Source: Chlorobiales bacterium Clorobi_01 (GTDB lineage: Bacteria; Bacteroidota; Chlorobiia; Chlorobiales; Chlorobiaceae). Taken from it: a DNA stretch of 64,000 nt. This document shows, piece after piece, positions 1 to 64,000 of the stretch (its first letter is position 1; every line of letters begins with the position of its first letter). The DNA is taken from contig LUZT01000006.1 in the NCBI GenBank assembly GCA_001602925.1, forward strand, positions 632,438-696,437, read 5' to 3'. Made by a program: the position numbers and the translations under genes. The notes below the pieces were generated by a model. That model worked only from the letters and a program-made list of their open reading frames with translations. It did no database searches and had not been told where the DNA came from.

Positions 1-130
1 TGAGCTGGCGGGGGCTGGCGGGGAGGTGATATTGCGGGACGGGTCTGTCAGATAGTACCGATCCGTCTGATCTTTGTCGGATTACCAGAAATTTTGGAAA
101 GGCATGCTTTTTCCAGAAACAGACGTGATG

Positions 131-3019
131 CTATTCCCAATCCTCGGCGTCATCAAGAATGATTTCAAACTCGGTGTTCTCAAACGAAAGTGGTGGAATA
201 TTGAGAAGGAGTTCTTGTGCAGCATGTTCTACATCGTTTTCAGGAGTGTAGAAAATATTCCGATTATGTAACCCAAATTTTTTCCAAGGGTTTCCATATT
301 TGTCATATTCAGGCATTTCAGCTGAGTTTATCAATCGCTCGTCAATGGCAATATGGTCATGCGAGTGTTGTGATAATGCAACAGGACCATTTTTCAAAAA
401 TGTACTTTTTGCTTTAACTAACGAAAGCTCGTTTTTGTCAGCATCTTTCGGCCAAAGGTAGCCTGTGCAAATTCCTTCAATGGAAACAAGTTGACAATAA
501 TTCAATTCATTATCAGTAAATAATTCATTTTTTATAGATAATCTTCTGGATTCATTCTCGTCATAATAAGGAATTCCGAGACATGGGGTTTCGAATGTCC
601 AAGAGGATTCATGCCAAGCAACACCAAATGGTACCAATACAAGCCGCTTATGCTTACGCAAAGCCTTCTGTGGCGTCAACCAAGTCAATCCTGTAGATGT
701 TCTACAAGGGAGCAAAAGGGCTGGAATGTCATTCATTGAATAAGTCGTAATAGCCAATCGCCATAAAGCTGCAACTTCTTGTGATCGAACAGCTAATTGT
801 TGCATGACTTCTACAATAAGTTTTTTAGCGACTATTTTGTTTACCAAATGGTCGAAAAAATAGTCGTCGCGAAGTTTTCTTCCCGCCGTTAAAGCACGGG
901 GAGGCAGTCGATAAAAATTCAGCAAAAGCAGCGTGTTTCTGGCGATTTCGCTAGATAAGTAAATTCCGCATTTACATACAAGGGTATCAATAGTATATTG
1001 TAAAGCATCAAAATAAGCCTTTGTTATTTCCATAATTGGCAAACCTGAAGGCTTAATGGTTTGGAAGGCAAGGCGTCCATCGGCAATCAACACTTTCGAC
1101 TGTAAAAAAACCTTGACAGGGACTGAGTGGACATTAGCTTTTAATGAAGAAAATAAAGGGCCAAAAGGGTCATCATAAGGATTTTTTGGTTCTAACCTAA
1201 ATTCAATTGGCCGTCGTGGGCCATATGAATCACTGTTGATGGAAATGGGAAATTCTAGAAAAACTCCCCATTGCTTAACAGCTTGATCGAATTGTTGTTT
1301 GCTAGCATCAGACAAACCAAGAGCATTGAGATCAAAACGACGAATTGGCATTGAATCCCAATTCTCGGCGCGTGGTTTGTCTGGATCGATCCAGAGTTTA
1401 ACCTGCGTTCCGGGAGCGGCGTCAGCACTATCTTCTACATTTTCAACGAGAAAATGATCCGATGGTGACTGAATTGAAAGACGTAACCCTTTCGGTTCAT
1501 GATAAGGTCGAGTTACTACCTCGATCTTGTCAGCAACCATCAAGCATGAGAGAAACCCGATACCAAAGTTACTGATCGAGGGAAACGAGAACTCTTCCCT
1601 GAATTCATCGGTCTTGTAGTAGCTGATTCCGACCTTTAAGAAATAATTGTTGATCTGTTTCAGCGTCATTCCCACGCCCGGATCGGCGATTGAAAATGTC
1701 AGATATTCTTTCTCGGCAATCGTCTCTTTTCCGGTGTTGACCGTGATTGTATATCGCTCCGTTACTTCGTGCGGCCAGTGCCAGGGGTTGTCTGGCGGGA
1801 ACAATGGATCATGATTTCCGATCTGCTGTTTGTGGTCGCGAACCATTTGCGCACGGGTAGCATCCACCGCGTTTTGAAGCAACTCCCGGACGAATACGCA
1901 GCCGTCAGAATAGATTTCATCGCCCAGCAAACGCATGATCCGTTGACGATCCAGCTCAAACGAAACCTGACCCTCTGCGGCTAATCCTTTCGCTGTGACG
2001 CGACTCTTATCAAAACGAAGTGCGCCTAATTGAAGCCGCTGGGAGAGTTGCGGTTCCATAATGCGCTCATAGTGATGAACGAATTGAATTTCATCTTCCA
2101 GCCATTTCAGCCAATCATTGGCCAACCTGTAGGCTTCCCGTTCATTGACGCCGCCGCTGTCAATATCGAAATGGCCACTGATTTCGATCAACTCTGCCTG
2201 GCAGCGATCAATCTTCAGCTTGCGCTCTTTGCGCCAGTGGGCCTCGGAAACCGGATTCAGTGGACGAAGATAATCCCACATGAGTGACGAGATTCTTCCT
2301 TCACCCAAATCCAGAAGATCACCGAGCCGGAGGAGAATGGCGAGAAATCGCAGATCAACCAAATCACCATTGCCGCCAAACTCGCGTGGACGCAACGACT
2401 CGTCTTCAAGAACTTTCTTACGATCCCATGAGTGCGCAACGGAGACGGCTACGACCGCCTCCACAAAATCATTGCCGACAAGGATGCGCAAGGTTTGGCC
2501 TGTTGGCGATAGCGCATGTTTACCTTCGCTGAAAACGAAGGTGCCCAATCGCTCTGCGTGTTTGCCGCGATTGTATGACGCTGCAAGCAGTTGAAGTCCC
2601 AAACGCCCCAGCCATTCTCGCCCCGTCGATGAAAGCTCCCGCTCAACCTCATCGAGTTTTCCTGCAAAGTGCCGCGAGCAATATTTCTTGAATTCCTGGT
2701 CGGTGCGGAGTGCGTTCGCCTCCTCCCGCGTCGTCCACATTCCAGCATCGTGAAGCAATGCTGAAAGCAGGAATATGTAGAGTTCCGGCTGATTGAGTTC
2801 CGCACCTTTCTGTGGAAGAGTCTGCCCGATTCGCTGAACAATACGCGATGAATGGTGAAGATCGTGATCGGTGAATTCCTCAGCTCCAAGTGGCCGACTG
2901 ACGAGAAGCGGAGCTACGTAACCATAAACACGCCGAAGTGCTTCAGCGTAAGGTTGATCCAGCAGCTTGACTAACGGAAGGTCATCCCATTTCGGCGAAG
3001 AAGAGAGAAGTGCGCTCAT
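131..3019 (-). CDS. HD-domain (HD-CE-like) / Hsp90-like GHKL ATPase fusion protein, putative conflict/defence protein
   Basis: 962-aa ORF. N-terminal FTDHDLHHSSRIV...LLSALLHDAGM (HD motif) and LRLGDLLDL. Central GHKL boxes RELLQNAVDA, DPGVGMT and SNFGIGFLSCLMVADKIEVVTR. AT-rich, unrecognised C-terminal third. Confidence 0.8.
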   Translation of the reverse strand: MSALLSSSPKWDDLPLVKLLDQPYAEALRRVYGYVAPLLVSRPLGAEEFTDHDLHHSSRIVQRIGQTLPQKGAELNQPELYIFLLSALLHDAGMWTTREEANALRTDQEFKKYCSRHFAGKLDEVERELSSTGREWLGRLGLQLLAASYNRGKHAERLGTFVFSEGKHALSPTGQTLRILVGNDFVEAVVAVSVAHSWDRKKVLEDESLRPREFGGNGDLVDLRFLAILLRLGDLLDLGEGRISSLMWDYLRPLNPVSEAHWRKERKLKIDRCQAELIEISGHFDIDSGGVNEREAYRLANDWLKWLEDEIQFVHHYERIMEPQLSQRLQLGALRFDKSRVTAKGLAAEGQVSFELDRQRIMRLLGDEIYSDGCVFVRELLQNAVDATRAQMVRDHKQQIGNHDPLFPPDNPWHWPHEVTERYTITVNTGKETIAEKEYLTFSIADPGVGMTLKQINNYFLKVGISYYKTDEFREEFSFPSISNFGIGFLSCLMVADKIEVVTRPYHEPKGLRLSIQSPSDHFLVENVEDSADAAPGTQVKLWIDPDKPRAENWDSMPIRRFDLNALGLSDASKQQFDQAVKQWGVFLEFPISINSDSYGPRRPIEFRLEPKNPYDDPFGPLFSSLKANVHSVPVKVFLQSKVLIADGRLAFQTIKPSGLPIMEITKAYFDALQYTIDTLVCKCGIYLSSEIARNTLLLLNFYRLPPRALTAGRKLRDDYFFDHLVNKIVAKKLIVEVMQQLAVRSQEVAALWRLAITTYSMNDIPALLLPCRTSTGLTWLTPQKALRKHKRLVLVPFGVAWHESSWTFETPCLGIPYYDENESRRLSIKNELFTDNELNYCQLVSIEGICTGYLWPKDADKNELSLVKAKSTFLKNGPVALSQHSHDHIAIDERLINSAEMPEYDKYGNPWKKFGLHNRNIFYTPENDVEHAAQELLLNIPPLSFENTEFEIILDDAEDWE

Positions 3020-3164
3020 GTGTCGTTGTTAGAATTAGTCAATCAATTTTCCTCAACTAATTTACCGTGTTGCATTCTTTTGAACGTAATCTACTCAAGC
3101 GTAATGAGTGCGCAAAGCGGAGTATGTATTCCGCTGGTGCGTGAAACCTGGGAGAGGGGTGAGT

Positions 3165-3190
3165 GCCAAGCTGGAGCATGGCGTTCCCAG
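3165..3190 (+). repeat. REP-like palindromic repeat (single copy)
   Basis: GCCAAGCTGGAGCATGGCGTTCCCAG closely matches the repeat copies at 31107-31132 (reverse complement) and 31218-31243. Confidence 0.6.
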
Positions 3191-3208
3191 CGGAAGAAAA
3201 GTGAAAAC

Positions 3209-3243
3209 AAAAAAAGCCGCCCTTTTTCAAGGCGGCTTTTTTT
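3209..3243 (-). terminator. Rho-independent terminator downstream of ahcY (bidirectional type)
   Basis: A-tract, AGCCGCC / GGCGGCT stem, then T-tract, immediately after the ahcY stop. Confidence 0.8.
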
Positions 3244-3270
3244 GCGTTGATCCCGGCGGGAAACCGCAGA

Positions 3271-4686
3271 TCAGTAGCGGTAGTGCTCCGGCTTGTAGGG
3301 GCCTTCGACCGGGACGCTGATGTAGTCGGCCTGCTCTTTGGTGAGCGTGGTCAGCTTGACGCCGATCTGGCCGAGGTGCAGGCGTGCAACCTCTTCGTCG
3401 AGCTTTTTGGGCAGGCGATAAACGTCAACCTTGTAGTCGTTCTGCCAGAGTTCGATCTGGGCGAGCGTCTGGTTGGTGAAGGAGTTGCTCATCACAAACG
3501 ACGGGTGGCCGGTGGCGCAACCGAGGTTCACGAGGCGGCCTTCGGCGAGCAGGTACATGCAGTTGCCGTTTTCGAAGACATACTTGTCGACCTGCGGCTT
3601 GATGTTGATCCGGGTCGCACCCGCGAAGTTGTTGAGCGCATCGACCTGGATTTCGTTGTCGAAGTGGCCGATGTTGCAGACAATCGCTTCGTCGCGCATC
3701 TGCTTGATGTGGTCGAGGGTGATCACATCCTTGTTGCCGGTGGTGGTGACGAAGATGTTGCCCTCTTTGACAGCCTCTTCCATGGTGGTGACTTCAAAGC
3801 CCTCCATGGCGGCCTGCAGTGCGCAGATCGGGTCGATCTCGGTGACGATCACGCGAGCGCCGTAGGTGCGCATCGAGTGGGCGCAGCCCTTGCCGACGTC
3901 GCCGTAGCCAAGCACAACGACCACCTTGCCGGCGATCATGACGTCCGTGGCGCGCTTGATGCCATCAGCGAGCGACTCGCGGCAACCGTAGAGGTTGTCG
4001 AACTTCGACTTGGTGACCGAGTCGTTGACGTTGATGGCCGGGAAGAGCAGTTCACCCTTTTCCATCATCTGGTACAGGCGATGCACGCCGGTGGTGGTCT
4101 CTTCGGAGACGCCCTTCATGCCGGCGGCAACCTTGTGCCAGCGCTGGTTGTCTTCAGCGAAAACATCCTTGAGCTGCTGGAAGAGGGCCTTCTCTTCGGC
4201 GTTGCCCGGGGTTTTGTCGAGCATCGAGGGATCGTTCTCGATCTTGTAGCCGAGGTGGATCATTAGCGTGGCGTCGCCGCCGTCATCGACGATGAGGTTC
4301 GGGCCGAGGCCGCCTTCGAACTCAAGAATCTGACGGGTGCACCACCAGTACTCGTCGAGGGTCTCGCCCTTCCATGCGAACACCGGCACACCGGCGGCAG
4401 CGATGGCTGCTGCGGCGTGATCCTGCGTCGAGAAGATGTTGCAGCTCGCCCAGCGCACGTCGGCGCCGAGTTCGACGAGTGTTTCGATCAGGACGGCGGT
4501 CTGGATGGTCATGTGCAGGGAGCCAGCGATGCGGGCGCCTGCGAGTGGCTTCTTGCCTTCGTATTTCTTGCGCGTAGCCATCAGGCCCGGCATCTCTTTT
4601 TCAGCGATTTCGATCTCTTTGCGGCCCCATTCGGCAAGCGAAATATCGGCCACCTTGTAGTCGAGCACTGCTGCTTCTGTTGTCAT
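3271..4686 (-). CDS. ahcY: Adenosylhomocysteinase (SAH hydrolase)
   Basis: Motifs [60 protein letters not shown]. Confidence 0.99.
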
Positions 4687-4769
4687 GATGTCAGCGTGTT
4701 TTCAGTTTTTTCGGAATAGAGGAAAGCCTCCGGGACGCAAGTCCGCAGAGGCTTTCAGAGGGTTTTTGA

Positions 4770-5984
4770 TCAGAGGCCCAGAGCGGCTTTCAGCTCGGCA
4801 ACCTTCTCGGTCTTTTCCCACGGGAACTGTTCGCGACCGAAGTGGCCGTAAGCAGCCGTGTCGCGGTAGCACCAGCCGTGCGGACGGTCGAGGTTGAAGC
4901 GGCGGATGATGGCCAGCGGACGGAGATCGAAGATAGCCTCAGCTTTCTCCTGGATCTGCTCGTCGGAGAGGCCGTGCTTGCCGGTGCCGTGGGTGTTGAT
5001 GTAGATCGAGACCGGACGGGCCACGCCGATGGCGTAGGAGACCTGCACGGTGCACTTGTCGGCGAGATCCGCGGCGACGATGTTCTTGGCCACGTGGCGG
5101 GCTGCGTAAGCCGCGCTGCGGTCAACCTTCGACGGGTCTTTGCCGCTGAACGCGCCACCGCCGTGCGGAGCTGCGCCGCCGTAAGTGTCAACGATGATCT
5201 TGCGGCCGGTCAGACCGGTGTCGCCGTGAGGACCGCCGATTTCAAAACGGCCGGTCGGGTTGATGTGGAACTTGGTGTTCTCATCGATCAGCTCGGCGGG
5301 GATCACCTTCTTGATGACGTTTTCGATGATGTCGTTCTTGATGACGGCCTGGAACTCGGCTTCGCTCATGCCTGCCGGTTCGGGATCGTGCTGCGTTGAG
5401 ACCACCACGGCGTCAACGCGGAGCACGTTATCGTTTCCGTCGTATTCGAGCGTCACCTGGCTCTTGGCGTCGGGGCGGAGGTAGGTCATGATCTTGCCCT
5501 CCTTGCGGATTTCGGCAAGCAACCTGACCAGCTCCTGTGCGTACTGGATGGCGGCAGGCATCAGCTCGGGGGTGTCGTTGCAGGCGTAACCGAACATCAT
5601 GCCCTGGTCGCCAGCGCCAACGCGGTCGAACTCGTCGGCAATCTCTTCCTTGCGGTCAACGCCACGGTTGATGTCGGGCGACTGCGCGTGCAGGGCCGAG
5701 AGGATACCGCAGGAGTTTGCGTCAAACATGTATTCACCCTTGGTATAACCGATCTCGGTGATGGTTTTGCGGGCGATGGTCTGGACATCGACGATGCCTT
5801 TGGTGGTGACTTCGCCGCCGACGATCACCTGACCGGTGGTAACGAACGTTTCGCAGGCGACGCGGGAGTTGGGGTCCTGTTTGATGAACTCATCCAGCAC
5901 GGCGTCGGAAATCTGATCGGCTACCTTGTCCGGATGGCCTTCTGAAACTGATTCCGAGGTAAAGTAATACCTTGAATGTGACAT
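4770..5984 (-). CDS. metK: S-adenosylmethionine synthetase
   Basis: [61 protein letters not shown]. Confidence 0.99.
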
Positions 5985-6079
5985 AGTTTCCCTTTCGGTT
6001 TTTTGTTAATCGAACGACAAGAACGGCAGGCGTCCGGCGGGTTGCCGATGCGGTGTTCTCGTGAAGATGAATGTCGTGG

Positions 6080-6180
6080 AGGGACAGACGGGACACGGGA
6101 AGCCTTTCGGCAAGCTCCGGGGACAAGTCCCGCGAGAGAGCTTTTGGCACCGTGTCCATAGGTAATGGGGATGCCTGAAA
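6080..6180 (-). ncRNA. SAM-Chlorobi-like structured 5' leader (candidate SAM riboswitch)
   Basis: Lies in the 5' UTR of metK-ahcY. On the minus strand GGACACGG pairs with CCGTGTCC (plus 6150-6157 and 6091-6098), enclosing AAGCTC/GAGCTT, GGGA-CTTG-TCCC and GCC-GAAA-GGC helices. Position matches the published SAM-Chlorobi motif. Boundaries approximate. Confidence 0.75.
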
Positions 6181-6188
6181 ATCAACGA

Positions 6189-6196
6189 CAAATGTA
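6189..6196 (-). promoter_or_regulatory. TAnnTTTG-type promoter element upstream of the metK leader
   Basis: Minus-strand TACATTTG just 5' of the structured leader; matches the Bacteroidetes/Chlorobi -7 consensus. Confidence 0.5.
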
Positions 6197-6399
6197 CGAA
6201 TTCGAAATTTGCCATGCAAGTTCAATGTGGAGGGCTAGGTGAATTCTTCTGTGTCAGGAACCGGTGGACGATGTGGATAAAAGAGAGGTAAATAGTTAGC
6301 ATGAAGTTCACAATACTGAGTGGTAATGGATGGCGGCAATGGTTTATTTTCTCGGGTGATCAGGGCGTTTTGCGGAAAAACCTTACCAGACAATAATCT

Positions 6400-8112
6400 G
6401 TGATGAACATTGGTGGCTTGTTCAGGAAAACCGGCGTGGTTTTTGCGCTGTTCGTGTTGCTCCAGCTCCCGGCAGCGGCATGGGCCAAAGCGTGGAAGTT
6501 CGGGGTGATGGGGGATACGCAGTGGACAACGGCCGATCCTTCGGGGCAAAATCCGCACACCGTGCCGGTTTCGATCATCCGGCAGGTGAACCGGCAGTTC
6601 ATCGATGCTGGCGTGAAGTTCGTCATTCAGGTCGGCGACCTGAGCGACGACGGCAAGGAGATTTCCGAAGAAGAACGGGTGGCTGCCGCTCAACCGCTGA
6701 TCGACGCAGGCATCGGCTTTTTTGCTTTCCGGGGCAATCACGAGGCCAAAAGCGCGGAGAACGGTTACGGTGCGCCTGGTTTCCGGAAGCGCTATCCTCA
6801 GACTCGCGGCGGCGTTTTCCGGAAAGGAAACGGCGATTCCTTTACCGTAGGCTCCAATTTCAGCAGCCCGGTCAGAGTCAGCCGCGATCTCGACGGGCTG
6901 AGCTACTCGTTCGATTGCGGCGAGGGCGAGGAGAGGGCGCGTTTCGTGATTATCGACAACTGGCCGCTGCCGGGCCGTCTCGTCACCAATTCGACGCACT
7001 ACCCATCCGGCTACACCATTGCCGACCAGCAGCCCTGGATCAGCGCTCTGCTCGACAAGCGCAACAGGAAAACGCCCCACGCCTTTGTCTTGTCGCATCA
7101 GCCGCTGATCGGCGAGGGACATCAGGACACGCTTTTCAGCGGCTTCGCCAATGAGCATCCGGAATGGCAGAACCGGTTTTTCGAGAGCCTGCAAAGCAAC
7201 GGCGTGCGCCTGTTCATCTGCGGCCACGATCACATACACCAGCGCTCGGTCATTACGAGTCCCGACGGCAAATCGAAGGCCGAACAGCTCATCGCGCAAT
7301 CGAACAGCAGCAAGTTCTACACGCCGAAATCCCTCGACGACACCAACTGGTTCGGGCAGAAAAGCCGCGAAATTTCGATCTCACAGGAGCATCAGACGGT
7401 CGGCTATTACATATTTACCATCAATGGCCCGAGCGTGACGGTCGATTACTGGGCCGACGACCAAGGTCGCTGGCAATCCGACGCCAACTATCCGCAAGGC
7501 GCTGGCCGTCCGGACACCGGCGTGACGCCGCAGTTCCGTTTTGTCAAAAAGGAGAGCTGGAGCTACAGCCTGAACGGCAGGCAATTCCTTGTTCCGCAGG
7601 GGGTGGGCTATTCGGTGGTGCGGGATCGGTTCAACGGCTGCGAAGCGCGGATTCTCGATGGTGTCAACACAAGCGCGTCGAGAGATGCCAGCCTCGACAC
7701 CGGCGGCAAGGGGCGAGCGCTTACCAAGACGGTCAACACCGGCTGGATTGCTGCCAAACCGTCCAGGCATAGCGGTAACAATCCGGCAAGCGCTGTTTTT
7801 CAACTCAGCGGACTTGGCGAGTCGGGCAGTGATCACACCGATAAGTATGTACTGTCGATGAGCTATGACCCGGCAACGGTTCGTCAAAAAAGCATTGCCA
7901 GCGGCGGGTTCGGTCTCGTGACGCAAGACGCCGCCGGGCGGTGGCTCAACGCAGTCGAGGCCAATATCGGTGGTTCCGCAACTTTCATCGACGGGTCGTG
8001 GAAGCGGGGTTACGCGCTCGGTTCGTACGGTGTCGACCGCAAGCATCACCGCGCTTGGGCGGTACTGAACCATGAGGGCGCTTTTGCCGTTGCGAATTTT
8101 TCTGCACATTGA
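6400..8112 (+). CDS. Secreted calcineurin-like metallophosphoesterase with extra C-terminal domain
   Basis: Signal-peptide-like N-terminus (…LQLPAAAWA). Motifs GDTQ, GDLSD, GNHE, LSHQP, GHDH. Confidence 0.85.
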   Translation: MMNIGGLFRKTGVVFALFVLLQLPAAAWAKAWKFGVMGDTQWTTADPSGQNPHTVPVSIIRQVNRQFIDAGVKFVIQVGDLSDDGKEISEEERVAAAQPLIDAGIGFFAFRGNHEAKSAENGYGAPGFRKRYPQTRGGVFRKGNGDSFTVGSNFSSPVRVSRDLDGLSYSFDCGEGEERARFVIIDNWPLPGRLVTNSTHYPSGYTIADQQPWISALLDKRNRKTPHAFVLSHQPLIGEGHQDTLFSGFANEHPEWQNRFFESLQSNGVRLFICGHDHIHQRSVITSPDGKSKAEQLIAQSNSSKFYTPKSLDDTNWFGQKSREISISQEHQTVGYYIFTINGPSVTVDYWADDQGRWQSDANYPQGAGRPDTGVTPQFRFVKKESWSYSLNGRQFLVPQGVGYSVVRDRFNGCEARILDGVNTSASRDASLDTGGKGRALTKTVNTGWIAAKPSRHSGNNPASAVFQLSGLGESGSDHTDKYVLSMSYDPATVRQKSIASGGFGLVTQDAAGRWLNAVEANIGGSATFIDGSWKRGYALGSYGVDRKHHRAWAVLNHEGAFAVANFSAH

Positions 8113-8197
8113 GGCTCAAGCCCTCGCCGTCAATTCAAGAATGGATAACTGAAATGGAGGTCTGATAACCGGAAATGTCCTGCAACCGGAGACAACC

Positions 8198-8710
8198 ATG
8201 CTTCTGCAAAAATCCAAAGTTCTGGTACTCAACGCGAGTTACGAACCGCTGAGCATCTGCGATGCCCGCAATGCCGTGTTGCTGCTCTTTTGCGGCAAGG
8301 CGATGATGGTCGCCAGCCATCCGGAGCACCGTATCCGCACGGTAACGGAGAACTTTCCGCTGCCGAGCATCGTCAGGCTGATGGTTTACGTGCGAATCGA
8401 TTACCGGGGCGCGGTGCTGAACCGTAAAAACCTCTTCAGGCGGGATGGGTTCAGGTGCCAGTATTGCGGCTGCAAGGATGACTCGCTGACGGTCGATCAC
8501 GTCATGCCGAAATCACGCGGCGGCGAGGACACCTGGGAGAACCTCATCACCGCCTGCAAGCCCTGCAATACGAAAAAGGGAAACCGCACGCCATCAGAAG
8601 CGGGTATGGCCATGCTGAACAAGCCGGTCAGGCCGAGCCATATCACGCTCATGCGTCAGCACTACCTGTCAATCTCCGATGAGTGGAAGCCCTACCTTTT
8701 CATGAGCTGA
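8198..8710 (+). CDS. HNH endonuclease (McrA-like)
   Basis: [49 protein letters not shown]. Confidence 0.93.
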
Positions 8711-8745
8711 GCGGCGCGAGTACCTTCCGGCAGCCATCCATGCCC

Positions 8746-9723
8746 TCATCCCATTCTGATTTCCGAATAATCGCCGATGTTCAGCTCGTGGCCCATCGCC
8801 GATACGATGGCATTGTTGCCGACGATCGAACGGTCAAGCATGATGTCGCTGACCTGCGATTTGCGTCCGATGATGGAGTTCATGATAATGGAGTCCCTGA
8901 CGATCGCGTGTTCGGCGATTGTGGCGTTTGGACCGATGATGGAGTTCGTGACGGTGGCGCTGTCGGCAATGAATACCGGCGGGTTGATGATGCAGCCGGG
9001 GAGTGATTTTTGCCGGGTATCCCTCTGCAAGAGAACTTCGTTCGTTGAGAGAAGCGTTTCAGGTTTGCCGCAATCGTACCATCCCTGCACCGGGAAGGTT
9101 GAAAATGGTTCGCCGAGATCGATCATGTGCTGCAGGGCGTCGGTAAGCTGGAATTCGCCTTTGGTCCGGATGTCGTTGGCGATGATGTAATCAATGCTGT
9201 TGAAAAGCGTGCCTGCCCTGTGCAGAAAATAGAGCCCGACGATTGCCAGATTGCTCACCGGTTGCTCCGGCTTTTCCACGAGCCGCACGATCCTGTTGCC
9301 CTCGGTGACCACCACCCCGAAGCGTCTCGGATCTTCAACCTCTTTGACCCCGAGCGTCGAAACACTGCTGCCGAGTACCAGCTTCAGGTCGACATCAAAA
9401 ATGGTGTCTCCGAGGATGATGAAGAGTGGCTCTTCATCGAGCACATGCGGTCTGCACATATGGACCGCATGGGCGAGACCGAGCTGGTCGGCCTGGGTGA
9501 CAAAGGTCAGTTTGATAGAATAGTGTGAGGTGAGGTACTCCTCGATTTTGCCCCCGAGATAACCAACGATGATCACGGCCTCATCAATGCCCGATTCGAT
9601 GAGTTTGTCCATGATATGACCGATGATCGGCTTGCCGGCTACATTGAGCAGTACTTTCGGTTGGGAAAAGGTATGCGGACGAAGACGGCTTCCGACACCG
9701 GCAACGGGAATGATGGCTTTCAT
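8746..9723 (-). CDS. Sugar-phosphate nucleotidyltransferase (glucose-1-phosphate thymidylyltransferase long-form family)
   Basis: MKAIIPVAGVGSRLRPHT...PK motif, EKP, C-terminal left-handed beta-helix hexapeptide repeats. Confidence 0.9.
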   Translation of the reverse strand: MKAIIPVAGVGSRLRPHTFSQPKVLLNVAGKPIIGHIMDKLIESGIDEAVIIVGYLGGKIEEYLTSHYSIKLTFVTQADQLGLAHAVHMCRPHVLDEEPLFIILGDTIFDVDLKLVLGSSVSTLGVKEVEDPRRFGVVVTEGNRIVRLVEKPEQPVSNLAIVGLYFLHRAGTLFNSIDYIIANDIRTKGEFQLTDALQHMIDLGEPFSTFPVQGWYDCGKPETLLSTNEVLLQRDTRQKSLPGCIINPPVFIADSATVTNSIIGPNATIAEHAIVRDSIIMNSIIGRKSQVSDIMLDRSIVGNNAIVSAMGHELNIGDYSEIRMG

Positions 9724-10018
9724 GTCAGGGGTCGCTTTTGATTGACTGAAAATATGTGTATCAATTTACTTCAATTGCAGGAGATTATCATTATTCGGAA
9801 GTCGGTGAAAAAAACATCGTTCAGGTAATCGGAGAAATTGCGTTCTTGCAGGTGGTGCTGTGTTTGCGGGCTTTTGTGCGCTTAAAGATCATTGTGACAT
9901 CATGGTGAAACAGTCATGGAAAAAAGCTGAAATCTTGTATCTTTTGCACGGTTCTTTCCTATAACAATCGTTATAGGAGGAGTTGTTCATGTAAACGTTT
10001 TACTTCTTTCAGGCAATC

Positions 10019-10429
10019 ATGGCCAATGGAACGGTTAAAATATCGGAACAGTCAGGCGTGCTGCCAATTGCCGGTGACAAGATTGTGCTGATTACGGCCC
10101 GCGGTTCCGGGCGCTGGATCATCCCCAAAGGGTATATCGAGAAAGGCATGTCGCCCGCCGAATCTGCTGCGAAGGAGGCATGGGAGGAGGCTGGTATTAT
10201 CGGAAGCGTCCGGCATGAAGAGATCGGCACCTACTCATACCGCCGTCCGTCGGGCATCTTTTCGGTCAGGATTTATCCTCTCGAAGTTGAGTCCCTGCTT
10301 GAGCAGTGGGATGAGATGCATGTCCGTCAGCGTCGGCTGGTCACGCCATCGGAAGCCATAGAGATGATTTGTCTCAAGGAGCTGAGGAGTCTCGTAACTG
10401 ATTATCTGATAAACCGTTTCGATTTTTGA
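10019..10429 (+). CDS. NUDIX hydrolase (DIPP/Ap6A-hydrolase-like)
   Basis: Nudix box PKGYIEKGMSPAESAAKEAWEEAG; VLITARGSGRWIIPKG. Confidence 0.92.
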   Translation: MANGTVKISEQSGVLPIAGDKIVLITARGSGRWIIPKGYIEKGMSPAESAAKEAWEEAGIIGSVRHEEIGTYSYRRPSGIFSVRIYPLEVESLLEQWDEMHVRQRRLVTPSEAIEMICLKELRSLVTDYLINRFDF

Positions 10430-10535
10430 TCCACTGATCATTGCGCTGTTTGCTCTCGGTTTTTTGTGAAGGGTTTCTGAAAATTTTGTTTGGTGATTTC
10501 GGCTCAAGTCGTATATTATGAGCCTTCCGTTAAGA

Positions 10536-10611
10536 CGGGGCATGGCGCAGCTGGTAGCGTGCCTGCTTTGGGAGCAGGAGGTCCCGAGTTCGAGTCTCGG
10601 TGCCCCGACCA
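10536..10611 (+). tRNA. tRNA-Pro(TGG)
   Basis: Cloverleaf; anticodon arm CCTGC-TT-TGG-GA-GCAGG; T-loop GTTCGAGT; encoded CCA. Confidence 0.97.
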
Positions 10612-10633
10612 TGGAGAGCTGCGACAGGATTAT

Positions 10634-10706
<73 letters not shown>

Positions 10707-10732
10707 CAGGAAGAGGATTTTTCGCTTTTCAT

Positions 10733-10807
10733 GGTGATTGTAGCTCAGGTGGTTAGAGCGCCAGGTTGTGGCCCTGGAGGTCGGGGGTTCGAGTCCCCTC
10801 ATTCACC
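10733..10807 (+). tRNA. tRNA-His(GTG)
   Basis: Anticodon arm CCAGG-TT-GTG-GC-CCTGG; G-1 present. Confidence 0.97.
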
Positions 10808-10861
10808 CCGGTTCTGTAATGGGCTTCCGCAATTTAACGGGAAGCGTTTTTGGAATTGAAC

Positions 10862-10933
10862 GGCCCCATCGACTAGTGGTTAGGTCATCACCCTTTCAAG
10901 GTGGTAGCACGGGTTCGAATCCCGTTGGGGTCA
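10862..10933 (+). tRNA. tRNA-Glu(TTC)
   Basis: Anticodon arm TCACC-CT-TTC-AA-GGTGG; acceptor GGCCCCA/TGGGGTC. Confidence 0.97.
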
Positions 10934-11166
10934 CACCATAGCTCCGATAAACTTCGCGGTTTTGACGTGAGTTGAGTATATACGCTGGTTATCAAGCTCT
11001 GTGCTGTTGCAGGTTCAGAGCTTTTTTTGTTAGGTTGCGGCATCTCTGAACATTGCCGGTCATTCGATTGCGCGGCCTCGGCTGGCATGCTGGCGCATCG
11101 GCTCTGCATCGTTCCTGACGATTTTCCGAGATGCTTTTCATGAATGCATTGCACTAATACCCGCCC

Positions 11167-13599
11167 ATGAAAATCTCCGTCAACTGGCTCAAGGAGTTTG
11201 TTCCCTCTCTTTCATTTGATCGTTCTGGACTCGTCGATTACCTGACCTTTCTTGGTCTCGAAGTCGAAGATGTTTTTGAACAAAAGTTGCCCGACCAGAA
11301 GGTGATTGTCGGTAAAATTGCCGAGGTCAGACCCCATCCGAATGCTGACCGGCTTCGGATCTGCATGGTCGATACGGGTGAAGGCGAGCTGCGGCAGATT
11401 GTCTGTGGCGCGCCGAACGTCGAGGCTGGCATGACGGTGCCGGTGGCTACCATCGGCGCTGTGCTGACGGCTGTTTCCGGTGAAACCTTCACCATCAAGC
11501 CTGCGAAAATTCGCGGAGAGCAATCGTCCGGGATGATCTGTGCCGCTGACGAACTCGGATTATCGGACGATCATGATGGTGTGATGGTGCTCGACGAGGC
11601 GTGCGAGATTGGCCAGCCGCTTGCCCGTTACCTCGAAACCGACACGGTGCTTGACATCGCTGTGACGCCGAACCGTCCCGATGCGCTTTCGCATCTTGGC
11701 GTCGCCCGCGAGCTGGCCGACTGTCACGAGATTGTCTATCCGCAGGCACCGGTGATCGAGTTCACTCGTGGCGGCGGTCTTATCGAGGTACAGGACGAGG
11801 AGTCGTGTCCTTACTACACGGCCACGGTCATCAAGGGCGTGACGGTCGGCCCGTCGCCGCGATGGCTTGCCCGCCGACTCGAACAGATCGGCCTGCGCCC
11901 GAAGAACAACATCGTCGATATCACCAACTACATTCTCCATTCGTTTGGCCAGCCGCTGCACGCTTTCGACTATCACCAGCTTGCCGGTAGCCGCATTGTC
12001 GTGCGCAGCGACGCCGGGAGCAGCTTCATGGCGCTCAATAATGTGGAGTACCAGCTCCAGCCAGGTATGACGGCTATTTGTGACGCGCGTGAGCCGGTGG
12101 CTATTGGTGGCGTGATGGGCGGCCTCCATTCGGCGGTTACCGATAAAACCACCGACATTCTGCTCGAAGCTGCCTATTTCAACCCGGCATCGATCAGGAA
12201 AACCGCCAAGCAGCTTCAGCTCTCTTCTGATTCCTCTTATCGTTTTGAGCGCGGTGTCGATCCGTGCAACGTGAAGCGGGCCGCCGAATACGCCATCGCC
12301 ATGATTCTTGAAATCGCTGGCGGCAAAGTCGATTCCGCCGAGGCGTGGGGCGGCATGCCTGCCGCACAGAAAATCGTGTCACTCAGGCCCAAACGTGTTA
12401 ATGCTGTGCTCGGCAGTTCGATCACCGCCTCCCGGATGGTTCGATTGCTGGAGAAAATCTGTATCAAGGCGGTCTCGCAAGGGGCTGTGTCGGACGATGT
12501 TGATTCTATCGCGTTTTCTGTGCCCTCCTTCCGGGTCGATATCGAACAGGAGATCGACCTGATCGAAGAGGTCGCACGCCTGTACGGGTACAACAATCTG
12601 GAACCGGCATCTGCAATGGTTTCCAGCTATCCGGTCAGCCGCAAGGTGCCTGAATATTTTCCCGATTATCTGCGCAGCATCATGATCGGCCTGAATTTCA
12701 GGGAGGCGCTCACCAACCCTCTGATCAGGAAAGCCGAAGCTGACTGCTTCAGCTCGATGCTGGTCAGCGCCCTCAATCCGATCAGTGAAGAGCTCGAAGT
12801 GCTTCGCCCGAACCTTGCTCCCTCTTTGCTCAAAGTCGTCGGGTACAATATGCGGCACGGCAATCGCGAACTTCGCCTCTTCGAGGTTGCACACGGATTT
12901 GAGAAGCAGCCGGAGGCCGGGCGCGGCAACGAGGGGCCACTTTCGGCATTTCTTGAAAAGGAGTTGCTTTCGATGGTGATAACCGGTCGACGTGAACCCA
13001 GAAGCTGGAACTGCCAGGACGAGAACGTCGATTTTTACGATCTCAGGGGCGTAGTGGAGATGTTGCTTGAAAAGCTGAATTTACTTGAAAAATCAGCTTT
13101 CAATATTTATAATGCTCAAACTATTGGTATTGAAATCACCTCGACGGAAAACGGGAAAACGTCCGTTCTGAAGGCGGGGACGGTTCAGCAGGTCGGCAGG
13201 GAAGTGCTCGATGCTTTTGGTCTTGATCAGGATGTGTATCTGGCTGAGCTGGATGTTACGCTGCTGGAGCGATGTTTTGAGTCAGGCGTGATCTATGAGC
13301 CCCCGTCGAAGTTCCCCGTGGTTGAAAGAGATCTTTCATTCGTGCTTCCCCGTCATATTCCGGCGCAGCGCCTGATCGATCTTGCAAAGGCGAGCGATCC
13401 GCTGGTCAGGTCGGTTCGGATTTTCGATGTGTTCGACCGAGGAACAGCCCAGGGAGAACCCTCAACGCGAAGCGTGGCACTTTCGCTTGAGCTTGCCGAC
13501 AGGTCGGGAACCATGAACGAAGAGGCGATCAGCGCCGTCATCTCGAAGGTGAGTGACAATGCCAGAAGTGAACTTGGTGCGGTAATTCGGCAAGTTTGA
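11167..13599 (+). CDS. pheT: Phenylalanine--tRNA ligase beta subunit
   Basis: MKISVNWLKEF, HPNADRL, IVCGAPNV, TPNRPDALSH, SSYRFERGVD, C-terminal FPVVERDLSF anticodon-binding domain. Confidence 0.99.
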   Translation: MKISVNWLKEFVPSLSFDRSGLVDYLTFLGLEVEDVFEQKLPDQKVIVGKIAEVRPHPNADRLRICMVDTGEGELRQIVCGAPNVEAGMTVPVATIGAVLTAVSGETFTIKPAKIRGEQSSGMICAADELGLSDDHDGVMVLDEACEIGQPLARYLETDTVLDIAVTPNRPDALSHLGVARELADCHEIVYPQAPVIEFTRGGGLIEVQDEESCPYYTATVIKGVTVGPSPRWLARRLEQIGLRPKNNIVDITNYILHSFGQPLHAFDYHQLAGSRIVVRSDAGSSFMALNNVEYQLQPGMTAICDAREPVAIGGVMGGLHSAVTDKTTDILLEAAYFNPASIRKTAKQLQLSSDSSYRFERGVDPCNVKRAAEYAIAMILEIAGGKVDSAEAWGGMPAAQKIVSLRPKRVNAVLGSSITASRMVRLLEKICIKAVSQGAVSDDVDSIAFSVPSFRVDIEQEIDLIEEVARLYGYNNLEPASAMVSSYPVSRKVPEYFPDYLRSIMIGLNFREALTNPLIRKAEADCFSSMLVSALNPISEELEVLRPNLAPSLLKVVGYNMRHGNRELRLFEVAHGFEKQPEAGRGNEGPLSAFLEKELLSMVITGRREPRSWNCQDENVDFYDLRGVVEMLLEKLNLLEKSAFNIYNAQTIGIEITSTENGKTSVLKAGTVQQVGREVLDAFGLDQDVYLAELDVTLLERCFESGVIYEPPSKFPVVERDLSFVLPRHIPAQRLIDLAKASDPLVRSVRIFDVFDRGTAQGEPSTRSVALSLELADRSGTMNEEAISAVISKVSDNARSELGAVIRQV

Positions 13600-13613
13600 T
13601 CCAGTCCGGTTTT

Positions 13614-13919
13614 ATGGATGCAGCAAACGAGCATAATGATCATCAGTTGCTTGCGGGCCTCGAAGAGAATGTGGGGCGGCTTGTGGAGCAGTTGTCCGAG
13701 TGCCGGAAAGAAAATGAGTTGTTGAAATCTGAGGTTTTGAGCCTCCAGAACATATTGCGGTCATTCAAGCTGCCTGGCACCGAAGGGTCAGAGGTGCAGG
13801 TGCCGGGGACTTCAGGCGAGGGATTTTCCTACGCAGACAAGCTTCAGATCAAACAGAAGCTGGTAATGATCCTGCAAAAGATCGAGAGGGAACTGAGAGG
13901 AGAGAAAGCCGGATTTTAA
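13614..13919 (+). CDS. Coiled-coil protein, ZapB-like
   Basis: LEENVGRLVEQLSECRKENELLKSEV coiled coil; sits between pheT and zapA. Confidence 0.6.
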   Translation: MDAANEHNDHQLLAGLEENVGRLVEQLSECRKENELLKSEVLSLQNILRSFKLPGTEGSEVQVPGTSGEGFSYADKLQIKQKLVMILQKIERELRGEKAGF

Positions 13920-14188
13920 TGTCCATGGAAAAGATCAGCGTCAATGTGTATGGCGACAGCTACCCTTTGCGGGTAGAGAACAGCGAACTGACCGGAAAGG
14001 CGGCAAAAGATGTCGATGGCGTCATGAGGCGCTTCGCCGCCAAAGCTCCGGATCTGGAAGCGAAAAAGCTGGCCGTGTTGGCCGCGATCCAGTTTGCTGA
14101 AAAAAAGAACGAACTGGAGGAGGAGCTGTCGCAGCTCAGGCAGAAAATGGCTCATATCAATGAATTTATCGAGCAGAATTTGCACTAA
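13919..14188 (+). CDS. zapA: Cell division protein ZapA
   Basis: ISVNVYGDSYPL...KLAVLAAIQFAE plus coiled coil; conserved pheT-zapA-rny context. Confidence 0.85.
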   Translation: MSMEKISVNVYGDSYPLRVENSELTGKAAKDVDGVMRRFAAKAPDLEAKKLAVLAAIQFAEKKNELEEELSQLRQKMAHINEFIEQNLH

Positions 14189-14216
14189 AGCGTTACATTG
14201 AAAGCAAGCGAAATAT

Positions 14217-14434
14217 CCGCACCACAGCAAGAGGTGTTTTGTAAGTAAAAGAACTAACAGGATAGAACAGGGAGTCAAACTCTTCATTTTGATTGCAGGC
14301 CTTGCTGCCTGGCGGTGACGAGCCGCTGGCATCGGCGCTTTCCAAAGCGTCGCATTGGAAGCAAAAAACCTGAAGGAGGCGCCCACCGTGGTTAAACGGG
14401 TTCTTGAATCTTACACATCTCTTGAGGGTGCGGG
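14217..14434 (+). ncRNA. ssrS: 6S RNA
   Basis: Ends CCGCACC..CAAGAGGTGT and ACATCTCTTG..GGTGCGG form a long closing stem followed by a T-tract; canonical position between zapA and rny. Confidence 0.8.
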
Positions 14435-14497
14435 TTTTTTTTGTTCAATTTTGAAAGGCCGGTCTCGTTTTGGCCGGTTGAAAAAGGAGGATAGTTA

Positions 14498-16072
14498 ATG
14501 GGAACCGTCATAAATCTGTTTCTCATTATTGCGGCATCCGTAGTCTTTTTTGCGGTCGGTTTTTACATCGGTCGATTCTTTCTGGAGCGTATCGGCACCA
14601 CCAAGGTACTCGAAGCTGAAGAACGTGCCGTGCAGGTCGTCCAGGAGGCCCAGAAAGAGGCCAATGACTACAAGGAACTCAAGGTCAACGAGGTGAACCA
14701 GGAGTGGAAGAAGCGCAAGCGTGAGTTTGACAGCGAAGTAACCATCAAAAACAACAAGTTTGCCCAGCTGCAGAAGCAGATTCGCCAGAAAGAGGTGACT
14801 CTGGGTAACCAGATGCGGGACGTCAAGGAGACTGAAAAGAAGCTTCAGGAGCAGAGAGAGGAGCTGAAGCATCAGACTCAGAACGTGCAGAATCGATCCG
14901 CGGAGCTTGAAAAGACCATTTTAGAGCAGAACCAGCGGCTGGAGAGCATCTCGAACCTGACCGCCGAAGAGGCTCGTCAGATGCTCATCGACAACATGAT
15001 CGCCAAGGCCAGGGAAGAGGCGACCGAAACCGTTCACCAGATTCACGAAGAGGCCACGCAGAAGGCCGACCGGATCGCCGAAAAGATCATGCTGACCGCT
15101 ATCCAGCGTATCTCTTTCGAGCAGGCTACCGAGAGTGCCCTGTCGGTGGTACATATCCAGAGCGACGAGTTGAAGGGGCGTATCATCGGACGCGAGGGAC
15201 GCAACATCAAGGCGTTCGAGAATGCAACCGGCGTGGATATCATCGTCGATGACACTCCCGAGGTGGTCATCCTCTCCTGCTTCGATCCGCTTCGCCGCGA
15301 GATGGCCAAGCTGACCTTGCAGAAGCTGCTTGTTGACGGCATTATCCATCCGGTGGCCATCGAAAAGGCCTACCAGGACGCGAAGAAAGAGATCGAGGAT
15401 GTCATCATGTCTTCCGGCGAAGAGGCGATTTCGTCGCTTCAGATTCCCGACATGCCAGCCGAGATCGTTGGCATGATCGGCAAGATGCGTTTCCATACGG
15501 TTTACGGTCAAAACCTCTTGCAGCACAGTCGCGAAGTGGCCATGCTGGCGGGTTTGATGGCCGCCGAACTGAAGCTCGACGCCAAGCAGGCCAAGCGCGC
15601 CGGCCTCTTGCACGACATCGGTCTGGTGCTGCCTGAGACCGAAATGCCGCATGCGCTGGCGGGCATGGAGTTTCTCAAGAAATTCAACATGTCGCCGGTG
15701 GTGCTCAACGCTATTGGCGCTCATCACGGAGAGGTCGAGAAGGCGTCGCCCATTGCCGATCTGGTCGATGCGGCTAACGTTGTGTCACTGTCGAGGCCCG
15801 GCGCGCGCGGCGCGGTTACGGCCGAGGGCAACGTCAAGCGCCTCGAAAGCCTCGAAGAGATCGCCAAGACCTTCCCCGGCGTGCTCAAGACCTACGCCCT
15901 GCAGGCGGGCCGCGAGATCAGGGTGATCGTCGAAGGTGACAATGTCAGCGACTCCCAGGCTGACGTGCTTGCCCACGACATTGCCAGCAAGATCGAGTCG
16001 GAGGCGCAATACCCCGGCCAGATCAAGGTGACCATTCTGCGCGAAAAACGCTCGGTCGCCTTCGCGAAGTAA
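14498..16072 (+). CDS. rny: Ribonuclease Y
   Basis: N-terminal TM helix, coiled coil, KH domain (KGRIIGREGRNI), HD domain (AGLLHDIG), C-terminal YALQAGREIRV. Confidence 0.98.
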   Translation: MGTVINLFLIIAASVVFFAVGFYIGRFFLERIGTTKVLEAEERAVQVVQEAQKEANDYKELKVNEVNQEWKKRKREFDSEVTIKNNKFAQLQKQIRQKEVTLGNQMRDVKETEKKLQEQREELKHQTQNVQNRSAELEKTILEQNQRLESISNLTAEEARQMLIDNMIAKAREEATETVHQIHEEATQKADRIAEKIMLTAIQRISFEQATESALSVVHIQSDELKGRIIGREGRNIKAFENATGVDIIVDDTPEVVILSCFDPLRREMAKLTLQKLLVDGIIHPVAIEKAYQDAKKEIEDVIMSSGEEAISSLQIPDMPAEIVGMIGKMRFHTVYGQNLLQHSREVAMLAGLMAAELKLDAKQAKRAGLLHDIGLVLPETEMPHALAGMEFLKKFNMSPVVLNAIGAHHGEVEKASPIADLVDAANVVSLSRPGARGAVTAEGNVKRLESLEEIAKTFPGVLKTYALQAGREIRVIVEGDNVSDSQADVLAHDIASKIESEAQYPGQIKVTILREKRSVAFAK

Positions 16073-16091
16073 AAAATCTGACTGATCGAAT

Positions 16092-16133
16092 AAAAAAAGG
16101 CTGCCCGGGATTTTCCCGAGGCAGCCTTTTTTT
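16092..16133. terminator. Bidirectional terminator between rny and hisB
   Basis: A7-GGCTGCC...GGCAGCC-T7 between convergent genes. Confidence 0.85.
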
Positions 16134-16154
16134 ATTTGTGTTGTACTTCTTATC

Positions 16155-16757
16155 TCAGATTACCCCTTTGGTCGATTTGATTTCTGCGCCTTCGACCTTC
16201 ACCGCCTGCTTCATCGCGTAGGCCAGCGACTTGAAGAGCGCCTCGATCATATGGTGCGTATTCCGGCCCTCCAGCACTGCGAGGTGCAGGTTTGCGTTCA
16301 TCGTCCGCGAGAGCGACACAAAGAAGTGCTCCACCATCTCGGTTGAAAGCCCCTGGATCACCGGGCGCTGAAATTCTGCCCTGAAGACGCAATAGCTACG
16401 GCCACCGAGGTCGATCGAGCACTGTGCCAGCGCTTCGTCCATCGGGATGATCGCCCAGCCGTAGCGTCCGATACCTTTTTTGTCGCCAAGCGCGTCCACG
16501 ATGGCTTTGCCGAGCACCAGCGCTACATCTTCGACGGTATGGTGGTCGTCAACTTCCAGATCGCCGCTGCACCGTAACTGCACGTCGATGCCGGAGTGGC
16601 GGCTGAAGCTGGTGAGCATGTGATCGAGAAAAACCACGCCGGTCTCTATGGACGATGCTCCCGAGCCGTCGAGATTGATGGTGGCGGAGATGTCCGTTTC
16701 AGCAGTTTTGCGGCTGTTTGAGGCGATGCGCTGGTTCATGGGTGTCGATTCTGACAT
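16155..16757 (-). CDS. hisB: Imidazoleglycerol-phosphate dehydratase
   Basis: [45 protein letters not shown]. Start at 16757 or 16739; the longer ORF-track start is spurious. Confidence 0.97.
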
Positions 16758-16765
16758 GAATGATG

Positions 16766-17017
16766 CTATCTGAAAAATTTGTTGATGAGGCCAATGACGA
16801 GGCTCAGGATGATCGACAGGACGATGGAGCTGCCGAGCGGAAAATAGAGCCGGAAATTCTCTTTTTCGATATGAATGTCGAACGGCAGGTGGCCAAACCA
16901 TCCCAACCATCCATTTCCTCCCGATTTCTGAACAAGCATGACAAGCAAGCCGAGTGCAGCGATCGATGCACCAAGCAAAATGAGCATTTTGCCAATTCCT
17001 GAAAACGGGTCTTGCAT
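16766..17017 (-). CDS. DUF2905-family small membrane protein
   Basis: Two TM segments flanking [31 protein letters not shown]. Confidence 0.85.
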
Positions 17018-17096
17018 ATTGTGAAAAAGTTGCTAAATTAAGCCCACATTGTTGAAAGATACGATAGTTAGCGGAAATTTCATCAGATAGCTGGAC

Positions 17097-17477
17097 ATGC
17101 TCAACGGTTTCGTCGTCATTTTTGCCTTGCTTGCAGCACTTCTGCTGATCGTGTCAGTGCTGTTGCAAAGCCCCAAAGCTGGCAGCGGTCTGACTGGTGG
17201 TATTTCGAGCCTCGGCACCGTGCAGACCCTCGGCGTCAGGCGTACCGGTGATTTTCTGAGCAAGACTTCGGCGATTCTGGCTGGTCTGGTTATGGTTCTT
17301 TGCTTCATTGCCCAGTTCACGCTTCCTGCCCGTCATCAGGAGGGCACAGGCAGCAGCATCCTGCAGAAGAGCGCTCCAGCATCGCTTCCGGTTAACAATC
17401 TTCCGCAGTCGCTTCCGACTGGCAATATTCAGCCTGCGGCAGCTCCAGCAGAACAACCGGCAGCACCGGCAAAATAA
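17097..17477 (+). CDS. secG: Preprotein translocase subunit SecG
   Basis: [15 protein letters not shown]...[10 protein letters not shown]; two TM helices and an Ala/Pro-rich tail. Confidence 0.92.
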
Positions 17478-17482
17478 GATTT

Positions 17483-17558
17483 GCACTCGTAGCTCAGTTG
17501 GTAGAGCAACTGACTCTTAATCAGTGGGTCCAAGGTTCGAGTCCTTGCGAGTGCACCA
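17483..17558 (+). tRNA. tRNA-Lys(CTT)
   Basis: Anticodon arm ACTGA-CT-CTT-AA-TCAGT; encoded CCA. Confidence 0.97.
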
Positions 17559-17565
17559 GAGAGAG

Positions 17566-17599
17566 AAAGCCTTACAGAACGTTACTGTAAGGCTTTTTT
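17566..17599 (+). terminator. Terminator after tRNA-Lys
   Basis: AAAGCCTTACAG / CTGTAAGGCTTT stem plus T-tract. Confidence 0.8.
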
Positions 17600-17782
17600 G
17601 TTTTATGTATGTTTCGGTGAATGCATAGGCAGATTCTGGATGGATACGTTCAGAGCGCTCTCTTGCGCCTTCGGGAGAACGACATTCTTTTGGCTCGGAA
17701 ATATGTCGTACGAAAAGCACTGACTCGTATTACGGTTGTTCCACTGCGAATGACAATGGTTGATGGTGTTCAGATAATTCGC

Positions 17783-18439
17783 TTACCACTCTGCCGAGTG
17801 CAGCCCGACGATCTCCTTGTACGCAATTGCGGTGGCGCAGGCTGTTACCGGAGCCGAAACCAGCAGGCCGACGCCGAGGGCGAGCGCGCCCAGCACATTG
17901 ACAAGGAACAGCACAACCGCGAAGACGAAAAAGGCGAACCAGTTTTTCGTGATGATCTTGCGGCTCGTCTCCATTGCCTGCCAGAACTCCATGCCGTGGT
18001 CGATGACGAGGAATGTGGCCAGCATGTAGCCGATGGCGAGATAAATACCTGGCAGAATAAGCAGTACCAGCCCGACGGCTACGAGGATGCCGCTTGCCAG
18101 CCCGGCGAGGAAGAGCGGCAGGAAATAGTTGAAGCCCTTGAAAAAGTCGCTGAACTGAAGCTCCTGGCCGGTCATGATTCTGAACGCCGCGATGGCGTAT
18201 CCGGCGTAGAGAGGCGCTGCTACGGTTGAAAAGAGCAGCGAGCCGAAACCGCCCATTTTCGAACTCACGAGGGAGGCCGCAAAGCAGATAAGGGTGAAGC
18301 CGATGAATTCGCCGATGTTCCCCTTGAACATTTCCCAACCTTTCTGCACATAGTCTGATGCGTTGACTTCGTAGCCTTCCGCGATGAGCTTGTCAAAAAG
18401 CGCGGGGTCGATCTTCTCTCCAAAATCAAATGGCGCCAT
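17783..18439 (-). CDS. Integral membrane protein (DUF975-like)
   Basis: Four to five TM helices; pattern 'YVQKGWEMFK...LILPGIYLAIGY...AMETSRKIITKNW'. Confidence 0.7.
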   Translation of the reverse strand: MAPFDFGEKIDPALFDKLIAEGYEVNASDYVQKGWEMFKGNIGEFIGFTLICFAASLVSSKMGGFGSLLFSTVAAPLYAGYAIAAFRIMTGQELQFSDFFKGFNYFLPLFLAGLASGILVAVGLVLLILPGIYLAIGYMLATFLVIDHGMEFWQAMETSRKIITKNWFAFFVFAVVLFLVNVLGALALGVGLLVSAPVTACATAIAYKEIVGLHSAEW

Positions 18440-18744
18440 GTTCCCTCCTTGTTTATCTATTGTTCAATTTTGTCAACGATCGTAATCAGAAAGAAAACAC
18501 ATATCCTCAGTTCTGATGATACCAGCCGGTATCATGGAAACGATCTCGTGCTGACGGCATGAAGATACGTGCTCTTTTATGCGTAATTTACTCAAGGTTC
18601 TTCAGTGCGCAAAGCTTTGTGTTGCCGGATGCCTTCTGGTTCGCCCGGTGGCGGCTATTGCAGAAAAATCGTACTGCTGTATATTGTGAGCGGCTCGCCT
18701 TGCGGAAAAGAGGTTTTGGCGAGTAACGGTTTAACAAGCATTTA

Positions 18745-20073
18745 ATGAAAATTTTCGATCGATACATTCTGAAGGAGCATCTAGGCACCTTCTTTTTCGC
18801 GTTTGTAACGATCATGTTTGTGTTCATTCTCTCCTTTCTTACTCAGTTTCTTGAACGCCTGATAGGCAAGGGGCTCGATTTCAGAATCATACTCGAAGTG
18901 GTGGCGTTGCAGTCGGCCTGGATGGTTGGGCTGGCGGTGCCGATGGCGGTGCTGGTTTCGACAGTCATGGCCTTCAGTTCTCTGACCAACAGCTCGGAGT
19001 TGACGGTGATGCGCTCAGGCGGCATTTCGATCTATAGGCTTGTTGCGCCGGTGCTGCTCGCCGCGCTTGCCTTGTCGCTTATGATGGAGCGCTTCAACAA
19101 TGTTCTGATGCCTGAGGCCAATTACAAGGCCAATGCCCTGTTTGCCGATATAACCCGCATGAAACCTGGTCTCGGCATTGACAAGAACGCCTTTTCCGAT
19201 GTGATTCAGGGCTACTCCATTATGGTGCGGGATATTGACAACGAAACCGGAGAACTTCGTGACATCGTGCTCTACGATCGCGGACGGCCAGATGTTCGCA
19301 CCGTGATCATGGCGGCAAGGGGGCGTATCCAGTTTTCGCAGGATTACAGTCATCTCGTGCTGACCCTCGAAGATGGTCAGATTCACGAGCTCTCTCTGCC
19401 GGCGATGGATAGGTATCGCAAGATGGTTTTCGCTAGGAACCGTTATGTTTTCGATGCGACCGGATATGGCTTCGAACGCACCGATGATGGGAACCGGCGT
19501 CGGGGTGGCAAGGAGCTGTCGGCGGCCGACCTCTTGTCTATAGCCAGGGAGTTTCGTCTGAAAGGCCGGGTTGCAGAGAGCTCTATCGACAAGGGGATAG
19601 AGCAGTTGAAAAAAGAGGTGGCGGCTATTCGTAACCGAAGTGATGCTGACTCCTTGTTATCGCCATCAACGTTGCCGCCAGCTGTGACTGGCCGTGCCAT
19701 CGAGTCGGTCGATACGTTGATCGGAAACGTGTCGTTACGCATCGAGCAGATGCAGCAAAACCGGAAAGCGTTCAGCGACTACATGGTAGAGTATCACAAG
19801 AAATATTCGCTGGCTTTTGCCTGCCTGGTGTTTGCCGTAGTTGGCGCACCGCTTGGCGTTATGGCGCGGCGCGGCGGATTCGGTGCGGGCGCGGCGCTGT
19901 CGCTTTTCTTTTTCGTGCTCTACTGGGTACTGTTGATCGGCGGTGAGAAGATCGCCGAACGAGGCCTGCTGTTACCGGCTATCTCGGTCTGGCTGCCCAA
20001 TGTCGTACTGGCCGTTACTGGTCTGTTCATGATATACCGCCTGAGCAGCTCGGCCAGCGGATCCGGCCGGTAA
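18745..20073 (+). CDS. lptF: LPS export ABC transporter permease LptF
   Basis: MKIFDRYILKE, SELTVMRSGGIS, EYHKKYSLAFACLVFAVVGAPLG. LptF versus LptG is not certain. Confidence 0.85.
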   Translation: MKIFDRYILKEHLGTFFFAFVTIMFVFILSFLTQFLERLIGKGLDFRIILEVVALQSAWMVGLAVPMAVLVSTVMAFSSLTNSSELTVMRSGGISIYRLVAPVLLAALALSLMMERFNNVLMPEANYKANALFADITRMKPGLGIDKNAFSDVIQGYSIMVRDIDNETGELRDIVLYDRGRPDVRTVIMAARGRIQFSQDYSHLVLTLEDGQIHELSLPAMDRYRKMVFARNRYVFDATGYGFERTDDGNRRRGGKELSAADLLSIAREFRLKGRVAESSIDKGIEQLKKEVAAIRNRSDADSLLSPSTLPPAVTGRAIESVDTLIGNVSLRIEQMQQNRKAFSDYMVEYHKKYSLAFACLVFAVVGAPLGVMARRGGFGAGAALSLFFFVLYWVLLIGGEKIAERGLLLPAISVWLPNVVLAVTGLFMIYRLSSSASGSGR

Positions 20074-20211
20074 ATTGAGCCATGCACCGTTCGGCTTGCC
20101 TGCTTGACGTGGAGTTCAGTCCATAATTGCGAGGTGAAAAGATTCAGGTCGTTGCCAGACTCCGTGACCGGTAGTTGCCAAAATTTTTTCTTTGTTTTTT
20201 AACTCTGATTC

Positions 20212-20243
20212 TTGTGACAAAAAAGAATAAAAATATATTGTCA
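20212..20243 (+). promoter_or_regulatory. Putative sigma70 promoter overlapped by an inverted repeat
   Basis: TTGTGA-N16-TATATT, overlapped by TGACAA-N17-TTGTCA, upstream of the TauE-family gene. Confidence 0.4.
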
Positions 20244-20420
20244 TATGATTAAAATTAAGAAGCATGTGATTTAAGTATTAGGTTTCAGATTAATGCCCGA
20301 CATCCCAGACCCTGTCAAATCTCCATCCGTCCTCTTTGTTTCTCCATCTCTCGCTGTTCCCTCATCTCTCATAGTTTGTCAGTTACCCCTTGTTTTTCAT
20401 CCATCATTAGGATCAATTCC

Positions 20421-21257
20421 ATGAATAATCTCGAATTGTCACTGATTGTTGGCGTCGGGGCCCTGTTCGCAGGAATGCTCGGCTCGCTGACAGGACTCGG
20501 CGGCGGAGTAGTCATCGTGCCGTTGCTCACACTCGGACTCGGCATCGATCTGCGCTATGCCGTCGGAACTTCGCTGGTCGCTGTCATCGCGACTTCATCT
20601 GGCGCTGCTGCAGCCTACGTCAAGGAGGGTTTTTCGAATATTCGCATCGGCTTGTTCCTCGAAGTGGCCACCACCGTCGGCGCCCTTGTCGGCGCATTTC
20701 TTGCCGGTATGCTTGCGACCAATATCATCGCTATCATTTTCGGTCTCGTGCTGCTCTATTCGGCATACCTGTCAACCAAGGCCAAAGAGGATCACTCCGA
20801 TGATGTCAACCCCGATCCGCTGGCGACAAAGTTCAAACTGAACAGCAGCTATCCCACCGAAGAAGGCGTCAAGCACTACAGCGTACACAACGTCGGTGCA
20901 GGCTTCGGCCTGATGTGGCTTGCGGGAATTCTTTCCGGCCTGCTCGGTATCGGCTCGGGCGCGGTCAAGGTGCTCGCGATGGATCACGCCATGCGTCTGC
21001 CGTTCAAGGTTTCGACCACAACCAGCAACTTCATGATCGGCGTGACCGCTGCCGCCAGCGCCGGCGTCTATTTTCAGCGCGGCTATATCAATGCGGGGCT
21101 GACTTTTCCAGTCATGCTCGGTATTCTTGCCGGTTCGTTTATCGGTGCAAAACTCTTGATGGTCGCCAAAACGAAGTGGCTGCGGCTGATTTTCGGTGTG
21201 GTGATTTTTGCGCTCGGTCTCGAGATGATTTTCAACGGTATAACCGGGAGGATCTAA
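20421..21257 (+). CDS. TauE/SafE (DUF81) sulfite-exporter family membrane protein
   Basis: GSLTGLGGGVVIVPLL, GLLGIGSGAVKV, STTTSNFMIGVTAA. Confidence 0.92.
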   Translation: MNNLELSLIVGVGALFAGMLGSLTGLGGGVVIVPLLTLGLGIDLRYAVGTSLVAVIATSSGAAAAYVKEGFSNIRIGLFLEVATTVGALVGAFLAGMLATNIIAIIFGLVLLYSAYLSTKAKEDHSDDVNPDPLATKFKLNSSYPTEEGVKHYSVHNVGAGFGLMWLAGILSGLLGIGSGAVKVLAMDHAMRLPFKVSTTTSNFMIGVTAAASAGVYFQRGYINAGLTFPVMLGILAGSFIGAKLLMVAKTKWLRLIFGVVIFALGLEMIFNGITGRI

Positions 21258-21259
21258 CG

Positions 21260-21652
21260 ATGAACGTACACCCCAAACCTGAAATGAACGACCTGCGCAT
21301 GAAGGGCGTTATAGGCAATCTTCTGCGTGTTGGCGTGCTGCTTGCCGCATCGATTGTCCTCGTTGGAGGCATCCTTTTCCTGATCCACCACGGCGGTGAA
21401 CTTCCTGAATATCATATTTTTCACGGCTCATCATCGCCATTACGCACTATTCCGGGAGTCATTCATGGCCTGATGACATTCCAGAAGCGAGCCATCATCC
21501 AGCTTGGCCTGCTCCTGCTTATTCTGACGCCGGTCGCCAACGTGCTGTTTACTGTTTTCGCTTTCTGGGTGGAAAAGGACAAGCTCTATGTGGGCGTCTC
21601 CTCGCTCGTTTTTCTTTTTCTTCTCTTCAGTCTTTTCGGCGGCAAGTTTTAA
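21260..21652 (+). CDS. DUF1634-family membrane protein
   Basis: IGNLLRVGV...IIQLGLLLLILTPVANV; usual partner of TauE proteins; start 2 nt after the TauE stop. Confidence 0.85.
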   Translation: MNVHPKPEMNDLRMKGVIGNLLRVGVLLAASIVLVGGILFLIHHGGELPEYHIFHGSSSPLRTIPGVIHGLMTFQKRAIIQLGLLLLILTPVANVLFTVFAFWVEKDKLYVGVSSLVFLFLLFSLFGGKF

Positions 21653-21705
21653 ATTCGCTGCACGCTTGTTTCAGGGCCGCTTCATCGCGGCCCGTTTCAT
21701 TTTCA

Positions 21706-22062
21706 TCAGGCAGAAATCGCTTTTTTCCTGCCATTTTCATCGATGCTGACAAAGGTTATCCGGGTGGTGAACACCAGCTCTCTGCTACCGGTGGTGATCT
21801 CCTCTCTGGTCACATCCACGGTATATTCCACCGAGGTGGTGCCGACATGGTTTTTCTTCGACTCGAAGCAGAGAATGGTACCCTGCCGGATGCTTTTTTT
21901 GAACTTGATGTTGTCCATGCCGACCGTGACGAAGTTACAGCCGGGATAGTCGAGCGTCACGGCGATGTAGCTGACCTCGTCGATCCATTTGAGCAGATTG
22001 CCGCCGAACAGGAAACCGTAATGGTTGAGGTGTTCCGGCATCACGAGCTTGTATGTTTCCAT
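21706..22062 (-). CDS. Acyl-CoA thioesterase (hotdog fold)
   Basis: [40 protein letters not shown]. Confidence 0.92.
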
Positions 22063-22156
22063 GATTGTTGGTTTTGTAAAGTTTTTAGAAAATAGGGGTT
22101 ATAAGTTCTGTAGGTTAAATGAACGATTTCCTCGACTTGTTCAACTACATAATTCA

Positions 22157-23785
22157 TCATTCTCTTAACGGCTTGACCATGAGCACCTGCTCCCGCTCGA
22201 TGATGACGTTGCCGGGGGTTTTGCGGTCTTTTTTGAGGTATTTCTTCTGGGTGCAGATGACCGGTACCAGTTCGGAGTGCTTTGCCGATGAATGCCACGC
22301 GGCGATTTCGGCGGCGCGTTGAATTTCTGATGTGTGGTGCATGGCCGCGCCTTTGAGCACGCAGTGCGAGCCTGACGCGCCTCTGGCGTGAAGCCAGAGG
22401 TCGTCGGGTTTGGCGAAGCCGAAGGTGAGTTTCTCGTTGTTCGCGGAATTTCTGCCGATGTAGAGGGTGATTCTGTCGCTGATCGGCATCGTCCTGAACG
22501 GTGGCGTTTTCTCCTTTTTGTTCTTGCCGTTGCCTGATGCTCGTCCGCCGGAGGACGAGCCGGTTTCTAGTGCCTGCTGCAAGCGATCAGTGGACTCGGC
22601 TTCGTCGAGTGTGGCGAGTTTCTGGCGGAGATGGTCGAGTTCCGCGCGGAGTTCGGCGCGGCGGAGCTTTAGCGCCGCGGCTTTTTTGCAGTTTTTCGTC
22701 GCCTGCGTGAAGTACCACGCGGCGTTTTCCTGGAGGTTGAGACCGCGTTTGAGGGGAATCGTCACGTCGGGTGAGCCGGGTTCGAAAAGGTTCGGCACCG
22801 TCACCGCGGCGTCCAATGGCTCGATTGCGCCGATGGCCCCAGTGAGCAGGTGGCCGTATCGTTCGTTGCGCTGCGAAATCTCCTCCGGATCGTGTCCGGC
22901 ACTCGCTGCGAGTTCCTTCTCAAGCTTGCCGATCTTCGCCGCCAGCTCTCGCCGCATCGCCACGGCGCGTTCCCGCAAGTGGAGGTGGCGGTACATCTTG
23001 CGGCTGTAGTGGTTTAGCGCGTCGATGACGCTCTCGAGGGTGACCGCCTCATCCTCCGGCGCGGGCGGAAAGAGCGAAAATGCGGGCGGCTCGCCGGGAT
23101 TTTCGATAACGCACGGGGTGGGCGAGGCGAGATCGTAGAAGATGGCGACGAATGCCTCGTGGAGCTGTTCGGGCGCTTCGCCCTCGGCAGTCGCCAGGAG
23201 CCGCCGGACAAGCTTGCGGTCGAATCCAGGTAGCATCGCGAGCAGCCGCCGGTCGAGTGGCACCGTGCTGTCGCCCTCTTCAAGCTTCCGCCGGAACAGT
23301 GCCGGGTCGGAGGCGAGCTGCTCCAGCGCCCGGAAATACGGCGTGCCGGCAGTCGTCTCCCCGAACGGCGTATTTTCGAGCTTGCGCGCATCCTTGAAGG
23401 CATCGACGATTACGCCGTCGCGCACGAGCAGCATGTTGGTTTCGGCGCTGAACATCCGCAGCACGAGCGTGTGTCCGTCGTCGAGCAGGAAGCTGATCTG
23501 CCGGTCGGCGGGCGAGATCGCCACGCCCGTGACCTGCCGTTCATAGACCTTGGTCATGATGCCCGCCGTGTTGCGATTCTTGCGGTTCAGTCCCTCGCGA
23601 GTGTAGAGCGAGAAGTGCGGCGAGCGCACGGTGACAATGAGTTGCAGATGCTCGCCCTCCTGCGTGACGAAGGCGAGCGTGAGTTCGTTTTTTTGCTGCG
23701 AATGGATTTCGAAGAGGTAGCCGTCCGCAAGCCGGTCGTGCAGCTCTGCGGCTGCGTGGTAAAGCGTAAAGTAGTTGCGGAGCAT
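22157..23785 (-). CDS. NFACT family protein (RqcH/FbpA-like ribosome quality control factor)
   Basis: Start MLRNYFTL; [11 protein letters not shown]; C-terminal [19 protein letters not shown]...[13 protein letters not shown]. Confidence 0.9.
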
Positions 23786-23854
23786 GGACTTGAATGGTTG
23801 CGAAGGCGCTTTCTTTCCTCTATTTTCCTGAAACAATCTAAACACAAGATAGCA

Positions 23855-24382
23855 ATGCAGGAAGAAAGCAAAAGTGGTTGCTGCTGCGGATCGTCCTCCG
23901 GTCAGCACGATAGCGATGGGGCAGAAAAGCGGCTCGGGTGGCACGAATATTTCATGTGCGTGGCGCACCTCATTTCGCGCCGGGCGACCTGCACGCGGGG
24001 GCACATCGGCGCGGTGATCGTGCGCGACAACAACATCCTCTCGACCGGTTACAACGGCGCGCCCTCCGGCCTGCCTCACTGCAACGAGACCAACTGCAAA
24101 ATCTACCGCAGCACCCACCCCGACGGCACGGTCGAGGAGAACTGCGTCAATACGATCCACGCCGAGATCAACGCCATCGGGCAGGCGGCCAAGCATGGCG
24201 TATCGATCAAGGACGCCGACATTTACATCACGGCTAGCCCCTGCATCCACTGCCTGAAGGTGCTCATCAATGTGGGCATCAAGACGATCTACTACGACAA
24301 GCCCTACAAGATCGAGCACATCGCCGAATTGCTGCGCTTGTCGGGCATCAGGCTGGTGCAGGTCAACGCCGTCAACTGCTGA
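23855..24382 (+). CDS. dCMP/cytidine deaminase family protein (ComEB-like)
   Basis: [35 protein letters not shown] zinc motif. Confidence 0.93.
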
Positions 24383-24390
24383 TCGGAAAG

Positions 24391-25518
24391 ATGGGTATGG
24401 CAACGAATCCAGCGTTAGCGGCGTGTCCGGAGGATGAAACTTACATGCGGCGCTGTCTCGAACTGGCTGAACGCGCCGCGGGCAGCGTGAGCCCGAATCC
24501 GATGGTCGGTTCAGTGATCGTCTGCGCTGGGCGAGTCATCGGCGAAGGGTGGCACCGGCAGTACGGCGGTCCGCACGCCGAGGTCGACGCCATCGCCTCG
24601 GTCGAGGACGAATCGCTGCTTCGGCAATCGACGCTGTACGTCAATCTGGAGCCGTGTTCCCACTATGGCAAGACGCCGCCATGCGCTGATCTGATTGTCG
24701 AGAAGCAAATTCCGCGCGTGGTTGTCGGGTGCCTTGATCCGCACGAAAAGGTGGCGGGCAAGGGGATCGCGAAGCTTCGTGAAGCCGGAATCGAGGTGAC
24801 GGTCGGCGTGCTCGAAGCGGAGTCCGAGCGCCTCAACGAGGCCTTCATGACCTCGCATCGAAAAGGGCGTCCCTTCGTGGCGCTCAAGACCGCGCAGACG
24901 CTCGACGGGCGTATTGCCACTTCGCTCGGCGCGTCGAAATGGATCACCGGCGAAGAGTCTCGGTGCGAAGTGCACCGCCTGCGATGCATCTATGATGCCG
25001 TTTTGTGCGGCGCTTCGACCGTGCTGGCGGATAACACCGAGCTTACCGTGCGTTTTTGCGCTGGCCGCCAGCCGTTGCGCGTGCTGCTTGATCCCCGGCT
25101 TCAAGTGCCGCACGAGTTCCGGATTTTCAACGACGCGGCCAAAACACTCGTCTTCGCACTTCGGGAAGAGGCCGATCCCGATCTTGTCAGGCAGCTCGAA
25201 GCGCGAGGCATCGAGGTGGCAACCGTCGGTGAGGCCGAAGGCAGTCTTGATTTCGCGGAGGTATTCGCGGAGTTGCACAAACGCCGTGTGCTCTCAGTGA
25301 TGGTCGAAGGTGGAAGCCGGTTGGCGGCGGCGATGGTCAGATCAGGTTTCGTCGATAAATACTACGTCTTCATCGCTCCAAAGCTGTTCGGTGGCGATGG
25401 CCTGGCGAGTTTCGGAGCGCTCGGCGTGACGCATCCCGATTATGCTGTCAAACTCAGCTTCAGCGGAATCCGGCGATTTGGCGAAGATCTTCTTCTCGAA
25501 GCATATCCGGTATACTGA
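24391..25518 (+). CDS. ribD: Bifunctional riboflavin deaminase/reductase RibD
   Basis: [42 protein letters not shown]. Confidence 0.98.
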
Positions 25519-25610
25519 TGGCCGGATTTTTTAAAAGCAAAAGCAACGGCAGGACGTCCCGCCGAAGCAACAACAATCAAGGCAGGGTCAACACTTCATC
25601 CGGAGGGTTC

Positions 25611-26012
25611 ATGAATAACAACGATCTTGGCAAGCTCCTGATCCGCTTGTGCGTCGGGGGGCTCATGCTGTTTCACGGCGTGTACAAGCTGATTCACGGC
25701 TACGGCTTCATTGCGGGCAAACTCAAGGCTGCGCATCTGCCAGTCTGGCTGGTTGCAGGCGTGCCGGTTGGTGAAGTGTTTGCTCCGCTGCTCATCGTGT
25801 TGGGCATTTACACCCGTCCCGCGGCGCTTGTCGAGGCATTTCTGATGGGTGTGGCCGTCTGGCTCGTTCACATGGGTCAGCTTACCGCGCTCGATCAGCA
25901 TGGTGGTTACGCCCTCGAACTGCAAGCATTCTACTTTTTTGGCTCCATCGCTATTTTCTTTCTTGGCGCTGGCCGCTACAGTATCTCGCGTGGCACGGGA
26001 AAGTGGAATTGA
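25611..26012 (+). CDS. DoxX family membrane protein
   Basis: [22 protein letters not shown]; ATG preceded by GGAGG. Confidence 0.9.
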
Positions 26013-26036
26013 TGTCCCGCCAAATATAAACCGCTC

Positions 26037-26088
26037 ACTGAATTCTGTAATTCCGTTGTCATTCCTCGCCCGGATTACAGAATTCAGT
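26037..26088. repeat. 18-bp inverted repeat (terminator or MITE/REP-like)
   Basis: ACTGAATTCTGTAAT(T)CCG ... CGGATTACAGAATTCAGT between convergent genes. Confidence 0.6.
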
Positions 26089-26185
26089 ACCGGTAAGAAG
26101 CTCACCGGGAATGCTCTTCGATATAGTATGAAACAAGGTGTGTTGCCGGGACTCGCGGTATTGGCTTGTCCGGCTTCGCAAATCG

Positions 26186-26446
26186 TCAGGCGGCGCTGAC
26201 TTTCTGCAGTTTGACGATCGCCGCTTTTTTGGCGCGGCGGCCCTCATCCCACTCGCTGCCGAACATGGCAGCTTCACTGAGCTTGTCCATGATTGCTGTC
26301 AGGTTTTTGATCTGCCGTCTGTCAGCGCCTGCAAGTTCAGGTTTCACTTCGATTTTCAGAATCTCATTCTGCACACACTGGATTGCATCGAGAAATTTAT
26401 CCTCTTCGATATGCTTGAGGATGAGTTGTGCTACACTTACTGTCAT
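26186..26446 (-). CDS. Conserved hypothetical protein
   Basis: 86-aa helical ORF with normal composition; converges on doxX. Confidence 0.75.
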   Translation of the reverse strand: MTVSVAQLILKHIEEDKFLDAIQCVQNEILKIEVKPELAGADRRQIKNLTAIMDKLSEAAMFGSEWDEGRRAKKAAIVKLQKVSAA

Positions 26447-27398
26447 AGACGAACCACGATTACATGTTGTGTCGCGGTACGAATTTCAGCTCATACCATG
26501 ACACGATGATTGGTAAAAAGAGAAAAGGTAAACTTTTTGAGTGCTTACGACACGTACACTATTCGCTCGATATACGAATCTGTACGGTGCGAATATATCA
26601 GGTACAAATAAAAATTGCTAATCGTTTTTTATAACCTCGAAATAACCGCCGCAGGCAACAATTTTTTTATCGAGAAACCGGGATTCTGCCAATAACTTTC
26701 TTTCTTTTAATCATTTAGTTCCATTCGAGTCCCGGTGCCTTTGTTTTGATCTCACAGAGTGTGACGCCATTTTTGTGTTTTTTCTTGCAATGCATGCACG
26801 AATTCCTGATTGTTAGAGCACATAAGGCAAACGCCCCTGAGAGCCATTTTTTTTCGATCTGCTGTGCCTTTCCGTGCTGCCGGATTTATTGCAACGCCTT
26901 GCGGTTGCCGGTTTTTGATGTATTGAAGACCTTTGACGGGTTTGAATAAGCAGGTGCCGATGCAGCTGCAGATGTTTTTCGAAATCGTTCTTGCTGGTGG
27001 GAGCAAGTTGCTTTAATCTGCCCTTTTAACGTAGCCCGTGTTTCGCGGGAACTGGCAGTTCGGGATGTCTGAAGCTCTGCTTTTTTTGTGTCTTTGTTAT
27101 TCCAGAAATCCCGATCGATCTGGTGTGGATAATAAAGGTACCATTGAAAACGATAGACCACTTGTTGGGAGTATACGAAAAGGCATTCTCGAAGGGCATG
27201 GTATTTTTTGCTTTCAATATCTCGAAAATCGCAAACAAGTTAGTGACTACGAATGTGCCATCTGAAGTTTTGGCGAAAACTCTTCTTGATTGAAAATCTG
27301 CTGCTGATGCGGTACCTTGTTTCGCAAGCCGATAGCCGAGGGGAGGTGAAATGCTATCGACAGTGCGGTCATTGAAACAGAATACAGTAAGTACCATC

Positions 27399-28184
27399 GT
27401 GAATCACGTTTTTGAATTCAGCAATGTCAGCGCTTACCGTGGCGGAACGCAGGTGTTTGACGGGCTTGACCTGAGTATTCACATGGGGGAGAACACGGCG
27501 ATTCTCGGGCCGAACGGGTCAGGGAAGACGACGCTGATGAAGTTGATCTCTCGCGAAATCTATCCGGTTCATGCCGATGACTGCCGGATGACGGTCTACG
27601 GTCGCGACCGGTGGAACGTGGAGGAGCTGCGTTCCCGGCTCGGCATTGTTTCCCATGATCTGCAACAGAATTACGGGTCTTACGCCAGGGGACGGGATGT
27701 GATTCTTTCGGGATACTATTCTAGTATCGATACGTGGCCGCACCAGCTGTTCAGCGCTACTGACATTGATCGTGCCGAGGAGTTGATGCGGCAGCTCGGT
27801 GTCGAGGAGCTTGCCGACCGGCCGTTCGGCAAAATGTCCACCGGACAGCAGCGCCGTTTCCTGCTCGGGCGCGCGCTGGTGCATGGGCCTGAGGCGCTGC
27901 TGCTCGACGAACCGACCAGTGGTCTCGATATTTCGGCCTCGTTCCAGTATCTCGATACGGTACGAAAGCTCATGCAGCAGGGCACGCAGCTGATTCTCGT
28001 CACCCATCACATCCATGAAATTCCGCCGGAGGTCACGCGAGTCATCTTCATGCGCAAGGGGCGCGTCGTGGCTGATGGCGACAAAGAGGCCATACTGAAC
28101 TCGTCGAACGTTTCCAGCCTGTTCGGCTGTGGCGTTGAGCTGATCGAACGGAACGGCTATTACCAGGCGGTACCGGCGGGTTGA
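27399..28184 (+). CDS. ABC transporter ATP-binding protein (ModF-like, orphan)
   Basis: Walker A GPNGSGKT, signature variant MSTGQ, Walker B LLLDEP, H-loop VTHH. GTG start inferred. Confidence 0.9.
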   Translation: MNHVFEFSNVSAYRGGTQVFDGLDLSIHMGENTAILGPNGSGKTTLMKLISREIYPVHADDCRMTVYGRDRWNVEELRSRLGIVSHDLQQNYGSYARGRDVILSGYYSSIDTWPHQLFSATDIDRAEELMRQLGVEELADRPFGKMSTGQQRRFLLGRALVHGPEALLLDEPTSGLDISASFQYLDTVRKLMQQGTQLILVTHHIHEIPPEVTRVIFMRKGRVVADGDKEAILNSSNVSSLFGCGVELIERNGYYQAVPAG

Positions 28185-28329
28185 CATTATGAATTGAAAG
28201 GGGGACGAAGAATCTAATCTTCTTCTTCCATCCTGTTTGTTTTTTCCCAAGGAACGGAACGCCATCGCTTCCAGTTTATGGTGCAACTGCTTCTGAAATC
28301 TTCATCTAACCTCAACCATTGACATTATT

Positions 28330-28830
28330 ATGGCAACCATTACGCTCAAGGGAAATTCCATTCACACCGCAGGTGAGCTTCCCGCTGTCGGCAGTCAGCT
28401 TCCAGCGTTCACCCTCGTCAAAAGTGATCTTTCGGAGGTTTCGCCTGCCGATTTCGCTGGCAAGAAACTCGTGCTGAACATCTTTCCGAGTCTCGATACG
28501 GCTGTTTGCGCGGCTTCGGTGAGGCGCTTCAACAAAGATGCGGGCGAGCGGGGCGATGCTGTCGTGCTCTGCATTTCCGCCGATCTTCCGTTCGCGCAGG
28601 GGCGCTTCTGCACCACCGAGGGTCTCGAAAATGTGGTTTCCCTGTCGGTGTTCCGTTCACCGGAGTTCGGCGCGGACTATGGCCTGACCATTACCGATGG
28701 CCCGCTGAAAGGATTGCTCTCCCGTGCGGTGATCGTTACCGATGTTTCCGGCAAGGTGCTCTATGCCGAGCAGGTGCCCGAGATCGTACAGGAGCCGGAT
28801 TACGACAAGGCTCTGGCTGCGCTCGCCTGA
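28330..28830 (+). CDS. tpx: Thiol peroxidase (atypical 2-Cys peroxiredoxin)
   Basis: [32 protein letters not shown]. Confidence 0.97.
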
Positions 28831-29029
28831 TTGTCTGCTGACATTTCTCTCTCTGAGGCCATGCCGTCGCGTGACCGCATGGCTTCTGTTTTCCTGCCCG
28901 ATTTTTCATTTCAGCCACAGTATAACGCCTGTGATTTGAGTGGTATTACGTCTGTACTTCGTATCTTTTTCTCACATTGTTTCCCCTTGGTTTTTCGCGT
29001 TCCTCACTCATAACGCAAACCGCAAATCC

Positions 29030-30985
29030 ATGCCAAACCCCGATTCTCCAGCATTATCGCCGGTCGAACGCAGCCTCGCAGAAATTCGGCTTGCTGAACT
29101 GACCGCAGGCAAAACCTGCTATTCCTCCCCGGCCACCTGGGAGGATGAGGTGCTCTATTTCCTTATGCTTGACCGGTTTTCGGACGGCAGGGAGCATGGC
29201 GGCTTCAATGATGTCAGCGGAGCCCCGGTTGCTGCGGACGGGACGCGCACGACGCCGCTGTTCCGCATCGAGGCCGATGCGAACAACGCGGACTGGCAGC
29301 AGTGGTTCGAGGCGGGCCGGGGGTGGTGCGGCGGCACGATTGCCGGTATGCGCGACAAGCTCGGCTATCTGAAGCGGCTTGGCGTGACGGCGATCTGGGT
29401 CAGTCCGGTGTTCCGGCAGGTGACCGGCAGCGACTCCTACCACGGCTACGGCATTCAGAACTTCCTCGATGTCGATCCCCATTTCGGTACACGCGAAGAG
29501 CTGCGTGATTTCGTGGCTGACGCGCACCAGCTCGGAATCCGGGTGATCCTTGACATCATCCTCAACCACGCGGGCGACGTCTTCAGCTATCATGACAATC
29601 AGCCCTACTTCTATTACCAGGGCTGGCAGTGGCCGGTCAAGGGGTACAGGCTGAATCAGGGCGATGCGGGCAGCATTCCGTTCAGCGACGGAGAGGCTCA
29701 TCTGGAAATCTCGGTGGAGGCTGCGATCTGGCCGGTGGAGTTCCAGAGCGAGACGACCTGGACGATGAAGGGCGAAATCCGCAACTGGGACGGGTTTCCG
29801 GAGTACCTCCAAGGTGATTTCTGCTCGCTCAAGGACATCGATCACGGCTGGGCGCCGGACGACCCGGCAGAGAGCTGGGACCTCGAAAAGCGCATCAGCC
29901 TGTTCCGCCCCTCGGCGGCGCTCGATCACCTTATCAAGGTTTATCGATTCTGGATGGCGTATGCCGACATCGACGGCTTCCGGCTCGACACGGTCAAGCA
30001 CATGGAGCCGGGCGCGGTGCGCTACTTCGCCTCGGCGATCCACGAATTCGCGCAGACGCTCGGCAAGGAGAACTTTCCGATCATTGGTGAAATTACCGGT
30101 GGGCGCTCTTACGCGATGCAGATTCTTGATGTGACGGGTCTCGATGCGGCGCTTGGCATCGGCGACCTGCCGGACAAGCTCGAATTTCTTGTCAAGGGCT
30201 GGCGCAGTCCCGGCAATCCGGATACCTCCGAGCAGGAGGGGTATTTCGATCTCTTCTGTAACAGTCTGCTCGATGGCAAGAACAGTCATCAGTGGTACTC
30301 GAAGCACATCGTCACGATGATCGACGACCACGACCAGGTGGGCGAGCAGCGCAAGTACCGCTTCTGCGGCGACTCGCCCGAAAGCTGGAAGCTGCTCAAA
30401 GCCGCGCTGGGTCTGAACCTCGCCACCGAGGGTATCAGCTGCATCTACTACGGCACCGAGCAGGCGTTCAACGGAGCCGATCCGCGCAGCGATGATAATT
30501 CGTGGGGCGACGTGTTCCTGCGCGAGTGCATGTTCGGCGGGCCGTTCGGATCGCTGCAAAGCACGGGCCGGCATTTTTTCAACGAGGAGCATGAGGTCTA
30601 TCGCTTCGTGGGCAGGCTGGCGGAGTTCCGCAAAAGCGAAATTGCCCTGCGCCGTGGACGCCAGTATTTGCGAAAGGTTTCCGCGACGGGCAGCGAGGAC
30701 GATTTCGTCTATCCCCAGCTGGTTAATGGCGAGATGCACTGGGTGGTCGCCTGGTCGCGCATTTTCGCCGAGACGGAGTGCCTGTGTGCCATCAACACAA
30801 GCCTCGAACGCGAGCTGACAGTGTGGGCGGTGGCCGATCACCAGCTCAACCCGCCCGGCAAAACGATGCGCTGCGTTTTTTCGTCGTCACCGGAGCAGGA
30901 GGGCGAAGAGACGGAGGTCGCGCTGGCGTGCGGCTCGGCGGTGAAGATCACGGTGCCGCCCGGCGGATTCGTCGTCTATCGCTGA
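29030..30985 (+). CDS. Glycoside hydrolase family 13 (alpha-amylase family)
   Basis: SYHGY, DIILNH, GFRLDTVKH, IIGE, IDDHD, IYYGTEQ conserved regions. Confidence 0.93.
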   Translation: MPNPDSPALSPVERSLAEIRLAELTAGKTCYSSPATWEDEVLYFLMLDRFSDGREHGGFNDVSGAPVAADGTRTTPLFRIEADANNADWQQWFEAGRGWCGGTIAGMRDKLGYLKRLGVTAIWVSPVFRQVTGSDSYHGYGIQNFLDVDPHFGTREELRDFVADAHQLGIRVILDIILNHAGDVFSYHDNQPYFYYQGWQWPVKGYRLNQGDAGSIPFSDGEAHLEISVEAAIWPVEFQSETTWTMKGEIRNWDGFPEYLQGDFCSLKDIDHGWAPDDPAESWDLEKRISLFRPSAALDHLIKVYRFWMAYADIDGFRLDTVKHMEPGAVRYFASAIHEFAQTLGKENFPIIGEITGGRSYAMQILDVTGLDAALGIGDLPDKLEFLVKGWRSPGNPDTSEQEGYFDLFCNSLLDGKNSHQWYSKHIVTMIDDHDQVGEQRKYRFCGDSPESWKLLKAALGLNLATEGISCIYYGTEQAFNGADPRSDDNSWGDVFLRECMFGGPFGSLQSTGRHFFNEEHEVYRFVGRLAEFRKSEIALRRGRQYLRKVSATGSEDDFVYPQLVNGEMHWVVAWSRIFAETECLCAINTSLERELTVWAVADHQLNPPGKTMRCVFSSSPEQEGEETEVALACGSAVKITVPPGGFVVYR

Positions 30986-31106
30986 GGCGCGACGTCGTCT
31001 GTCAGTCAGGATAATCATGCAAAGTGGCGGAGTCGGGAGTTTTTCCGGCCCCGCCTTTTTTGTTACTATTGTTGTCAGATAAATGGTATTGCGGCTGTCT
31101 TAAAAC

Positions 31107-31243
31107 CTGGGAGCGTCAAGCTCCAGCTTGGCTATGGAGCCGAAGGCTCCAAATTATTCAGATTTCAGGACATTTTCGTGACGTAGATATATTAAGCAAG
31201 TTAGTGGATGAGAAAATGCCGAGCTGGAGCTCGGCGTTCCCAA
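31107..31243. repeat. REPIN-like element: two inverted 26-bp REP-like repeats with an 85-bp spacer
   Basis: CTGGGAGCGTCAAGCTCCAGCTTGGC (31107-31132) is the near reverse complement of GCCGAGCTGGAGCTCGGCGTTCCCAA (31218-31243). Confidence 0.65.
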
Positions 31244-31276
31244 GGGCATCACGAAAGAAACGAATCAAACAAATAT

Positions 31277-31933
31277 ATGTTCACTGGCATAGTTAAGGAT
31301 GTTGGAGCCATCGCTGCTTCGGCGCGGCAGGGGAGCGGGATGCGGCTGAAGGTTCGCTACACTTCTGAGGCGGAGTTCGGCGATCTCGCTATCGATGAGA
31401 GCGTGAGCATCAACGGTGCTTGCCAGACGGCGGTGGCGACGGGTCCGGGGTGGTTCGAGGTTGATACCGTGGCCGAGACGCTCAAGAAGACGACGCTTGG
31501 CTCGTTCCGTCCGGGTACGAAGGTCAATCTCGAACGGGCCGTGCGGCCGATGGATCGGCTTGGCGGGCACTTCGTGCTGGGCCACGTCGATGGCGTCGGG
31601 CGGGTGTTGCGCATCGAGGAGGTTGGCGGCAGCCGGATGATTTCGGTGGCGTTCGACTCGCGCTTCGATGCGTGGATCGTCTCTGCCGGTTCCATCGCCA
31701 TCGACGGCGTCAGCCTCACCGTGGCGTCGGTCGAGCCGGGCCAGTTTACGGTGGCGATCATTCCCTACACCTTTGGCCACACCACCATCACCGGCCTCGC
31801 CACCGGCAGCGAGGTGAACCTCGAATTCGACATTCTCGGCAAGTACGTCGCCCGGCAGCACTCCGCCGCCGCGCCGTCCGGGCAACCGAGCCGCATCACC
31901 GAATCGTGGCTCAGCGGTCAGGGGTTCGCATGA
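31277..31933 (+). CDS. ribE: Riboflavin synthase alpha chain
   Basis: MFTGIV N-terminus, [39 protein letters not shown]. Confidence 0.97.
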
Positions 31934-33288
31934 CGCCGGACGAACACGCGCAATCCGACCTGTTCGGCTACTCCGATCCGGGACGCTCGTCCGGCAAAGG
32001 TGGCGCGTTCCAGCCGCTCGCCGAACGGGTGCGCCCGCGCTCGATTGACGAACTGTTCGGCCAGGAGCACCTTGTCGGCCCCGGTGGGCCGGTCAGGAGC
32101 TACCTCGAACAGGGGCGGATTCCCTCGATGATCTTTTGGGGGCCGCCCGGCTCCGGCAAGACCACACTCGCCGAAATCTGCGCCGGATCGCTGAACTACC
32201 GCTTCGAGCAGCTCTCGGCCACCGACGCGGGCGTGAAGGATGTGCGCCGCGTGCTCGAAGTCGCCCAGAAAAGCCGCTCCATCGACGGGCGGCAGATGCT
32301 GCTTTTCATCGACGAAATCCACCGCTTCAACAAGGCGCAGCAGGACACGCTGCTGCACGCCATCGAGCAGGGGCTCATCGTGCTGATCGGTGCGACCACC
32401 GAGAACCCGTCGTTCGAGGTGAACCGCGCGCTGCTCTCGCGGATGCAGGTCTATATCCTCAACCCGCTCAGCGAAGCCGAGGTGCGGCGCGTCGTCGAGC
32501 GGGCCATCGGGAGCGACCCGCAGCTCGCCGCCGCCGGAGTCGAGGTGCGCGACATGGAGTTCCTGCTCGCCTACGCGGCGGGCGACGCGCGAAAGGCGCT
32601 CAACGCGCTCGAAGTCGCCCTGTCGCTTGCGCCGCGCGGAACCGCGCCGGTGGTGATCGACCGCAAGCTGCTCGAACAGGCGCTCCAGCACCGCGCTCCG
32701 GCCTACGACAAGGGCGGCGAGGCGCACTACGACACGGTGTCGGCTTTCATCAAATCGATGCGCGGCTCCGACCCCGACGCAGCGCTTTTCTGGATGGCGA
32801 AGATGATCGACGGCGGCGAAGACCCGAAGTTCATCGCCCGGCGCATGGTGATCTTCGCCAGCGAGGACATCGGCAACGCCGACCCCTACGCGCTCACGCT
32901 TGCGGTCTCGGTTTTCCACGCCGTTGAGCTGATCGGCTTGCCCGAAGCGCGCATCAACCTCGCGCAGGGCGCGACCTACCTGGCCTCATGCCCGAAATCG
33001 AACGCGAGCTACGAGGGCATCGGCGAAGCGCTGTCGGATGTCAAAAAGGGCGCCGCCAACGCCGTACCGCCGCTCTACCTGCGCAACGCTCCGACCGACC
33101 TGATGAAAGAGATCGGCTACGGCAAAGGCTACCGCTACCCCCACAGCTACCCCGGCCACTTCGTCGAAGAGCACTACTTCCCCGAACAGATGGAGCCAAA
33201 AGCCTACTATCGCCCCACCGGCGAAGGCCGCGAAAAGTTCATCCGTGAACGGCTGGAGGGGTTGTGGAAGGATCGGTATGGGGAGTGA
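31930..33288 (+). CDS. rarA: Replication-associated recombination protein A
   Basis: [42 protein letters not shown]; ATG overlaps the ribE stop. Confidence 0.97.
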
Positions 33289-33348
33289 TTGCATCACGCC
33301 GGAGGCGGTGGTATATTTGGAGCACCTCACAACAAACAGAATGCCGTC

Positions 33349-34731
33349 ATGAACCTGCACAGAATAATCGCGCTTCTCGTTCTCTTTTTCGTATGCTCGA
33401 CTCCCGTCCACGCTGCGGACGGAACGGAGCCGACGGCAAAGCCGCCGCTCGTCATCAGCCTTGACGATGCGGTGCGGATCGGGGAGCAGCATAACCGGGA
33501 GCTGGAGATTGCGCGGCTGGACAAACTGATGGCAAGGCAGAAGGTTCGGGAGTCTTGGGCGGAGGTGCTGCCGCATCTTTCGTCGAGCCTGACTTACACC
33601 CGCACGCTGAAGCCGTCGGTGCTGTTCCTGCCGTCGAGCATTTTTGGCGGCACGGGAGGTACGCAAGCAATCGAAATCAGTTCGGACAATTCATCCATCG
33701 CGTCGCTCAATCTCAGCCAGAACATCTTCAAGCTCTCGGCCTTCGCGGGCATCAAGGCTTCCGGGCTGGTGCGCCAGATCAGTGACCAGTCTTTTCGCAA
33801 TACCAACGCCGGAGTGGTGACTTCGATTCGCCGCGCCTATTACGATGTGCTCATCGCCGCCGAAAAGCGCAAGCTGGTCGAGCAGAGCATCGCCCGCTGG
33901 GAGGAGGCTCGCAAGGATACGAACGCGCTCTTCAGGCAGGGGGTGGCGGCGGACATCGATACGCTCAAGGCGTGGCTGTCGGTCGAGAATCTCAGGCCTG
34001 ACCTGATTCGCGCGCAGAACAACGAAGCGATTACGGCGACCAATCTGAAGCGGGTGATGGGCATCGATCAGGAGACGCCGCTGACCCTGACGAGTACGTT
34101 GACATTCCACGAAATCGAAATGCCGAAAAGCGTGGCGGCAGCATACAGCGAAGCGCTCGACAAGCGTCCGGATGTGCGGAGCCTCTCGCTTCAGGCAGAA
34201 GCCGAGAACGCGAAGGTGATGGCCGCCCGATCCGAGGGGCTGCCGGTGCTGAGCGCTTTCGGGCAGCTCGAAGCGCAGACGCAGTTCAACGACAACATGC
34301 CGCTCGACTCGACGCGCTGGCCTGTTTCATCGACGGCGGGCTTGCAGCTTTCGGTGCCGATTTTCTCCGGCTTCGCTACGAGTGCGAGGATTCAACAGGC
34401 GAAGATTACGCGCTTGCAGACCCGCACAAGGTACGAAGACCTGAAGTCGCAGGTCAGGGCCGACGTCGAGGTGCGCCTCTCGAACGTCGTCGAAGCCCGC
34501 AAACGCATTGACGTCCAGTCGAAAACCATCGCGGTTGCCGAACGCAGTTATAAAATTACCATGCTGCGCCTGCGCGAAGGCATTGGCTCGCGCCTCGAAC
34601 TCACCGACGCCGAGTTGCAGCTCGATACCGCCAAAACCAACTACCTGCAAGCGGTGTACGACTATCTTGTCGCATCGGCGGAGCTTGAAAAATCACTGGG
34701 AAGGATCGAGCCGGTCGAGTCGAAGATGTGA
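33349..34731 (+). CDS. TolC family outer-membrane efflux protein
   Basis: Signal peptide; OEP repeats; YKITMLRLREGIGSRLELTDAE...YDYLVASAELEKSLG. Confidence 0.9.
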   Translation: MNLHRIIALLVLFFVCSTPVHAADGTEPTAKPPLVISLDDAVRIGEQHNRELEIARLDKLMARQKVRESWAEVLPHLSSSLTYTRTLKPSVLFLPSSIFGGTGGTQAIEISSDNSSIASLNLSQNIFKLSAFAGIKASGLVRQISDQSFRNTNAGVVTSIRRAYYDVLIAAEKRKLVEQSIARWEEARKDTNALFRQGVAADIDTLKAWLSVENLRPDLIRAQNNEAITATNLKRVMGIDQETPLTLTSTLTFHEIEMPKSVAAAYSEALDKRPDVRSLSLQAEAENAKVMAARSEGLPVLSAFGQLEAQTQFNDNMPLDSTRWPVSSTAGLQLSVPIFSGFATSARIQQAKITRLQTRTRYEDLKSQVRADVEVRLSNVVEARKRIDVQSKTIAVAERSYKITMLRLREGIGSRLELTDAELQLDTAKTNYLQAVYDYLVASAELEKSLGRIEPVESKM

Positions 34732-34813
34732 GTGGCGATGAGCTGAAATCGAGATCGAAATCGTTTATTTCTTCAGGGCAGCCCCTTTGCGGCTGCCCTT
34801 TGCATTGCGGCGA

Positions 34814-35752
34814 TTATTTTTTCATTCTGACCGCGCGGACGATCATGCTTGACGCTCGTTTCGGATCACGTCCCGTTGCGAGTGACTCGGCTGCCCGAAA
34901 TACTGCCCGAGCGATCCCGTCGCTACCGAACGGTTTTCCGTTGATCGAGCGCTCCAGCTTTTCGCTGTACCAGACGTTGTAGAGCGTGTCGGGTATCCAT
35001 CGCACGATGTCAATCACCGAGAGGCCATGCTTTTCGAGCAGCTTCCTGAGCGTGTCGGGCGAGAAGTGGTAGAGGTGGCGCGGAGCGTCGAGGGCGATCC
35101 AGTTGGGGCCGTAGCGGCGGGCGTCGAGGCTTTCGATGTTGGGCACGGCGATGACGATCTGGCCGTCTGGCGTCAGCAGCTCGCGGGCTTGGTCGAGCGC
35201 TTCGCCGATGCGGTGCAGGTGTTCGAGCGCATGCCAGAAGATGATCCGGTCGAATCGGCGGCTGTCGAAATCCGCGTCGCGCAGGTCGGGTTCTGAAATT
35301 CCGAGTCCGGCGCGTCTTGCCGTGGATGCGGCTTGCCGGTCGCTTTCAATACCGTACAGGTTTGTCAGGGGCACTCCGAAATCACGGTGAATTCGCAAGA
35401 GCAGCTTGCCTGTCGAGCAGCCAACTTCGAGGATATGCACCAATTTCGCTGGTTTATCGACTCTTTTCATTACGATTTTCGCTTTTCCGCCAAGCAGCAA
35501 AGACGCGACGGAAAGGTAAGCGCGGTCACGAAGGGTGTGGGCGTTTTCGTCGTGAAGAAAAGGATCGTAGGCTTCTGCAGGGTAGTGGGCTGCCATCTCA
35601 TCCGGACCGGGCCGTGGGTTGAGCATGACGAGGCCGGATGCCGATGATTGCACGAGTTGCCAAGGCTCGCCGTGCAGGTTAAAGCGGTCGGGGGCTTGCA
35701 GGAAGGGGGTGAACTCCCTGCTTCCGGTGATTGGGCAGGGGACGGTTTCCAT
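34814..35752 (-). CDS. Class I SAM-dependent methyltransferase
   Basis: ILEVGCSTG, FDRIIFWHALEH, PDGQIVIAVPN, PRHLYHFS. Confidence 0.9.
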   Translation of the reverse strand: METVPCPITGSREFTPFLQAPDRFNLHGEPWQLVQSSASGLVMLNPRPGPDEMAAHYPAEAYDPFLHDENAHTLRDRAYLSVASLLLGGKAKIVMKRVDKPAKLVHILEVGCSTGKLLLRIHRDFGVPLTNLYGIESDRQAASTARRAGLGISEPDLRDADFDSRRFDRIIFWHALEHLHRIGEALDQARELLTPDGQIVIAVPNIESLDARRYGPNWIALDAPRHLYHFSPDTLRKLLEKHGLSVIDIVRWIPDTLYNVWYSEKLERSINGKPFGSDGIARAVFRAAESLATGRDPKRASSMIVRAVRMKK

Positions 35753-35761
35753 TTTCCGGAA

Positions 35762-36286
35762 CTACGGCTTTTTCGGTTCGCTTTGAAGCTTCTTGATCGC
35801 CTCGCGGAGCTGGATGTAGGTCTGGCGCAGGTCGTTCGAGAGCACCTTGGTTTCGCCGAGCACCGGCATGAAGTTGGTGTCGCCCTCCCATCGGGGTACG
35901 ATGTGGAAGTGAATGTGCTCGTCGATGCTGCCTCCCGCAACCCGCCCGAGGTTCGCGCCGAAGTTGAACCCGTGCGGTTTGATGGTCATTTTCAGCGCCT
36001 CCATGCAGAGGTTGGCCATGTTGAAAATCTCGACCATCGTTTTTTCATCCAGATCGCCGAACTCGGGAGTCTGAAGGTAGGGGATGACCATGAGATGGCC
36101 GCAATTGTACGGGTAGAGGTTCAGAATGGCGAAGCAGTATTCGCCGCGGCAGAGCACGTAGCGCTCCTCGTCCTGTTCGGGCGGAATGTCGGCGAATACC
36201 GATTTGCCCTCCTCCGGAGCCGGAGGCTTTTCTTCCTTGAACGACTGCATGTAGACGTCGCGCCACGGAGAGTACATTCTTTGCAT
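35762..36286 (-). CDS. HIT family hydrolase (Ap4A phosphorylase-like)
   Basis: LNLYPYNCGHLMVIP, HIHFHIVPRW histidine triad. Confidence 0.95.
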   Translation of the reverse strand: MQRMYSPWRDVYMQSFKEEKPPAPEEGKSVFADIPPEQDEERYVLCRGEYCFAILNLYPYNCGHLMVIPYLQTPEFGDLDEKTMVEIFNMANLCMEALKMTIKPHGFNFGANLGRVAGGSIDEHIHFHIVPRWEGDTNFMPVLGETKVLSNDLRQTYIQLREAIKKLQSEPKKP

Positions 36287-36427
36287 AGGGAATTTCTGCT
36301 AATCTGTTGCGCTATCCGATTGATGCGTTTATCCCGCCAAGTCGGGACAGTGATGATTATGAGAGTTTCCGGGAATGCCCTGGTGGCAGGGAAAAGAGAT
36401 GCATTGAAAGACCGGAATGCCGTTGTG

Positions 36428-36511
36428 TACCAAAGGTGGGACTCGAACCCACACGAGCTTGCGCCCACTGGATTTTGAGTCCAGCGCGTCTACCAGTTCC
36501 GCCACTTTGGC
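36428..36511 (-). tRNA. tRNA-Leu(CAA)
   Basis: Minus-strand anticodon arm CTGGA-CT-CAA-AA-TCCAG; long variable arm. Confidence 0.97.
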
Positions 36512-36536
36512 ATGAGCCCAATGAACAAATGAACAG

Positions 36537-36618
36537 TGCGAGAGAAGGGACTCGAACCCTTACGCCTCACGGCACTAGTTCCTAAGACTAGCGTGTATAC
36601 CAATTTCACCACTCTCGC
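36537..36618 (-). tRNA. tRNA-Leu(TAG)
   Basis: Minus-strand anticodon arm CTAGT-CT-TAG-GA-ACTAG; long variable arm. Confidence 0.97.
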
Positions 36619-36937
36619 TCAATGAAGCGCTAATATACGTGGTTTCCGGATATTATAAAGATTTTGATCGAATTTTCCCGATTTTGTCCCGATGAGGGAA
36701 AAAATCCTTTTGGATGCGATTCCAGCCAAAACCGGGATCGCTACCAAAACAGATTTGCCTGGTTTTAGATGGCGATTTCGAGACCGTGAATCTGCGAATC
36801 AATGCCTGCAAAAGCCGAGGCAGGAGCGGGTTCGCTTCGGCGTTCTCCTGTTTTCGGTTTCTCAGGGAAAGGATTATCTTCATTAGCGCCTGAAATGCGC
36901 CATCTGGATCATTCACCGTCATTTTGCCTGGTTTTCA

Positions 36938-37531
36938 ATGCAGCTCGATACACGCCGGTTCGCTTCTCTGGTCTCATGGATCATCAGTCCTGTCGTTGTG
37001 GCCCCGGCAGTCTATCTGCTTATCGTTCTGTATCGTTATTCGGCTAAATCCAGTCATCTCGACTGGTTTATGGTGCTGTTTCTTTCGGCCACGATTGTTC
37101 CGATGTTCCTGATTTACGGACTCAAGAAGATCGGCCGGGTTTCGGATTACAACATCAGTTTCCGGGAACAGCGATTCCTGCCCTTGCTCGTGCTGGTTGG
37201 CGTAAACCTGATCGGCTATGAGCTGATGAAGCAGCTCGGCGCACCCCGGTTTCTCTCCGCGATTCTGCTTTTCAACGCAGTCAACACGGTGTTCATCCTG
37301 CTGGTGACGCTTCAGTGGAAAATCAGCATCCATCTTTTTTCTCTTACCTCTTCGATTGCGCTTCTGGCACTCTCCTTCGGGCTGCCCGCGCTTGTGCTGC
37401 TCTGTTTCGTGCCGCTTCTGATGTGGTCGCGCATTTATCTCAAGGCCCATAACTTTATGCAGACGCTTGTTGGCAGCATCATCGGTTTTCTGCTGATGTA
37501 CGGTGAATTCAAATGGTGGCTTGCACTGTGA
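36938..37531 (+). CDS. PAP2-like integral membrane protein
   Basis: Multiple TM helices; WKISIH...WSRIYLKAHNFMQ resembles PAP2 C2/C3 motifs. Confidence 0.7.
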   Translation: MQLDTRRFASLVSWIISPVVVAPAVYLLIVLYRYSAKSSHLDWFMVLFLSATIVPMFLIYGLKKIGRVSDYNISFREQRFLPLLVLVGVNLIGYELMKQLGAPRFLSAILLFNAVNTVFILLVTLQWKISIHLFSLTSSIALLALSFGLPALVLLCFVPLLMWSRIYLKAHNFMQTLVGSIIGFLLMYGEFKWWLAL

Positions 37532-38580
37532 GTAAACGGCGTTACAGCGTGGTGCTGGTCACCTACGGTGAGGTCGAGAAGCTTACCGTTCGTGAACTCT
37601 GGCCAAGTTCGCGGAAAATTATTCACGTTCTTACCCGTCAGATTATTCGCCTTCCGAAATTGTTGATCTACATGCTTGCTGACTACCGTTCGTCGAAGCA
37701 CTACCTCGACTGGAAGCTGCATCGTTATCGGTCTCGACTGGTAGAGATCAACCGCAAACAGGCTCTCGGTGTGAAAGACGCGTTGCAGCGCAATCCGCGA
37801 GTTGCCGGAGAGGGTGATGAAATCGAGGTGGCTGACGCATACTATTTCGTTCATCCTTGGCTCGAAGAGGTGCTCGAACATGTGGGCAATCGTGCTGACG
37901 GTATCGTCGTTGTGCCGATGATTCCGGTTGAATCGGCCTTTTCCTGCGGCCCGGCGTGCCAGATGGCAATCGATCACTTCGGCGAAAATCATCTCGGGAT
38001 GCTGAGAGTGGTGCGTGGTCTCTGGAAGGACGAAGCCTTGCACCGCCTCTATCTCGATCATCTGTTTGATTCGCTTCCGCCGGAATGGAAAGGGCAGGAA
38101 CGAAAGGAGACGCAGGGACTTGTGCTGGTCATTCACGGCACGATCGTCAAAAATCGCAAAGGTGAAAAGCCCTCCGTTTTTACCGGCCTCGATGAAACGA
38201 TGGAGTTTTTCCGGCTGATGAAAGAAAAAATCATGGCCGATCCCCGCAACGTGTTTCAGGATGTGAAGATTGGATGCCTGAACCACAGCAGAGGGGGAGA
38301 GTGGACACCCGAAACCGTCGAACTGGCGCTCGACGAGTTTGCCCGTGAAGGATTCCGTTCGGTGGCGATGTTTCCTTTCGGCTATTTTGCCGACAACAGC
38401 GAGACCGATTACGAGGCCCAAAAGCTGCTTGACCGTTCGTCCGCCGCCCGGAAGCACTATGTCCCCTGCGTCAACGATTCACCGGTGTTCGCTGGATGGC
38501 TGGCGTCGAGGATCGTTGACGAGATCGAGGTGCTCGACGTCCAGCGCGAGGTTTTCGGCGATGGCCCGTCAAGGAAATGA
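37528..38580 (+). CDS. Ferrochelatase-like (class II chelatase) protein
   Basis: LVIHG (catalytic His region), FPFGYFADNSETDYE, YVPCVNDSPVF; GTG overlaps the upstream stop. Confidence 0.75.
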   Translation: MSKRRYSVVLVTYGEVEKLTVRELWPSSRKIIHVLTRQIIRLPKLLIYMLADYRSSKHYLDWKLHRYRSRLVEINRKQALGVKDALQRNPRVAGEGDEIEVADAYYFVHPWLEEVLEHVGNRADGIVVVPMIPVESAFSCGPACQMAIDHFGENHLGMLRVVRGLWKDEALHRLYLDHLFDSLPPEWKGQERKETQGLVLVIHGTIVKNRKGEKPSVFTGLDETMEFFRLMKEKIMADPRNVFQDVKIGCLNHSRGGEWTPETVELALDEFAREGFRSVAMFPFGYFADNSETDYEAQKLLDRSSAARKHYVPCVNDSPVFAGWLASRIVDEIEVLDVQREVFGDGPSRK

Positions 38581-39185
38581 ACAAACAACAGCAGAGCATG
38601 AATACCAATAGATCCGCTCAGGAGATGAGCGAAACGTCGCCGGAGTACGAGCAGAAGTACCGGCAGGCGCTTGATTGTATCGAGAATCAGGAATACGGCC
38701 AGGCGATTTCGATACTCGATGAGCTTGCTGGCCCGGTGTCGCGCGACGCGAAGGTGCGCTATGCGCGCGCGGTGGCGTTGCTCTCCAACGGGGAGTACCG
38801 GCGCGCGGGCACTGACCTTGCGTTCACGGTTGCGCTCGACCGGTCGAATCTTGAGGCGTACCGGCATCTCGGTTTCGTTCTGCTGACCATGGGCAAGGAG
38901 GACGCGGCCATCAAGGTGCTCGAAGAGGCGTTGCGTCTCGATCCCCGTTTCGTGGAGGCGTGGTGCGTGCTGGCCGATGTCCACATGGATCTCGGTGAGC
39001 ACGACAAGGCGCTCGACGCGCTCGACAGGGCGCACGAGCTTCAGCCCGGCAATGTCGAGGTGCACTGCAAGCTGGCCATGTATTATATGTCGCGGGGAGA
39101 CATGCGCGGTCTTCGAGCCGAGTACGAGGTGCTTAGGGAGATCGAGCCGGACGTGGCTGCCCAGATTGCCGAGCTGCTGCCGTGA
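38577..39185 (+). CDS. Tetratricopeptide repeat protein
   Basis: Repeats such as AYRHLGFVLLTMGKEDAAIKVLEEALRLDP. Confidence 0.92.
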   Translation: MNKQQQSMNTNRSAQEMSETSPEYEQKYRQALDCIENQEYGQAISILDELAGPVSRDAKVRYARAVALLSNGEYRRAGTDLAFTVALDRSNLEAYRHLGFVLLTMGKEDAAIKVLEEALRLDPRFVEAWCVLADVHMDLGEHDKALDALDRAHELQPGNVEVHCKLAMYYMSRGDMRGLRAEYEVLREIEPDVAAQIAELLP

Positions 39186-39240
39186 TGTATGGTAAATAAT
39201 ATGGCAGAGTCTTGAACTCACTCAAAACAATCAGATTGCG

Positions 39241-39492
39241 ATGAAACTGTTTCCGGACGAAGACAAAAAAAAGAATTTCATGAAAGGGGGGCTTCCGGTC
39301 GTTCTGGCGGTTGTCTGGACGCCCATAATCTGGATGGTTCTGGCGGCCTTTCTCGGGCCCGCGATGGAACGGGTCATCGGCGTATGGCAGGTGAATGTTG
39401 CTATACTCGCCGTTGCTACACTGTTGGCAATGGTTGCGCTGATCCGGCTGTTCAAAATGCTCGGGTTAAAAATATTTGACAAGATTGGTTGA
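39241..39492 (+). CDS. Small hypothetical membrane protein
   Basis: 83 aa with two TM helices. Confidence 0.7.
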   Translation: MKLFPDEDKKKNFMKGGLPVVLAVVWTPIIWMVLAAFLGPAMERVIGVWQVNVAILAVATLLAMVALIRLFKMLGLKIFDKIG

Positions 39493-39709
39493 TTTTTTAA
39501 TAAAGATCATTTATTTGTCGCCTTTGCTTTAAAAAATTTTGGATCAGGTGAATTTTGCGATATTCGGTCTGCCCTGAAAAAATCAGCTTTTTATCTGAAG
39601 ATTGAGAAGATTTTTTTATATTGGCGGCACCTGATTTAGCGGCCCTTCAAGCCTGTCAGAGAAAAGGGAACTTGTTACTCCCTTTACCAATAAAGTCAAA
39701 CAACAGAAC

Positions 39710-40141
39710 ATGGATCAGACGTTAAGCGGTTTCGGTACCGTATTCGTGTTTCTCGTACTCGGTATTGTGTTCGTCGTGGGTGGTTACCTGACGGCGAGAA
39801 TGCTCAGGCCGAGCAGACCCAACCCCGAAAAGAATTCTACCTACGAGTGCGGCGAGCCTGCTGTCGGCAGCGCCTGGGTCAAGTTCAATATCCGCTTTTA
39901 TGTCGTTGCCCTCATTTTTATCATTTTCGACGTTGAAGTCGTTTTCCTCTATCCCTGGGCTACTGTTTTCAAACAGCTTGGTACTTTCGCGTTGGTCGAA
40001 GTGCTGATTTTCGCCGGTATTCTTGTACTCGGACTTGTCTATGCCTGGGTCAAGGGTGACCTCGACTGGGTTCGCCCGACTCCGAATATCCCGAAAATGC
40101 CGGAGATGCCTGCTCGTCGCTCCGGCAAGGCGAACGGATAA
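39710..40141 (+). CDS. nuoA: NADH-quinone oxidoreductase subunit A
   Basis: [29 protein letters not shown]. Confidence 0.97.
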
Positions 40142-40168
40142 TCTTTCAATCATCATCGATTTTACGCT

Positions 40169-40738
40169 ATGGGTTTGCTTGACGCCAGAATATCGAACCG
40201 CAACGTGCTGGTGACTTCGGTTGACAACGTGATGAACTGGGCTCGCCTCTCCTCCCTTTGGCCGATGGGTTTTGGTCTGGCCTGCTGCGCTATCGAGATG
40301 ATGGCCACCAACGCTTCGAACTACGATCTCGAACGTTTCGGTATTTTTCCTCGTTCGTCGCCCCGCCAGTCTGACCTCATGATTGTGGCCGGAACGGTCA
40401 CCATGAAGATGGCCGAGAGGGTGGTGACGCTTTACGAACAGATGCCCGAACCGCGCTATGTGCTGTCGATGGGAAGCTGCTCGAACTGCGGTGGTCCCTA
40501 CTGGAATCATGGTTACCATGTGCTCAAGGGTGTTGATCGTGTCATTCCTGTCGATGTGTACGTTCCCGGCTGTCCTCCGCGCCCCGAGGCGCTGATCGGC
40601 GGCCTGATGAAAATCCAGGAGCTGATCCGGATGGAGGGACTTGGCATTTCTCGCCAGGATGCCCTGAAGAAGCTTGCCGAAAAGAGTGTTGATCCGCAGC
40701 AGGTGATCGACCAGGTTCGCAAGTCGGCTACGGCATAA
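40169..40738 (+). CDS. nuoB: NADH-quinone oxidoreductase subunit B
   Basis: [29 protein letters not shown]. Confidence 0.98.
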
Positions 40739-40767
40739 CCACTATTATCTATCAAGAGTTCAAGGGA

Positions 40768-41289
40768 ATGGAAGAAGCAGCAAACCAGATGTCGCCAGCG
40801 GTGCAGCAGAGCAAAGCCGCTTATGATAATATAAAGGAGCGATTTGGCGATGCGATATCGGAGTTCGACGCCAATCCGACCATGCCGTTCTTCGAGGTGC
40901 TCGATGTCAGCAGGTGGGTGGACATCGCGCTTTACATGCGCGACAACTCTCTCCTGCAGTTCAACTACCTTGCCTGCCTGTCGGGCGTGGACTATCCCGA
41001 AGAGCAGAAGCTTGGCATCGTCTGCAATTTTGAGTGCATCGGCAAATACACCCACAAGATTGCCGTCAAGGTCAAGTGTCCGCGCGATGGCGGCTCGATT
41101 CCGTCGGTATCGTGCGTATGGCACACCGCGAACTGGCACGAACGCGAAGCCTACGATATGTACGGCATGGTTTTCGAAGGGCACCCCGACCTGCGAAGGA
41201 TCCTCTGTCCGGAAGACTGGACCGGTTTTCCGCTTCGCAAGGATTACCAGGTTCAGGAGACCTATCACGGCATCAAGGTTCCGTACTGA
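40768..41289 (+). CDS. nuoC: NADH-quinone oxidoreductase subunit C
   Basis: ANWHEREAYDMYG, GFPLRKDY. Confidence 0.97.
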   Translation: MEEAANQMSPAVQQSKAAYDNIKERFGDAISEFDANPTMPFFEVLDVSRWVDIALYMRDNSLLQFNYLACLSGVDYPEEQKLGIVCNFECIGKYTHKIAVKVKCPRDGGSIPSVSCVWHTANWHEREAYDMYGMVFEGHPDLRRILCPEDWTGFPLRKDYQVQETYHGIKVPY

Positions 41290-41322
41290 CGCCATAACCC
41301 GTAAACAAGCATTTTCCGAGTC

Positions 41323-42525
41323 ATGCAGGAATTAGGTAAAGCTGAAACGAACTCCACCAGGATCATCCGTCAGGATGACAAGCGCGTCATTATCGAAAAG
41401 GATCTCGATACCGAGTACATGGTGCTCAGCATGGGTCCGCAGCACCCGTCAACGCACGGCGTGCTCCGTCTCGAATGTATTACCGACGGCGAAGTGGTCG
41501 TCGAGGCAGAACCCTATCTCGGCTATCTCCACCGCTGCTTCGAGAAGTATTGCGAAAAGGTTGACTATCCCGCCATTGTGCCCTACACCGACAGGATGGA
41601 CTACCTTGCCGGCATGAACAGCGAGCTGGCTTACTGCATCACCGTCGAGAAGCTGCTCGACATCGAAATTCCCCGCCGTGTCGAATTTATCCGTGTCATC
41701 GTCTCCGAGCTGAACAGGATCGCTTCGCACTTGGTGGCCATCGGCACTTACGCTATCGACCTTGGCGCTTTCACACCGTTCCTCTTCTGCTTCCGCGATC
41801 GAGAGCACATCATGAGCTTGCTCGAATGGATCTCCGGTGCGCGTATGCTCTATAATTATATCTGGATCGGTGGTCTTGCCTATGATGTTCCTGCCGATTT
41901 CAAGACGCGTGTTGCCGAGTTTGTCACCTACTTCAGGCCGAAAGCCAAAGAGTTGTACCAGCTCTTGACAGAGAACGAGATTTTCGTCAAGCGCACGTAC
42001 GACATTGGTATCATGCCTGCCGACGTAGCGATCAACTATGGCTGGAGCGGCCCGATGCTTCGCGGTTCCGGCGTCAAGTGGGATCTGCGCCGCAATGATC
42101 CCTATTCGGTCTATCCCGAACTTGATTTCGATGTTCCGGTGCCGGACGGCAAGTTCTCCGTTGTCGGTGATTGCCTGTCGCGCCATCTGGTTCGCGCGCT
42201 CGAAATGGAGGAGAGTCTCAAAATCATCGAGCAGTGCCTCGACAAAATGCCGGAAGAGCCGAACTTCAACTCGCGGGCGCTTATTCCCAAGAAGATCAGG
42301 CCCAAAGCTGGCGAAGTCTATGGTCGTGCCGAGAATCCCCGCGGAGAGCTTGGCTACTACATCGTCAGCGATGGAAAATCGACCAGCCCGTTGCGTTGCA
42401 AGGCCCGTTCGTCGTGCTTCGTCAACCTGTCGGCGATGAAGGATCTTTCGAAGGGACAGCTGATTCCCGATCTGGTGGCCATCATTGGCAGCATCGATAT
42501 CGTGCTGGGTGAAGTTGACCGCTGA
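41323..42525 (+). CDS. nuoD: NADH-quinone oxidoreductase subunit D
   Basis: [32 protein letters not shown]. Confidence 0.98.
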
Positions 42526-42572
42526 CCGTTTTCAAGACAACACTTTTATTTCAAGAAGGTTCGCCTGTTGAT

Positions 42573-43652
42573 ATGAGTTCATCACCATCTCTCAATACCT
42601 GGTCCGACGCCCTTTCAGGCTTCTCCATCGGCTGGTTTCCGCTCGGGCTGGTTATCGTTGCGGCTATTCCGCTTGTGTTCATCGCACTCTACGCGCTGAC
42701 CTACGGTGTGTATGGCGAGCGCAAGATTTCGGCTTTCATGCAGGACAGGCTTGGTCCTATGGAGGTTGGTTTCTGGGGTATTCTGCAGACGCTTGCCGAT
42801 ATTCTGAAGCTTCTCCAGAAAGAGGATATCGTGCCGACCGTGGCCGACAAATTCCTTTTCGTGATCGGCCCCGGCATCCTGTTCGTTGGCTCGTTCCTTG
42901 CCTTTGCCGTCTTGCCCTTTGGCCCGGCCTTCATCGGCGCAGACCTGAATGTTGGTCTGTTCTATGCTGTCGGCATCGTGGCTATCGAGGCGGTCGGTAT
43001 CCTCGCCGTCGGCTGGGGCTCGAACAACAAGTGGGCGCTCTACGGCGCGGTTCGCAGCGTCGCCCAGATCGTCAGCTATGAAATTCCTGCTTCCATCGCT
43101 CTCCTGTGCGCCGCCATGCTGGCCGGCACTCTGAGCATGCAGCAGATTACCATGATGCAGGCCGGCCCCGGCGGTTTCATGCACTGGTTTCTGTTCACCA
43201 ATCCGATCGCCTGGCTGCCTTTCCTGATCTACTTTATCTCCTCGCTTGCCGAGACCAACCGCGCACCGTTCGATATTCCTGAGGCTGAATCCGAGCTGGT
43301 TGCCGGCTACTTCACCGAGTACAGCGGCATGAAGTTCGCCGTGATCTTCCTGGCCGAGTACGGCAGCATGTTCATGGTGTCGGCGATCATCTCCATCGCG
43401 TTTCTCGGCGGCTGGACTTCGCCGCTGCCGAACATCGGCGGCCTCGAGCTGAACACCATGACCAGCGGTCCGGTCTGGGGCGCCTTCTGGATCATCATGA
43501 AAGGATTCTTCTTCATCTTCGTGCAGATGTGGCTTCGCTGGACGCTTCCCAGGCTCAGGGTTGACCAGCTCATGTATCTCTGCTGGAAGGTATTGACGCC
43601 GTTCTCCCTGGTTTCATTTGTGCTGACAGCCATCTGGGTGATCAACCATTAA
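42573..43652 (+). CDS. nuoH: NADH-quinone oxidoreductase subunit H
   Basis: [43 protein letters not shown]. Confidence 0.98.
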
Positions 43653-43706
43653 TCGTGAGGCTGGCTCAAGAGAGAATACAAAGGCAAGAAAGACGAACAA
43701 CAAACT

Positions 43707-44357
43707 ATGAGTGAGTACTTCAGCAATATAAAGACCAGTGCGACGACCATCGCGACCGGCATGGGCATCACCCTCAAGCACTTCTTCAATGCGGTCAAGC
43801 GCAAGGGAGATGCGGGTATTGATGATGCCGACTATTTTGGTCAGGTTGACGGTCTGTGCACCTTGCAGTATCCGAAGGAGGCGATTCCGACTCCGCCGCA
43901 CGGTCGCTACCGACTGTATTGCAATATCGATGACTGCATCGGTTGCCGCCAGTGCGAGCGCGCCTGCCCGGTGGAATGCATCATCATTGAAACCATCAAG
44001 ACGACAAGCGACGATCTTGAAGCTTGCGGCAAGACCTCCGGTGGCCAGCAGAAGAGAATGTGGGTGCCGGTCTTCGACATCGATACCGCCAAGTGCATGA
44101 CTTGCGGCATCTGCCAGAGCGTCTGCCCGACTGACTGTCTCTATCACACTGCTGTGGCCGATTTCTCCGAGTTCGACGTGAAAAACATGATGTATCACTT
44201 CGGCAACCTTTCAAAGATCGAGGCCGAGGCCAAGAGGAAAAAGCTTGCCGAACAGCAGGCTCAGGCGGCAAAGGAGAAAGCCGCAGCAGGTGGCGCTCCG
44301 GCGGCCAAACCTGCGCCGAAAGCAGCTCCGCAACAGCAGCCGGGTGGAGCCGAATAG
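43707..44357 (+). CDS. nuoI: NADH-quinone oxidoreductase subunit I
   Basis: Two 4Fe-4S motifs CIGCRQCERACP and CMTCGICQSVCP. Confidence 0.96.
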   Translation: MSEYFSNIKTSATTIATGMGITLKHFFNAVKRKGDAGIDDADYFGQVDGLCTLQYPKEAIPTPPHGRYRLYCNIDDCIGCRQCERACPVECIIIETIKTTSDDLEACGKTSGGQQKRMWVPVFDIDTAKCMTCGICQSVCPTDCLYHTAVADFSEFDVKNMMYHFGNLSKIEAEAKRKKLAEQQAQAAKEKAAAGGAPAAKPAPKAAPQQQPGGAE

Positions 44358-44397
44358 GCTTCAGGCAGGAATCGATTACCAACAAGTGCAGATAACC

Positions 44398-44919
44398 ATG
44401 AATCAACTGACCATCGCCATCATCTTCTACATCTTCGCGGCCGTTACGGTACTGTCGGCGGCGTTTGTGGTCTTTTCGAAAAATGTCATCTACTCGGCAT
44501 TCTCGCTGCTCTTCACCTTTTTCGGTGTCGCGGCCCTCTATGTTTTTCTGAGCGCGGACTTCATCGCCGTGACCCAGGTGGTCGTCTATGTCGGCGGCAT
44601 TCTGGTGCTCCTGCTTTTCGGTGTTATGTTCACCAACACCATCATGTCAACAGAGCTGAAGGCTGACGTGCTGAACGTCGTGCCAGGCATTCTCCTGACG
44701 CTGCTCCTGATTGTTGGTATGCTCTTCACCTTCTATACGACCGGGAACTGGATGCCGGGACCGGTGCAGCTCAATGGCAGCGTTGTCGAGAGCATCGGAC
44801 TCGAAACCATGTCGCGCTACATGCTGCCGTTTGAAATGGTCTCCATCGTACTGCTGGTCGCCCTGCTTGGCGCTGCTTACCTGGCCCGCTACGACAAGGC
44901 AAACAAAAAAGAACATTAA
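44398..44919 (+). CDS. nuoJ: NADH-quinone oxidoreductase subunit J
   Basis: QVVVYVGGILVLLLFGVM, LPFEMVSIVLLVALLGA. Confidence 0.96.
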   Translation: MNQLTIAIIFYIFAAVTVLSAAFVVFSKNVIYSAFSLLFTFFGVAALYVFLSADFIAVTQVVVYVGGILVLLLFGVMFTNTIMSTELKADVLNVVPGILLTLLLIVGMLFTFYTTGNWMPGPVQLNGSVVESIGLETMSRYMLPFEMVSIVLLVALLGAAYLARYDKANKKEH

Positions 44920-44928
44920 GGAGTCTTC

Positions 44929-45252
44929 ATGCTAACGGAACAGTTACTGTCGATCGGTGTCAACCATTTTCTGACAATTTCAGTCATTCTTTTCGGTCTG
45001 GGCATGTTTGCCGTCATGACCCGCAAAAACGCCATCGTTATCCTGATGGGCGTCGAGCTGATCCTGAACGCGGCCAACATCAACTTTCTGACCTTTTCGA
45101 AATACAATGGCGGCATGGAAGGGGTGATGTTCAGCCTTTTCGTGATCGTGCTGGCCGCCGCCGAAGCCGCTATCGCACTTGCGATCGTGATCAATATTTT
45201 CAAGACCTTCAAGACGGTCGATGTATCCAGCGTGGACACCATGAAGGAGTGA
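44929..45252 (+). CDS. nuoK: NADH-quinone oxidoreductase subunit K
   Basis: ILMGVELILNAANIN, AAAEAAIALA. Confidence 0.97.
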   Translation: MLTEQLLSIGVNHFLTISVILFGLGMFAVMTRKNAIVILMGVELILNAANINFLTFSKYNGGMEGVMFSLFVIVLAAAEAAIALAIVINIFKTFKTVDVSSVDTMKE

Positions 45253-45301
45253 TCCGCCCCGGTAAAACACTTATAGCTGCAAATTCTTTGTAAAACGAAA
45301 C

Positions 45302-47563
45302 ATGATGCACAGTTTAATCCAGTTATCCATCGCTGTCCTGCTACTGCCGCTGCTCTCGTTTGTGGTGCTGATATTTTTCAACCGCAGGCTCCCGCGTGGT
45401 GGCGATTTCGTTGGCGTCGGTCTGCTTGGCACGACGCTGGCTATAGCGCTGTATATCTTCTGGACGGTGATCGTTCAGCACTACGATCCGGCCTTCAGAC
45501 TTGCGTGGGATTTCACCTGGCTTGATTTTGGCAATGTACCCGGCGTCGGACCGCTGCAGGTCAAGATGGGTATCGTGATTGACAACCTGACGGCGATCAT
45601 GCTGGCAATGGTTTCGCTCATCAGTTTCCTGGTGCATCTCTACTCGACCGGGTATATGAAGGGGGAGACCTATTACGGACGCTTTTTTGCCTATCTCGGC
45701 ATCTTTACCTTCTCGATGTTCGGCATCGTGCTTTCTGACAATCTCTTCTCGATCTACATGTTCTGGGAGCTTGTCGGTCTTTCGTCTTACCTGCTCATCG
45801 GTTTCTACTTCCACAAGGACAGCGCCGCCGACGCGCAGAAAAAGGCCTTTCTCACCAACCGTGTTGGCGACATCGGTATGTGGCTCGGCATCCTGATCCT
45901 CTATTCGCAGTTCCACACCTTCGGTTACCAGGAGATTTTCGCCCATATCAAAAATGGCGACTTCCACATGTCGCAGGCCTGGCTGACCGCTGCTGGCGTG
46001 CTGCTCTTTATGGGCTGCGTCGGCAAATCGGCCCAGTTTCCGTTGCATGTCTGGCTTCCTGACGCTATGGAAGGTCCTACACCGGTCTCGGCGCTTATCC
46101 ACGCAGCGACGATGGTCGCCGCCGGCGTCTATTTCATGGCTCGTATTTTCGTGCTTCTGACTCCCGAAGCGCAGCATGTCATTGCCTTTATCGGCGCCTT
46201 CACGGCCTTCATGTCGGCAACGATCGCCATTACGCAGCATGACATCAAGCGCGTACTCGCTTACTCGACCGTTTCACAGCTTGGCTACATGGTACTCGGC
46301 CTTGGCGTCGGCTCCTACTCTGCCGCGCTGTTCCATCTCCTGACACACGCTTTCTTCAAGGCCTGTCTCTTTCTCGGTTCTGGCGCGATCATTCACGCCA
46401 TGCACCACGAGCAGGACATGCGCTGGATGGGTGGTCTCTACAAGAAAATGCCCTGGACTTTCGTTACCTTCAGCATCGCAACGCTTGCTCTCGCCGGTCT
46501 TCCGCTTACCAGCGGTTTTCTCTCGAAGGATGCCATTCTGGCCGGTGCGCTTGGTTTCGCTCAGGTCGAAGGTGGCGGGATTTTCTACCTCGTGCCCGTG
46601 TTTGGCTTTGCCGCTGCGGTGATGACCGCTTTCTACATGGGTCGCCAGGTCTGGCTGGTCTTTTTCGGCGAGAGCCGCACGCACCTCAAGCCTGCCGAAG
46701 AGCATGGTCACGACGCTCATGCCGCTCACGGTCACGATGATCATGGTCACCATGAGGTTCACGAGGTTTCCTGGAACATGAGACTTCCTCTGGTTATCCT
46801 TGCGACGCTTTCAGTCTTTATCGTTTTCTCGCCTGATCCGCTCGATGGTGGCAAGGGATGGTTCATGCACCTGGTGCAGACTCCTGCGACGGTTGTCGCT
46901 TCCACCGAAGCCGCGCACGAAGGCGCTAAACTCCATGCGCCCGAAGCCGGCAAGCTGCTTGCCGAGGCGCACACCGACACGCAGCATGTCGAAGCTGCTC
47001 CAGCCGCACACGCGGAAGCCGCCTCGAACGAGGGTGAAGGTCACGGCCCGGTCTATGCCGATCCCCGTCAGGCGGAAATAGTGCACATGACGCACGCCAA
47101 CCACTGGAACGCCATCAAGCTCTCGTCGCTGATGCTGATCGCCGGTATCGGCATGGCCCTGATCGTCTATGTCTTCAGGATCATCGATCCCGACAAGACG
47201 GCGCAGGCGATTCGTCCGCTTTACCTCTACTCGTTCAACAAGTGGTACTGGGACGAGATTTACGACGCGACCATCATCAAGGGCTCCATGCTGATCTCGA
47301 AGATTCTTGCCTGGTTCGACGCTAACATCGTTGACGGTCTTGTCAACGGCGTGGCGACGGTCTTCAGGAAGTTCGCCTTCTTCAATGGCGGCGTTGACAA
47401 ATATGTAGTTGACGGACTGGTCAACTTCACGGCCTTCACCGTCCAGACGACCGGCGCGGTCTTCAGGAAGATCCAGACGGGCAAGGTGCAGACCTATCTG
47501 GTCATGGTGGTTTTCGCGGTTCTGGGCTGGTTCGCCCTTTACTTTGCGCACCTCGTGAAATAA
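45302..47563 (+). CDS. nuoL: NADH-quinone oxidoreductase subunit L
   Basis: WELVGLSSYLLIGF, WLPDAMEGPTPVSALIHAATMV, AYSTVSQLG. Confidence 0.98.
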   Translation: MMHSLIQLSIAVLLLPLLSFVVLIFFNRRLPRGGDFVGVGLLGTTLAIALYIFWTVIVQHYDPAFRLAWDFTWLDFGNVPGVGPLQVKMGIVIDNLTAIMLAMVSLISFLVHLYSTGYMKGETYYGRFFAYLGIFTFSMFGIVLSDNLFSIYMFWELVGLSSYLLIGFYFHKDSAADAQKKAFLTNRVGDIGMWLGILILYSQFHTFGYQEIFAHIKNGDFHMSQAWLTAAGVLLFMGCVGKSAQFPLHVWLPDAMEGPTPVSALIHAATMVAAGVYFMARIFVLLTPEAQHVIAFIGAFTAFMSATIAITQHDIKRVLAYSTVSQLGYMVLGLGVGSYSAALFHLLTHAFFKACLFLGSGAIIHAMHHEQDMRWMGGLYKKMPWTFVTFSIATLALAGLPLTSGFLSKDAILAGALGFAQVEGGGIFYLVPVFGFAAAVMTAFYMGRQVWLVFFGESRTHLKPAEEHGHDAHAAHGHDDHGHHEVHEVSWNMRLPLVILATLSVFIVFSPDPLDGGKGWFMHLVQTPATVVASTEAAHEGAKLHAPEAGKLLAEAHTDTQHVEAAPAAHAEAASNEGEGHGPVYADPRQAEIVHMTHANHWNAIKLSSLMLIAGIGMALIVYVFRIIDPDKTAQAIRPLYLYSFNKWYWDEIYDATIIKGSMLISKILAWFDANIVDGLVNGVATVFRKFAFFNGGVDKYVVDGLVNFTAFTVQTTGAVFRKIQTGKVQTYLVMVVFAVLGWFALYFAHLVK

Positions 47564-47606
47564 CCGAACGATTTAATTTACTCTCCGAACATAACAGGTA
47601 CTGAAC

Positions 47607-49244
47607 ATGCTGAGCTTAATTGTATTTCTGCCGATCATTGCCGGACTCGTCATTTTGGCTGTGCCCTCGTCGCAGAAGCAGATCATCAGGATCGTCTCGC
47701 TCCTGGCCGCTCTGGCCCAGGGAGTGCTTGCCGTCCTCATCTGGCGCCAATACGACCCGACCATGGCGGGTATCGTGGCCGCACCCGGCGGATCGCCTGT
47801 CGGTTCATTCCAGATGATCGAAAGGATTTCGTGGATTTCGCTCGACCTCGGCTCGTTCGGCCCCCTGAACATCGAGTATTTCCTCGGTGTTGACGGCCTT
47901 TCGATCACGATGGTGCTGCTGACCGCCCTGATTTCAATTATCGGTGTGCTTTCCAGCTGGCCGATCCAGAAGCAGGTCAAGGGCTACTTCATCCTTTACA
48001 ACCTGCTCAGCACGGCCATGATGGGCTGCTTCGTGGCGCTCGACTTCTTTCTTTTCTACGTGTTCTGGGAATTGATGCTTCTGCCGATGTACTTCCTCAT
48101 CGGTATCTGGGGTGGTCCGAACCGTGAGTATGCAGCCATCAAGTTCTTCCTTTACACCCTGTTCGGTTCGGTGTTCATGCTGCTGGTCATGATTGGCCTC
48201 TACTTCAGCGTCACCGATCCGCTCACTGGCCATCACACTTTCAGCCTTGTTGCCATGGCTGACCAGGCAAACTATATCAAGGGCGCGATTCTTGGCCCTG
48301 ACAGCGTCACCTGGAGATATGTCGCCTTTATTGTGCTTTTCGTCGGCTTTGCCATCAAGGTTCCGATGTTCCCGTTCCACACCTGGCTGCCTGACGCGCA
48401 CGTTGAGGCTCCGACTCCGATCTCGGTCATTCTGGCCGGTGTGCTGCTGAAGCTCGGTACTTACGGCATGATGAGGATTAACTTCCCGCTCTTTCCTGAG
48501 GTTTACCAGGCGGGCCTCTATGTGATTGGTGTGTTCGGCGCGATCAACATCATCTACGGTGCCTTCTGCGCTCTGGCCCAGCAGGATCTGAAGAAAATGG
48601 TTGCCTACTCGTCGATCAGCCACATGGGCTATGTGCTGCTCGGTCTGGCTGCGGCCAACACCGAAGGCATGATCGGCGCGCTCTACCAGATGTTCAACCA
48701 CGGCACCATCACCGCCATGCTCTTCCTTCTGGTCGGTGTCATCTACGATCGTGCCCACTCCCGCCAGATCGACAAGTTTGGTGGCCTGGCTTCCTACATG
48801 CCAGTCTATACCGGTATCGTCATCGTTGCATGGTTTGCCTCGCTTGGTCTGCCGGGTCTCTCCGGCTTCATCTCAGAGGCGCTCGTATTTGTCGGCGCGT
48901 TCACCGCTCCCGTTACCCGTCCGATCGCTATGGTTTCGGTGCTCGGTATCGTTTTCGGCGCGGCCTACCTGCTCTGGTCGCTGCAGCGGATGTTCCTCGG
49001 CAAGCGCAAGCCCGATGCCCTGTACGATCTCGAAGTTGACGCCGATGGACACGAGCACATTCATTTCCATGACTGGAAAGGCAAGCTTGATCTGGATGCT
49101 CGCGAGCTGACCATGCTCATTCCGCTTGTGATCATCGTCATTGCGCTCGGTATCTATCCGATGCCGGTCATGGGGCTTCTGACAGCCAGCATCAACAAAC
49201 TTGTCCAGGTTCTCGCTCCGGTTGCCATGTCGGCCGTGCATTGA
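47607..49244 (+). CDS. nuoM: NADH-quinone oxidoreductase subunit M
   Basis: FWELMLLPMY, HTWLPDAHVEAPT, LLKLGTYG. Confidence 0.98.
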   Translation: MLSLIVFLPIIAGLVILAVPSSQKQIIRIVSLLAALAQGVLAVLIWRQYDPTMAGIVAAPGGSPVGSFQMIERISWISLDLGSFGPLNIEYFLGVDGLSITMVLLTALISIIGVLSSWPIQKQVKGYFILYNLLSTAMMGCFVALDFFLFYVFWELMLLPMYFLIGIWGGPNREYAAIKFFLYTLFGSVFMLLVMIGLYFSVTDPLTGHHTFSLVAMADQANYIKGAILGPDSVTWRYVAFIVLFVGFAIKVPMFPFHTWLPDAHVEAPTPISVILAGVLLKLGTYGMMRINFPLFPEVYQAGLYVIGVFGAINIIYGAFCALAQQDLKKMVAYSSISHMGYVLLGLAAANTEGMIGALYQMFNHGTITAMLFLLVGVIYDRAHSRQIDKFGGLASYMPVYTGIVIVAWFASLGLPGLSGFISEALVFVGAFTAPVTRPIAMVSVLGIVFGAAYLLWSLQRMFLGKRKPDALYDLEVDADGHEHIHFHDWKGKLDLDARELTMLIPLVIIVIALGIYPMPVMGLLTASINKLVQVLAPVAMSAVH

Positions 49245-49282
49245 TTTGGTGTTCCGTTTAAAAGCATAAACGTTGGAGAAAT

Positions 49283-50818
49283 ATGTTCGAAATGCCATCA
49301 GGCGCTGAAATACAGAGCATCATCTCGACCCTCAAGGGCGGTGCCGGATATTTTATACCTGAAATCTATCTGTCAGTGCTTTTCATGGTGCTGATATTAC
49401 TTGATCTCGTCACAGGTAAAAAGAATCGCGGATTACTTGCCACGGCTACCATCGCCGGTTTGCTCGGCAGTGTCTATTTTATTTTCAAGCAGCAGACGAT
49501 GCCGGACGTTCAGTTCTTTTTCGGCATGTACGCGCTTGACCGGTTCGGGATCTTTTTCAAGTACTTTTTTGTGGCATCGGGCATCCTGGCTGTGTTGACC
49601 ACCATGGTTGACGACCAGCTCAAAAAGCACGAGTCGGGTATGGGAGAGTACTATGCTCTCTTGGTTGCCATGGTTGTCGGTATGATGATGATGGCTTCTT
49701 CGACTGATCTGTTAATGATGTTCCTTGCCATGGAGCTTGTCAGTCTTTCAGCCTATGCGATGACCGGATATCTCAAGCGTGAGCCCCGCTCGTCGGAAGC
49801 AGCCCTGAAGTACCTTGTTTATGGTGCAGTGTCGTCGGGCATGCTCCTGTATGGCTTCTCCCTGATTTACGGTATGACCGCTGAAACCAACATTACCCGG
49901 ATCAGCATGGTGCTGGCCGCACACGGATACGATCCGCTGGTGATGATACTGACCGTGTTGCTTATCATGGCAGGTCTTGGCTACAAGATGGGCGCGGTAC
50001 CGTTCCACTTCTGGAGCCCCGACGTTTACGAGGGTGCACCTACTCCGGTCACCGCCTATCTTTCGGTTGCGTCAAAGGCCGCCGGTTTCGCCATGCTCAT
50101 GCGTTTCTTTTTCGTGGCTGTGCCTCACGGCTTCGATATGTATGTCAGCCCGCTGCACATTGACTGGCTCTCGATCCTGATGCTGGTCTCCGCGGCTTCG
50201 ATGATCTACGGTAACGTCGTGGCTATCTGGCAGAAGAACGTCAAACGTCTGCTTGCGTACTCCTCGATCGCCCATGCCGGTTATCTGCTGCTCGGTATCA
50301 TCACCATGGATCAGCTCGGCACACAGGCTGTTCTTGTCTATCTCGCCGCCTATCTTCTGATGAACTATGGCGCTTTCTATGTGGTGATTCTCATCGCCAA
50401 CCACACCGGTAGCGAAAACCTTGATGACTACAAAGGTCTTGGCAAAAGGATGCCGTTGCTCGGTGCTGCCCTGACGGTGTTCCTCATCTCGCTGGTCGGT
50501 CTGCCGCCGACCTTCGGCTTCATCGGCAAGCTGATGATCTTCTCGGCGCTGCTCGCCAAAGGCAGCCTATTCATGTGGCTTGCCCTTATTGGTATCCTGA
50601 CCAGTGTTATTTCGCTCTACTACTACATGCTGATTCCGCTCAACATGTATCTGAGAGAGTCGAACACTCCCGAAGAGGGCGTGATCACGACCGGCATGGG
50701 CGCGAAGATCGTCACCGCTTCGCTGATGATTCTGACGTTGTGGTTTGGTCTGTTTTTCCAGCCAATTGCCAACTATGCAAAATATTCAACGGCTATTTTC
50801 GGTGCATTTCTGAACTGA
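49283..50818 (+). CDS. nuoN: NADH-quinone oxidoreductase subunit N
   Basis: SSEAALKY, PFHFWSPDVYEGAPTP, KRLLAYSSIAHAG. Confidence 0.98.
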   Translation: MFEMPSGAEIQSIISTLKGGAGYFIPEIYLSVLFMVLILLDLVTGKKNRGLLATATIAGLLGSVYFIFKQQTMPDVQFFFGMYALDRFGIFFKYFFVASGILAVLTTMVDDQLKKHESGMGEYYALLVAMVVGMMMMASSTDLLMMFLAMELVSLSAYAMTGYLKREPRSSEAALKYLVYGAVSSGMLLYGFSLIYGMTAETNITRISMVLAAHGYDPLVMILTVLLIMAGLGYKMGAVPFHFWSPDVYEGAPTPVTAYLSVASKAAGFAMLMRFFFVAVPHGFDMYVSPLHIDWLSILMLVSAASMIYGNVVAIWQKNVKRLLAYSSIAHAGYLLLGIITMDQLGTQAVLVYLAAYLLMNYGAFYVVILIANHTGSENLDDYKGLGKRMPLLGAALTVFLISLVGLPPTFGFIGKLMIFSALLAKGSLFMWLALIGILTSVISLYYYMLIPLNMYLRESNTPEEGVITTGMGAKIVTASLMILTLWFGLFFQPIANYAKYSTAIFGAFLN

Positions 50819-51070
50819 ATTATCTGATATAAGTTGCCTTTGAGAACCTTAGAAAACCCGGTGGATTTTATAGAACCCCGGGTTTTTTTATTTGATGCTG
50901 ATGGAATGATTAATAAATTTCTAATGGATTTCAGGTTTTGCAAATAACGATTGTTAATTATATTTGTTGAAATTAAGGTGATGCTCAGCCGGTACACGAG
51001 GAAAGACGCAGGCGAAAGCCTCTTTTTCCCCGGATATCGTGAACTATCATAAACATTCACGGAGGTGTAC

Positions 51071-52150
51071 ATGCCCACCAAGCAAACATTTGCAGAGGTG
51101 TTTCAGTCTCGAGGTCTCTCCCGGAGAGATTTTCTGAAGTTTTGTTCTCTCACTTCGGTCTCTCTCGGTCTTGCGCCATCGTTAGTTCCCAAGGTCGTTC
51201 ACGCCATGGAGACCAAGCCGCGCACGCCTGTTATCTGGCTTCATGGTCTCGAATGCACCTGTTGTACTGAATCCTTCATTCGTTCGTCACACCCTATCGT
51301 TGGCGATATGGTGATGAACATGATCTCGCTTGATTATGATGACACACTGAGCGCAGCGGCTGGGCACCAGCTCGAAGAGGTCAGGAAGAAGATCATGAAA
51401 GAGTACAATGGTCAGTATATCCTTGCCGTCGAGGGTAACGTGCCCACGAAGGATGATGGTGTGTATTGCATGGTCGGGGGGGATTCGTTCCTGAATGTGC
51501 TCAAGGAGACCGCAGCCGGTGCTGCAGCGGTGATCGCCTGGGGCGCCTGTGCCTCGTTCGGCTGCGTGCAGAACGCCGATCCCAATCCGACCGGAGCGCA
51601 GCCGATTGACAAGATCATCAAAGACAAACCGATCGTCAAGGTGCCAGGTTGTCCGCCAATTGCCGAGGTGATGACCGGCGTCATTACCCATGTGCATACC
51701 TTCGGGAAGCTTCCGGAGCTTGACAGAATGGGGCGGCCGAAAGCGTTCTACTCCACCAGAATTCACGACAAGTGCTATCGCCGGGCATTTTACGATGCCG
51801 GTATGTTCGTGCGCGGATTTGACGAAGAGTCCACCCGGAAGGGCTGGTGCCTCTACAAAATGGGATGCAAGGGCCCAACCACTTACAATTCTTGCTCGAA
51901 GATTCAGTGGAACGAAGGCACCAGCTTTCCCATCGGTTCAGGTCACCCGTGTATCGGCTGCTCCGAACCGGGATTCTGGGACAAGGGCCCATTCTACACG
52001 AGGCTGGCTGACGTGTCGTTCCTCGGCACGGATACCACAGCTGACAAGATCGGCATGGTGGCGGTCGGAGCGGCAGCTGCCGGAGCGGCGGCTCATGCGG
52101 CGGTTACCGCAGTAAAGAAGAAGCAGCACGACAAAGAGCAAGAACAGTAA
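51071..52150 (+). CDS. hupS: Membrane-bound [NiFe]-hydrogenase small subunit
   Basis: Tat signal SRRDFLKFC; [42 protein letters not shown]; C-terminal membrane anchor. Confidence 0.97.
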
Positions 52151-52168
52151 AAAAAGGGAGTTCAAGGC

Positions 52169-53887
52169 ATGGCCAAGAAAATAGTTGTTGACCCGATTCC
52201 CCGCATCGAGGGGCATCTGAGAATAGAGGCGAAAATGAACGATGCCAATGTCATCGAGGAGGCGTACAGCACCGGCACGATGTGGCGTGGCATCGAGGTG
52301 ATTCTGAAAGGGCGCGATCCGCGTGATGCCTGGGCGTTCGCCGAGCGCATCTGCGGTGTCTGCACGACGGTGCATGCGCTTGCTTCAGTGCGCTGCGTCG
52401 AGGATGCTCTCGGCATCGAAATCCCTGCAAATGCGCGCATTATCCGGAACCTGATGGCCGCGACGCAGCAGACGCAGGATCACCTCGTGCACTTCTACCA
52501 CCTGCATGCCCTCGACTGGGTCGATGTGGTCAGCGCCCTCAAGGCCGATCCCGCACAGGCATCAGCCATCGCGCAGAGCATTTCGCCTTGGCCGAAATCG
52601 TCGGTGGGCTATTTCAAGGATTTGCAGCAGCGGCTTGTCGCTTTCGTCGAAAGTGGTCAGCTTGGCATCTTTTCGAACGGCTACTGGGGCCATCCTGCCT
52701 ACAAATTGCCGCCGGAGGTGAACCTCATCGCCGTGGCGCACTACCTCGAAGCGCTCGATTTCCAGAAGGAGATCGTCAAGATCCAGACCGTCTTCGGTGG
52801 CAAGAATCCGCATCCGAACTATGTCGTTGGCGGTATGGCCTGCGCGATCGATCCGAACAGCGATACGGCGATCAACATCGAGCGCCTCAACATGATCAAG
52901 AAGATCATCGACGAGACGCAGACCTTCATCGATCAGGTTTACATCCCTGACCTCATCGCCATCGCCGGATTCTACAAAGAGTGGCTTTATGGTGGAGGGC
53001 TTGGCAACTTCATGAGCTACGGCGACTTCCCGGAAACCAATCTCAACGACTTCAAATCGTTGCTCTGGCCAAGAGGCATCATCCTGAACAAGGATCTTTC
53101 GACGGTCATCGACGTCGATCCGCGTGACATGTCGCAGATCAAGGAGGAGGTCGGCCACAGCTGGTACACCTACTCCAAAGGCTCCGACAAAGGCCTCCAC
53201 CCGTGGGAAGGGGAGACCAAACCGAACTACACCGGCCCAAAGCCGCCATTCGAATTTCTCGACACCGACAAACAGTACAGCTGGCTCAAGACGCCGCGCT
53301 GGAAGGAACAGCCGGTCGAGGTCGGCCCGCTTGCCCGTGTGCTGATTGCCTATGCGAAGGGCGATCCCATGATCAAGGAGACTGTTGGCATGGTGCTTGG
53401 CAAGCTTCAGGTCGGTCCCGAAGCGCTTTTCTCGACGCTCGGCCGTACAGCTGCTCGTGGTATCGAGTGCAAGCAGACCGCAGGTTTTATGGGCCATTTC
53501 TACGACCAGCTCGTGGCAAACATCAAGGCGGGAGATTACAAGACCTTCAACAGCGAACGCTGGGAGCCCTCGACCTGGCCAAAAGAGTGCAAAGGCTTTG
53601 GCTATACCGAAGCGCCGAGAGGCTCGCTTGGTCACTGGATCAGGATCAAGGACGAGAAGATCGACGAGTACCAGATCGTGGTGCCTTCAACCTGGAATGC
53701 TTCGCCAAGGGACAATCGAGGCAACTCGGGTGCCTACGAGGCGGCCCTGAAAGGTACGCCGATGGTCGATCCTTCAAAGCCGCTCGAAATTCTGCGGACG
53801 GTGCACTCGTTTGACCCTTGTCTTGCCTGTGCGTCGCATCTGTATGACATGAATGGCAACGAAATCACCAGCGTAACCATCGTTTAA
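52169..53887 (+). CDS. hupL: [NiFe]-hydrogenase large subunit
   Basis: L1 RICGVC, L2 DPCLACASH, followed by a 15-residue cleavable tail. Confidence 0.98.
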
Positions 53888-53899
53888 ACGGAGAACGAC

Positions 53900-54586
53900 A
53901 TGGGCAGATTAATCGAAGAAATCTACGTCTGGCGTCTGCCGGTTCGGCTTTACCACTGGATCAATGCGTTCAGCATCGTTGCGTTGGTGGTTACCGGCCT
54001 GTATATCGCCTCTCCGGTGATCAATCCGCCGCTTGGTGAAGCGGTCTGGCAGCACAACTTCGTGATGTGGCGGTACGTTCACTACTGCGTGGCCTTCGTG
54101 TTCACCGGCAACTTTCTGTACAGGATGTACTACGCGTTGCTTTCGGACGATCGATATGCAAAGTTCGGTGGATTCAGGCCGTGGTCGCCCGCATGGTGGG
54201 GCAAGCCGTTCAGGGAGCAGGTCGAATCTTACCTGTTTCTGAGGCAGGACGAGCCGAACTACGTTGGTCACAACCCGGTTGCGGCGCTGGCACATTTCAT
54301 TTTCATTTTCTGCGGTTCGACCTTCATGATTCTGACCGGCATGGCCATGTACGCCGAGAATCGTCCCGGCAGCTTCATGGACGCTGCGTTTGGCTGGGTG
54401 CTGCCTTTGTTCGGCAGCAGTTATAACCTGCACTACGCGCACCATATCGCTGCATGGATCTTTCCGTTCTACGTGATCGTGCATCTCTATGCTGTATTCC
54501 GTCACGACATCGTGGATCGTACCAGCGTGACCTCGTCCATCATCACCGGCTACAAGCACAAGGTGGAAGACGAAGCAGCGGCGTGA
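53900..54586 (+). CDS. hupC: Hydrogenase b-type cytochrome subunit
   Basis: YVWRLPVRLYHW, RYVHY, GHNPVA, AHHIAAW, VHLYAVFR. Confidence 0.95.
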   Translation: MGRLIEEIYVWRLPVRLYHWINAFSIVALVVTGLYIASPVINPPLGEAVWQHNFVMWRYVHYCVAFVFTGNFLYRMYYALLSDDRYAKFGGFRPWSPAWWGKPFREQVESYLFLRQDEPNYVGHNPVAALAHFIFIFCGSTFMILTGMAMYAENRPGSFMDAAFGWVLPLFGSSYNLHYAHHIAAWIFPFYVIVHLYAVFRHDIVDRTSVTSSIITGYKHKVEDEAAA

Positions 54587-54621
54587 AGAGAGAATTATGA
54601 ATTGAAGCGTTGGAGTGGGTT

Positions 54622-54647
54622 GTAGGGGCGGACCGGTGTGTCCGCCC
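54622..54647 (+). repeat. GTAG-type REP element
   Basis: GTAG followed by the palindrome GGGCGGAC-CGGTGT-GTCCGCCC, between hupC and hupD. Confidence 0.65.
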
Positions 54648-54710
54648 TTGGTTTTATCCAATAAGACCTAAACGGCCTATTAGATCTATAATTTCCCAGA
54701 GCACACTTTC

Positions 54711-55178
54711 TTGAAAAAAATCAACGTAGTCGGTCTTGGCAATATTCTTTTCGGTGATGAAGGTTTCGGCGTGGAGGTGGTTCGGGCGCTGGAGGCTTCC
54801 GGCGATTGGCCGGAAACGGTGCAGTTCGTGGATGGTGGCACGCAGGGGTTGTACCTGCTCGACTATTTCGAGTCGTGCGACGCGCTGATGGTGTTCGATT
54901 CGATCATCCCGGTTGAGTTCGAGCCGAAAGTCTATTGTTATCGTAAAGAAGAGCTTCCTGCTTTCATTCACCGCAAAATGTCAGCTCATCAGATGGGCCT
55001 GAGCGAACTGCTCGCCGTGGCCCGGCTGCATGGGCGGGAACCGTCGGAGATCGTGCTCATCGGTGCGCCACCGCACGATCTCGGACTGGGCAACCCACTG
55101 AGCGAGCCGATGCTCCGGCATCTGGCGCGGGCCGTCGAAACAGGGCGCGAGTTGCTTGAAGAGTGGCTGGTAAAGTAA
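54711..55178 (+). CDS. hupD: Hydrogenase maturation endopeptidase
   Basis: VVGLGNILFGDEGFG, DGGTQG, SAHQ; TTG start. Confidence 0.94.
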   Translation: MKKINVVGLGNILFGDEGFGVEVVRALEASGDWPETVQFVDGGTQGLYLLDYFESCDALMVFDSIIPVEFEPKVYCYRKEELPAFIHRKMSAHQMGLSELLAVARLHGREPSEIVLIGAPPHDLGLGNPLSEPMLRHLARAVETGRELLEEWLVK

Positions 55179-55258
55179 AGGCATCCGGTTTTCCTTGCGT
55201 TGCAGGGGAGAGTCGGATGCCTCATCGCTTTCAGCTGTAAAGAAATGCTGACGTGTGG

Positions 55259-55933
55259 TCAGCGGTTGCCGATCAGGCGCAGGAACTCGCTTCGGGTAGA
55301 CTGGCTGGTCATGAAATCTCCGGACATGGCGGAGGTTGTCGTCACCGAGTTCTGCTTCTCCACGCCGCGCATCACCATGCACATGTGTGTCGCTTCGATT
55401 ACCACGGCCACACCGCGCGGGTTGAGCACATTCTGAATGGCGTCCCTGATCTGCTGGGTCAGCCGCTCCTGTACCTGCAAGCGCCGCGCGAACACCTCTA
55501 CGACTCTCGGAATCTTCGATAAGCCCACGATCTTGCCATCGGGAATGTAGGCCACGTGTGCCTTGCCGAAGAAGGGGAGCATGTGGTGTTCGCACATCGA
55601 GTAAATGTCGATGTCCTTCACCAGCACCATCTCGTCGTACGACTCTGTGAACACCGCTTTTTTGAGCAACTGCTCCGGATCCTGCCGGTATCCCTTCGTC
55701 AGGAATCGCAGGGATTTGGCAACCCGCTCGGGTGTCAGGAGCAATCCTTCGCGCTCCGGATCCTCGCCAACCCCTTTCAGCAAGCTGTATACGGCGTCGG
55801 CCATCGACCCGAGCGCCTCCTCGTCACGATCATGCGACTCGTCGAAGCACTCGTCGAGATCGCATGATGCCAGATGTGACTGCCCGATACGGTTATTCTC
55901 CACGGTAGGTGACACTGTTTTTTCCTGTTTCAT
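55259..55933 (-). CDS. folE: GTP cyclohydrolase I
   Basis: [44 protein letters not shown]. Confidence 0.98.
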
Positions 55934-56345
55934 GTATTATGACTTCATGGAGGCTAACCTCCTGTTTGGTAATGGTTTTCAGCCGGGATTCGAGAATCTC
56001 CCAGACGATGACGGCAAGAATCTCTGTTGTCGGGACGTGGCCTGCAAGTTCGTTGACCTCATGGTTCAGATGCCGGTGGTCGAACCGTGCCACAATCTCC
56101 TCTTCAAGAATTTTCTTCAGCTCCTTGAGATCGAACAAATAACCGGTTTTCCGGTCAATGATGCCCGATAGGGTGATTTCAAGCAGATAGTTGTGCCCAT
56201 GTCCATACTTACCAGAGCATTTTCCATAGAGCTGCCGGTTTTCCTCGTCCGATAGCTCCGGATTGAACAGACGGTGGGCGGCATTGAACTCGATTTGGCG
56301 TGTAACGTAAATTTTTCTCGGCTTTTCGAGGATGTCGTTCATCAA
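55893..56345 (-). CDS. queD: 6-carboxytetrahydropterin synthase / PTPS family
   Basis: [34 protein letters not shown]. QueD versus a folate-pathway PTPS role cannot be resolved here. Confidence 0.85.
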
Positions 56346-56658
56346 GGGTATCGCTGGTGTTTCATTGACTGTCTTCCAGCATCTGCCGGATGACGGGGAT
56401 TCGATGTGATTTTTCAGTTTAACCCGGCCTGCCAGTTATAAGTTTCAGCGTTCAGACAGCTGAAAACACCATACTCTTCAGCGTTTGGTGACAACGATAC
56501 AACATCTGGCGGTGGAAATGAAACGGTAAAAGGGGAATGCCTGTTGTTAACACCAAAAACGCCGGAGCTTTCGTTGTGTTGAACGGCTCAGGCAATTAGA
56601 TTTACTCGTCGTGACAGTGGTGATGCGAAGATTTCACGAACAAACAATCCAACCTCTT

Positions 56659-56964
56659 ATGGCGCAAACACTTGACGATCTTATCAGGACAAGCGAACTT
56701 CCCGTATTCATCGATTTCTGGGCCGACTGGTGCGGGCCCTGTAAAATGGTGGCTCCATCCGTCAAACAGCTCGCCAGCGAGTTCAAGGGACGGCTGACCG
56801 TGGTCAAGGTCAACGTCGATCAGCAGCCTGACGCGGCGGCCCGCTTCCAGGTTCAGGGTATTCCGGCTCTTATGCTTTTTGTTGGTGGCCAGCTTAAATG
56901 GCGCACTGCCGGAGCGATGCCCTACCAGCAAATGCGCCAGGAAGTACTAAAGGCGATCGGGTGA
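56659..56964 (+). CDS. trxA: Thioredoxin
   Basis: DFWADWCGPCK active site; VQGIP. Confidence 0.95.
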   Translation: MAQTLDDLIRTSELPVFIDFWADWCGPCKMVAPSVKQLASEFKGRLTVVKVNVDQQPDAAARFQVQGIPALMLFVGGQLKWRTAGAMPYQQMRQEVLKAIG

Positions 56965-57022
56965 CGGGGAGCTATTGCTGTTCTTGACGGGACTGGACAA
57001 GGTGGACAGAGGGAACTAACAA

Positions 57023-57049
57023 TGAGGGCGGCCATTGGAGCCGCCCTCA
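57023..57049. terminator. Hairpin between convergent thioredoxin and peptidase genes
   Basis: TGAGGGCGGC / GCCGCCCTCA perfect stem. Confidence 0.6.
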
Positions 57050-57059
57050 TTGTTGAATA

Positions 57060-57755
57060 TCAATCATTTCGTCGGTTCATCACCATCACGTAGTAAAGTA
57101 ACTGCATGATCGCCTGTGCGGCGGCAGCTACGTAGGTCAGAGCGGCGGCGTCAAGCACGGCGTTTACGCCTGCCATCTCACGCTGCGAAACGATGCCCTG
57201 TGAAACCAGCAACTCCTTGGCGCGTCGGCTGGCATCGAATTCCACCGGCAGCGTCACCAAAGCGAACAGTGCCGTTCCTGCGAAGAGAATGATTCCCGCC
57301 CACGCCAGCGAGCTTCCAAGCACGCCGTGCATGAACAGGCCTATCATGAACAGGATCGGCCCGAGATTGCTGCCGATAGAGACTACGGGCACCATTGCCG
57401 ATCGGATGGCGAGCGGCGAGTAGTTTACCTTGTCCTGCAAGGCGTGTCCGGCCTCATGGGCGGCTACACCCACCGATGCGATGCTTGGCAGACTGTAGAC
57501 CTCCTCGCTGAGGCGAAGCACTTTTTGGCGCGGGTCGTAGTGGTCGGAGAGCATTCCCCGGGTCATTTCGACGTTTACATTGCCCAAACCACCACGCTGG
57601 AGAAGACGCAGGGCCGCCTGTGCGCCGGTAACGCCGCTCTGGGTTGCCACCTGCGAATATTTCTTGAACGCCGATTTCACCTTGAACTGCGCCCAGATGC
57701 CAAGGAGCAGCGGGGGCAAGGCGAAGAAAAAATATGCCGGATCGAAATAAAACAT
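57060..57755 (-). CDS. Putative neutral zinc metallopeptidase (YugP-like)
   Basis: LSDHYDP, VAAHEAGHALQ (HExxH), TLPVEFDAS, AAALTYVAA. Confidence 0.93.
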   Translation of the reverse strand: MFYFDPAYFFFALPPLLLGIWAQFKVKSAFKKYSQVATQSGVTGAQAALRLLQRGGLGNVNVEMTRGMLSDHYDPRQKVLRLSEEVYSLPSIASVGVAAHEAGHALQDKVNYSPLAIRSAMVPVVSIGSNLGPILFMIGLFMHGVLGSSLAWAGIILFAGTALFALVTLPVEFDASRRAKELLVSQGIVSQREMAGVNAVLDAAALTYVAAAAQAIMQLLYYVMVMNRRND

Positions 57756-57974
57756 GGTTCTATCGAAAAATTGTTGAACGGTTTTGAACGGTAAATCTGC
57801 CAAAAAAACAACAGAGGGGCAAGAATCTTTTCGATGAGTAGTGGCTGAGGCTGGTGCTCATCGTATTGAATCGGCCATTTGTCCCAGATTTAGACGATAA
57901 ACATTCGAGTCTCTTGCATTGCGCAAGCGGGCAATAAAAAAAGCCGCCCTATACTGACTGGACGGCTTTTTTAG

Positions 57975-58047
<73 letters not shown>

Positions 58048-58305
58048 ATGTTATGGCTCTAAATCTAAGAGAATAATCGGATTATGCAACTGAAAATTTG
58101 GGAGGTGTTGAAAATATTATTTGTGAGGTCATTTTGGGCTGTCAGTGTTGTTTTCCCTGGCCAATTCAGCCCGATATGATGGACGCCCGTCCCATGGTTT
58201 CCCCTGAAATGCGAAACGTCCGAAAAGATGCTGATTATTCCGGGCGTTTTGGCCTCTATGGTTCTAAGGATTGCCTGGCTTGGTCGGCATAATCCTTACG
58301 CGCTC

Positions 58306-58578
58306 TCAATTTTGTGTGGCAGGCGGATCGTACTGCTTCAGGTCATTCGGATCGACGACACCTTCCTTGCCGCTCAGGTCGACAGGCGTGTCTGAATTGG
58401 TGTCGAATCCCTGGCTGGAGCCATACTTCGCACCTTCGTCGGTGGGTTCCCTGGTTGCGGCTTCGCTGTCTCTCGATGTGTCCCTCAATTGATCATACGC
58501 GCTTTCTGCATGCAGATTCGTTTGTGCGAGTGTTCCTGAAACTGCAAGAATCAGCAACATGCCGAATACTTTTTTCAT
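58306..58578 (-). CDS. Small secreted acidic hypothetical protein
   Basis: Signal-peptide-like MKKVFGMLLILAVSGTLA followed by a D/E/S/T-rich mature region. Confidence 0.7.
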   Translation of the reverse strand: MKKVFGMLLILAVSGTLAQTNLHAESAYDQLRDTSRDSEAATREPTDEGAKYGSSQGFDTNSDTPVDLSGKEGVVDPNDLKQYDPPATQN

Positions 58579-58823
58579 CGCCGTAAAATTGAGATTGTTT
58601 TTTGTACAGATTACACAAGAACAATGCTTATAATATAAAGTTAGACTATAAATTAGTTAAGCTCTTTTTCCAATCTGATGTGATCAATCAGTTTCTGATT
58701 GCATCGTTACAACCTCTTCCTCAAGGTCAGCTTTTCCGGACCAGTCGCTGTAAGCGGCAAAGAAGCAGGGGGCACCTCATGCAGGTCGGTTCTGGTTGCG
58801 CCATCCAACCGGTTTCATGTCAT

Positions 58824-59843
58824 ATGAAGTACGCCGTTCAAAGAATTTCGAGGCTGATTTCTCTGCTCTTCGTTCTGACCTTTTTCCATGATACCGTGTC
58901 TGCGATTCCTTTGTCTCCAGGGCCACGTCAGCCCGGCGAGGTTATTCTTGAGGAAGTGGTGGCCGGGTCGGGTGGATTTGTTGTTCGCGTGGGCAGCAAC
59001 GGATGCACCAGCAAAAACTCGTTCGAGGTGCTGGTGAACAAAAAACCGGGCCTTACTGATCTCGCGCCGCACTACGAACTGACGATTGTCCGCAAGGTGC
59101 CAGATGAGTGCAAGGCGATTGTCGAGGATGGCACTGTGATTGCGTATGATCTGAAGCAGGATCTCGGCATCTCTGGTCACTACACCTATACCATTACCAA
59201 TCCCGTTTATTCGCCGCGCCCATACGCGGATACGAGTGATTACTATCTGCCTAATGCCTTGAAGGATGCGGTGCCTGATTTTCCCAAGGTTACAGAGGTG
59301 CGCCCCGAGCCATTCGAGAAGTACACTGCCAGGCCGGACTTTTTTTCCTGCCTCGTGCCTGTGGACTGGACGCGGAGTGCCGCCGATCCGGAAGGTGACG
59401 CAAAAGCCGGGATTTATCAGGTTCAGCTCACCAGAGACGGGCTTGCCAGGCCGGAGGATGGTGAAAAGTACTCTTTTCCGCGTCCACTCATCTATGTCGG
59501 CTACTATGCCCTCGGCAACCGTGAGGGAAAAACGTATGCAAACTATCTGGCCGATTACGACCGGCTGATGCGCAAGAACACGGGCAGCAAACAGTCATCG
59601 TACAGCAAACCTGTGAAGACGACGGTCGCTGGGCTTGAGGCGACTGTTACCGATTACGAGGTCTGGCAGGCGCTTCCGCGTGGCCCGCTGTTTACCACAA
59701 AGTACTGGCTGAAGGCTCGTTTCGTGGTTGTCAAAGCAAGGCAGGGATTTTATGTGCTGGCATTCAAAAGTCCAAAAGAGTTCTATAATCAGAGCTTCCC
59801 CACATTCCAGGCGGTGCTTGACTCCTTCGTTCCCAAACGGTAA
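58824..59843 (+). CDS. Secreted two-domain hypothetical protein (C-terminal PsbP/Mog1-like)
   Basis: Signal-like N-terminus; SNGCT...PDECKA domain; C-terminal FSCLVPVDW...YVLAFKS...FQAVLDSF pattern. Fold assignment by eye. Confidence 0.6.
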   Translation: MKYAVQRISRLISLLFVLTFFHDTVSAIPLSPGPRQPGEVILEEVVAGSGGFVVRVGSNGCTSKNSFEVLVNKKPGLTDLAPHYELTIVRKVPDECKAIVEDGTVIAYDLKQDLGISGHYTYTITNPVYSPRPYADTSDYYLPNALKDAVPDFPKVTEVRPEPFEKYTARPDFFSCLVPVDWTRSAADPEGDAKAGIYQVQLTRDGLARPEDGEKYSFPRPLIYVGYYALGNREGKTYANYLADYDRLMRKNTGSKQSSYSKPVKTTVAGLEATVTDYEVWQALPRGPLFTTKYWLKARFVVVKARQGFYVLAFKSPKEFYNQSFPTFQAVLDSFVPKR

Positions 59844-59855
59844 AACGACTTCGCC

Positions 59856-60233
59856 ATGCCGGATATCAGGATAAAACCGACGCGCTCCACGTTGACCATG
59901 ATGCGAATTGCGTCGTTTATCGTGGCGCTTGTCGGCGCGGGTATGATCGCGGGCGTTGTGAGCAACGGCCTGCTCGAAGAGGGGGGCGTGTTTGTCATCA
60001 TCTGGATCGCGGCCTGCGTTGCGATCATCGGCTTCGCGCTCTTCATGGCTTTTAGCCAAAAGGTGAGCCATGACGGGATCGTCAGCATCGAAGATGCGGG
60101 GGAGTCGCAATCCGCCTCTGATGCCCAAAGCGTGGAGGCTCGGCTGAAAACGCTTGACGGGCTCAAGCGTCAAAAGCTCATAAGTGACGAGGAGTACCGG
60201 AAGCAGCGGGAGAAGATCATTCAAAGCGTGTGA
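59856..60233 (+). CDS. Two-TM membrane protein with C-terminal SHOCT domain
   Basis: Two hydrophobic helices, then VEARLKTLDGLKRQKLISDEEYRKQREKII. Confidence 0.85.
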   Translation: MPDIRIKPTRSTLTMMRIASFIVALVGAGMIAGVVSNGLLEEGGVFVIIWIAACVAIIGFALFMAFSQKVSHDGIVSIEDAGESQSASDAQSVEARLKTLDGLKRQKLISDEEYRKQREKIIQSV

Positions 60234-60269
60234 TTTTGCTGACTTCGTCAATCAAACAAAGGAGTGGGA

Positions 60270-60665
60270 ATGAACAATCAGATCGACAGGCCGGAAGGGG
60301 AGCTTCGTTCCAGATTGGCCAGAGGCGAGCGGTTGCTTGACATCGGGCAGAAGCTTGGCATCGCGATTCCGGCGGGGCTGCTGCTTTTCTGCGGCGTGAA
60401 CGCTTCGGCGATGACTCGCGATGCTGTGAAAATATCCTTTTCGCCGGACGCCGCGCGCGAGAACGAGGTGGCCCGGCATCTCACGGAGATTACGAACAAT
60501 CCGGGCGGCGTGCGGCTTGCCGACCAGGGCAATCCACTGCACGAAAACACCCATGTCGATACCAACAGTCCCGATGTGCATAGTGATTATTCGGACAGCG
60601 GCAAGCACACCAACTCGCATGGTAACGTGCATACCAATACACACGGCGACGTGAATCGCTACTGA
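60270..60665 (+). CDS. Putative RiPP precursor with His/Tyr-X-Asp/Asn repeats
   Basis: AAGGAG SD 5 nt before the ATG; 131 aa; C-terminus HENTHVDTNSPDVHSDYSDSGKHTNSHGNVHTNTHGDVNRY; stop 3 nt before the rSAM gene. Confidence 0.8.
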   Translation: MNNQIDRPEGELRSRLARGERLLDIGQKLGIAIPAGLLLFCGVNASAMTRDAVKISFSPDAARENEVARHLTEITNNPGGVRLADQGNPLHENTHVDTNSPDVHSDYSDSGKHTNSHGNVHTNTHGDVNRY

Positions 60666-60668
60666 ACG

Positions 60669-61862
60669 ATGCCCGGTATGAAGACCAGAGAGGAGTTTCT
60701 CGAAAAACTCGCTCAGGCGGGCAAGCTGATCCTGATTTTTCAACTGACCGATCAGTGTGTGCTTTCGTGCCGGTATTGCTTCGCGAAAGGCTCCCATCCA
60801 TCCGGAGGCCTTCGCATTGCCGATGACCTGCTCGAAGCGGCCATCCGGAGCGCGTTCGATACGCGCCACCGTGAAGTCTCCTTCGAGTGGACGGGAGGAG
60901 AGCCGTTTTTCGCAGGCATCGATTTTTATCGCAAGGTCGATCGCCTCCAGAAAAAGTACGCCACCAAGCCCTACGCGAATACCATTCAGACGAGTGGCTA
61001 TGTGCATGACCGGGAGTTGATCGCCTGGCTTGCCGGGCACGGTTTTCACATCTCCTCGACCATCGACGGCCCGCCGGAACTGCATGATTTCCAGCGCCCT
61101 GCGAACGGCGGGGGCCCGTCGCTCGCCACGGTGCTCGCAACGCGCGAAACGATCATCGAGCATCAGGGGCACTGTGGCTGCATCTGCACGGTCACGCGGA
61201 ACAGTCTCGGCAAGGAGGGGGCGATTCTTGATTACTACCGTTCGCTCGGCATTGAAGCCTTTCACAGCAATCCGTATCACTATTTTTCCGAAAATCTTGT
61301 TGGCGACGAAAGTCTCGCGCTCGATGCTGACGGCTACGCCGCGTATTTCATCGCCCAGTTCAACGCCTGGTTCGAGGGCGGGCGCAAGCTCCCGATGCCC
61401 GGCACGCTCAACTACATTCTGCGCTCGCTGGCTGCAGGAGCCGGGTTGAAGCAGTCGGTCTGCACCTTCGGCGGGCGCTGCCTGACCAATTTTCTGGCCA
61501 TCACGCCCGATGGCGATGCGTGGCTTTGCCCCAAGTTCGCGGGTTTCGATGAGATGCGTCTCGGCAACGTTGGCAAGATGGCTATCACCGACATCCTTTC
61601 TGACGCCAATCCCGCCATGGCGCGCCTCATCGACGAGCGCCTTGAGGCGATGCACACCTGCGAAGCGGATGAGTGCCGCTTCCAGTACCTCTGCAACGCG
61701 GGGTGTCCCTACTACTCTTTCATCGCCAGCGGAGGCCGGAACATCGCCGCGAAGGATTCCCTTTGCACAGGCAAGCAGCTGCTCTTCGAATACCTCGAAT
61801 CGGTGGTCGAACTGATCGATCCCGCCCAGCTTTCCGAACCTAGACCCCTCGAACATGCGTAA
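60669..61862 (+). CDS. Radical SAM / SPASM domain peptide maturase
   Basis: CVLSCRYC (CxxxCxxC), WTGGEP, SPASM cysteines Cx5Cx15C and Cx4Cx5Cx3Cx19C. Confidence 0.93.
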   Translation: MPGMKTREEFLEKLAQAGKLILIFQLTDQCVLSCRYCFAKGSHPSGGLRIADDLLEAAIRSAFDTRHREVSFEWTGGEPFFAGIDFYRKVDRLQKKYATKPYANTIQTSGYVHDRELIAWLAGHGFHISSTIDGPPELHDFQRPANGGGPSLATVLATRETIIEHQGHCGCICTVTRNSLGKEGAILDYYRSLGIEAFHSNPYHYFSENLVGDESLALDADGYAAYFIAQFNAWFEGGRKLPMPGTLNYILRSLAAGAGLKQSVCTFGGRCLTNFLAITPDGDAWLCPKFAGFDEMRLGNVGKMAITDILSDANPAMARLIDERLEAMHTCEADECRFQYLCNAGCPYYSFIASGGRNIAAKDSLCTGKQLLFEYLESVVELIDPAQLSEPRPLEHA

Positions 61863-62658
61863 CATTATCCGTCGCGCGGAGGCTGTCCGCCATCTTTTCG
61901 TCGTCGCGTTGCTCGCTCTGCTTCTTCTGCCCGTCGATGTCCCGGCCCGCATGGCCGAACGCATGGCTGATCCGGTTGGCAAGACCGACTCCTATTTTTC
62001 CGATAACGGAGTATGGGAAGTTGCGATCACCTACGGGAACCTCTTCCACTCGTGGAGCCTGAAGAAAAACGGGCAGGAGCTCTGGCATCACGCACTCATG
62101 GACGAACCCGGCAGCGCGGCGGTTTCGGACAACGGCGAGGTGATCACGTTGCCGCTCTGGGGCTGGCGCGACGAGGGTGGTTCGAGCGGGATCGCCGTGT
62201 ACAACGGTCAGGGTGAACCGGTTCGGGAGATCATGTTCCGAAACGCGGACGGCAGTGAGAGCCTGCGCTGGGTGCGCCGGATAGCGATTGCTCCCGAAGG
62301 CTCGTGCATCGCCATCGGCGAGAACAGGCGGGAGGCTGCGCTGGTAACGATGTTCGATGTAACCAGTGGCAACATTGTCTGGGAAACGAATGCCGGTTTG
62401 CCGGAGATTGATGATGTCAGGGTGAGCGCCAAGGGTGAATATACGCTTGCCGCCACTTCAAAGTATGGCACCGGCAATATGGAGTTTCTGCTCTTCGACA
62501 AGCATGGAACAGCGATATGGAGCGAAAAGCGATCTGGAAATCTCTCGTTGGATGTAAAAATGTATGTCAGATTTCTTGCCGACGGCAAAGGTTTTGAGAT
62601 ATACGATCTGAAGTCCAAATCCTGGATGAAACGGCGATTTCCCGCTCAGAAACATTGA
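61855..62658 (+). CDS. Secreted beta-propeller-like hypothetical protein
   Basis: Hydrophobic N-terminal signal; blade-like repeats (AAVSDNGE, IAIAPEGS, VRVSAKGE, VRFLADGK); start overlaps the rSAM stop. Confidence 0.6.
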   Translation: MRNIIRRAEAVRHLFVVALLALLLLPVDVPARMAERMADPVGKTDSYFSDNGVWEVAITYGNLFHSWSLKKNGQELWHHALMDEPGSAAVSDNGEVITLPLWGWRDEGGSSGIAVYNGQGEPVREIMFRNADGSESLRWVRRIAIAPEGSCIAIGENRREAALVTMFDVTSGNIVWETNAGLPEIDDVRVSAKGEYTLAATSKYGTGNMEFLLFDKHGTAIWSEKRSGNLSLDVKMYVRFLADGKGFEIYDLKSKSWMKRRFPAQKH

Positions 62659-62821
62659 CTTAAAGCCCTTGGTCATTCAGGAATTTTTATAAGTATCGAT
62701 TTCTCCATTTTCGACATGATTGTTCCCGTCGAGTGATTCCTTTTTTGTGCCGTGAATTCTGAGGGATATATTTCAATAGAAGTATCACGACTCGCTTCAA
62801 CGGTTCAAACAGGGATGCAGG

Positions 62822-63736
62822 ATGAGCGATCAGGTTTCAACTGCGGCGCGCGATCATGAGTGGTTTGACTATTACCAGCGCTTCAGCTATTTCTCTCCGG
62901 AATCGGTGCGTGATGGTTGTCATCCCAGAATCCTGGAGCATCCACAATCGCCCCAGAAGGCGATTGTTCTCGTTCATGGTCTTTCCGATTCTCCTTACTT
63001 CATGACGGCGATCGGTGACTATTTTTTCAATCGCCTCGGTTACAATGTCTACATGCCATTGCTGCACTGCCACGGTTTGAGAGAGCCAAACGGTATGGAG
63101 GGAGTCGAACTCGAAGAGTGGAAGTCGAATGTCAGCTTTGCCATCAGCACGGCGGCGCGGAAGTCGAGCGAGGTTTCAATCGGCGGGCTGTCCACCGGCG
63201 GAACGCTGGGCTTGTACATGGCAGCGATCAATCCGAAAATCCGGGGCACACTCTATCTCTTCTCGGCGGCACTCGATCTGGCGGGCGGCCCGTTTGGCCT
63301 CGTCGGAGAGCTGAAAGAGAAGCTGCTGCTGACCTTTCTGACTGATCTCCTCGATTTTAACACTCCTTTGATCGGAGAGAATCCCTACCGGTACAGCTCG
63401 GTTGACATGGATGGCGCGGTGCAACTTGCCCGGCTCATCAAGGAGACCGACATTATCATCGACCTGTTCGACTCACGATTTCCCTTTTCTGAAAAAGTGT
63501 TTGCGGCGCACTCCGAATCCGACACTACCGCCGATATTGCCGGCATCGAAGCATTGCAGAATATCTCTGATCAAGCGCGATTCAACTTTTTTAGAATTCC
63601 CAAAAATCTCTCCGTGCCACACGCGAGCGTCGTGCTCGACATGCCGATTGAGCACGATGGCAAAGAGCTGGAACCCCGGAACCCGCTGTTCCCTGAAATG
63701 ATGCAGGCAATAGCAGCTTTTGAAACAATCGGATAA
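62822..63736 (+). CDS. Alpha/beta hydrolase (carboxylesterase-like)
   Basis: VLVHGLSDSP, nucleophile elbow GLSTGG, SDTTAD, VPH catalytic-triad candidates. Confidence 0.9.
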   Translation: MSDQVSTAARDHEWFDYYQRFSYFSPESVRDGCHPRILEHPQSPQKAIVLVHGLSDSPYFMTAIGDYFFNRLGYNVYMPLLHCHGLREPNGMEGVELEEWKSNVSFAISTAARKSSEVSIGGLSTGGTLGLYMAAINPKIRGTLYLFSAALDLAGGPFGLVGELKEKLLLTFLTDLLDFNTPLIGENPYRYSSVDMDGAVQLARLIKETDIIIDLFDSRFPFSEKVFAAHSESDTTADIAGIEALQNISDQARFNFFRIPKNLSVPHASVVLDMPIEHDGKELEPRNPLFPEMMQAIAAFETIG

Positions 63737-63955
63737 GGCGTTTTTTGCCCGGTGCATGACGAATAATGTCAGAGGGCGTGATAACGATTTCTCTCTGGAT
63801 TTCGAGTGTTTGTGACGGCATGGGAGACGGTGTGAGCCTCTCTGTCGTTGAGCACTTTTCGATGATATTTTGTACACCAGGCATATGAGTTTCGATTGCG
63901 ATAAAGGTAAGCTGAAATAACCTTTTCCGGTCTCTTCAATGCAACTCTGATTCCC

Positions 63956-64000
63956 ATGAAGCTCTCTGAAACTGCTGAAAAAGCCATTGCCGCTTATGGC
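63956..64000 (+). CDS. Possible 5' end of a gene running off the window
   Basis: ATG followed by an open frame MKLSETAEKAIAAYG to the window edge; only 15 codons visible. Confidence 0.35.
   Translation, partial: MKLSETAEKAIAAYG

Follow-up and report, generated by a model that had tools for sequence, protein, structure and literature searches.

A His-triad precursor and its neighbouring radical SAM/SPASM enzyme as a putative two-gene RiPP cassette in a green sulfur bacterium

Several radical SAM enzymes are known to crosslink an aromatic ring to the Cβ of a nearby residue. HaaB, HtkB and YhhB form a bond between His-C2 and the Cβ at position i+2 (PMC11499958); XncB and OscB join Trp or Phe to Asn Cβ, with OscB also acting on Asp, and YxdB joins Tyr to Asp Cβ (PMC11002830). 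The dynobactin enzyme joins Trp to Asn-Cβ as well as Tyr-Cβ to a His nitrogen (PMC11002830). Bufferins, in turn, are RiPPs that carry a Sec signal and reside in the periplasm (PMC11626156). Here we describe a locus from Chlorobiales bacterium Clorobi_01 in which a His-rich precursor adjoins a radical SAM gene, analysed within a 64,000-nucleotide stretch of contig LUZT01000006.1 (the window). As shown by the ORF listing of the window, positions 58824-62658 hold five plus-strand ORFs, designated g1 to g5. The features of the region are as follows.

58306..58578, minus strand: sm90, small secreted protein of 90 aa with a signal-peptide-like N-terminus, divergent from g1
58824..59843, plus strand: g1, secreted two-domain protein, 339 aa
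59856..60233, plus strand: g2, small membrane protein of 125 aa with two hydrophobic segments
60270..60665, plus strand: g3, precursor of 131 aa with a Sec-type signal peptide, NEV linker and seven His-x-Asn/Asp triads
60270..60410, plus strand: predicted signal peptide of g3 (aa 1-47), from a heuristic scan
60459..60467, plus strand: NEV motif of g3 (aa 64-66), N65 being invariant in the precursor alignment
60540..60650, plus strand: His-triad core of g3 (aa 91-127), with HEN, HVD, HSD, HTN, HGN, HTN and HGD
60669..61862, plus strand: g4, radical SAM/SPASM maturase of 397 aa, without an N-terminal RRE
61855..62658, plus strand: g5, secreted beta-propeller protein of 267 aa, its first 8 nt shared with g4
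62822..63736, plus strand: alpha/beta hydrolase of 304 aa with no signal peptide and a weak Hydrolase_4/S33 match

The initial annotation of this DNA had described a five-gene operon in which secreted and membrane proteins wrap a RiPP pair, and the same-strand arrangement and spacing that it gave were borne out exactly by the ORF listing, with gaps of 12 nt (g1/g2), 36 nt (g2/g3) and 3 nt (g3/g4) and an 8-nt overlap between g4 and g5. Profiles and structure models upheld its gene descriptions as well (two-domain secreted protein, SHOCT membrane protein, His-repeat precursor, rSAM, beta-propeller-like protein). The N-terminus of g1 is signal-peptide-like and is followed by a beta domain with conserved Cys61/Cys96, a disordered linker and a PsbP/Mog1-like C-terminal domain; the ATG at 58824 agrees with homologue lengths of 329-340 aa, the AlphaFold model has two domains (pLDDT 78), and the top Foldseek matches are PsbP structures 2xb3 and 9grx (E about 1e-6). 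The C-terminus of g2 gave a weak SHOCT match of 18 bits, below the 27-bit cutoff, and g5 combines a signal peptide with a confident beta-propeller model (pLDDT 88). The claimed lack of an exporter or peptidase in the operon also held, in that searches with Pfam, NCBIfam and PADLOC returned no ABC/PCAT exporter or peptidase among g1-g5. Two neighbours bear on how the absence of a peptidase is read: the alpha/beta hydrolase gene, 163 nt downstream of the block, has a weak S33 aminopeptidase match, and upstream, on the opposite strand, there is a Zn_peptidase_2 gene that is retained where the cassette has been lost. A tRNA-Met gene adjoins the cassette in the window.

In RNA-seq runs of a cultured relative (organism A), transcript contigs span g1-g2-g3, g3-g4 and g1 to g4, and one contig joins the 3' end of g4 to the alpha/beta hydrolase gene, which is kept downstream of the block in several Chlorobaculum genomes. 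Organism A itself lacks g5. Of the proposed five-gene operon, the tight same-strand block and the co-transcription of g1-g4 in a relative stood, while a role of the flanking genes as partners was not supported. Some functional tie to g1, g2 or g5 at the local level would be in keeping with how closely the genes are packed, with the overlap of g4 and g5 and with their joint transcription in Chlorobaculum.

The distribution of the genes separates the pair from its flanks. In 16 of 20 genome loci of the first set, the gene immediately upstream of the radical SAM gene encodes a g3-like precursor, and the same order was found in four further loci (L021, L025, L028 and L029); the pair is found in several phyla, and in green sulfur bacteria it is placed among unrelated secreted-protein genes. 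All five genes occur in identical order in L002, L021 (Chlorobaculum sp. MV4-Y) and L025 (C. limnaeum), and L001 is consistent with that order, its g1 being cut by the contig end. Only in these four Chlorobiales loci, all from Chlorobaculum-like genomes, do g1, g2 and g5 stand next to the pair, whereas 15 other loci (Bacteroidales, Elusimicrobiales and others) carry the pair without them. Across the 18 non-Chlorobaculum loci with rSAM homologues (100 ORFs, 128 Pfam families) we found no recurring neighbour Pfam family, nor a recurring ABC/PCAT exporter or peptidase, and L029 is the only locus with a metal-related context. Conversely, homologues of the flanking genes exist without an rSAM gene, both for g1 (Geobacteraceae, L022; L023/L024) and for g5 (L026, L027); g2 was found only alongside the Chlorobaculum version of the cassette. 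In L023/L024, sm90 remains beside an intact g1 while g2-g5 are lost, all that is left of g4 being a frameshifted stretch of its final ~75 codons, and in L030/L031 a 2.9-kb deletion fuses g1 to g5. In L026, sm90 adjoins the g5 homologue and clusters with it and the g1 N-domain without any rSAM, so that the flanks seem to form an independent set. The Chlorobaculum cassette and g2 sit between genes of a separate secreted set (sm90, g1, g5), in which sm90 belongs to the resident genes outside the RiPP cassette and g5 is an accessory gene, and the association of cassette and flanks is lineage-specific and dispensable. A partnership of the flanking proteins with the RiPP pair is not supported, given their absence from 15 pair-bearing loci and the occurrence of their homologues without the pair. 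Failure of the flanks to co-occur with the pair in other genomes, or to be co-transcribed with it, had been named beforehand as what would speak against the operon proposal; the flanks do fail to co-occur outside Chlorobaculum-like genomes, although g1-g4 are co-transcribed in the relative.

The start codon of g3 (ATG) is preceded by AAAGGAG. Its signal peptide, called with a home-made heuristic and not SignalP, is predicted to consist of a charged N-region and the hydrophobic segment LGIAIPAGLLLF, with cleavage between ASA and MT. The same Sec-type features, namely a positively charged N-region, a hydrophobic LGIxIPAxLL and an AxA-type site 5-10 residues past the hydrophobic segment, were seen in 18 of 18 aligned precursors, in which the 12-residue window has a Kyte-Doolittle hydropathy of 1.9-2.7 and L29, G30 and P34 (g3 numbering) are invariant. 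The LGIxIPAxLL core is conserved across phyla far beyond what is usual for signal-peptide cores, and could be an enzyme recognition element instead of, or besides, a signal peptide. The segment is not universal, since the L028 precursor lacks it and the P0216 precursor has a degenerate one. The L028 precursor nevertheless keeps NEV and the triads, and this survival of NEV despite loss of the hydrophobic part makes NEV a candidate for the element that the maturase recognises. The precursor regions that start at NEV are mostly acidic, and 17 of 18 contain either 0 or 2 Cys, consistent with disulfide bonding in an oxidising compartment. Across the family, precursors measure about 115-160 aa with 4-14 triads each. 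The Sec-type signal peptide of the precursor itself best explains why a dedicated exporter and protease are absent, and it makes the product probably envelope-bound; the earlier suggestion of an envelope product rather than a leader-cleaved, PCAT-exported antibiotic is therefore probably right.

Seven of the eight His residues of g3 lie in H-x-N/D triads, and across the family Asn/Asp occupies position +2 of 146 of 160 His residues and Thr/Ser position +1 of 112 of 160. Within the C-terminal halves, the share of His with Asn/Asp at +2 is 93%, compared with 8-20% for other residues (binomial p about 6e-74). Within the triads His and Asn/Asp are near-invariant, while the +1 residue is Thr/Ser in 70% and Gly, Val, Ala, Glu or another residue in 30%. 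In two aligned triads Tyr stands in place of His (Y-V-D and Y-T-D), as would be expected if this position must be aromatic. The adjacent g4 carries a CX3CX2C motif at C30/C34/C37 and eight SPASM cysteines, all invariant among homologues. Its top NCBIfam profile is anSME (160 bits, cutoff 349) and its second the dynobactin maturase rSAM_mat_DynA, which matched nearly full length (149 bits, cutoff 450). The matches to the cyclophane synthases GrrM/OscB, YhhB and AmcB (66, 53 and 75 bits) were far below cutoffs, as was that to HxsB (87, cutoff 370), and in the profile search g4 passed no curated cutoff of any characterised family. The best solved-structure match was anSME 4k36 (E 2e-25).

Our main reading, to which we give a probability of roughly 55% as a whole, is that the working unit is the two-gene cassette g3+g4 and not the five-gene block, and that g4 carries out triceptide-type His-to-Cβ crosslinking in the cytoplasm before g3 is exported to the periplasm by Sec. 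The crosslink, its atoms and its target residues are suggested by motif conservation and analogy. In this scheme cytoplasmic g4 would recognise the NEV-containing region of g3, abstract a hydrogen from the Asn/Asp Cβ at each triad and bond this Cβ to the imidazole ring of the His that precedes it by two residues, giving a three-residue crosslink. Judging by its sequence features, modified g3 would then leave by the general Sec pathway and lose its signal peptide to signal peptidase I; these two would suffice, so that no dedicated exporter or leader protease need be encoded. The periplasmic product might hold imidazoles and carboxylates/amides in a rigid arrangement and bind metal ions, metal binding being our leading guess for its function. 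Counting against the order of crosslinking and then Sec export, the authors of the bufferin study point out that peptides, once macrocyclised, may be handled badly by Sec (PMC11626156).

The choice of chemistry and of compartment are both exposed to other explanations. It is unlikely that g4 instead oxidises a side chain (e.g. the +1 Thr/Ser), epimerises or otherwise modifies the precursor, the triads being merely metal-binding or structural repeats. That both the top profile and the best structure match are anSME and that Thr/Ser predominates at +1 speak for such a chemistry, and anSME is a cytoplasmic enzyme that acts on proteins with export signals before their export, much as supposed for g3. 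However, the residue at +1 varies where His and Asn/Asp hardly do, the anSME score is under half its cutoff and almost equalled by the dynobactin maturase, and the g3 sequence has no sulfatase-type C/S-x-P-x-R motif. That the hydrophobic N-terminal segment is an enzyme-recognised leader, with a product that remains cytoplasmic or relies on unlinked genes for its processing and export, we consider improbable. The unusual conservation of LGIxIPAxLL would fit a leader, as would its absence or degeneration in the L028 and P0216 precursors; but it is NEV that is retained in such a case, the segment lies N-terminally after a positive stretch with an AxA-type site 5-10 residues on in all 18 aligned precursors, and the cysteine pairs in the mature part hint at oxidising surroundings.

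The remaining alternatives concern what the cassette belongs to. One dedicated five-gene system, in which g1, g5 and g2 receive, hold or assemble a crosslinked His-rich product in the envelope, would account for the close spacing, the identical order in L002, L021 and L025 (and L001 as far as it goes), the single transcript contigs carrying g1-g4, the signal-peptide-like N-termini of g1, g3 and g5 and the membrane-spanning segments of g2. It is nonetheless unlikely: the three flanks are missing at 15 pair-bearing loci outside the Chlorobaculum-like ones, no neighbouring Pfam family recurs across the 18 non-Chlorobaculum loci with rSAM homologues, g1 and g5 have pair-free homologues, the relative transcribing g1-g4 lacks g5, g1 is intact where g2-g5 were deleted, and L026 clusters sm90, the g1 N-domain and g5 with no rSAM. 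It is very unlikely that the cassette is an envelope defence module like HXS, in which an rSAM-matured periplasmic His-repeat protein hinders phage genome entry. The HXS effector does have a signal peptide and His-x-Ser repeats, is matured by rSAM enzymes and works in the periplasm (PMC13128918), and the cassette is patchy, often lost and located in variable regions (beside tRNA-Met here, close to TIR/ThsB genes in L028, close to HigBA and a mer island in L029), with PIN, Zeta-toxin and AbiEi genes among its neighbours. Yet g3 matches no NCBIfam model at E up to 0.1, hence no HxsA model if one is included, PADLOC yields just weak viperin-core matches for g4, HxsB scores poorly, and the locus has one rSAM instead of two, no HxsD, no peptidoglycan-binding domain and mostly acidic regions from NEV onward instead of basic DNA-binding repeats.

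Compared with known systems, the cassette g3+g4 resembles the triceptides in that an rSAM/SPASM enzyme adjoins a precursor with repeated aromatic-X-X triads, and in that His is an established ring donor and Asn and Asp are established Cβ partners (PMC11499958, PMC11002830). The literature examined did not contain the combination His-[Thr/Ser]-[Asn/Asp], and g4 falls far short of the cutoff in each of the three cyclophane-synthase models that it matches. The precursors also differ in being protein-sized, with a predicted Sec-type signal peptide and up to 14 triads for the putative crosslink, and the cassette has no linked protease or transporter. The dynobactin maturase (compared together with DarE/DarW) is the second profile match of g4, attacks Asn-Cβ and links Tyr-Cβ to the His imidazole nitrogen across three residues (PMC11002830); its product, however, is a short BamA-targeting antibiotic in which each ring occurs once, whereas g3 is a repeat protein, the 149 bits of g4 fall well short of 450, and the taxa are different. 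Like anSME (PDB 4k36-4k39), g4 is RRE-less with a full SPASM domain, but it reaches only 160 of 349 bits, and g3 is not a sulfatase: anSME substrates are modified at the Cys/Ser of a C/S-x-P-x-R motif, while the conserved residues of g3 are His and Asn/Asp. HXS (HxsA-D) shares the signal-peptide protein, His-x-small-polar triads, rSAM chemistry and periplasmic location (PMC13128918), but has two rSAMs, HxsD, a peptidoglycan-binding domain and basic His-x-Ser repeats and is almost confined to Pseudomonadota, in contrast to the single rSAM and acidic His-x-Asn/Asp triads of a cassette found in Bacteroidales, Chlorobi and Elusimicrobiales. Bufferins, finally, are likewise RiPPs made from long precursors that bear a Sec signal peptide, and they lack a dedicated exporter; their products are small copper/metal-binding proteins that stay in the periplasm (PMC11626156); there an MNIO with a DUF2063 partner acts on Cys, whereas the present cassette pairs a radical SAM enzyme with conserved His and Asn/Asp.

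The ORF listing bore out the layout proposed in the initial annotation: five plus-strand genes (g1 to g5) with gaps of 12, 36 and 3 nt, and an 8-nt overlap between g4 and g5. These genes, their neighbours and a deletion allele from metagenomes are listed below in window coordinates, except for the last entry, where L030 and L031 are two of the loci fetched from other genomes and metagenomes (L001-L031).

57974-58047, minus strand: tRNA-Met, ~260 nt away from sm90 and, relative to g1, ~780 nt upstream
58306-58578, minus strand: sm90, secreted protein of 90 aa, divergent from g1, without a family match
58824-59843, plus strand: g1, secreted two-domain protein (ORF listing)
59856-60233, plus strand: g2, small membrane protein (ORF listing)
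60270-60665, plus strand: g3, His-triad precursor (ORF listing), its ATG start preceded by AAAGGAG
60669-61862, plus strand: g4, radical SAM/SPASM maturase, or rSAM (ORF listing)
61855-62658, plus strand: g5, secreted beta-propeller (ORF listing)
62822-63736, plus strand: alpha/beta hydrolase with a weak Hydrolase_4/S33 match and no signal peptide
L030 1607-2365 and L031 261-1019: g1::g5 chimera of the metagenome deletion allele

Profile searches of g1-g5 (Pfam, NCBIfam) found nothing resembling an exporter or a peptidase, as had been claimed, and gave a single firm family assignment, that of g4 to radical SAM/SPASM. The SHOCT match of g2 reached 18 bits, under the cutoff, and the matches of g1 to PsbP and of g5 to PQQ_2/BamB were weak. 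No unusual base composition was found across the gene region, and a scan not built for Chlorobi promoters found neither a plus-strand promoter-like site nor a convincing terminator between the genes. The hydrolase gene starts 163 nt after g5 with no intervening terminator-like site; it is kept in L001, L002, L025 and L030, and a transposase-type gene takes its place in L021. Relatives also differ in content downstream of the tRNA-Met gene, with extra glyoxalase and WG_beta_rep genes in L023/L024, and the stretch beside this tRNA gene behaves as a variable region. A link of g3 and g4 to the upstream NiFe-hydrogenase genes was rejected, since that synteny persists where the two genes are absent.

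The distribution of g3 and g4 was found to differ from that of the genes around them. A protein search with g4 returned about 129 clusters, at 85-90% identity from Chlorobaculum/Chlorobiales assemblies, at about 50-55% from many Bacteroidales (Alistipes, Prevotellaceae, Rikenellaceae, Tannerella, Paludibacter) and at about 39% from one Deltaproteobacteria assembly. A one-genome-per-species scan gave 20 loci, every one from metagenome-derived assemblies, and in 16 of them a g3-like gene lay directly upstream of the rSAM gene, as it did in the later-fetched L021, L025, L028 and L029. The triceptide-type adjacency of precursor and enzyme was thus present at 20 loci plus the window; L018-L020, whose rSAM genes are the most distant of all, had no g3-like precursor. 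The genes g1, g2 and g5 were found beside the pair only in Chlorobiales (L001, L002, L021 from Chlorobaculum sp. MV4-Y, and L025 from C. limnaeum), and in 15 loci outside this group the pair stands alone (L003-L007, L009-L017 and L029; L007 and L008, which have a precursor in common, were counted once). All-against-all BLAST of the neighbours revealed none in common. A Pfam scan of 100 ORFs lying at most three genes away, at 18 non-Chlorobaculum rSAM-homologue loci, matched 128 families (among them SRP54, PheT, SpoU, TetR, PIN, Zeta toxin and one U32 peptidase), none of which recurred across the 18 loci.

The flanking genes had been proposed as periplasmic partners of the pair, and this proposal was not supported, because co-occurrence breaks down outside Chlorobiales, no neighbour recurs, and g1 and g5 homologues occur without an rSAM gene. 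A g1 homologue with no rSAM gene nearby is present in the Geobacteraceae locus L022, and g5 homologues without one are present in L027 (an Omnitrophica assembly) and in L026. In L026, which has no rSAM gene, an sm90 homologue (5620-5916) divergently adjoins the g5 homologue, and the N-terminal domain of g1 is a separate 164-aa protein. Because of their own distributions and this clustering, sm90, g1 and g5 may be a co-occurring set of secreted proteins, apart from the pair. The descriptions given to the flanking proteins themselves agreed with AlphaFold models built on homologue alignments. For g5, the model shows an all-beta propeller with high confidence (pLDDT 88), which Foldseek matched to WD40-type propellers with probability 1.0. 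In the g1 model, a signal-peptide helix is followed by a beta domain that carries two conserved cysteines, then by a disordered linker and, at the C-terminus, by a PsbP/Mog1/DcrB-like domain. Signal-peptide-like N-termini were present in g1, g5 and sm90, and not in g4 or the downstream hydrolase.

Transcription was evaluated in organism A, a cultured relative with transcriptome data and about 92-95% DNA identity to the window. Its transcript contigs covered g1-g2-g3 at a depth of 308 and g3-g4 at a depth of 291, and in a metatranscriptome g1 through g4 lay in one 3156-nt contig; depth varied between segments, as expected of RNA. One contig (run X25) passes directly from the 3' part of g4 to the hydrolase gene, with window position 61929 joined to 62725, 795 nt skipped and 8 bases common to both sides of the junction. 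This join indicates that organism A is without g5, and it places the 3' end of g4 and the hydrolase in one transcript contig. These data support co-transcription of g1-g4 in organism A, where every junction was spanned; the operon first proposed thus stood for its first four genes in this relative, g5 being absent there. Two metagenomic runs labeled "RNA-Seq" (X7 and X11) were rejected as evidence of transcription, their depth being flat at ~5 over genes and spacers alike.

Natural losses were identified in several relatives. The loci L023/L024 belong to a Chlorobi relative in which the surrounding gene order is the same. There sm90 is kept and g1 is intact, g2, g3, g5 and the hydrolase gene are gone, and all that is left of g4 is a frameshifted remnant of its final ~75 codons, directly after g1 (L024 7100-7316, L023 7094-7310). 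In L030/L031, two contigs from two samples, window position 59497 is joined to 62412, so that 2.9 kb (59498-62411) are deleted and an in-frame g1::g5 chimera results (proteins P0164 and P0165; junction ...PLMYV|DVRVSAKGEY...); both contigs also lack sm90 and the start of g1. Together with the absence of g5 from organism A, these losses indicate that the block is dispensable and decays piecemeal.

Alignment of 18 precursors showed a common order of elements: a K/R-rich N-terminus, a hydrophobic core, an AxA-type site 5-10 residues past that core, a variable spacer, an NEV motif and a His-rich core. The hydrophobic core, LGIxIPAxLL, is strongly conserved, and L29, G30 and P34, like N65 of the NEV motif, are invariant in the 18 sequences. 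By a simple heuristic of our own (positive N-region, hydrophobic core, AxA-type site), all 18 carry a putative signal peptide. The hydrophobic core is degenerate in P0216, and the precursor of L028 (4610-4906), where the pair is also present, has a very basic N-terminus and no hydrophobic segment, with NEV and the His triads retained; downstream of that pair (9356-11048) lie a PG_binding_1 protein gene and two TIR-domain genes. In the His-rich core, the position two residues after His is Asn or Asp in 146 of 160 cases (91%), and the position directly after it is Thr or Ser in 112 of 160. In the C-terminal halves, Asn/Asp stands at +2 for 93% of His compared to 8-20% for other residues (p about 6e-74), and in two aligned triads Tyr stands where His would be. 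From NEV onward, the sequences are mostly acidic. The longer forms from Bacteroidales and those of the Elusimicrobiales type have exactly two conserved cysteines in their mature part, a pairing that would fit a disulfide formed after export; the mature part of the window g3 has no Cys. The possibility that g3 is a lipoprotein was rejected, as LLLFCG has a Cys that other precursors do not conserve, and the preceding residues form no lipobox.

In a comparison with organism A, the His-triad core DNA (window 60503-60635) proved too divergent to align: 131 nt are replaced by 131 different nt, the parts of g3 and g4 flanking the core being 92-95% identical. The core evolves faster than the rest of g3. 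When 1.84 billion representatives were searched by HMMER with the g3 sequence alone, only 11 matches were obtained. One apparent relative, P0212 (4271 aa), was dismissed as an artefact of 16 weak repeats ~30% identical to the linker region.

The enzyme encoded by g4 carries the radical SAM motif CX3CX2C (C30, C34, C37) and the SAM-binding GGE motif (G76-G77-E78), both invariant in 18 homologues, and its SPASM cysteines (C265, C271, C287, C331, C336, C342, C346, C366) are all invariant among g4 homologues. Its scores exceeded the cutoffs for Pfam Radical_SAM (42.3 bits, cutoff 29.5) and for SPASM (Pfam 26.1, cutoff 21.5; TIGR04085 39.7, cutoff 27). Because CX3CX2C lies at residues 30-37, there is no space for an N-terminal RRE domain. 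At the equivalog level, g4 fell far under the cutoffs for anaerobic sulfatase maturase (TIGR03942, 159.9 bits against 349.45) and for the dynobactin maturase DynA (NF041298, 148.6 against 450), as it did for further NCBIfam matches (TIGR04083, 127 bits; DarW, 109 bits). By NCBIfam scores it belongs to no characterised family of three-residue cyclophane synthases (GrrM/OscB, 66.5 against 310; YhhB, 53.3 against 445; AmcB, 74.6 against 425). Since these best matches lie far under their cutoffs and the solved relatives are anSME and CteB only, we place g4 in the anSME-like SPASM group, outside the curated families. PADLOC returned nothing except weak viperin-core matches to g4.

Triceptide rSAM/SPASM enzymes form a bond between the ring of residue i and the Cβ of residue i+2. 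HaaB, HtkB and YhhB make links from His-C2 to Cβ (PMC11499958, PMC11002830), XncB, OscB and YxdB make links to the Cβ of Asn or Asp (PMC11002830), and the dynobactin enzyme attacks Asn-Cβ and also joins Tyr-Cβ to a His nitrogen (PMC11002830). Because the g3 triad matches the triceptide pattern and there are precedents for both His and Asn/Asp as partners, we infer that g4 would install a His-to-Cβ(Asn/Asp) crosslink at each triad in the cytoplasm, and that Sec export and cleavage by signal peptidase would follow. Such a route would explain why no exporter or protease is encoded. Of what the initial annotation proposed, envelope targeting (through the putative signal peptide of g3), the missing dedicated exporter or protease and, in organism A, the co-transcription of g1-g4 are supported; dedicated periplasmic partners are not.

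The acidic core, rich in His, Asp and Asn, hints that the g3 product may bind metal, the most tentative of these proposals. The gene context of L029 (247-11146), the sole metal-related context among the loci seen, supports this: same-strand genes for a P-type ATPase with an HMA domain and for a multihaem cytochrome precede the pair, which is followed by HigB/antitoxin genes and by a mer operon comprising MerR, MerT, HMA/MerP, MerF and the truncated beginning of a pyridine-nucleotide-disulfide reductase that is probably MerA. We regard the pair as a putative case of rSAM/SPASM modification of repeat-motif precursors. It has no entry in Pfam or NCBIfam, it did not appear in the literature searched, and a term search of a Bacteroidales RiPP mining paper gave no mention of it. 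The boldest reading, to which we give a probability of roughly 35%, is that g3/g4 represent an undescribed multi-phylum family of Sec-exported small proteins whose many His-x-Asn/Asp triads are crosslinked before export by a stand-alone rSAM, an rSAM counterpart of bufferins or HxsA; the product would be a rigid periplasmic poly-imidazole array serving metal handling or an envelope barrier in anaerobes, common gut Bacteroidales included. Metagenomes from gut, rumen and elsewhere contain members of the family in Alistipes, Prevotella, Rikenellaceae and Tannerella, and green sulfur bacteria have them too. If this reading is right, His-[Thr/Ser]-[Asn/Asp], in up to 14 copies per protein, would be a new substrate motif for radical SAM crosslinking, the general Sec pathway a new delivery route for its products, and two genes a minimal module sufficient for a modified periplasmic protein. 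For genome mining, tight spacing and co-transcription can mislead on cluster borders, and here comparative genomics parts a mobile pair from its resident neighbours; a signal peptide on the precursor can also account for a missing exporter and protease.

Two known systems provide precedents for export of this kind. Bufferins, a group of RiPPs, carry Sec signals and work in the periplasm (PMC11626156); they differ in that their precursor bears Cys and their enzyme is an MNIO (DUF692) paired with a DUF2063 protein, and no such Pfam matches occur in g1-g5. The HXS antiphage system relies on a signal-peptide protein that has His-x-Ser repeats, undergoes maturation by rSAM enzymes and acts in the periplasm (PMC13128918). 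We consider it improbable that g3 and g4 are likewise an envelope defence module: the patchy distribution of the pair and the TIR, toxin-antitoxin and AbiEi genes among its neighbours would agree with one, but every defining HXS feature except the signal peptide fails. The HxsA effector combines His-x-Ser repeats with a peptidoglycan-binding domain, whereas +2 is Asn/Asp in 91% of the precursor triads and g3 gave no hit in NCBIfam or Pfam by which it could be assigned to that type; HXS uses two rSAM enzymes (HxsB, HxsC) and HxsD, whereas one rSAM and no HxsD-like match are found in g1-g5, and g4 scores 87.1 with the HxsB model against a cutoff of 370. As for the reading of g3/g4 as a crosslinked, Sec-exported family, the unit of g3 shares with triceptides the three-residue pattern, aromatic first and Asn/Asp third, and the dynobactin enzyme ranks second among the matches of g4.

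What the first reader, a model, noticed from the sequence alone, without database searches (positions are those of the whole stretch)
60270..61862. Candidate new radical-SAM RiPP: precursor with eight His/Tyr-X-Asp/Asn triplets plus a SPASM maturase
Seen in sequence: the 131-aa ORF ends in HEN-T-HVD-TNSPDV-HSD-YSD-SGK-HTN-S-HGN-V-HTN-T-HGD-VNRY. That is seven H-X-[N/D] triplets plus one Y-X-D, mostly on a four-residue period. It has a good SD, and its stop lies 3 nt before a CxxxCxxC enzyme with full SPASM cysteine clusters and no N-terminal RRE-sized extension. Established: triceptide maturases are rSAM/SPASM enzymes that cross-link an aromatic residue to the residue two positions downstream (Omega1-X2-X3); His- and Tyr-based motifs are known, as are His-Xaa-Ser repeat systems. 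Inference: this enzyme installs up to eight His-to-Asn/Asp and Tyr-to-Asp cyclophanes. I know of no such H-X-N/D system characterised in green sulfur bacteria. No sulfatase with a C/SxPxR motif is visible nearby, which argues against a sulfatase-maturase role.
Basis: partly seen in the sequence, partly recalled or inferred. Interest (0 to 1): 0.93.

Follow-up and report, generated by a model that had tools for sequence, protein, structure and literature searches.

The report
His-x-Asn/Asp repeat peptide with radical-SAM maturase
A small, probably secreted peptide whose tail is a string of His-x-Asn/Asp triplets sits next to a radical-SAM enzyme, and this uncharacterised gene pair recurs from green sulfur bacteria to gut Bacteroidales, so it is a good lead for a new modified-peptide family, though its chemistry is only inferred.

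Summary
ORF 60270-60665 (131 aa, AGGAG 5 nt upstream) ends in seven H-x-N/D triplets plus YSD. Three nt later starts a 397-aa radical-SAM/SPASM enzyme with CxxxCxxC at residues 30-37, eight SPASM cysteines and no RRE.

The pairing is not chance. Of 23 loci fetched with rSAM homologues (39-91% identity; several phyla), 22 carry a small H-x-N/D-repeat ORF beside the enzyme. In a divergent clade that ORF lies downstream and has a different leader. Across 20 precursors, 162 of 179 His have N/D at +2. No other neighbouring gene is conserved.

The enzyme passes no curated family cut-off; its nearest relatives are anSME and DynA. The residue aligned with anSME's proposed catalytic Asp277 is an invariant Pro, and the window has no sulfatase signature. 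No Pfam or NCBIfam model matches the precursors, and I found no paper on the family.

Best reading: in the cytoplasm the enzyme links each His (or Tyr) to the Cβ of the Asn/Asp two residues on, and the product is exported by Sec, perhaps to bind metal. The enzyme-substrate pairing is well supported. The chemistry and the function are inferred. This is a new variant of a known kind.

The parts
60260..60264 (+). Shine-Dalgarno AGGAG, 5 nt before the precursor ATG
   Evidence: Read directly from the sequence.
60270..60665 (+). Precursor gene (131 aa plus stop). Predicted largely disordered.
   Evidence: Homologues at 47-89% identity. No Pfam or NCBIfam match. AF2 pLDDT 49 with an unstructured core.
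60354..60410 (+). Signal-peptide-like stretch LGIAIPAGLLLFCGVNASA (residues 29-47). It holds the family-invariant L-G-I-x-x-P and an AxA site (ASA|M).
   Evidence: Invariant in A1 and A3. Mean Kyte-Doolittle hydrophobicity 2.3 over 15 residues. Six basic residues (against five acidic) lie upstream, and a small-x-small site follows. The same layout is seen in 14 of 16 clade-A precursors. Heuristic only; no SignalP run.
60462..60470 (+). N-E-V motif (residues 65-67) at the start of a predicted helix. It is the most widely kept leader motif in clade A and a candidate recognition element for the enzyme.
   Evidence: N65 is invariant in A1 and nearly invariant in A3. The motif is also kept in members that lack the hydrophobic stretch, P0157 and P0167. 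Predicted helices 59-64 and 66-76.
60540..60662 (+). Core region (residues 91-131): seven H-x-N/D triplets plus YSD, the proposed modification sites, and a C-terminal NRY.
60669..61862 (+). Radical-SAM/SPASM maturase (397 aa, anSME/ChlB-like fold, no RRE)
   Evidence: Pfam Radical_SAM, SPASM and Fer4_12; NCBIfam TIGR04085 above its cut-off. AF2 pLDDT 88.9. Foldseek TM 0.77-0.84 to anSMEcpe and 0.77-0.82 to ChlB.
60756..60779 (+). CxxxCxxC (C30, C34, C37), ligands of the radical-SAM [4Fe-4S] cluster
   Evidence: Invariant in 20 homologues; coordinates.
61461..61766 (+). SPASM region with eight invariant Cys (265, 271, 287, 331, 336, 342, 346, 366), enough to ligate two auxiliary [4Fe-4S] clusters fully. 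Includes the invariant C287-P288-K289-F290.
   Evidence: Alignment to anSMEcpe C255, C261, C276, C317, C320, C326, C330 and C348. Ligand numbering from PMC5715301.
61855..62658 (+). Downstream 267-aa ORF whose start overlaps the rSAM stop by 8 nt. N-terminal hydrophobic signal-like stretch and weak beta-propeller (PQQ_2) similarity. Lineage-specific and probably co-transcribed, but not part of the conserved unit.
   Evidence: Found only in the close Chlorobiales loci L005 and L006 at 74% identity.

Best explanation
This is a self-contained two-gene RiPP-like cassette. The precursor is a disordered peptide of about 130 aa. It has a leader (a Sec-type signal peptide containing LGIxxP, then an NEV helix) and a C-terminal core of repeated H-x-[N/D] triplets. 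Before export, the cytoplasmic radical-SAM/SPASM enzyme binds the precursor. At each triplet, 5'-deoxyadenosyl radical removes a Cβ hydrogen from the Asn/Asp at position i+2. The Cβ radical then attacks the imidazole of the His at position i, most likely at C2 and alternatively at Nτ, or the phenol ring at the Tyr site. An auxiliary Fe-S cluster takes up the electron. Each event leaves a three-residue cyclophane and a mass change of -2 Da, up to eight in this peptide. The Sec system then exports the multiply cross-linked peptide and signal peptidase I trims it, which explains why no dedicated protease or transporter is present. In the periplasm or outside the cell it probably acts as a rigid, protease-resistant metal ligand built from imidazole and carboxylate/carboxamide groups. 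What is shown: the genes, the motifs, the Fe-S ligand set, the fold, and the cross-phylum enzyme-precursor pairing. What is inferred: the target atoms, the type of cross-link, Sec export, and metal binding.
For: (1) Pairing. Of 23 loci fetched with rSAM homologues at 39-91% identity (18 non-redundant), 22 have an H-x-N/D-repeat ORF adjacent. They come from Chlorobiales, Elusimicrobiales, Bacteroidales, Rhizomicrobium and Deltaproteobacteria. In clade B (L021, L023, L024, L026) the ORF is downstream and has a different, non-secretory leader. All-against-all comparison of flanking ORFs finds no other conserved neighbour. (2) Which positions are constrained. Of 179 His in 20 precursors, 162 (91%) have N (53%) or D (38%) at +2. 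Position +1 is mostly T/S but also G, A, V, E, K, C and I. N and D exchange freely between orthologues. His is replaced by Tyr at orthologous sites: motif 2 in P0146, and HGN becomes YGK in P0131. This is the aromatic-X-X pattern of triceptides. (3) Enzyme. It has the full three-cluster Cys set. The fold matches anSMEcpe and the triceptide synthase ChlB about equally well (TM about 0.8). The best HMM relatives, anSME, DynA, DarW and DarE, all abstract a Cβ-H. (4) Precedent. His C2-Cβ links are known to Ala, Arg, Lys and Ser (HaaB, YhhB, HtkB, MicB). Trp or Tyr links to Asn/Asp Cβ are known (XncB, OscB, YxdB). Dynobactin has a His Nτ-Cβ link. DarE is retrieved by the anSME model and still makes aromatic-Cβ cross-links, including Trp1-Asn3 in a variant. 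(5) Export. In 14 of 16 clade-A precursors there is a hydrophobic 15-mer (KD 1.7-2.3), usually preceded by a net-basic N-region (9 of 14; nearly balanced in the window and in L016) and followed by a small-x-small site in every case, mostly an AxA-type one. Bufferins are a precedent for Sec-exported RiPP metallophores. The AF2 model shows a disordered core, as expected for a peptide substrate.
Against: No experiment or read-out of the chemistry exists. The enzyme is below the cut-off of every known cyclophane-synthase model, so the reaction is not transferable by homology. Position +1 is Thr/Ser in 70% of triplets, which leaves room for chemistry on that residue. The signal peptide is judged by heuristics only. 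Some members (Paludibacter L001, P0157, P0167, clade B) lack it, so export is not universal. The unusual invariance of LGIxxP inside a signal peptide is unexplained. Metal binding is a guess from composition. Metatranscriptome-labelled runs gave flat, low contig depth and say nothing about expression.
Confidence: 0.55

Rival explanations
1. The enzyme performs anSME-like two-electron oxidation of the middle Ser/Thr of H-[S/T]-[N/D] to formylglycine or a β-keto residue. His and Asn/Asp would then serve as recognition elements rather than reaction partners.
For: anSME is the closest family by HMM and by structure. Position +1 is T (43%) or S (27%). DarE makes formylglycine when Ser is placed at its target position.
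Against: In the window peptide only four of eight triplets have S/T at +1. The G in HGN and HGD is itself conserved, whereas His and N/D are the constrained positions. The residue aligned with anSMEcpe Asp277 is an invariant Pro in CPKF. The role of Asp277 as general base is my recollection of Goldman et al. 2013; that paper was not held in the library.
Confidence: 0.12
2. The enzyme carries out a different radical-SAM modification of the repeat. Examples are Cα epimerisation of His or Asn/Asp, a cross-link with another register (for instance N/D Cβ to the next His at i+2), or an ether link. The product would then not be a string of i/i+2 His cyclophanes.
For: The enzyme belongs to no characterised family. 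SPASM and twitch enzymes include epimerases (EpeE appears among the fold matches). The frequent four-residue period (H at +4 in 41% of cases) also places each N/D two residues before the next His.
Against: Isolated triplets that are not followed by a His at +4 still keep N/D at +2, for example HVD-TNSP and the terminal HGD-VNRY. All known aromatic-Cβ rSAM links of this size run from aromatic i to Cβ i+2. The producers are strict anaerobes by my own knowledge, which argues against O2-dependent ether formation.
Confidence: 0.18
3. The enzyme is a genuine sulfatase maturase (or another housekeeping rSAM) and the neighbouring His-rich ORF is an unrelated secreted protein.
For: One database source names a homologue 'AslB/AtsB family protein'. 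TIGR03942 is the top HMM hit.
Against: The TIGR03942 score is 160 bits against a cut-off of 349. No sulfatase signature occurs in the window. The H-x-N/D ORF follows the enzyme across phyla and across a change in gene order. The residue aligned with Asp277 is Pro.
Confidence: 0.03
4. The enzyme forms thioether (sactipeptide or ranthipeptide type) links from the precursor's Cys residues.
For: Most non-Chlorobaculum precursors carry two conserved Cys, one mid-core and one near the C-terminus. PapB, CteB and SCIFF maturases are among the weaker hits.
Against: The Chlorobaculum precursors have no Cys outside the signal peptide. There are two Cys against 4-13 H-x-N/D triplets. A periplasmic disulfide explains the Cys pair more simply.
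Confidence: 0.03

Closest known systems
Triceptides and their three-residue cyclophane-forming rSAM/SPASM enzymes (XncB, OscB/GrrM, YxdB, HaaB, YhhB, HtkB, ChlB, MicB)
   Same: The precursor has repeated aromatic-X-X motifs next to an RRE-less rSAM/SPASM enzyme. His and Tyr are known ring donors, and Asn and Asp are known Cβ acceptors. The predicted fold matches ChlB with TM about 0.8.
   Different: Sequence scores to GrrM/OscB, YhhB and AmcB are far below their cut-offs. I found no report of the His-to-Asn/Asp combination. The precursors are long (88-160 aa), carry up to 13 motifs, and mostly have a Sec signal peptide. No protease or exporter genes accompany the pair.
DynA/DarE/DarW (dynobactin and darobactin maturases; daropeptide and bamabactin lineage)
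   Same: After anSME these are among the best HMM relatives: DynA 149 bits, DarW 109, DarE 87. They are anSME-like enzymes that cross-link an aromatic residue to a Cβ nearby. Dynobactin contains a His Nτ-Cβ link and a Trp-Asn Cβ link.
   Different: All scores are below the cut-offs of 450-650 bits. The roughly 60-residue N-terminal extension that DarE needs is absent, since CxxxCxxC starts at residue 30 here. The cores differ: many repeats here rather than a single 7-10-residue core. There is no ABC transporter.
Anaerobic sulfatase-maturating enzyme (anSME; TIGR03942; PDB 4K36-4K39)
   Same: This is the closest sequence and structure match: 160-175 bits and TM 0.77-0.84. It has the same three [4Fe-4S] Cys ligand sets and also acts on a Sec-exported substrate before export.
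   Different: The score is below the family cut-off. The spacing is CX4CX5CX3C instead of CX2CX5CX3C. The Asp277 equivalent is Pro. No sulfatase or C/SxPxR substrate is present, and a dedicated peptide partner takes its place.
His-Xaa-Ser repeat system (HxsA with HxsB, HxsC, HxsD)
   Same: A His-rich triplet-repeat peptide is paired with radical-SAM chemistry.
   Different: The third residue is N/D here; Ser at +2 is absent from the seven commonest residues (each 1% or more). There is one rSAM rather than the HxsB/HxsC pair plus HxsD. HxsB scores 87 bits against a cut-off of 370, over the N-terminal half only. No NCBIfam model matched the precursors.
Bufferins (MNIO-modified, Sec-exported periplasmic copper-binding RiPPs)
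   Same: The logic is the same: a long precursor with a Sec signal peptide, modification in the cytoplasm, export by Sec, no dedicated protease or transporter, and metal-ligand side chains.
   Different: The enzyme class is unrelated (MNIO plus DUF2063 rather than rSAM/SPASM). Bufferins modify Cys to thiooxazole. Here His and N/D are the conserved residues, and metal binding is only a guess.

Membership tests
Radical-SAM/SPASM superfamily | CxxxCxxC motif plus a C-terminal Cys-rich SPASM domain able to bind two auxiliary [4Fe-4S] clusters | tested here: met
   C30, C34 and C37 plus eight invariant SPASM-region Cys. PF04055 scores 42 bits (cut-off 29.5), PF13186 26.1 (21.5) and TIGR04085 39.7 (27). 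The fold is confirmed.
Anaerobic sulfatase maturase (TIGR03942) | Score above the curated equivalog cut-off | tested here: not met
   159.9 bits against a cut-off of 349.45. PRK13758 scores 98.8 against 441 and PRK13745 88.6 against 484.
Anaerobic sulfatase maturase (TIGR03942) | A sulfatase substrate with C/S-x-P-x-R in the genome or neighbourhood | tested here: not met
   No sulfatase signature (PS00523-like or a looser form) in six frames of the 64-kb window. Only the window could be tested, not the whole genome.
Anaerobic sulfatase maturase (TIGR03942) | Proposed catalytic base Asp277 (anSMEcpe numbering) next to Aux I ligand Cys276 | tested here: not met
   C276-D277 aligns with the invariant C287-P288. 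The role of D277 is recalled from Goldman et al. 2013; that paper was not held.
Triceptide maturases (3-CyFE) | Precursor with aromatic-X-X motifs encoded next to an rSAM/SPASM enzyme | tested here: met
   Seven H-x-N/D plus YSD in the window. In the family, 91% of His have N/D at +2, and His/Tyr swaps occur at orthologous sites.
Triceptide maturases (3-CyFE) | Sequence membership in a characterised 3-CyFE family (GrrM/OscB TIGR04261, YhhB NF041707, AmcB NF041718) | tested here: not met
   66.5 bits against 310, 53.3 against 445 and 74.6 against 425. ChlB matches by sequence over the N-terminal half only (57 bits), although the whole fold matches (TM about 0.8).
Triceptide maturases (3-CyFE) | Product contains aromatic-C to Cβ(i+2) cross-links (-2 Da each) | not testable with these tools
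   This needs co-expression followed by MS/MS and NMR.
Dynobactin/darobactin maturases (DynA NF041298, DarE NF038005, DarW NF041300) | Score above the curated cut-off, and the N-terminal extension of about 60 aa used for leader binding (DarE) | tested here: not met
   148.6 bits against 450, 87.1 against 650 and 109.4 against 650. CxxxCxxC starts at residue 30, so the extension is absent. The DarE requirement is taken from PMC10705402.
His-Xaa-Ser system (HxsA/B/C/D) | H-x-S repeat peptide with paired rSAMs HxsB and HxsC plus HxsD | tested here: not met
   HxsB TIGR03978 scores 87.1 bits against 370. Only one rSAM is present per locus. Position +2 is N/D in 91% of cases and Ser is absent from the seven commonest residues there (each 1% or more). 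No NCBIfam model matched the 16 precursors.
Sec-exported RiPPs (bufferin-like logic) | N-terminal Sec/SPase I signal peptide on the precursor and no dedicated exporter or protease | tested here: inconclusive
   A heuristic finds the signal features in 14 of 16 clade-A precursors, and no conserved exporter or protease is present. No dedicated predictor or experiment was available, and some members lack the signal. There is no MNIO enzyme, so this is a likeness of logic and not membership.

The most novel reading that the evidence does not exclude
This is a previously undescribed class of Sec-exported peptides bearing multiple cyclophanes, found in strict anaerobes (gut Bacteroidales, green sulfur bacteria, Elusimicrobia). 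An anSME-derived rSAM/SPASM enzyme installs up to about 13 His-to-Asn/Asp cross-links, a link not yet reported. The conserved LGIxxP signal peptide doubles as part of the RiPP leader. The mature product is a rigid periplasmic or extracellular poly-imidazole metal ligand.
Probability: 0.3. Interest if true: 0.75.

Novelty: new variant of a known kind. Interest (0 to 1): 0.62.

Why it matters
If the inference holds, four things follow.

- It adds a new enzyme family and a new donor-acceptor pair (His with Asn/Asp) to rSAM cyclophane chemistry.
- It shows another branch of the anSME lineage recruited for peptide cross-linking.
- It extends the recently recognised idea of RiPPs with Sec signal peptides from MNIO enzymes to radical-SAM enzymes.
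- Many members come from gut and rumen Bacteroidales (Alistipes, Prevotella, Tannerella, Rikenellaceae), so the product could bear on metal handling or on competition in anaerobic communities.

The cassette has only two genes, so the test by co-expression and mass spectrometry is simple.

Tried and rejected
- **Sulfatase-maturase role.** Rejected because the score is below the cut-off, Asp277 is replaced by Pro, and the window has no sulfatase signature.
- **HxsA/HxsB system.** Rejected.
- **Lipoprotein.** The Cys in IPAC/LLFC is not conserved across the family (it varies among C, S, G, F and E) and the lipobox positions do not fit.
- **Accessory genes.** All-against-all comparison of flanking ORFs found none conserved. 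The 267-aa downstream ORF, the SHOCT protein and the α/β-hydrolase are shared only with close Chlorobiales. An SDR lies near the pair in both Paludibacter and Rhizomicrobium, but with different orientation and distance, so this is probably chance.
- **Expression evidence.** The two 'RNA-Seq' metagenome runs give flat, low contig depth like DNA and are uninformative.
- **Promoter and terminator scan.** Counts were within about one standard deviation of the shuffled controls, and no convincing site marks the operon ends.
- **Literature.** None described this family. The triceptide landscape paper (JACS 2022) and the anSME structure paper were not held. A mention in those papers or their supplements cannot be excluded.
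- **Structure of the precursor.** The AF2 model has low confidence and is disordered, so it was not searched against structure libraries.
Full report
**1. The observation**

- ORF 60270-60665 (+ strand, 131 aa) starts at an ATG 5 nt after AGGAG (60260-64).
- It ends ...LHENTHVDTNSPDVHSDYSDSGKHTNSHGNVHTNTHGDVNRY. That gives H-x-[N/D] at residues 91, 95, 104, 113, 117, 121 and 125, plus Y107-S-D.
- Its TGA (60663-65) lies 3 nt before the ATG of a 397-aa ORF (60669-61862).
- That ORF has C30-x3-C34-x2-C37 and further Cys at 265, 271, 287, 331, 336, 342, 346 and 366.
- With CxxxCxxC starting at residue 30 there is no room for an RRE.

The pattern is not chance.
- Shuffling the 41-residue core gives a mean of 1.8 H-x-N/D triplets against 7 observed; none of 20,000 shuffles reached 7.
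- No other ORF in any of the six frames of the 64-kb window has even three such triplets within 40 residues.

**2. The enzyme**

- Pfam finds Radical_SAM, SPASM and Fer4_12. NCBIfam's SPASM domain model is above its cut-off.
- No specific family cut-off is reached. Scores against cut-offs are:
  - anSME TIGR03942: 160 against 349
  - DynA: 149 against 450
  - TIGR04083: 127 against 300
  - DarW: 109 against 650
  - DarE: 87 against 650
  - HxsB: 87 against 370
  - AmcB: 75 against 425
  - GrrM/OscB: 66 against 310
  - YhhB: 53 against 445
- A profile of 20 family members finds anSMEcpe (4K36, 175 bits) as the best solved relative. CteB follows, and ChlB matches only over the N-terminal half.
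- The AlphaFold2 model is confident (pLDDT 88.9, pTM 0.88).
- The model superposes about equally well on anSMEcpe (TM 0.77-0.84) and on the triceptide synthase ChlB (TM 0.77-0.82).
- All eight SPASM-region Cys and the CxxxCxxC motif are invariant in 20 homologues. They align with the Aux I and Aux II ligands of anSMEcpe; the ligand numbering comes from PMC5715301.
- The spacing here is CX4CX5CX3C, against CX2CX5CX3C in anSMEcpe.
- anSMEcpe Cys276-Asp277 aligns with an invariant Cys287-Pro288 (CPKF). As I recall from Goldman et al. 2013 (paper not held), Asp277 is the proposed general base for formylglycine formation.
- The window contains no sulfatase signature.

The enzyme is therefore derived from the anSME lineage but is not a sulfatase maturase.

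**3. The pairing, which is the key evidence**

The rSAM has more than 100 database relatives.
- Those at 85-90% identity are Chlorobaculum-like.
- A large group at about 50-57% identity comes from Bacteroidales (Paludibacter, Rikenellaceae, Alistipes, Prevotella, Tannerella).
- Others come from Elusimicrobiales and Rhizomicrobium.
- A divergent clade at 39-45% identity includes Deltaproteobacteria MAGs.

I fetched 26 loci, of which 23 were used for the neighbour analysis.

In the nearer clade (clade A), the ORF immediately upstream of the enzyme has three parts:
- a basic N-terminus followed by [K/S/Q]-L-G-I-x-[I/V]-P and a hydrophobic run;
- an N-E-V motif;
- 4-13 H-x-[N/D] triplets.

In the divergent clade (clade B), an H-x-N/D-repeat ORF lies downstream of the enzyme and has a hydrophilic, unrelated leader. 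Examples are L024:6493-6786, L026:6188-6553, L021:5407-5814 and L023:5224-5535. Only L025 showed no obvious precursor.

Survival of the pairing through a change of gene order and of leader type is strong evidence for an enzyme-substrate relation. All-against-all comparison of every flanking ORF shows that nothing else recurs across taxa. In particular, no protease or transporter does.

**4. What is constrained in the core**

- In 20 precursors, 162 of 179 His (91%) have N (53%) or D (38%) at +2.
- Position +1 is T (43%) or S (27%), with G, A, V, K, E, C and I also seen.
- Position +4 is His in 41% of cases.
- Among close orthologues, N and D exchange freely and the middle residue varies (E/G/S, T/A, T/C).
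- His is replaced by Tyr at orthologous sites: YVD for HVD in P0146, and YGK for HGN in P0131.

A constrained aromatic residue at i and a constrained residue at i+2, with a freer residue between, is the aromatic-X-X signature of three-residue cyclophanes.

**5. What relatives do**

From the literature held:
- Triceptide synthases link Trp to Cβ of Asn, Asp or Arg (XncB, OscB).
- YxdB links Tyr C3 to Asp Cβ.
- His C2 is linked to Cβ of Ala (HaaB, ScaB), Arg (YhhB), Lys (HtkB) or Ser (MicB). Sources are PMC11002830, PMC11499958 and PMC12912966.
- Dynobactin carries a Trp-Asn Cβ link and a His Nτ-Tyr Cβ link.
- DarE is retrieved by the anSME model. It makes aromatic-Cβ links at i/i+2, including Trp1-Asn3 in a W3N variant, and makes formylglycine if Ser is put at the target position (PMC10705402).

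A His-to-Asn/Asp Cβ link therefore recombines a known donor with known acceptors. The lineage to which this enzyme is closest can perform such chemistry.

**6.

- In 14 of 16 clade-A precursors, the LGIxxP stretch is a 15-residue hydrophobic segment (mean Kyte-Doolittle 1.7-2.3). A net-basic N-region usually precedes it (9 of 14; the charges are nearly balanced in the window and in L016). A small-x-small site, mostly AxA-like (ASA|M in the window), follows a few residues later. This is the layout of a Sec/signal peptidase I signal.
- Most non-Chlorobaculum members have one Cys in mid-core and one near the C-terminus. That fits a disulfide formed after export.
- Some members lack the hydrophobic stretch but keep NEV (Paludibacter L001, P0157, P0167). 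NEV is therefore the better candidate for the enzyme's docking element.
- The invariance of LGIxxP inside a signal peptide remains unexplained.
- The precursor model is disordered in the core (pLDDT 49; predicted helices 17-28, 35-47, 59-64 and 66-76). This is typical of a peptide substrate.
- A Sec signal and the absence of a dedicated protease or exporter match the logic recently shown for bufferins, where Sec signals are described as rare in RiPPs (PMC11626156).

**7. Mechanism proposed**

The steps are:
1. In the cytoplasm, the enzyme abstracts a Cβ hydrogen from each N/D.
2. The Cβ radical adds to the His two residues upstream, at C2 (more likely) or Nτ, or to Tyr at the Tyr site.
3. An auxiliary cluster reoxidises the intermediate.
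4. The cross-linked peptide is exported by Sec and trimmed by signal peptidase.

Function is a guess. A rigid array of imidazoles with carboxylate or carboxamide groups suggests metal binding.

My confidence that the two genes are an enzyme-substrate pair is about 0.85. For the whole statement, including the type of cross-link and export, it is about 0.55.

**8. Rivals**

- Oxidation of the middle Ser/Thr in the manner of anSME (0.12). Triplets with a conserved Gly or Val in the middle, and the Asp277-to-Pro change, weaken this.
- Other radical chemistry or another register, including epimerisation (0.18).
- A true sulfatase maturase with a chance neighbour (0.03).
- Thioether formation from Cys (0.03). 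The exported part of the Chlorobaculum peptide has no Cys.

**9. Novelty**

- No Pfam or NCBIfam (release 20, June 2026) model matches any of 16 precursors.
- All database names for the precursors are 'hypothetical protein'.
- The precursor family is small. There are about 20 representatives at 50% clustering in a library of 1.8 billion proteins.
- All ten full-text searches found no description of the family.
- The triceptide landscape paper and its supplements could not be read. An unnamed cluster there cannot be excluded.

I rate this a new variant of a known kind. The enzyme family and precursor family are new and the export logic is unusual. The predicted chemistry is an extension of known cyclophane formation.

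**10. Led nowhere**

- Expression evidence was uninformative.
- The promoter and terminator scan gave nothing usable.
- Neighbour genes offered no functional clue.

Noticed in passing
window 61855-62658 (+): A 267-aa ORF starts 8 nt before the rSAM stop codon. It has an N-terminal hydrophobic, signal-like stretch and weak PQQ_2/BamB-type beta-propeller similarity (E 0.02). It is conserved at 74% identity only in the close Chlorobiales loci L005 and L006 and is absent beside the pair in other phyla.
   Followed up: partly
window 59856-60233 (+): A 125-aa membrane protein with a weak C-terminal SHOCT match ends 36 nt before the precursor gene. It is conserved only in close Chlorobiales. It may share an operon with the precursor, but no function is evident.
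   Followed up: partly
window 60252-61982 (-): A 576-aa antisense ORF spans the precursor and rSAM genes. Similar antisense ORFs appear opposite the rSAM in L005 and L017. It has no family match and I treat it as a shadow ORF of the coding strand.
   Followed up: partly
window 57060-57803 (-): A clear Zn_peptidase_2 (PF04298) putative neutral zinc metallopeptidase with an HEAGH motif (E 1.5e-88). It is on the opposite strand about 2.5 kb upstream and is not conserved near the pair elsewhere.
   Followed up: partly
L021:5407-5814, L024:6493-6786, L026:6188-6553, L023:5224-5535: In the divergent rSAM clade the H-x-N/D peptide lies downstream of the enzyme. It lacks a signal peptide and has a different leader (a W/L-Q-x-G...L-L region). 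L021 and L026 also have large upstream proteins with no Pfam match (559 and 453 aa). The L021 protein ends in Phe, like an outer-membrane protein.
   Followed up: partly
L002, L007, L010, L011, L013, L015-L020 precursors; P0147, P0148, P0158: Most non-Chlorobaculum precursors keep two Cys, one before or within the repeat core and one 1-4 residues from the C-terminus (for example ...HGDSCRY and ...DNPDC). This suggests a disulfide that closes the core after export. The Chlorobaculum clade has lost both.
   Followed up: no
L001:7247-9437: In Paludibacter the rSAM is followed by a short-chain dehydrogenase and an aldehyde dehydrogenase (PF00171, E 2e-76). A homologous SDR lies near the pair in Rhizomicrobium (L016) but on the other strand and not adjacent, so this is probably coincidence.
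   Followed up: partly
window 58500-63800 in runs X1-X20: DNA 95-99% identical to the window occurs in sludge, wastewater, aquaculture and soil metagenomes, so the source is probably an environmental Chlorobaculum-like organism. The closest named relative of the precursor is Chlorobaculum sp. MV4-Y (86% identity).
   Followed up: partly
window 58306-58578 (-): A 90-aa ORF with an N-terminal signal-like sequence and an acidic, Ser/Asp-rich body. It is conserved in L006 and has no Pfam match.
   Followed up: no
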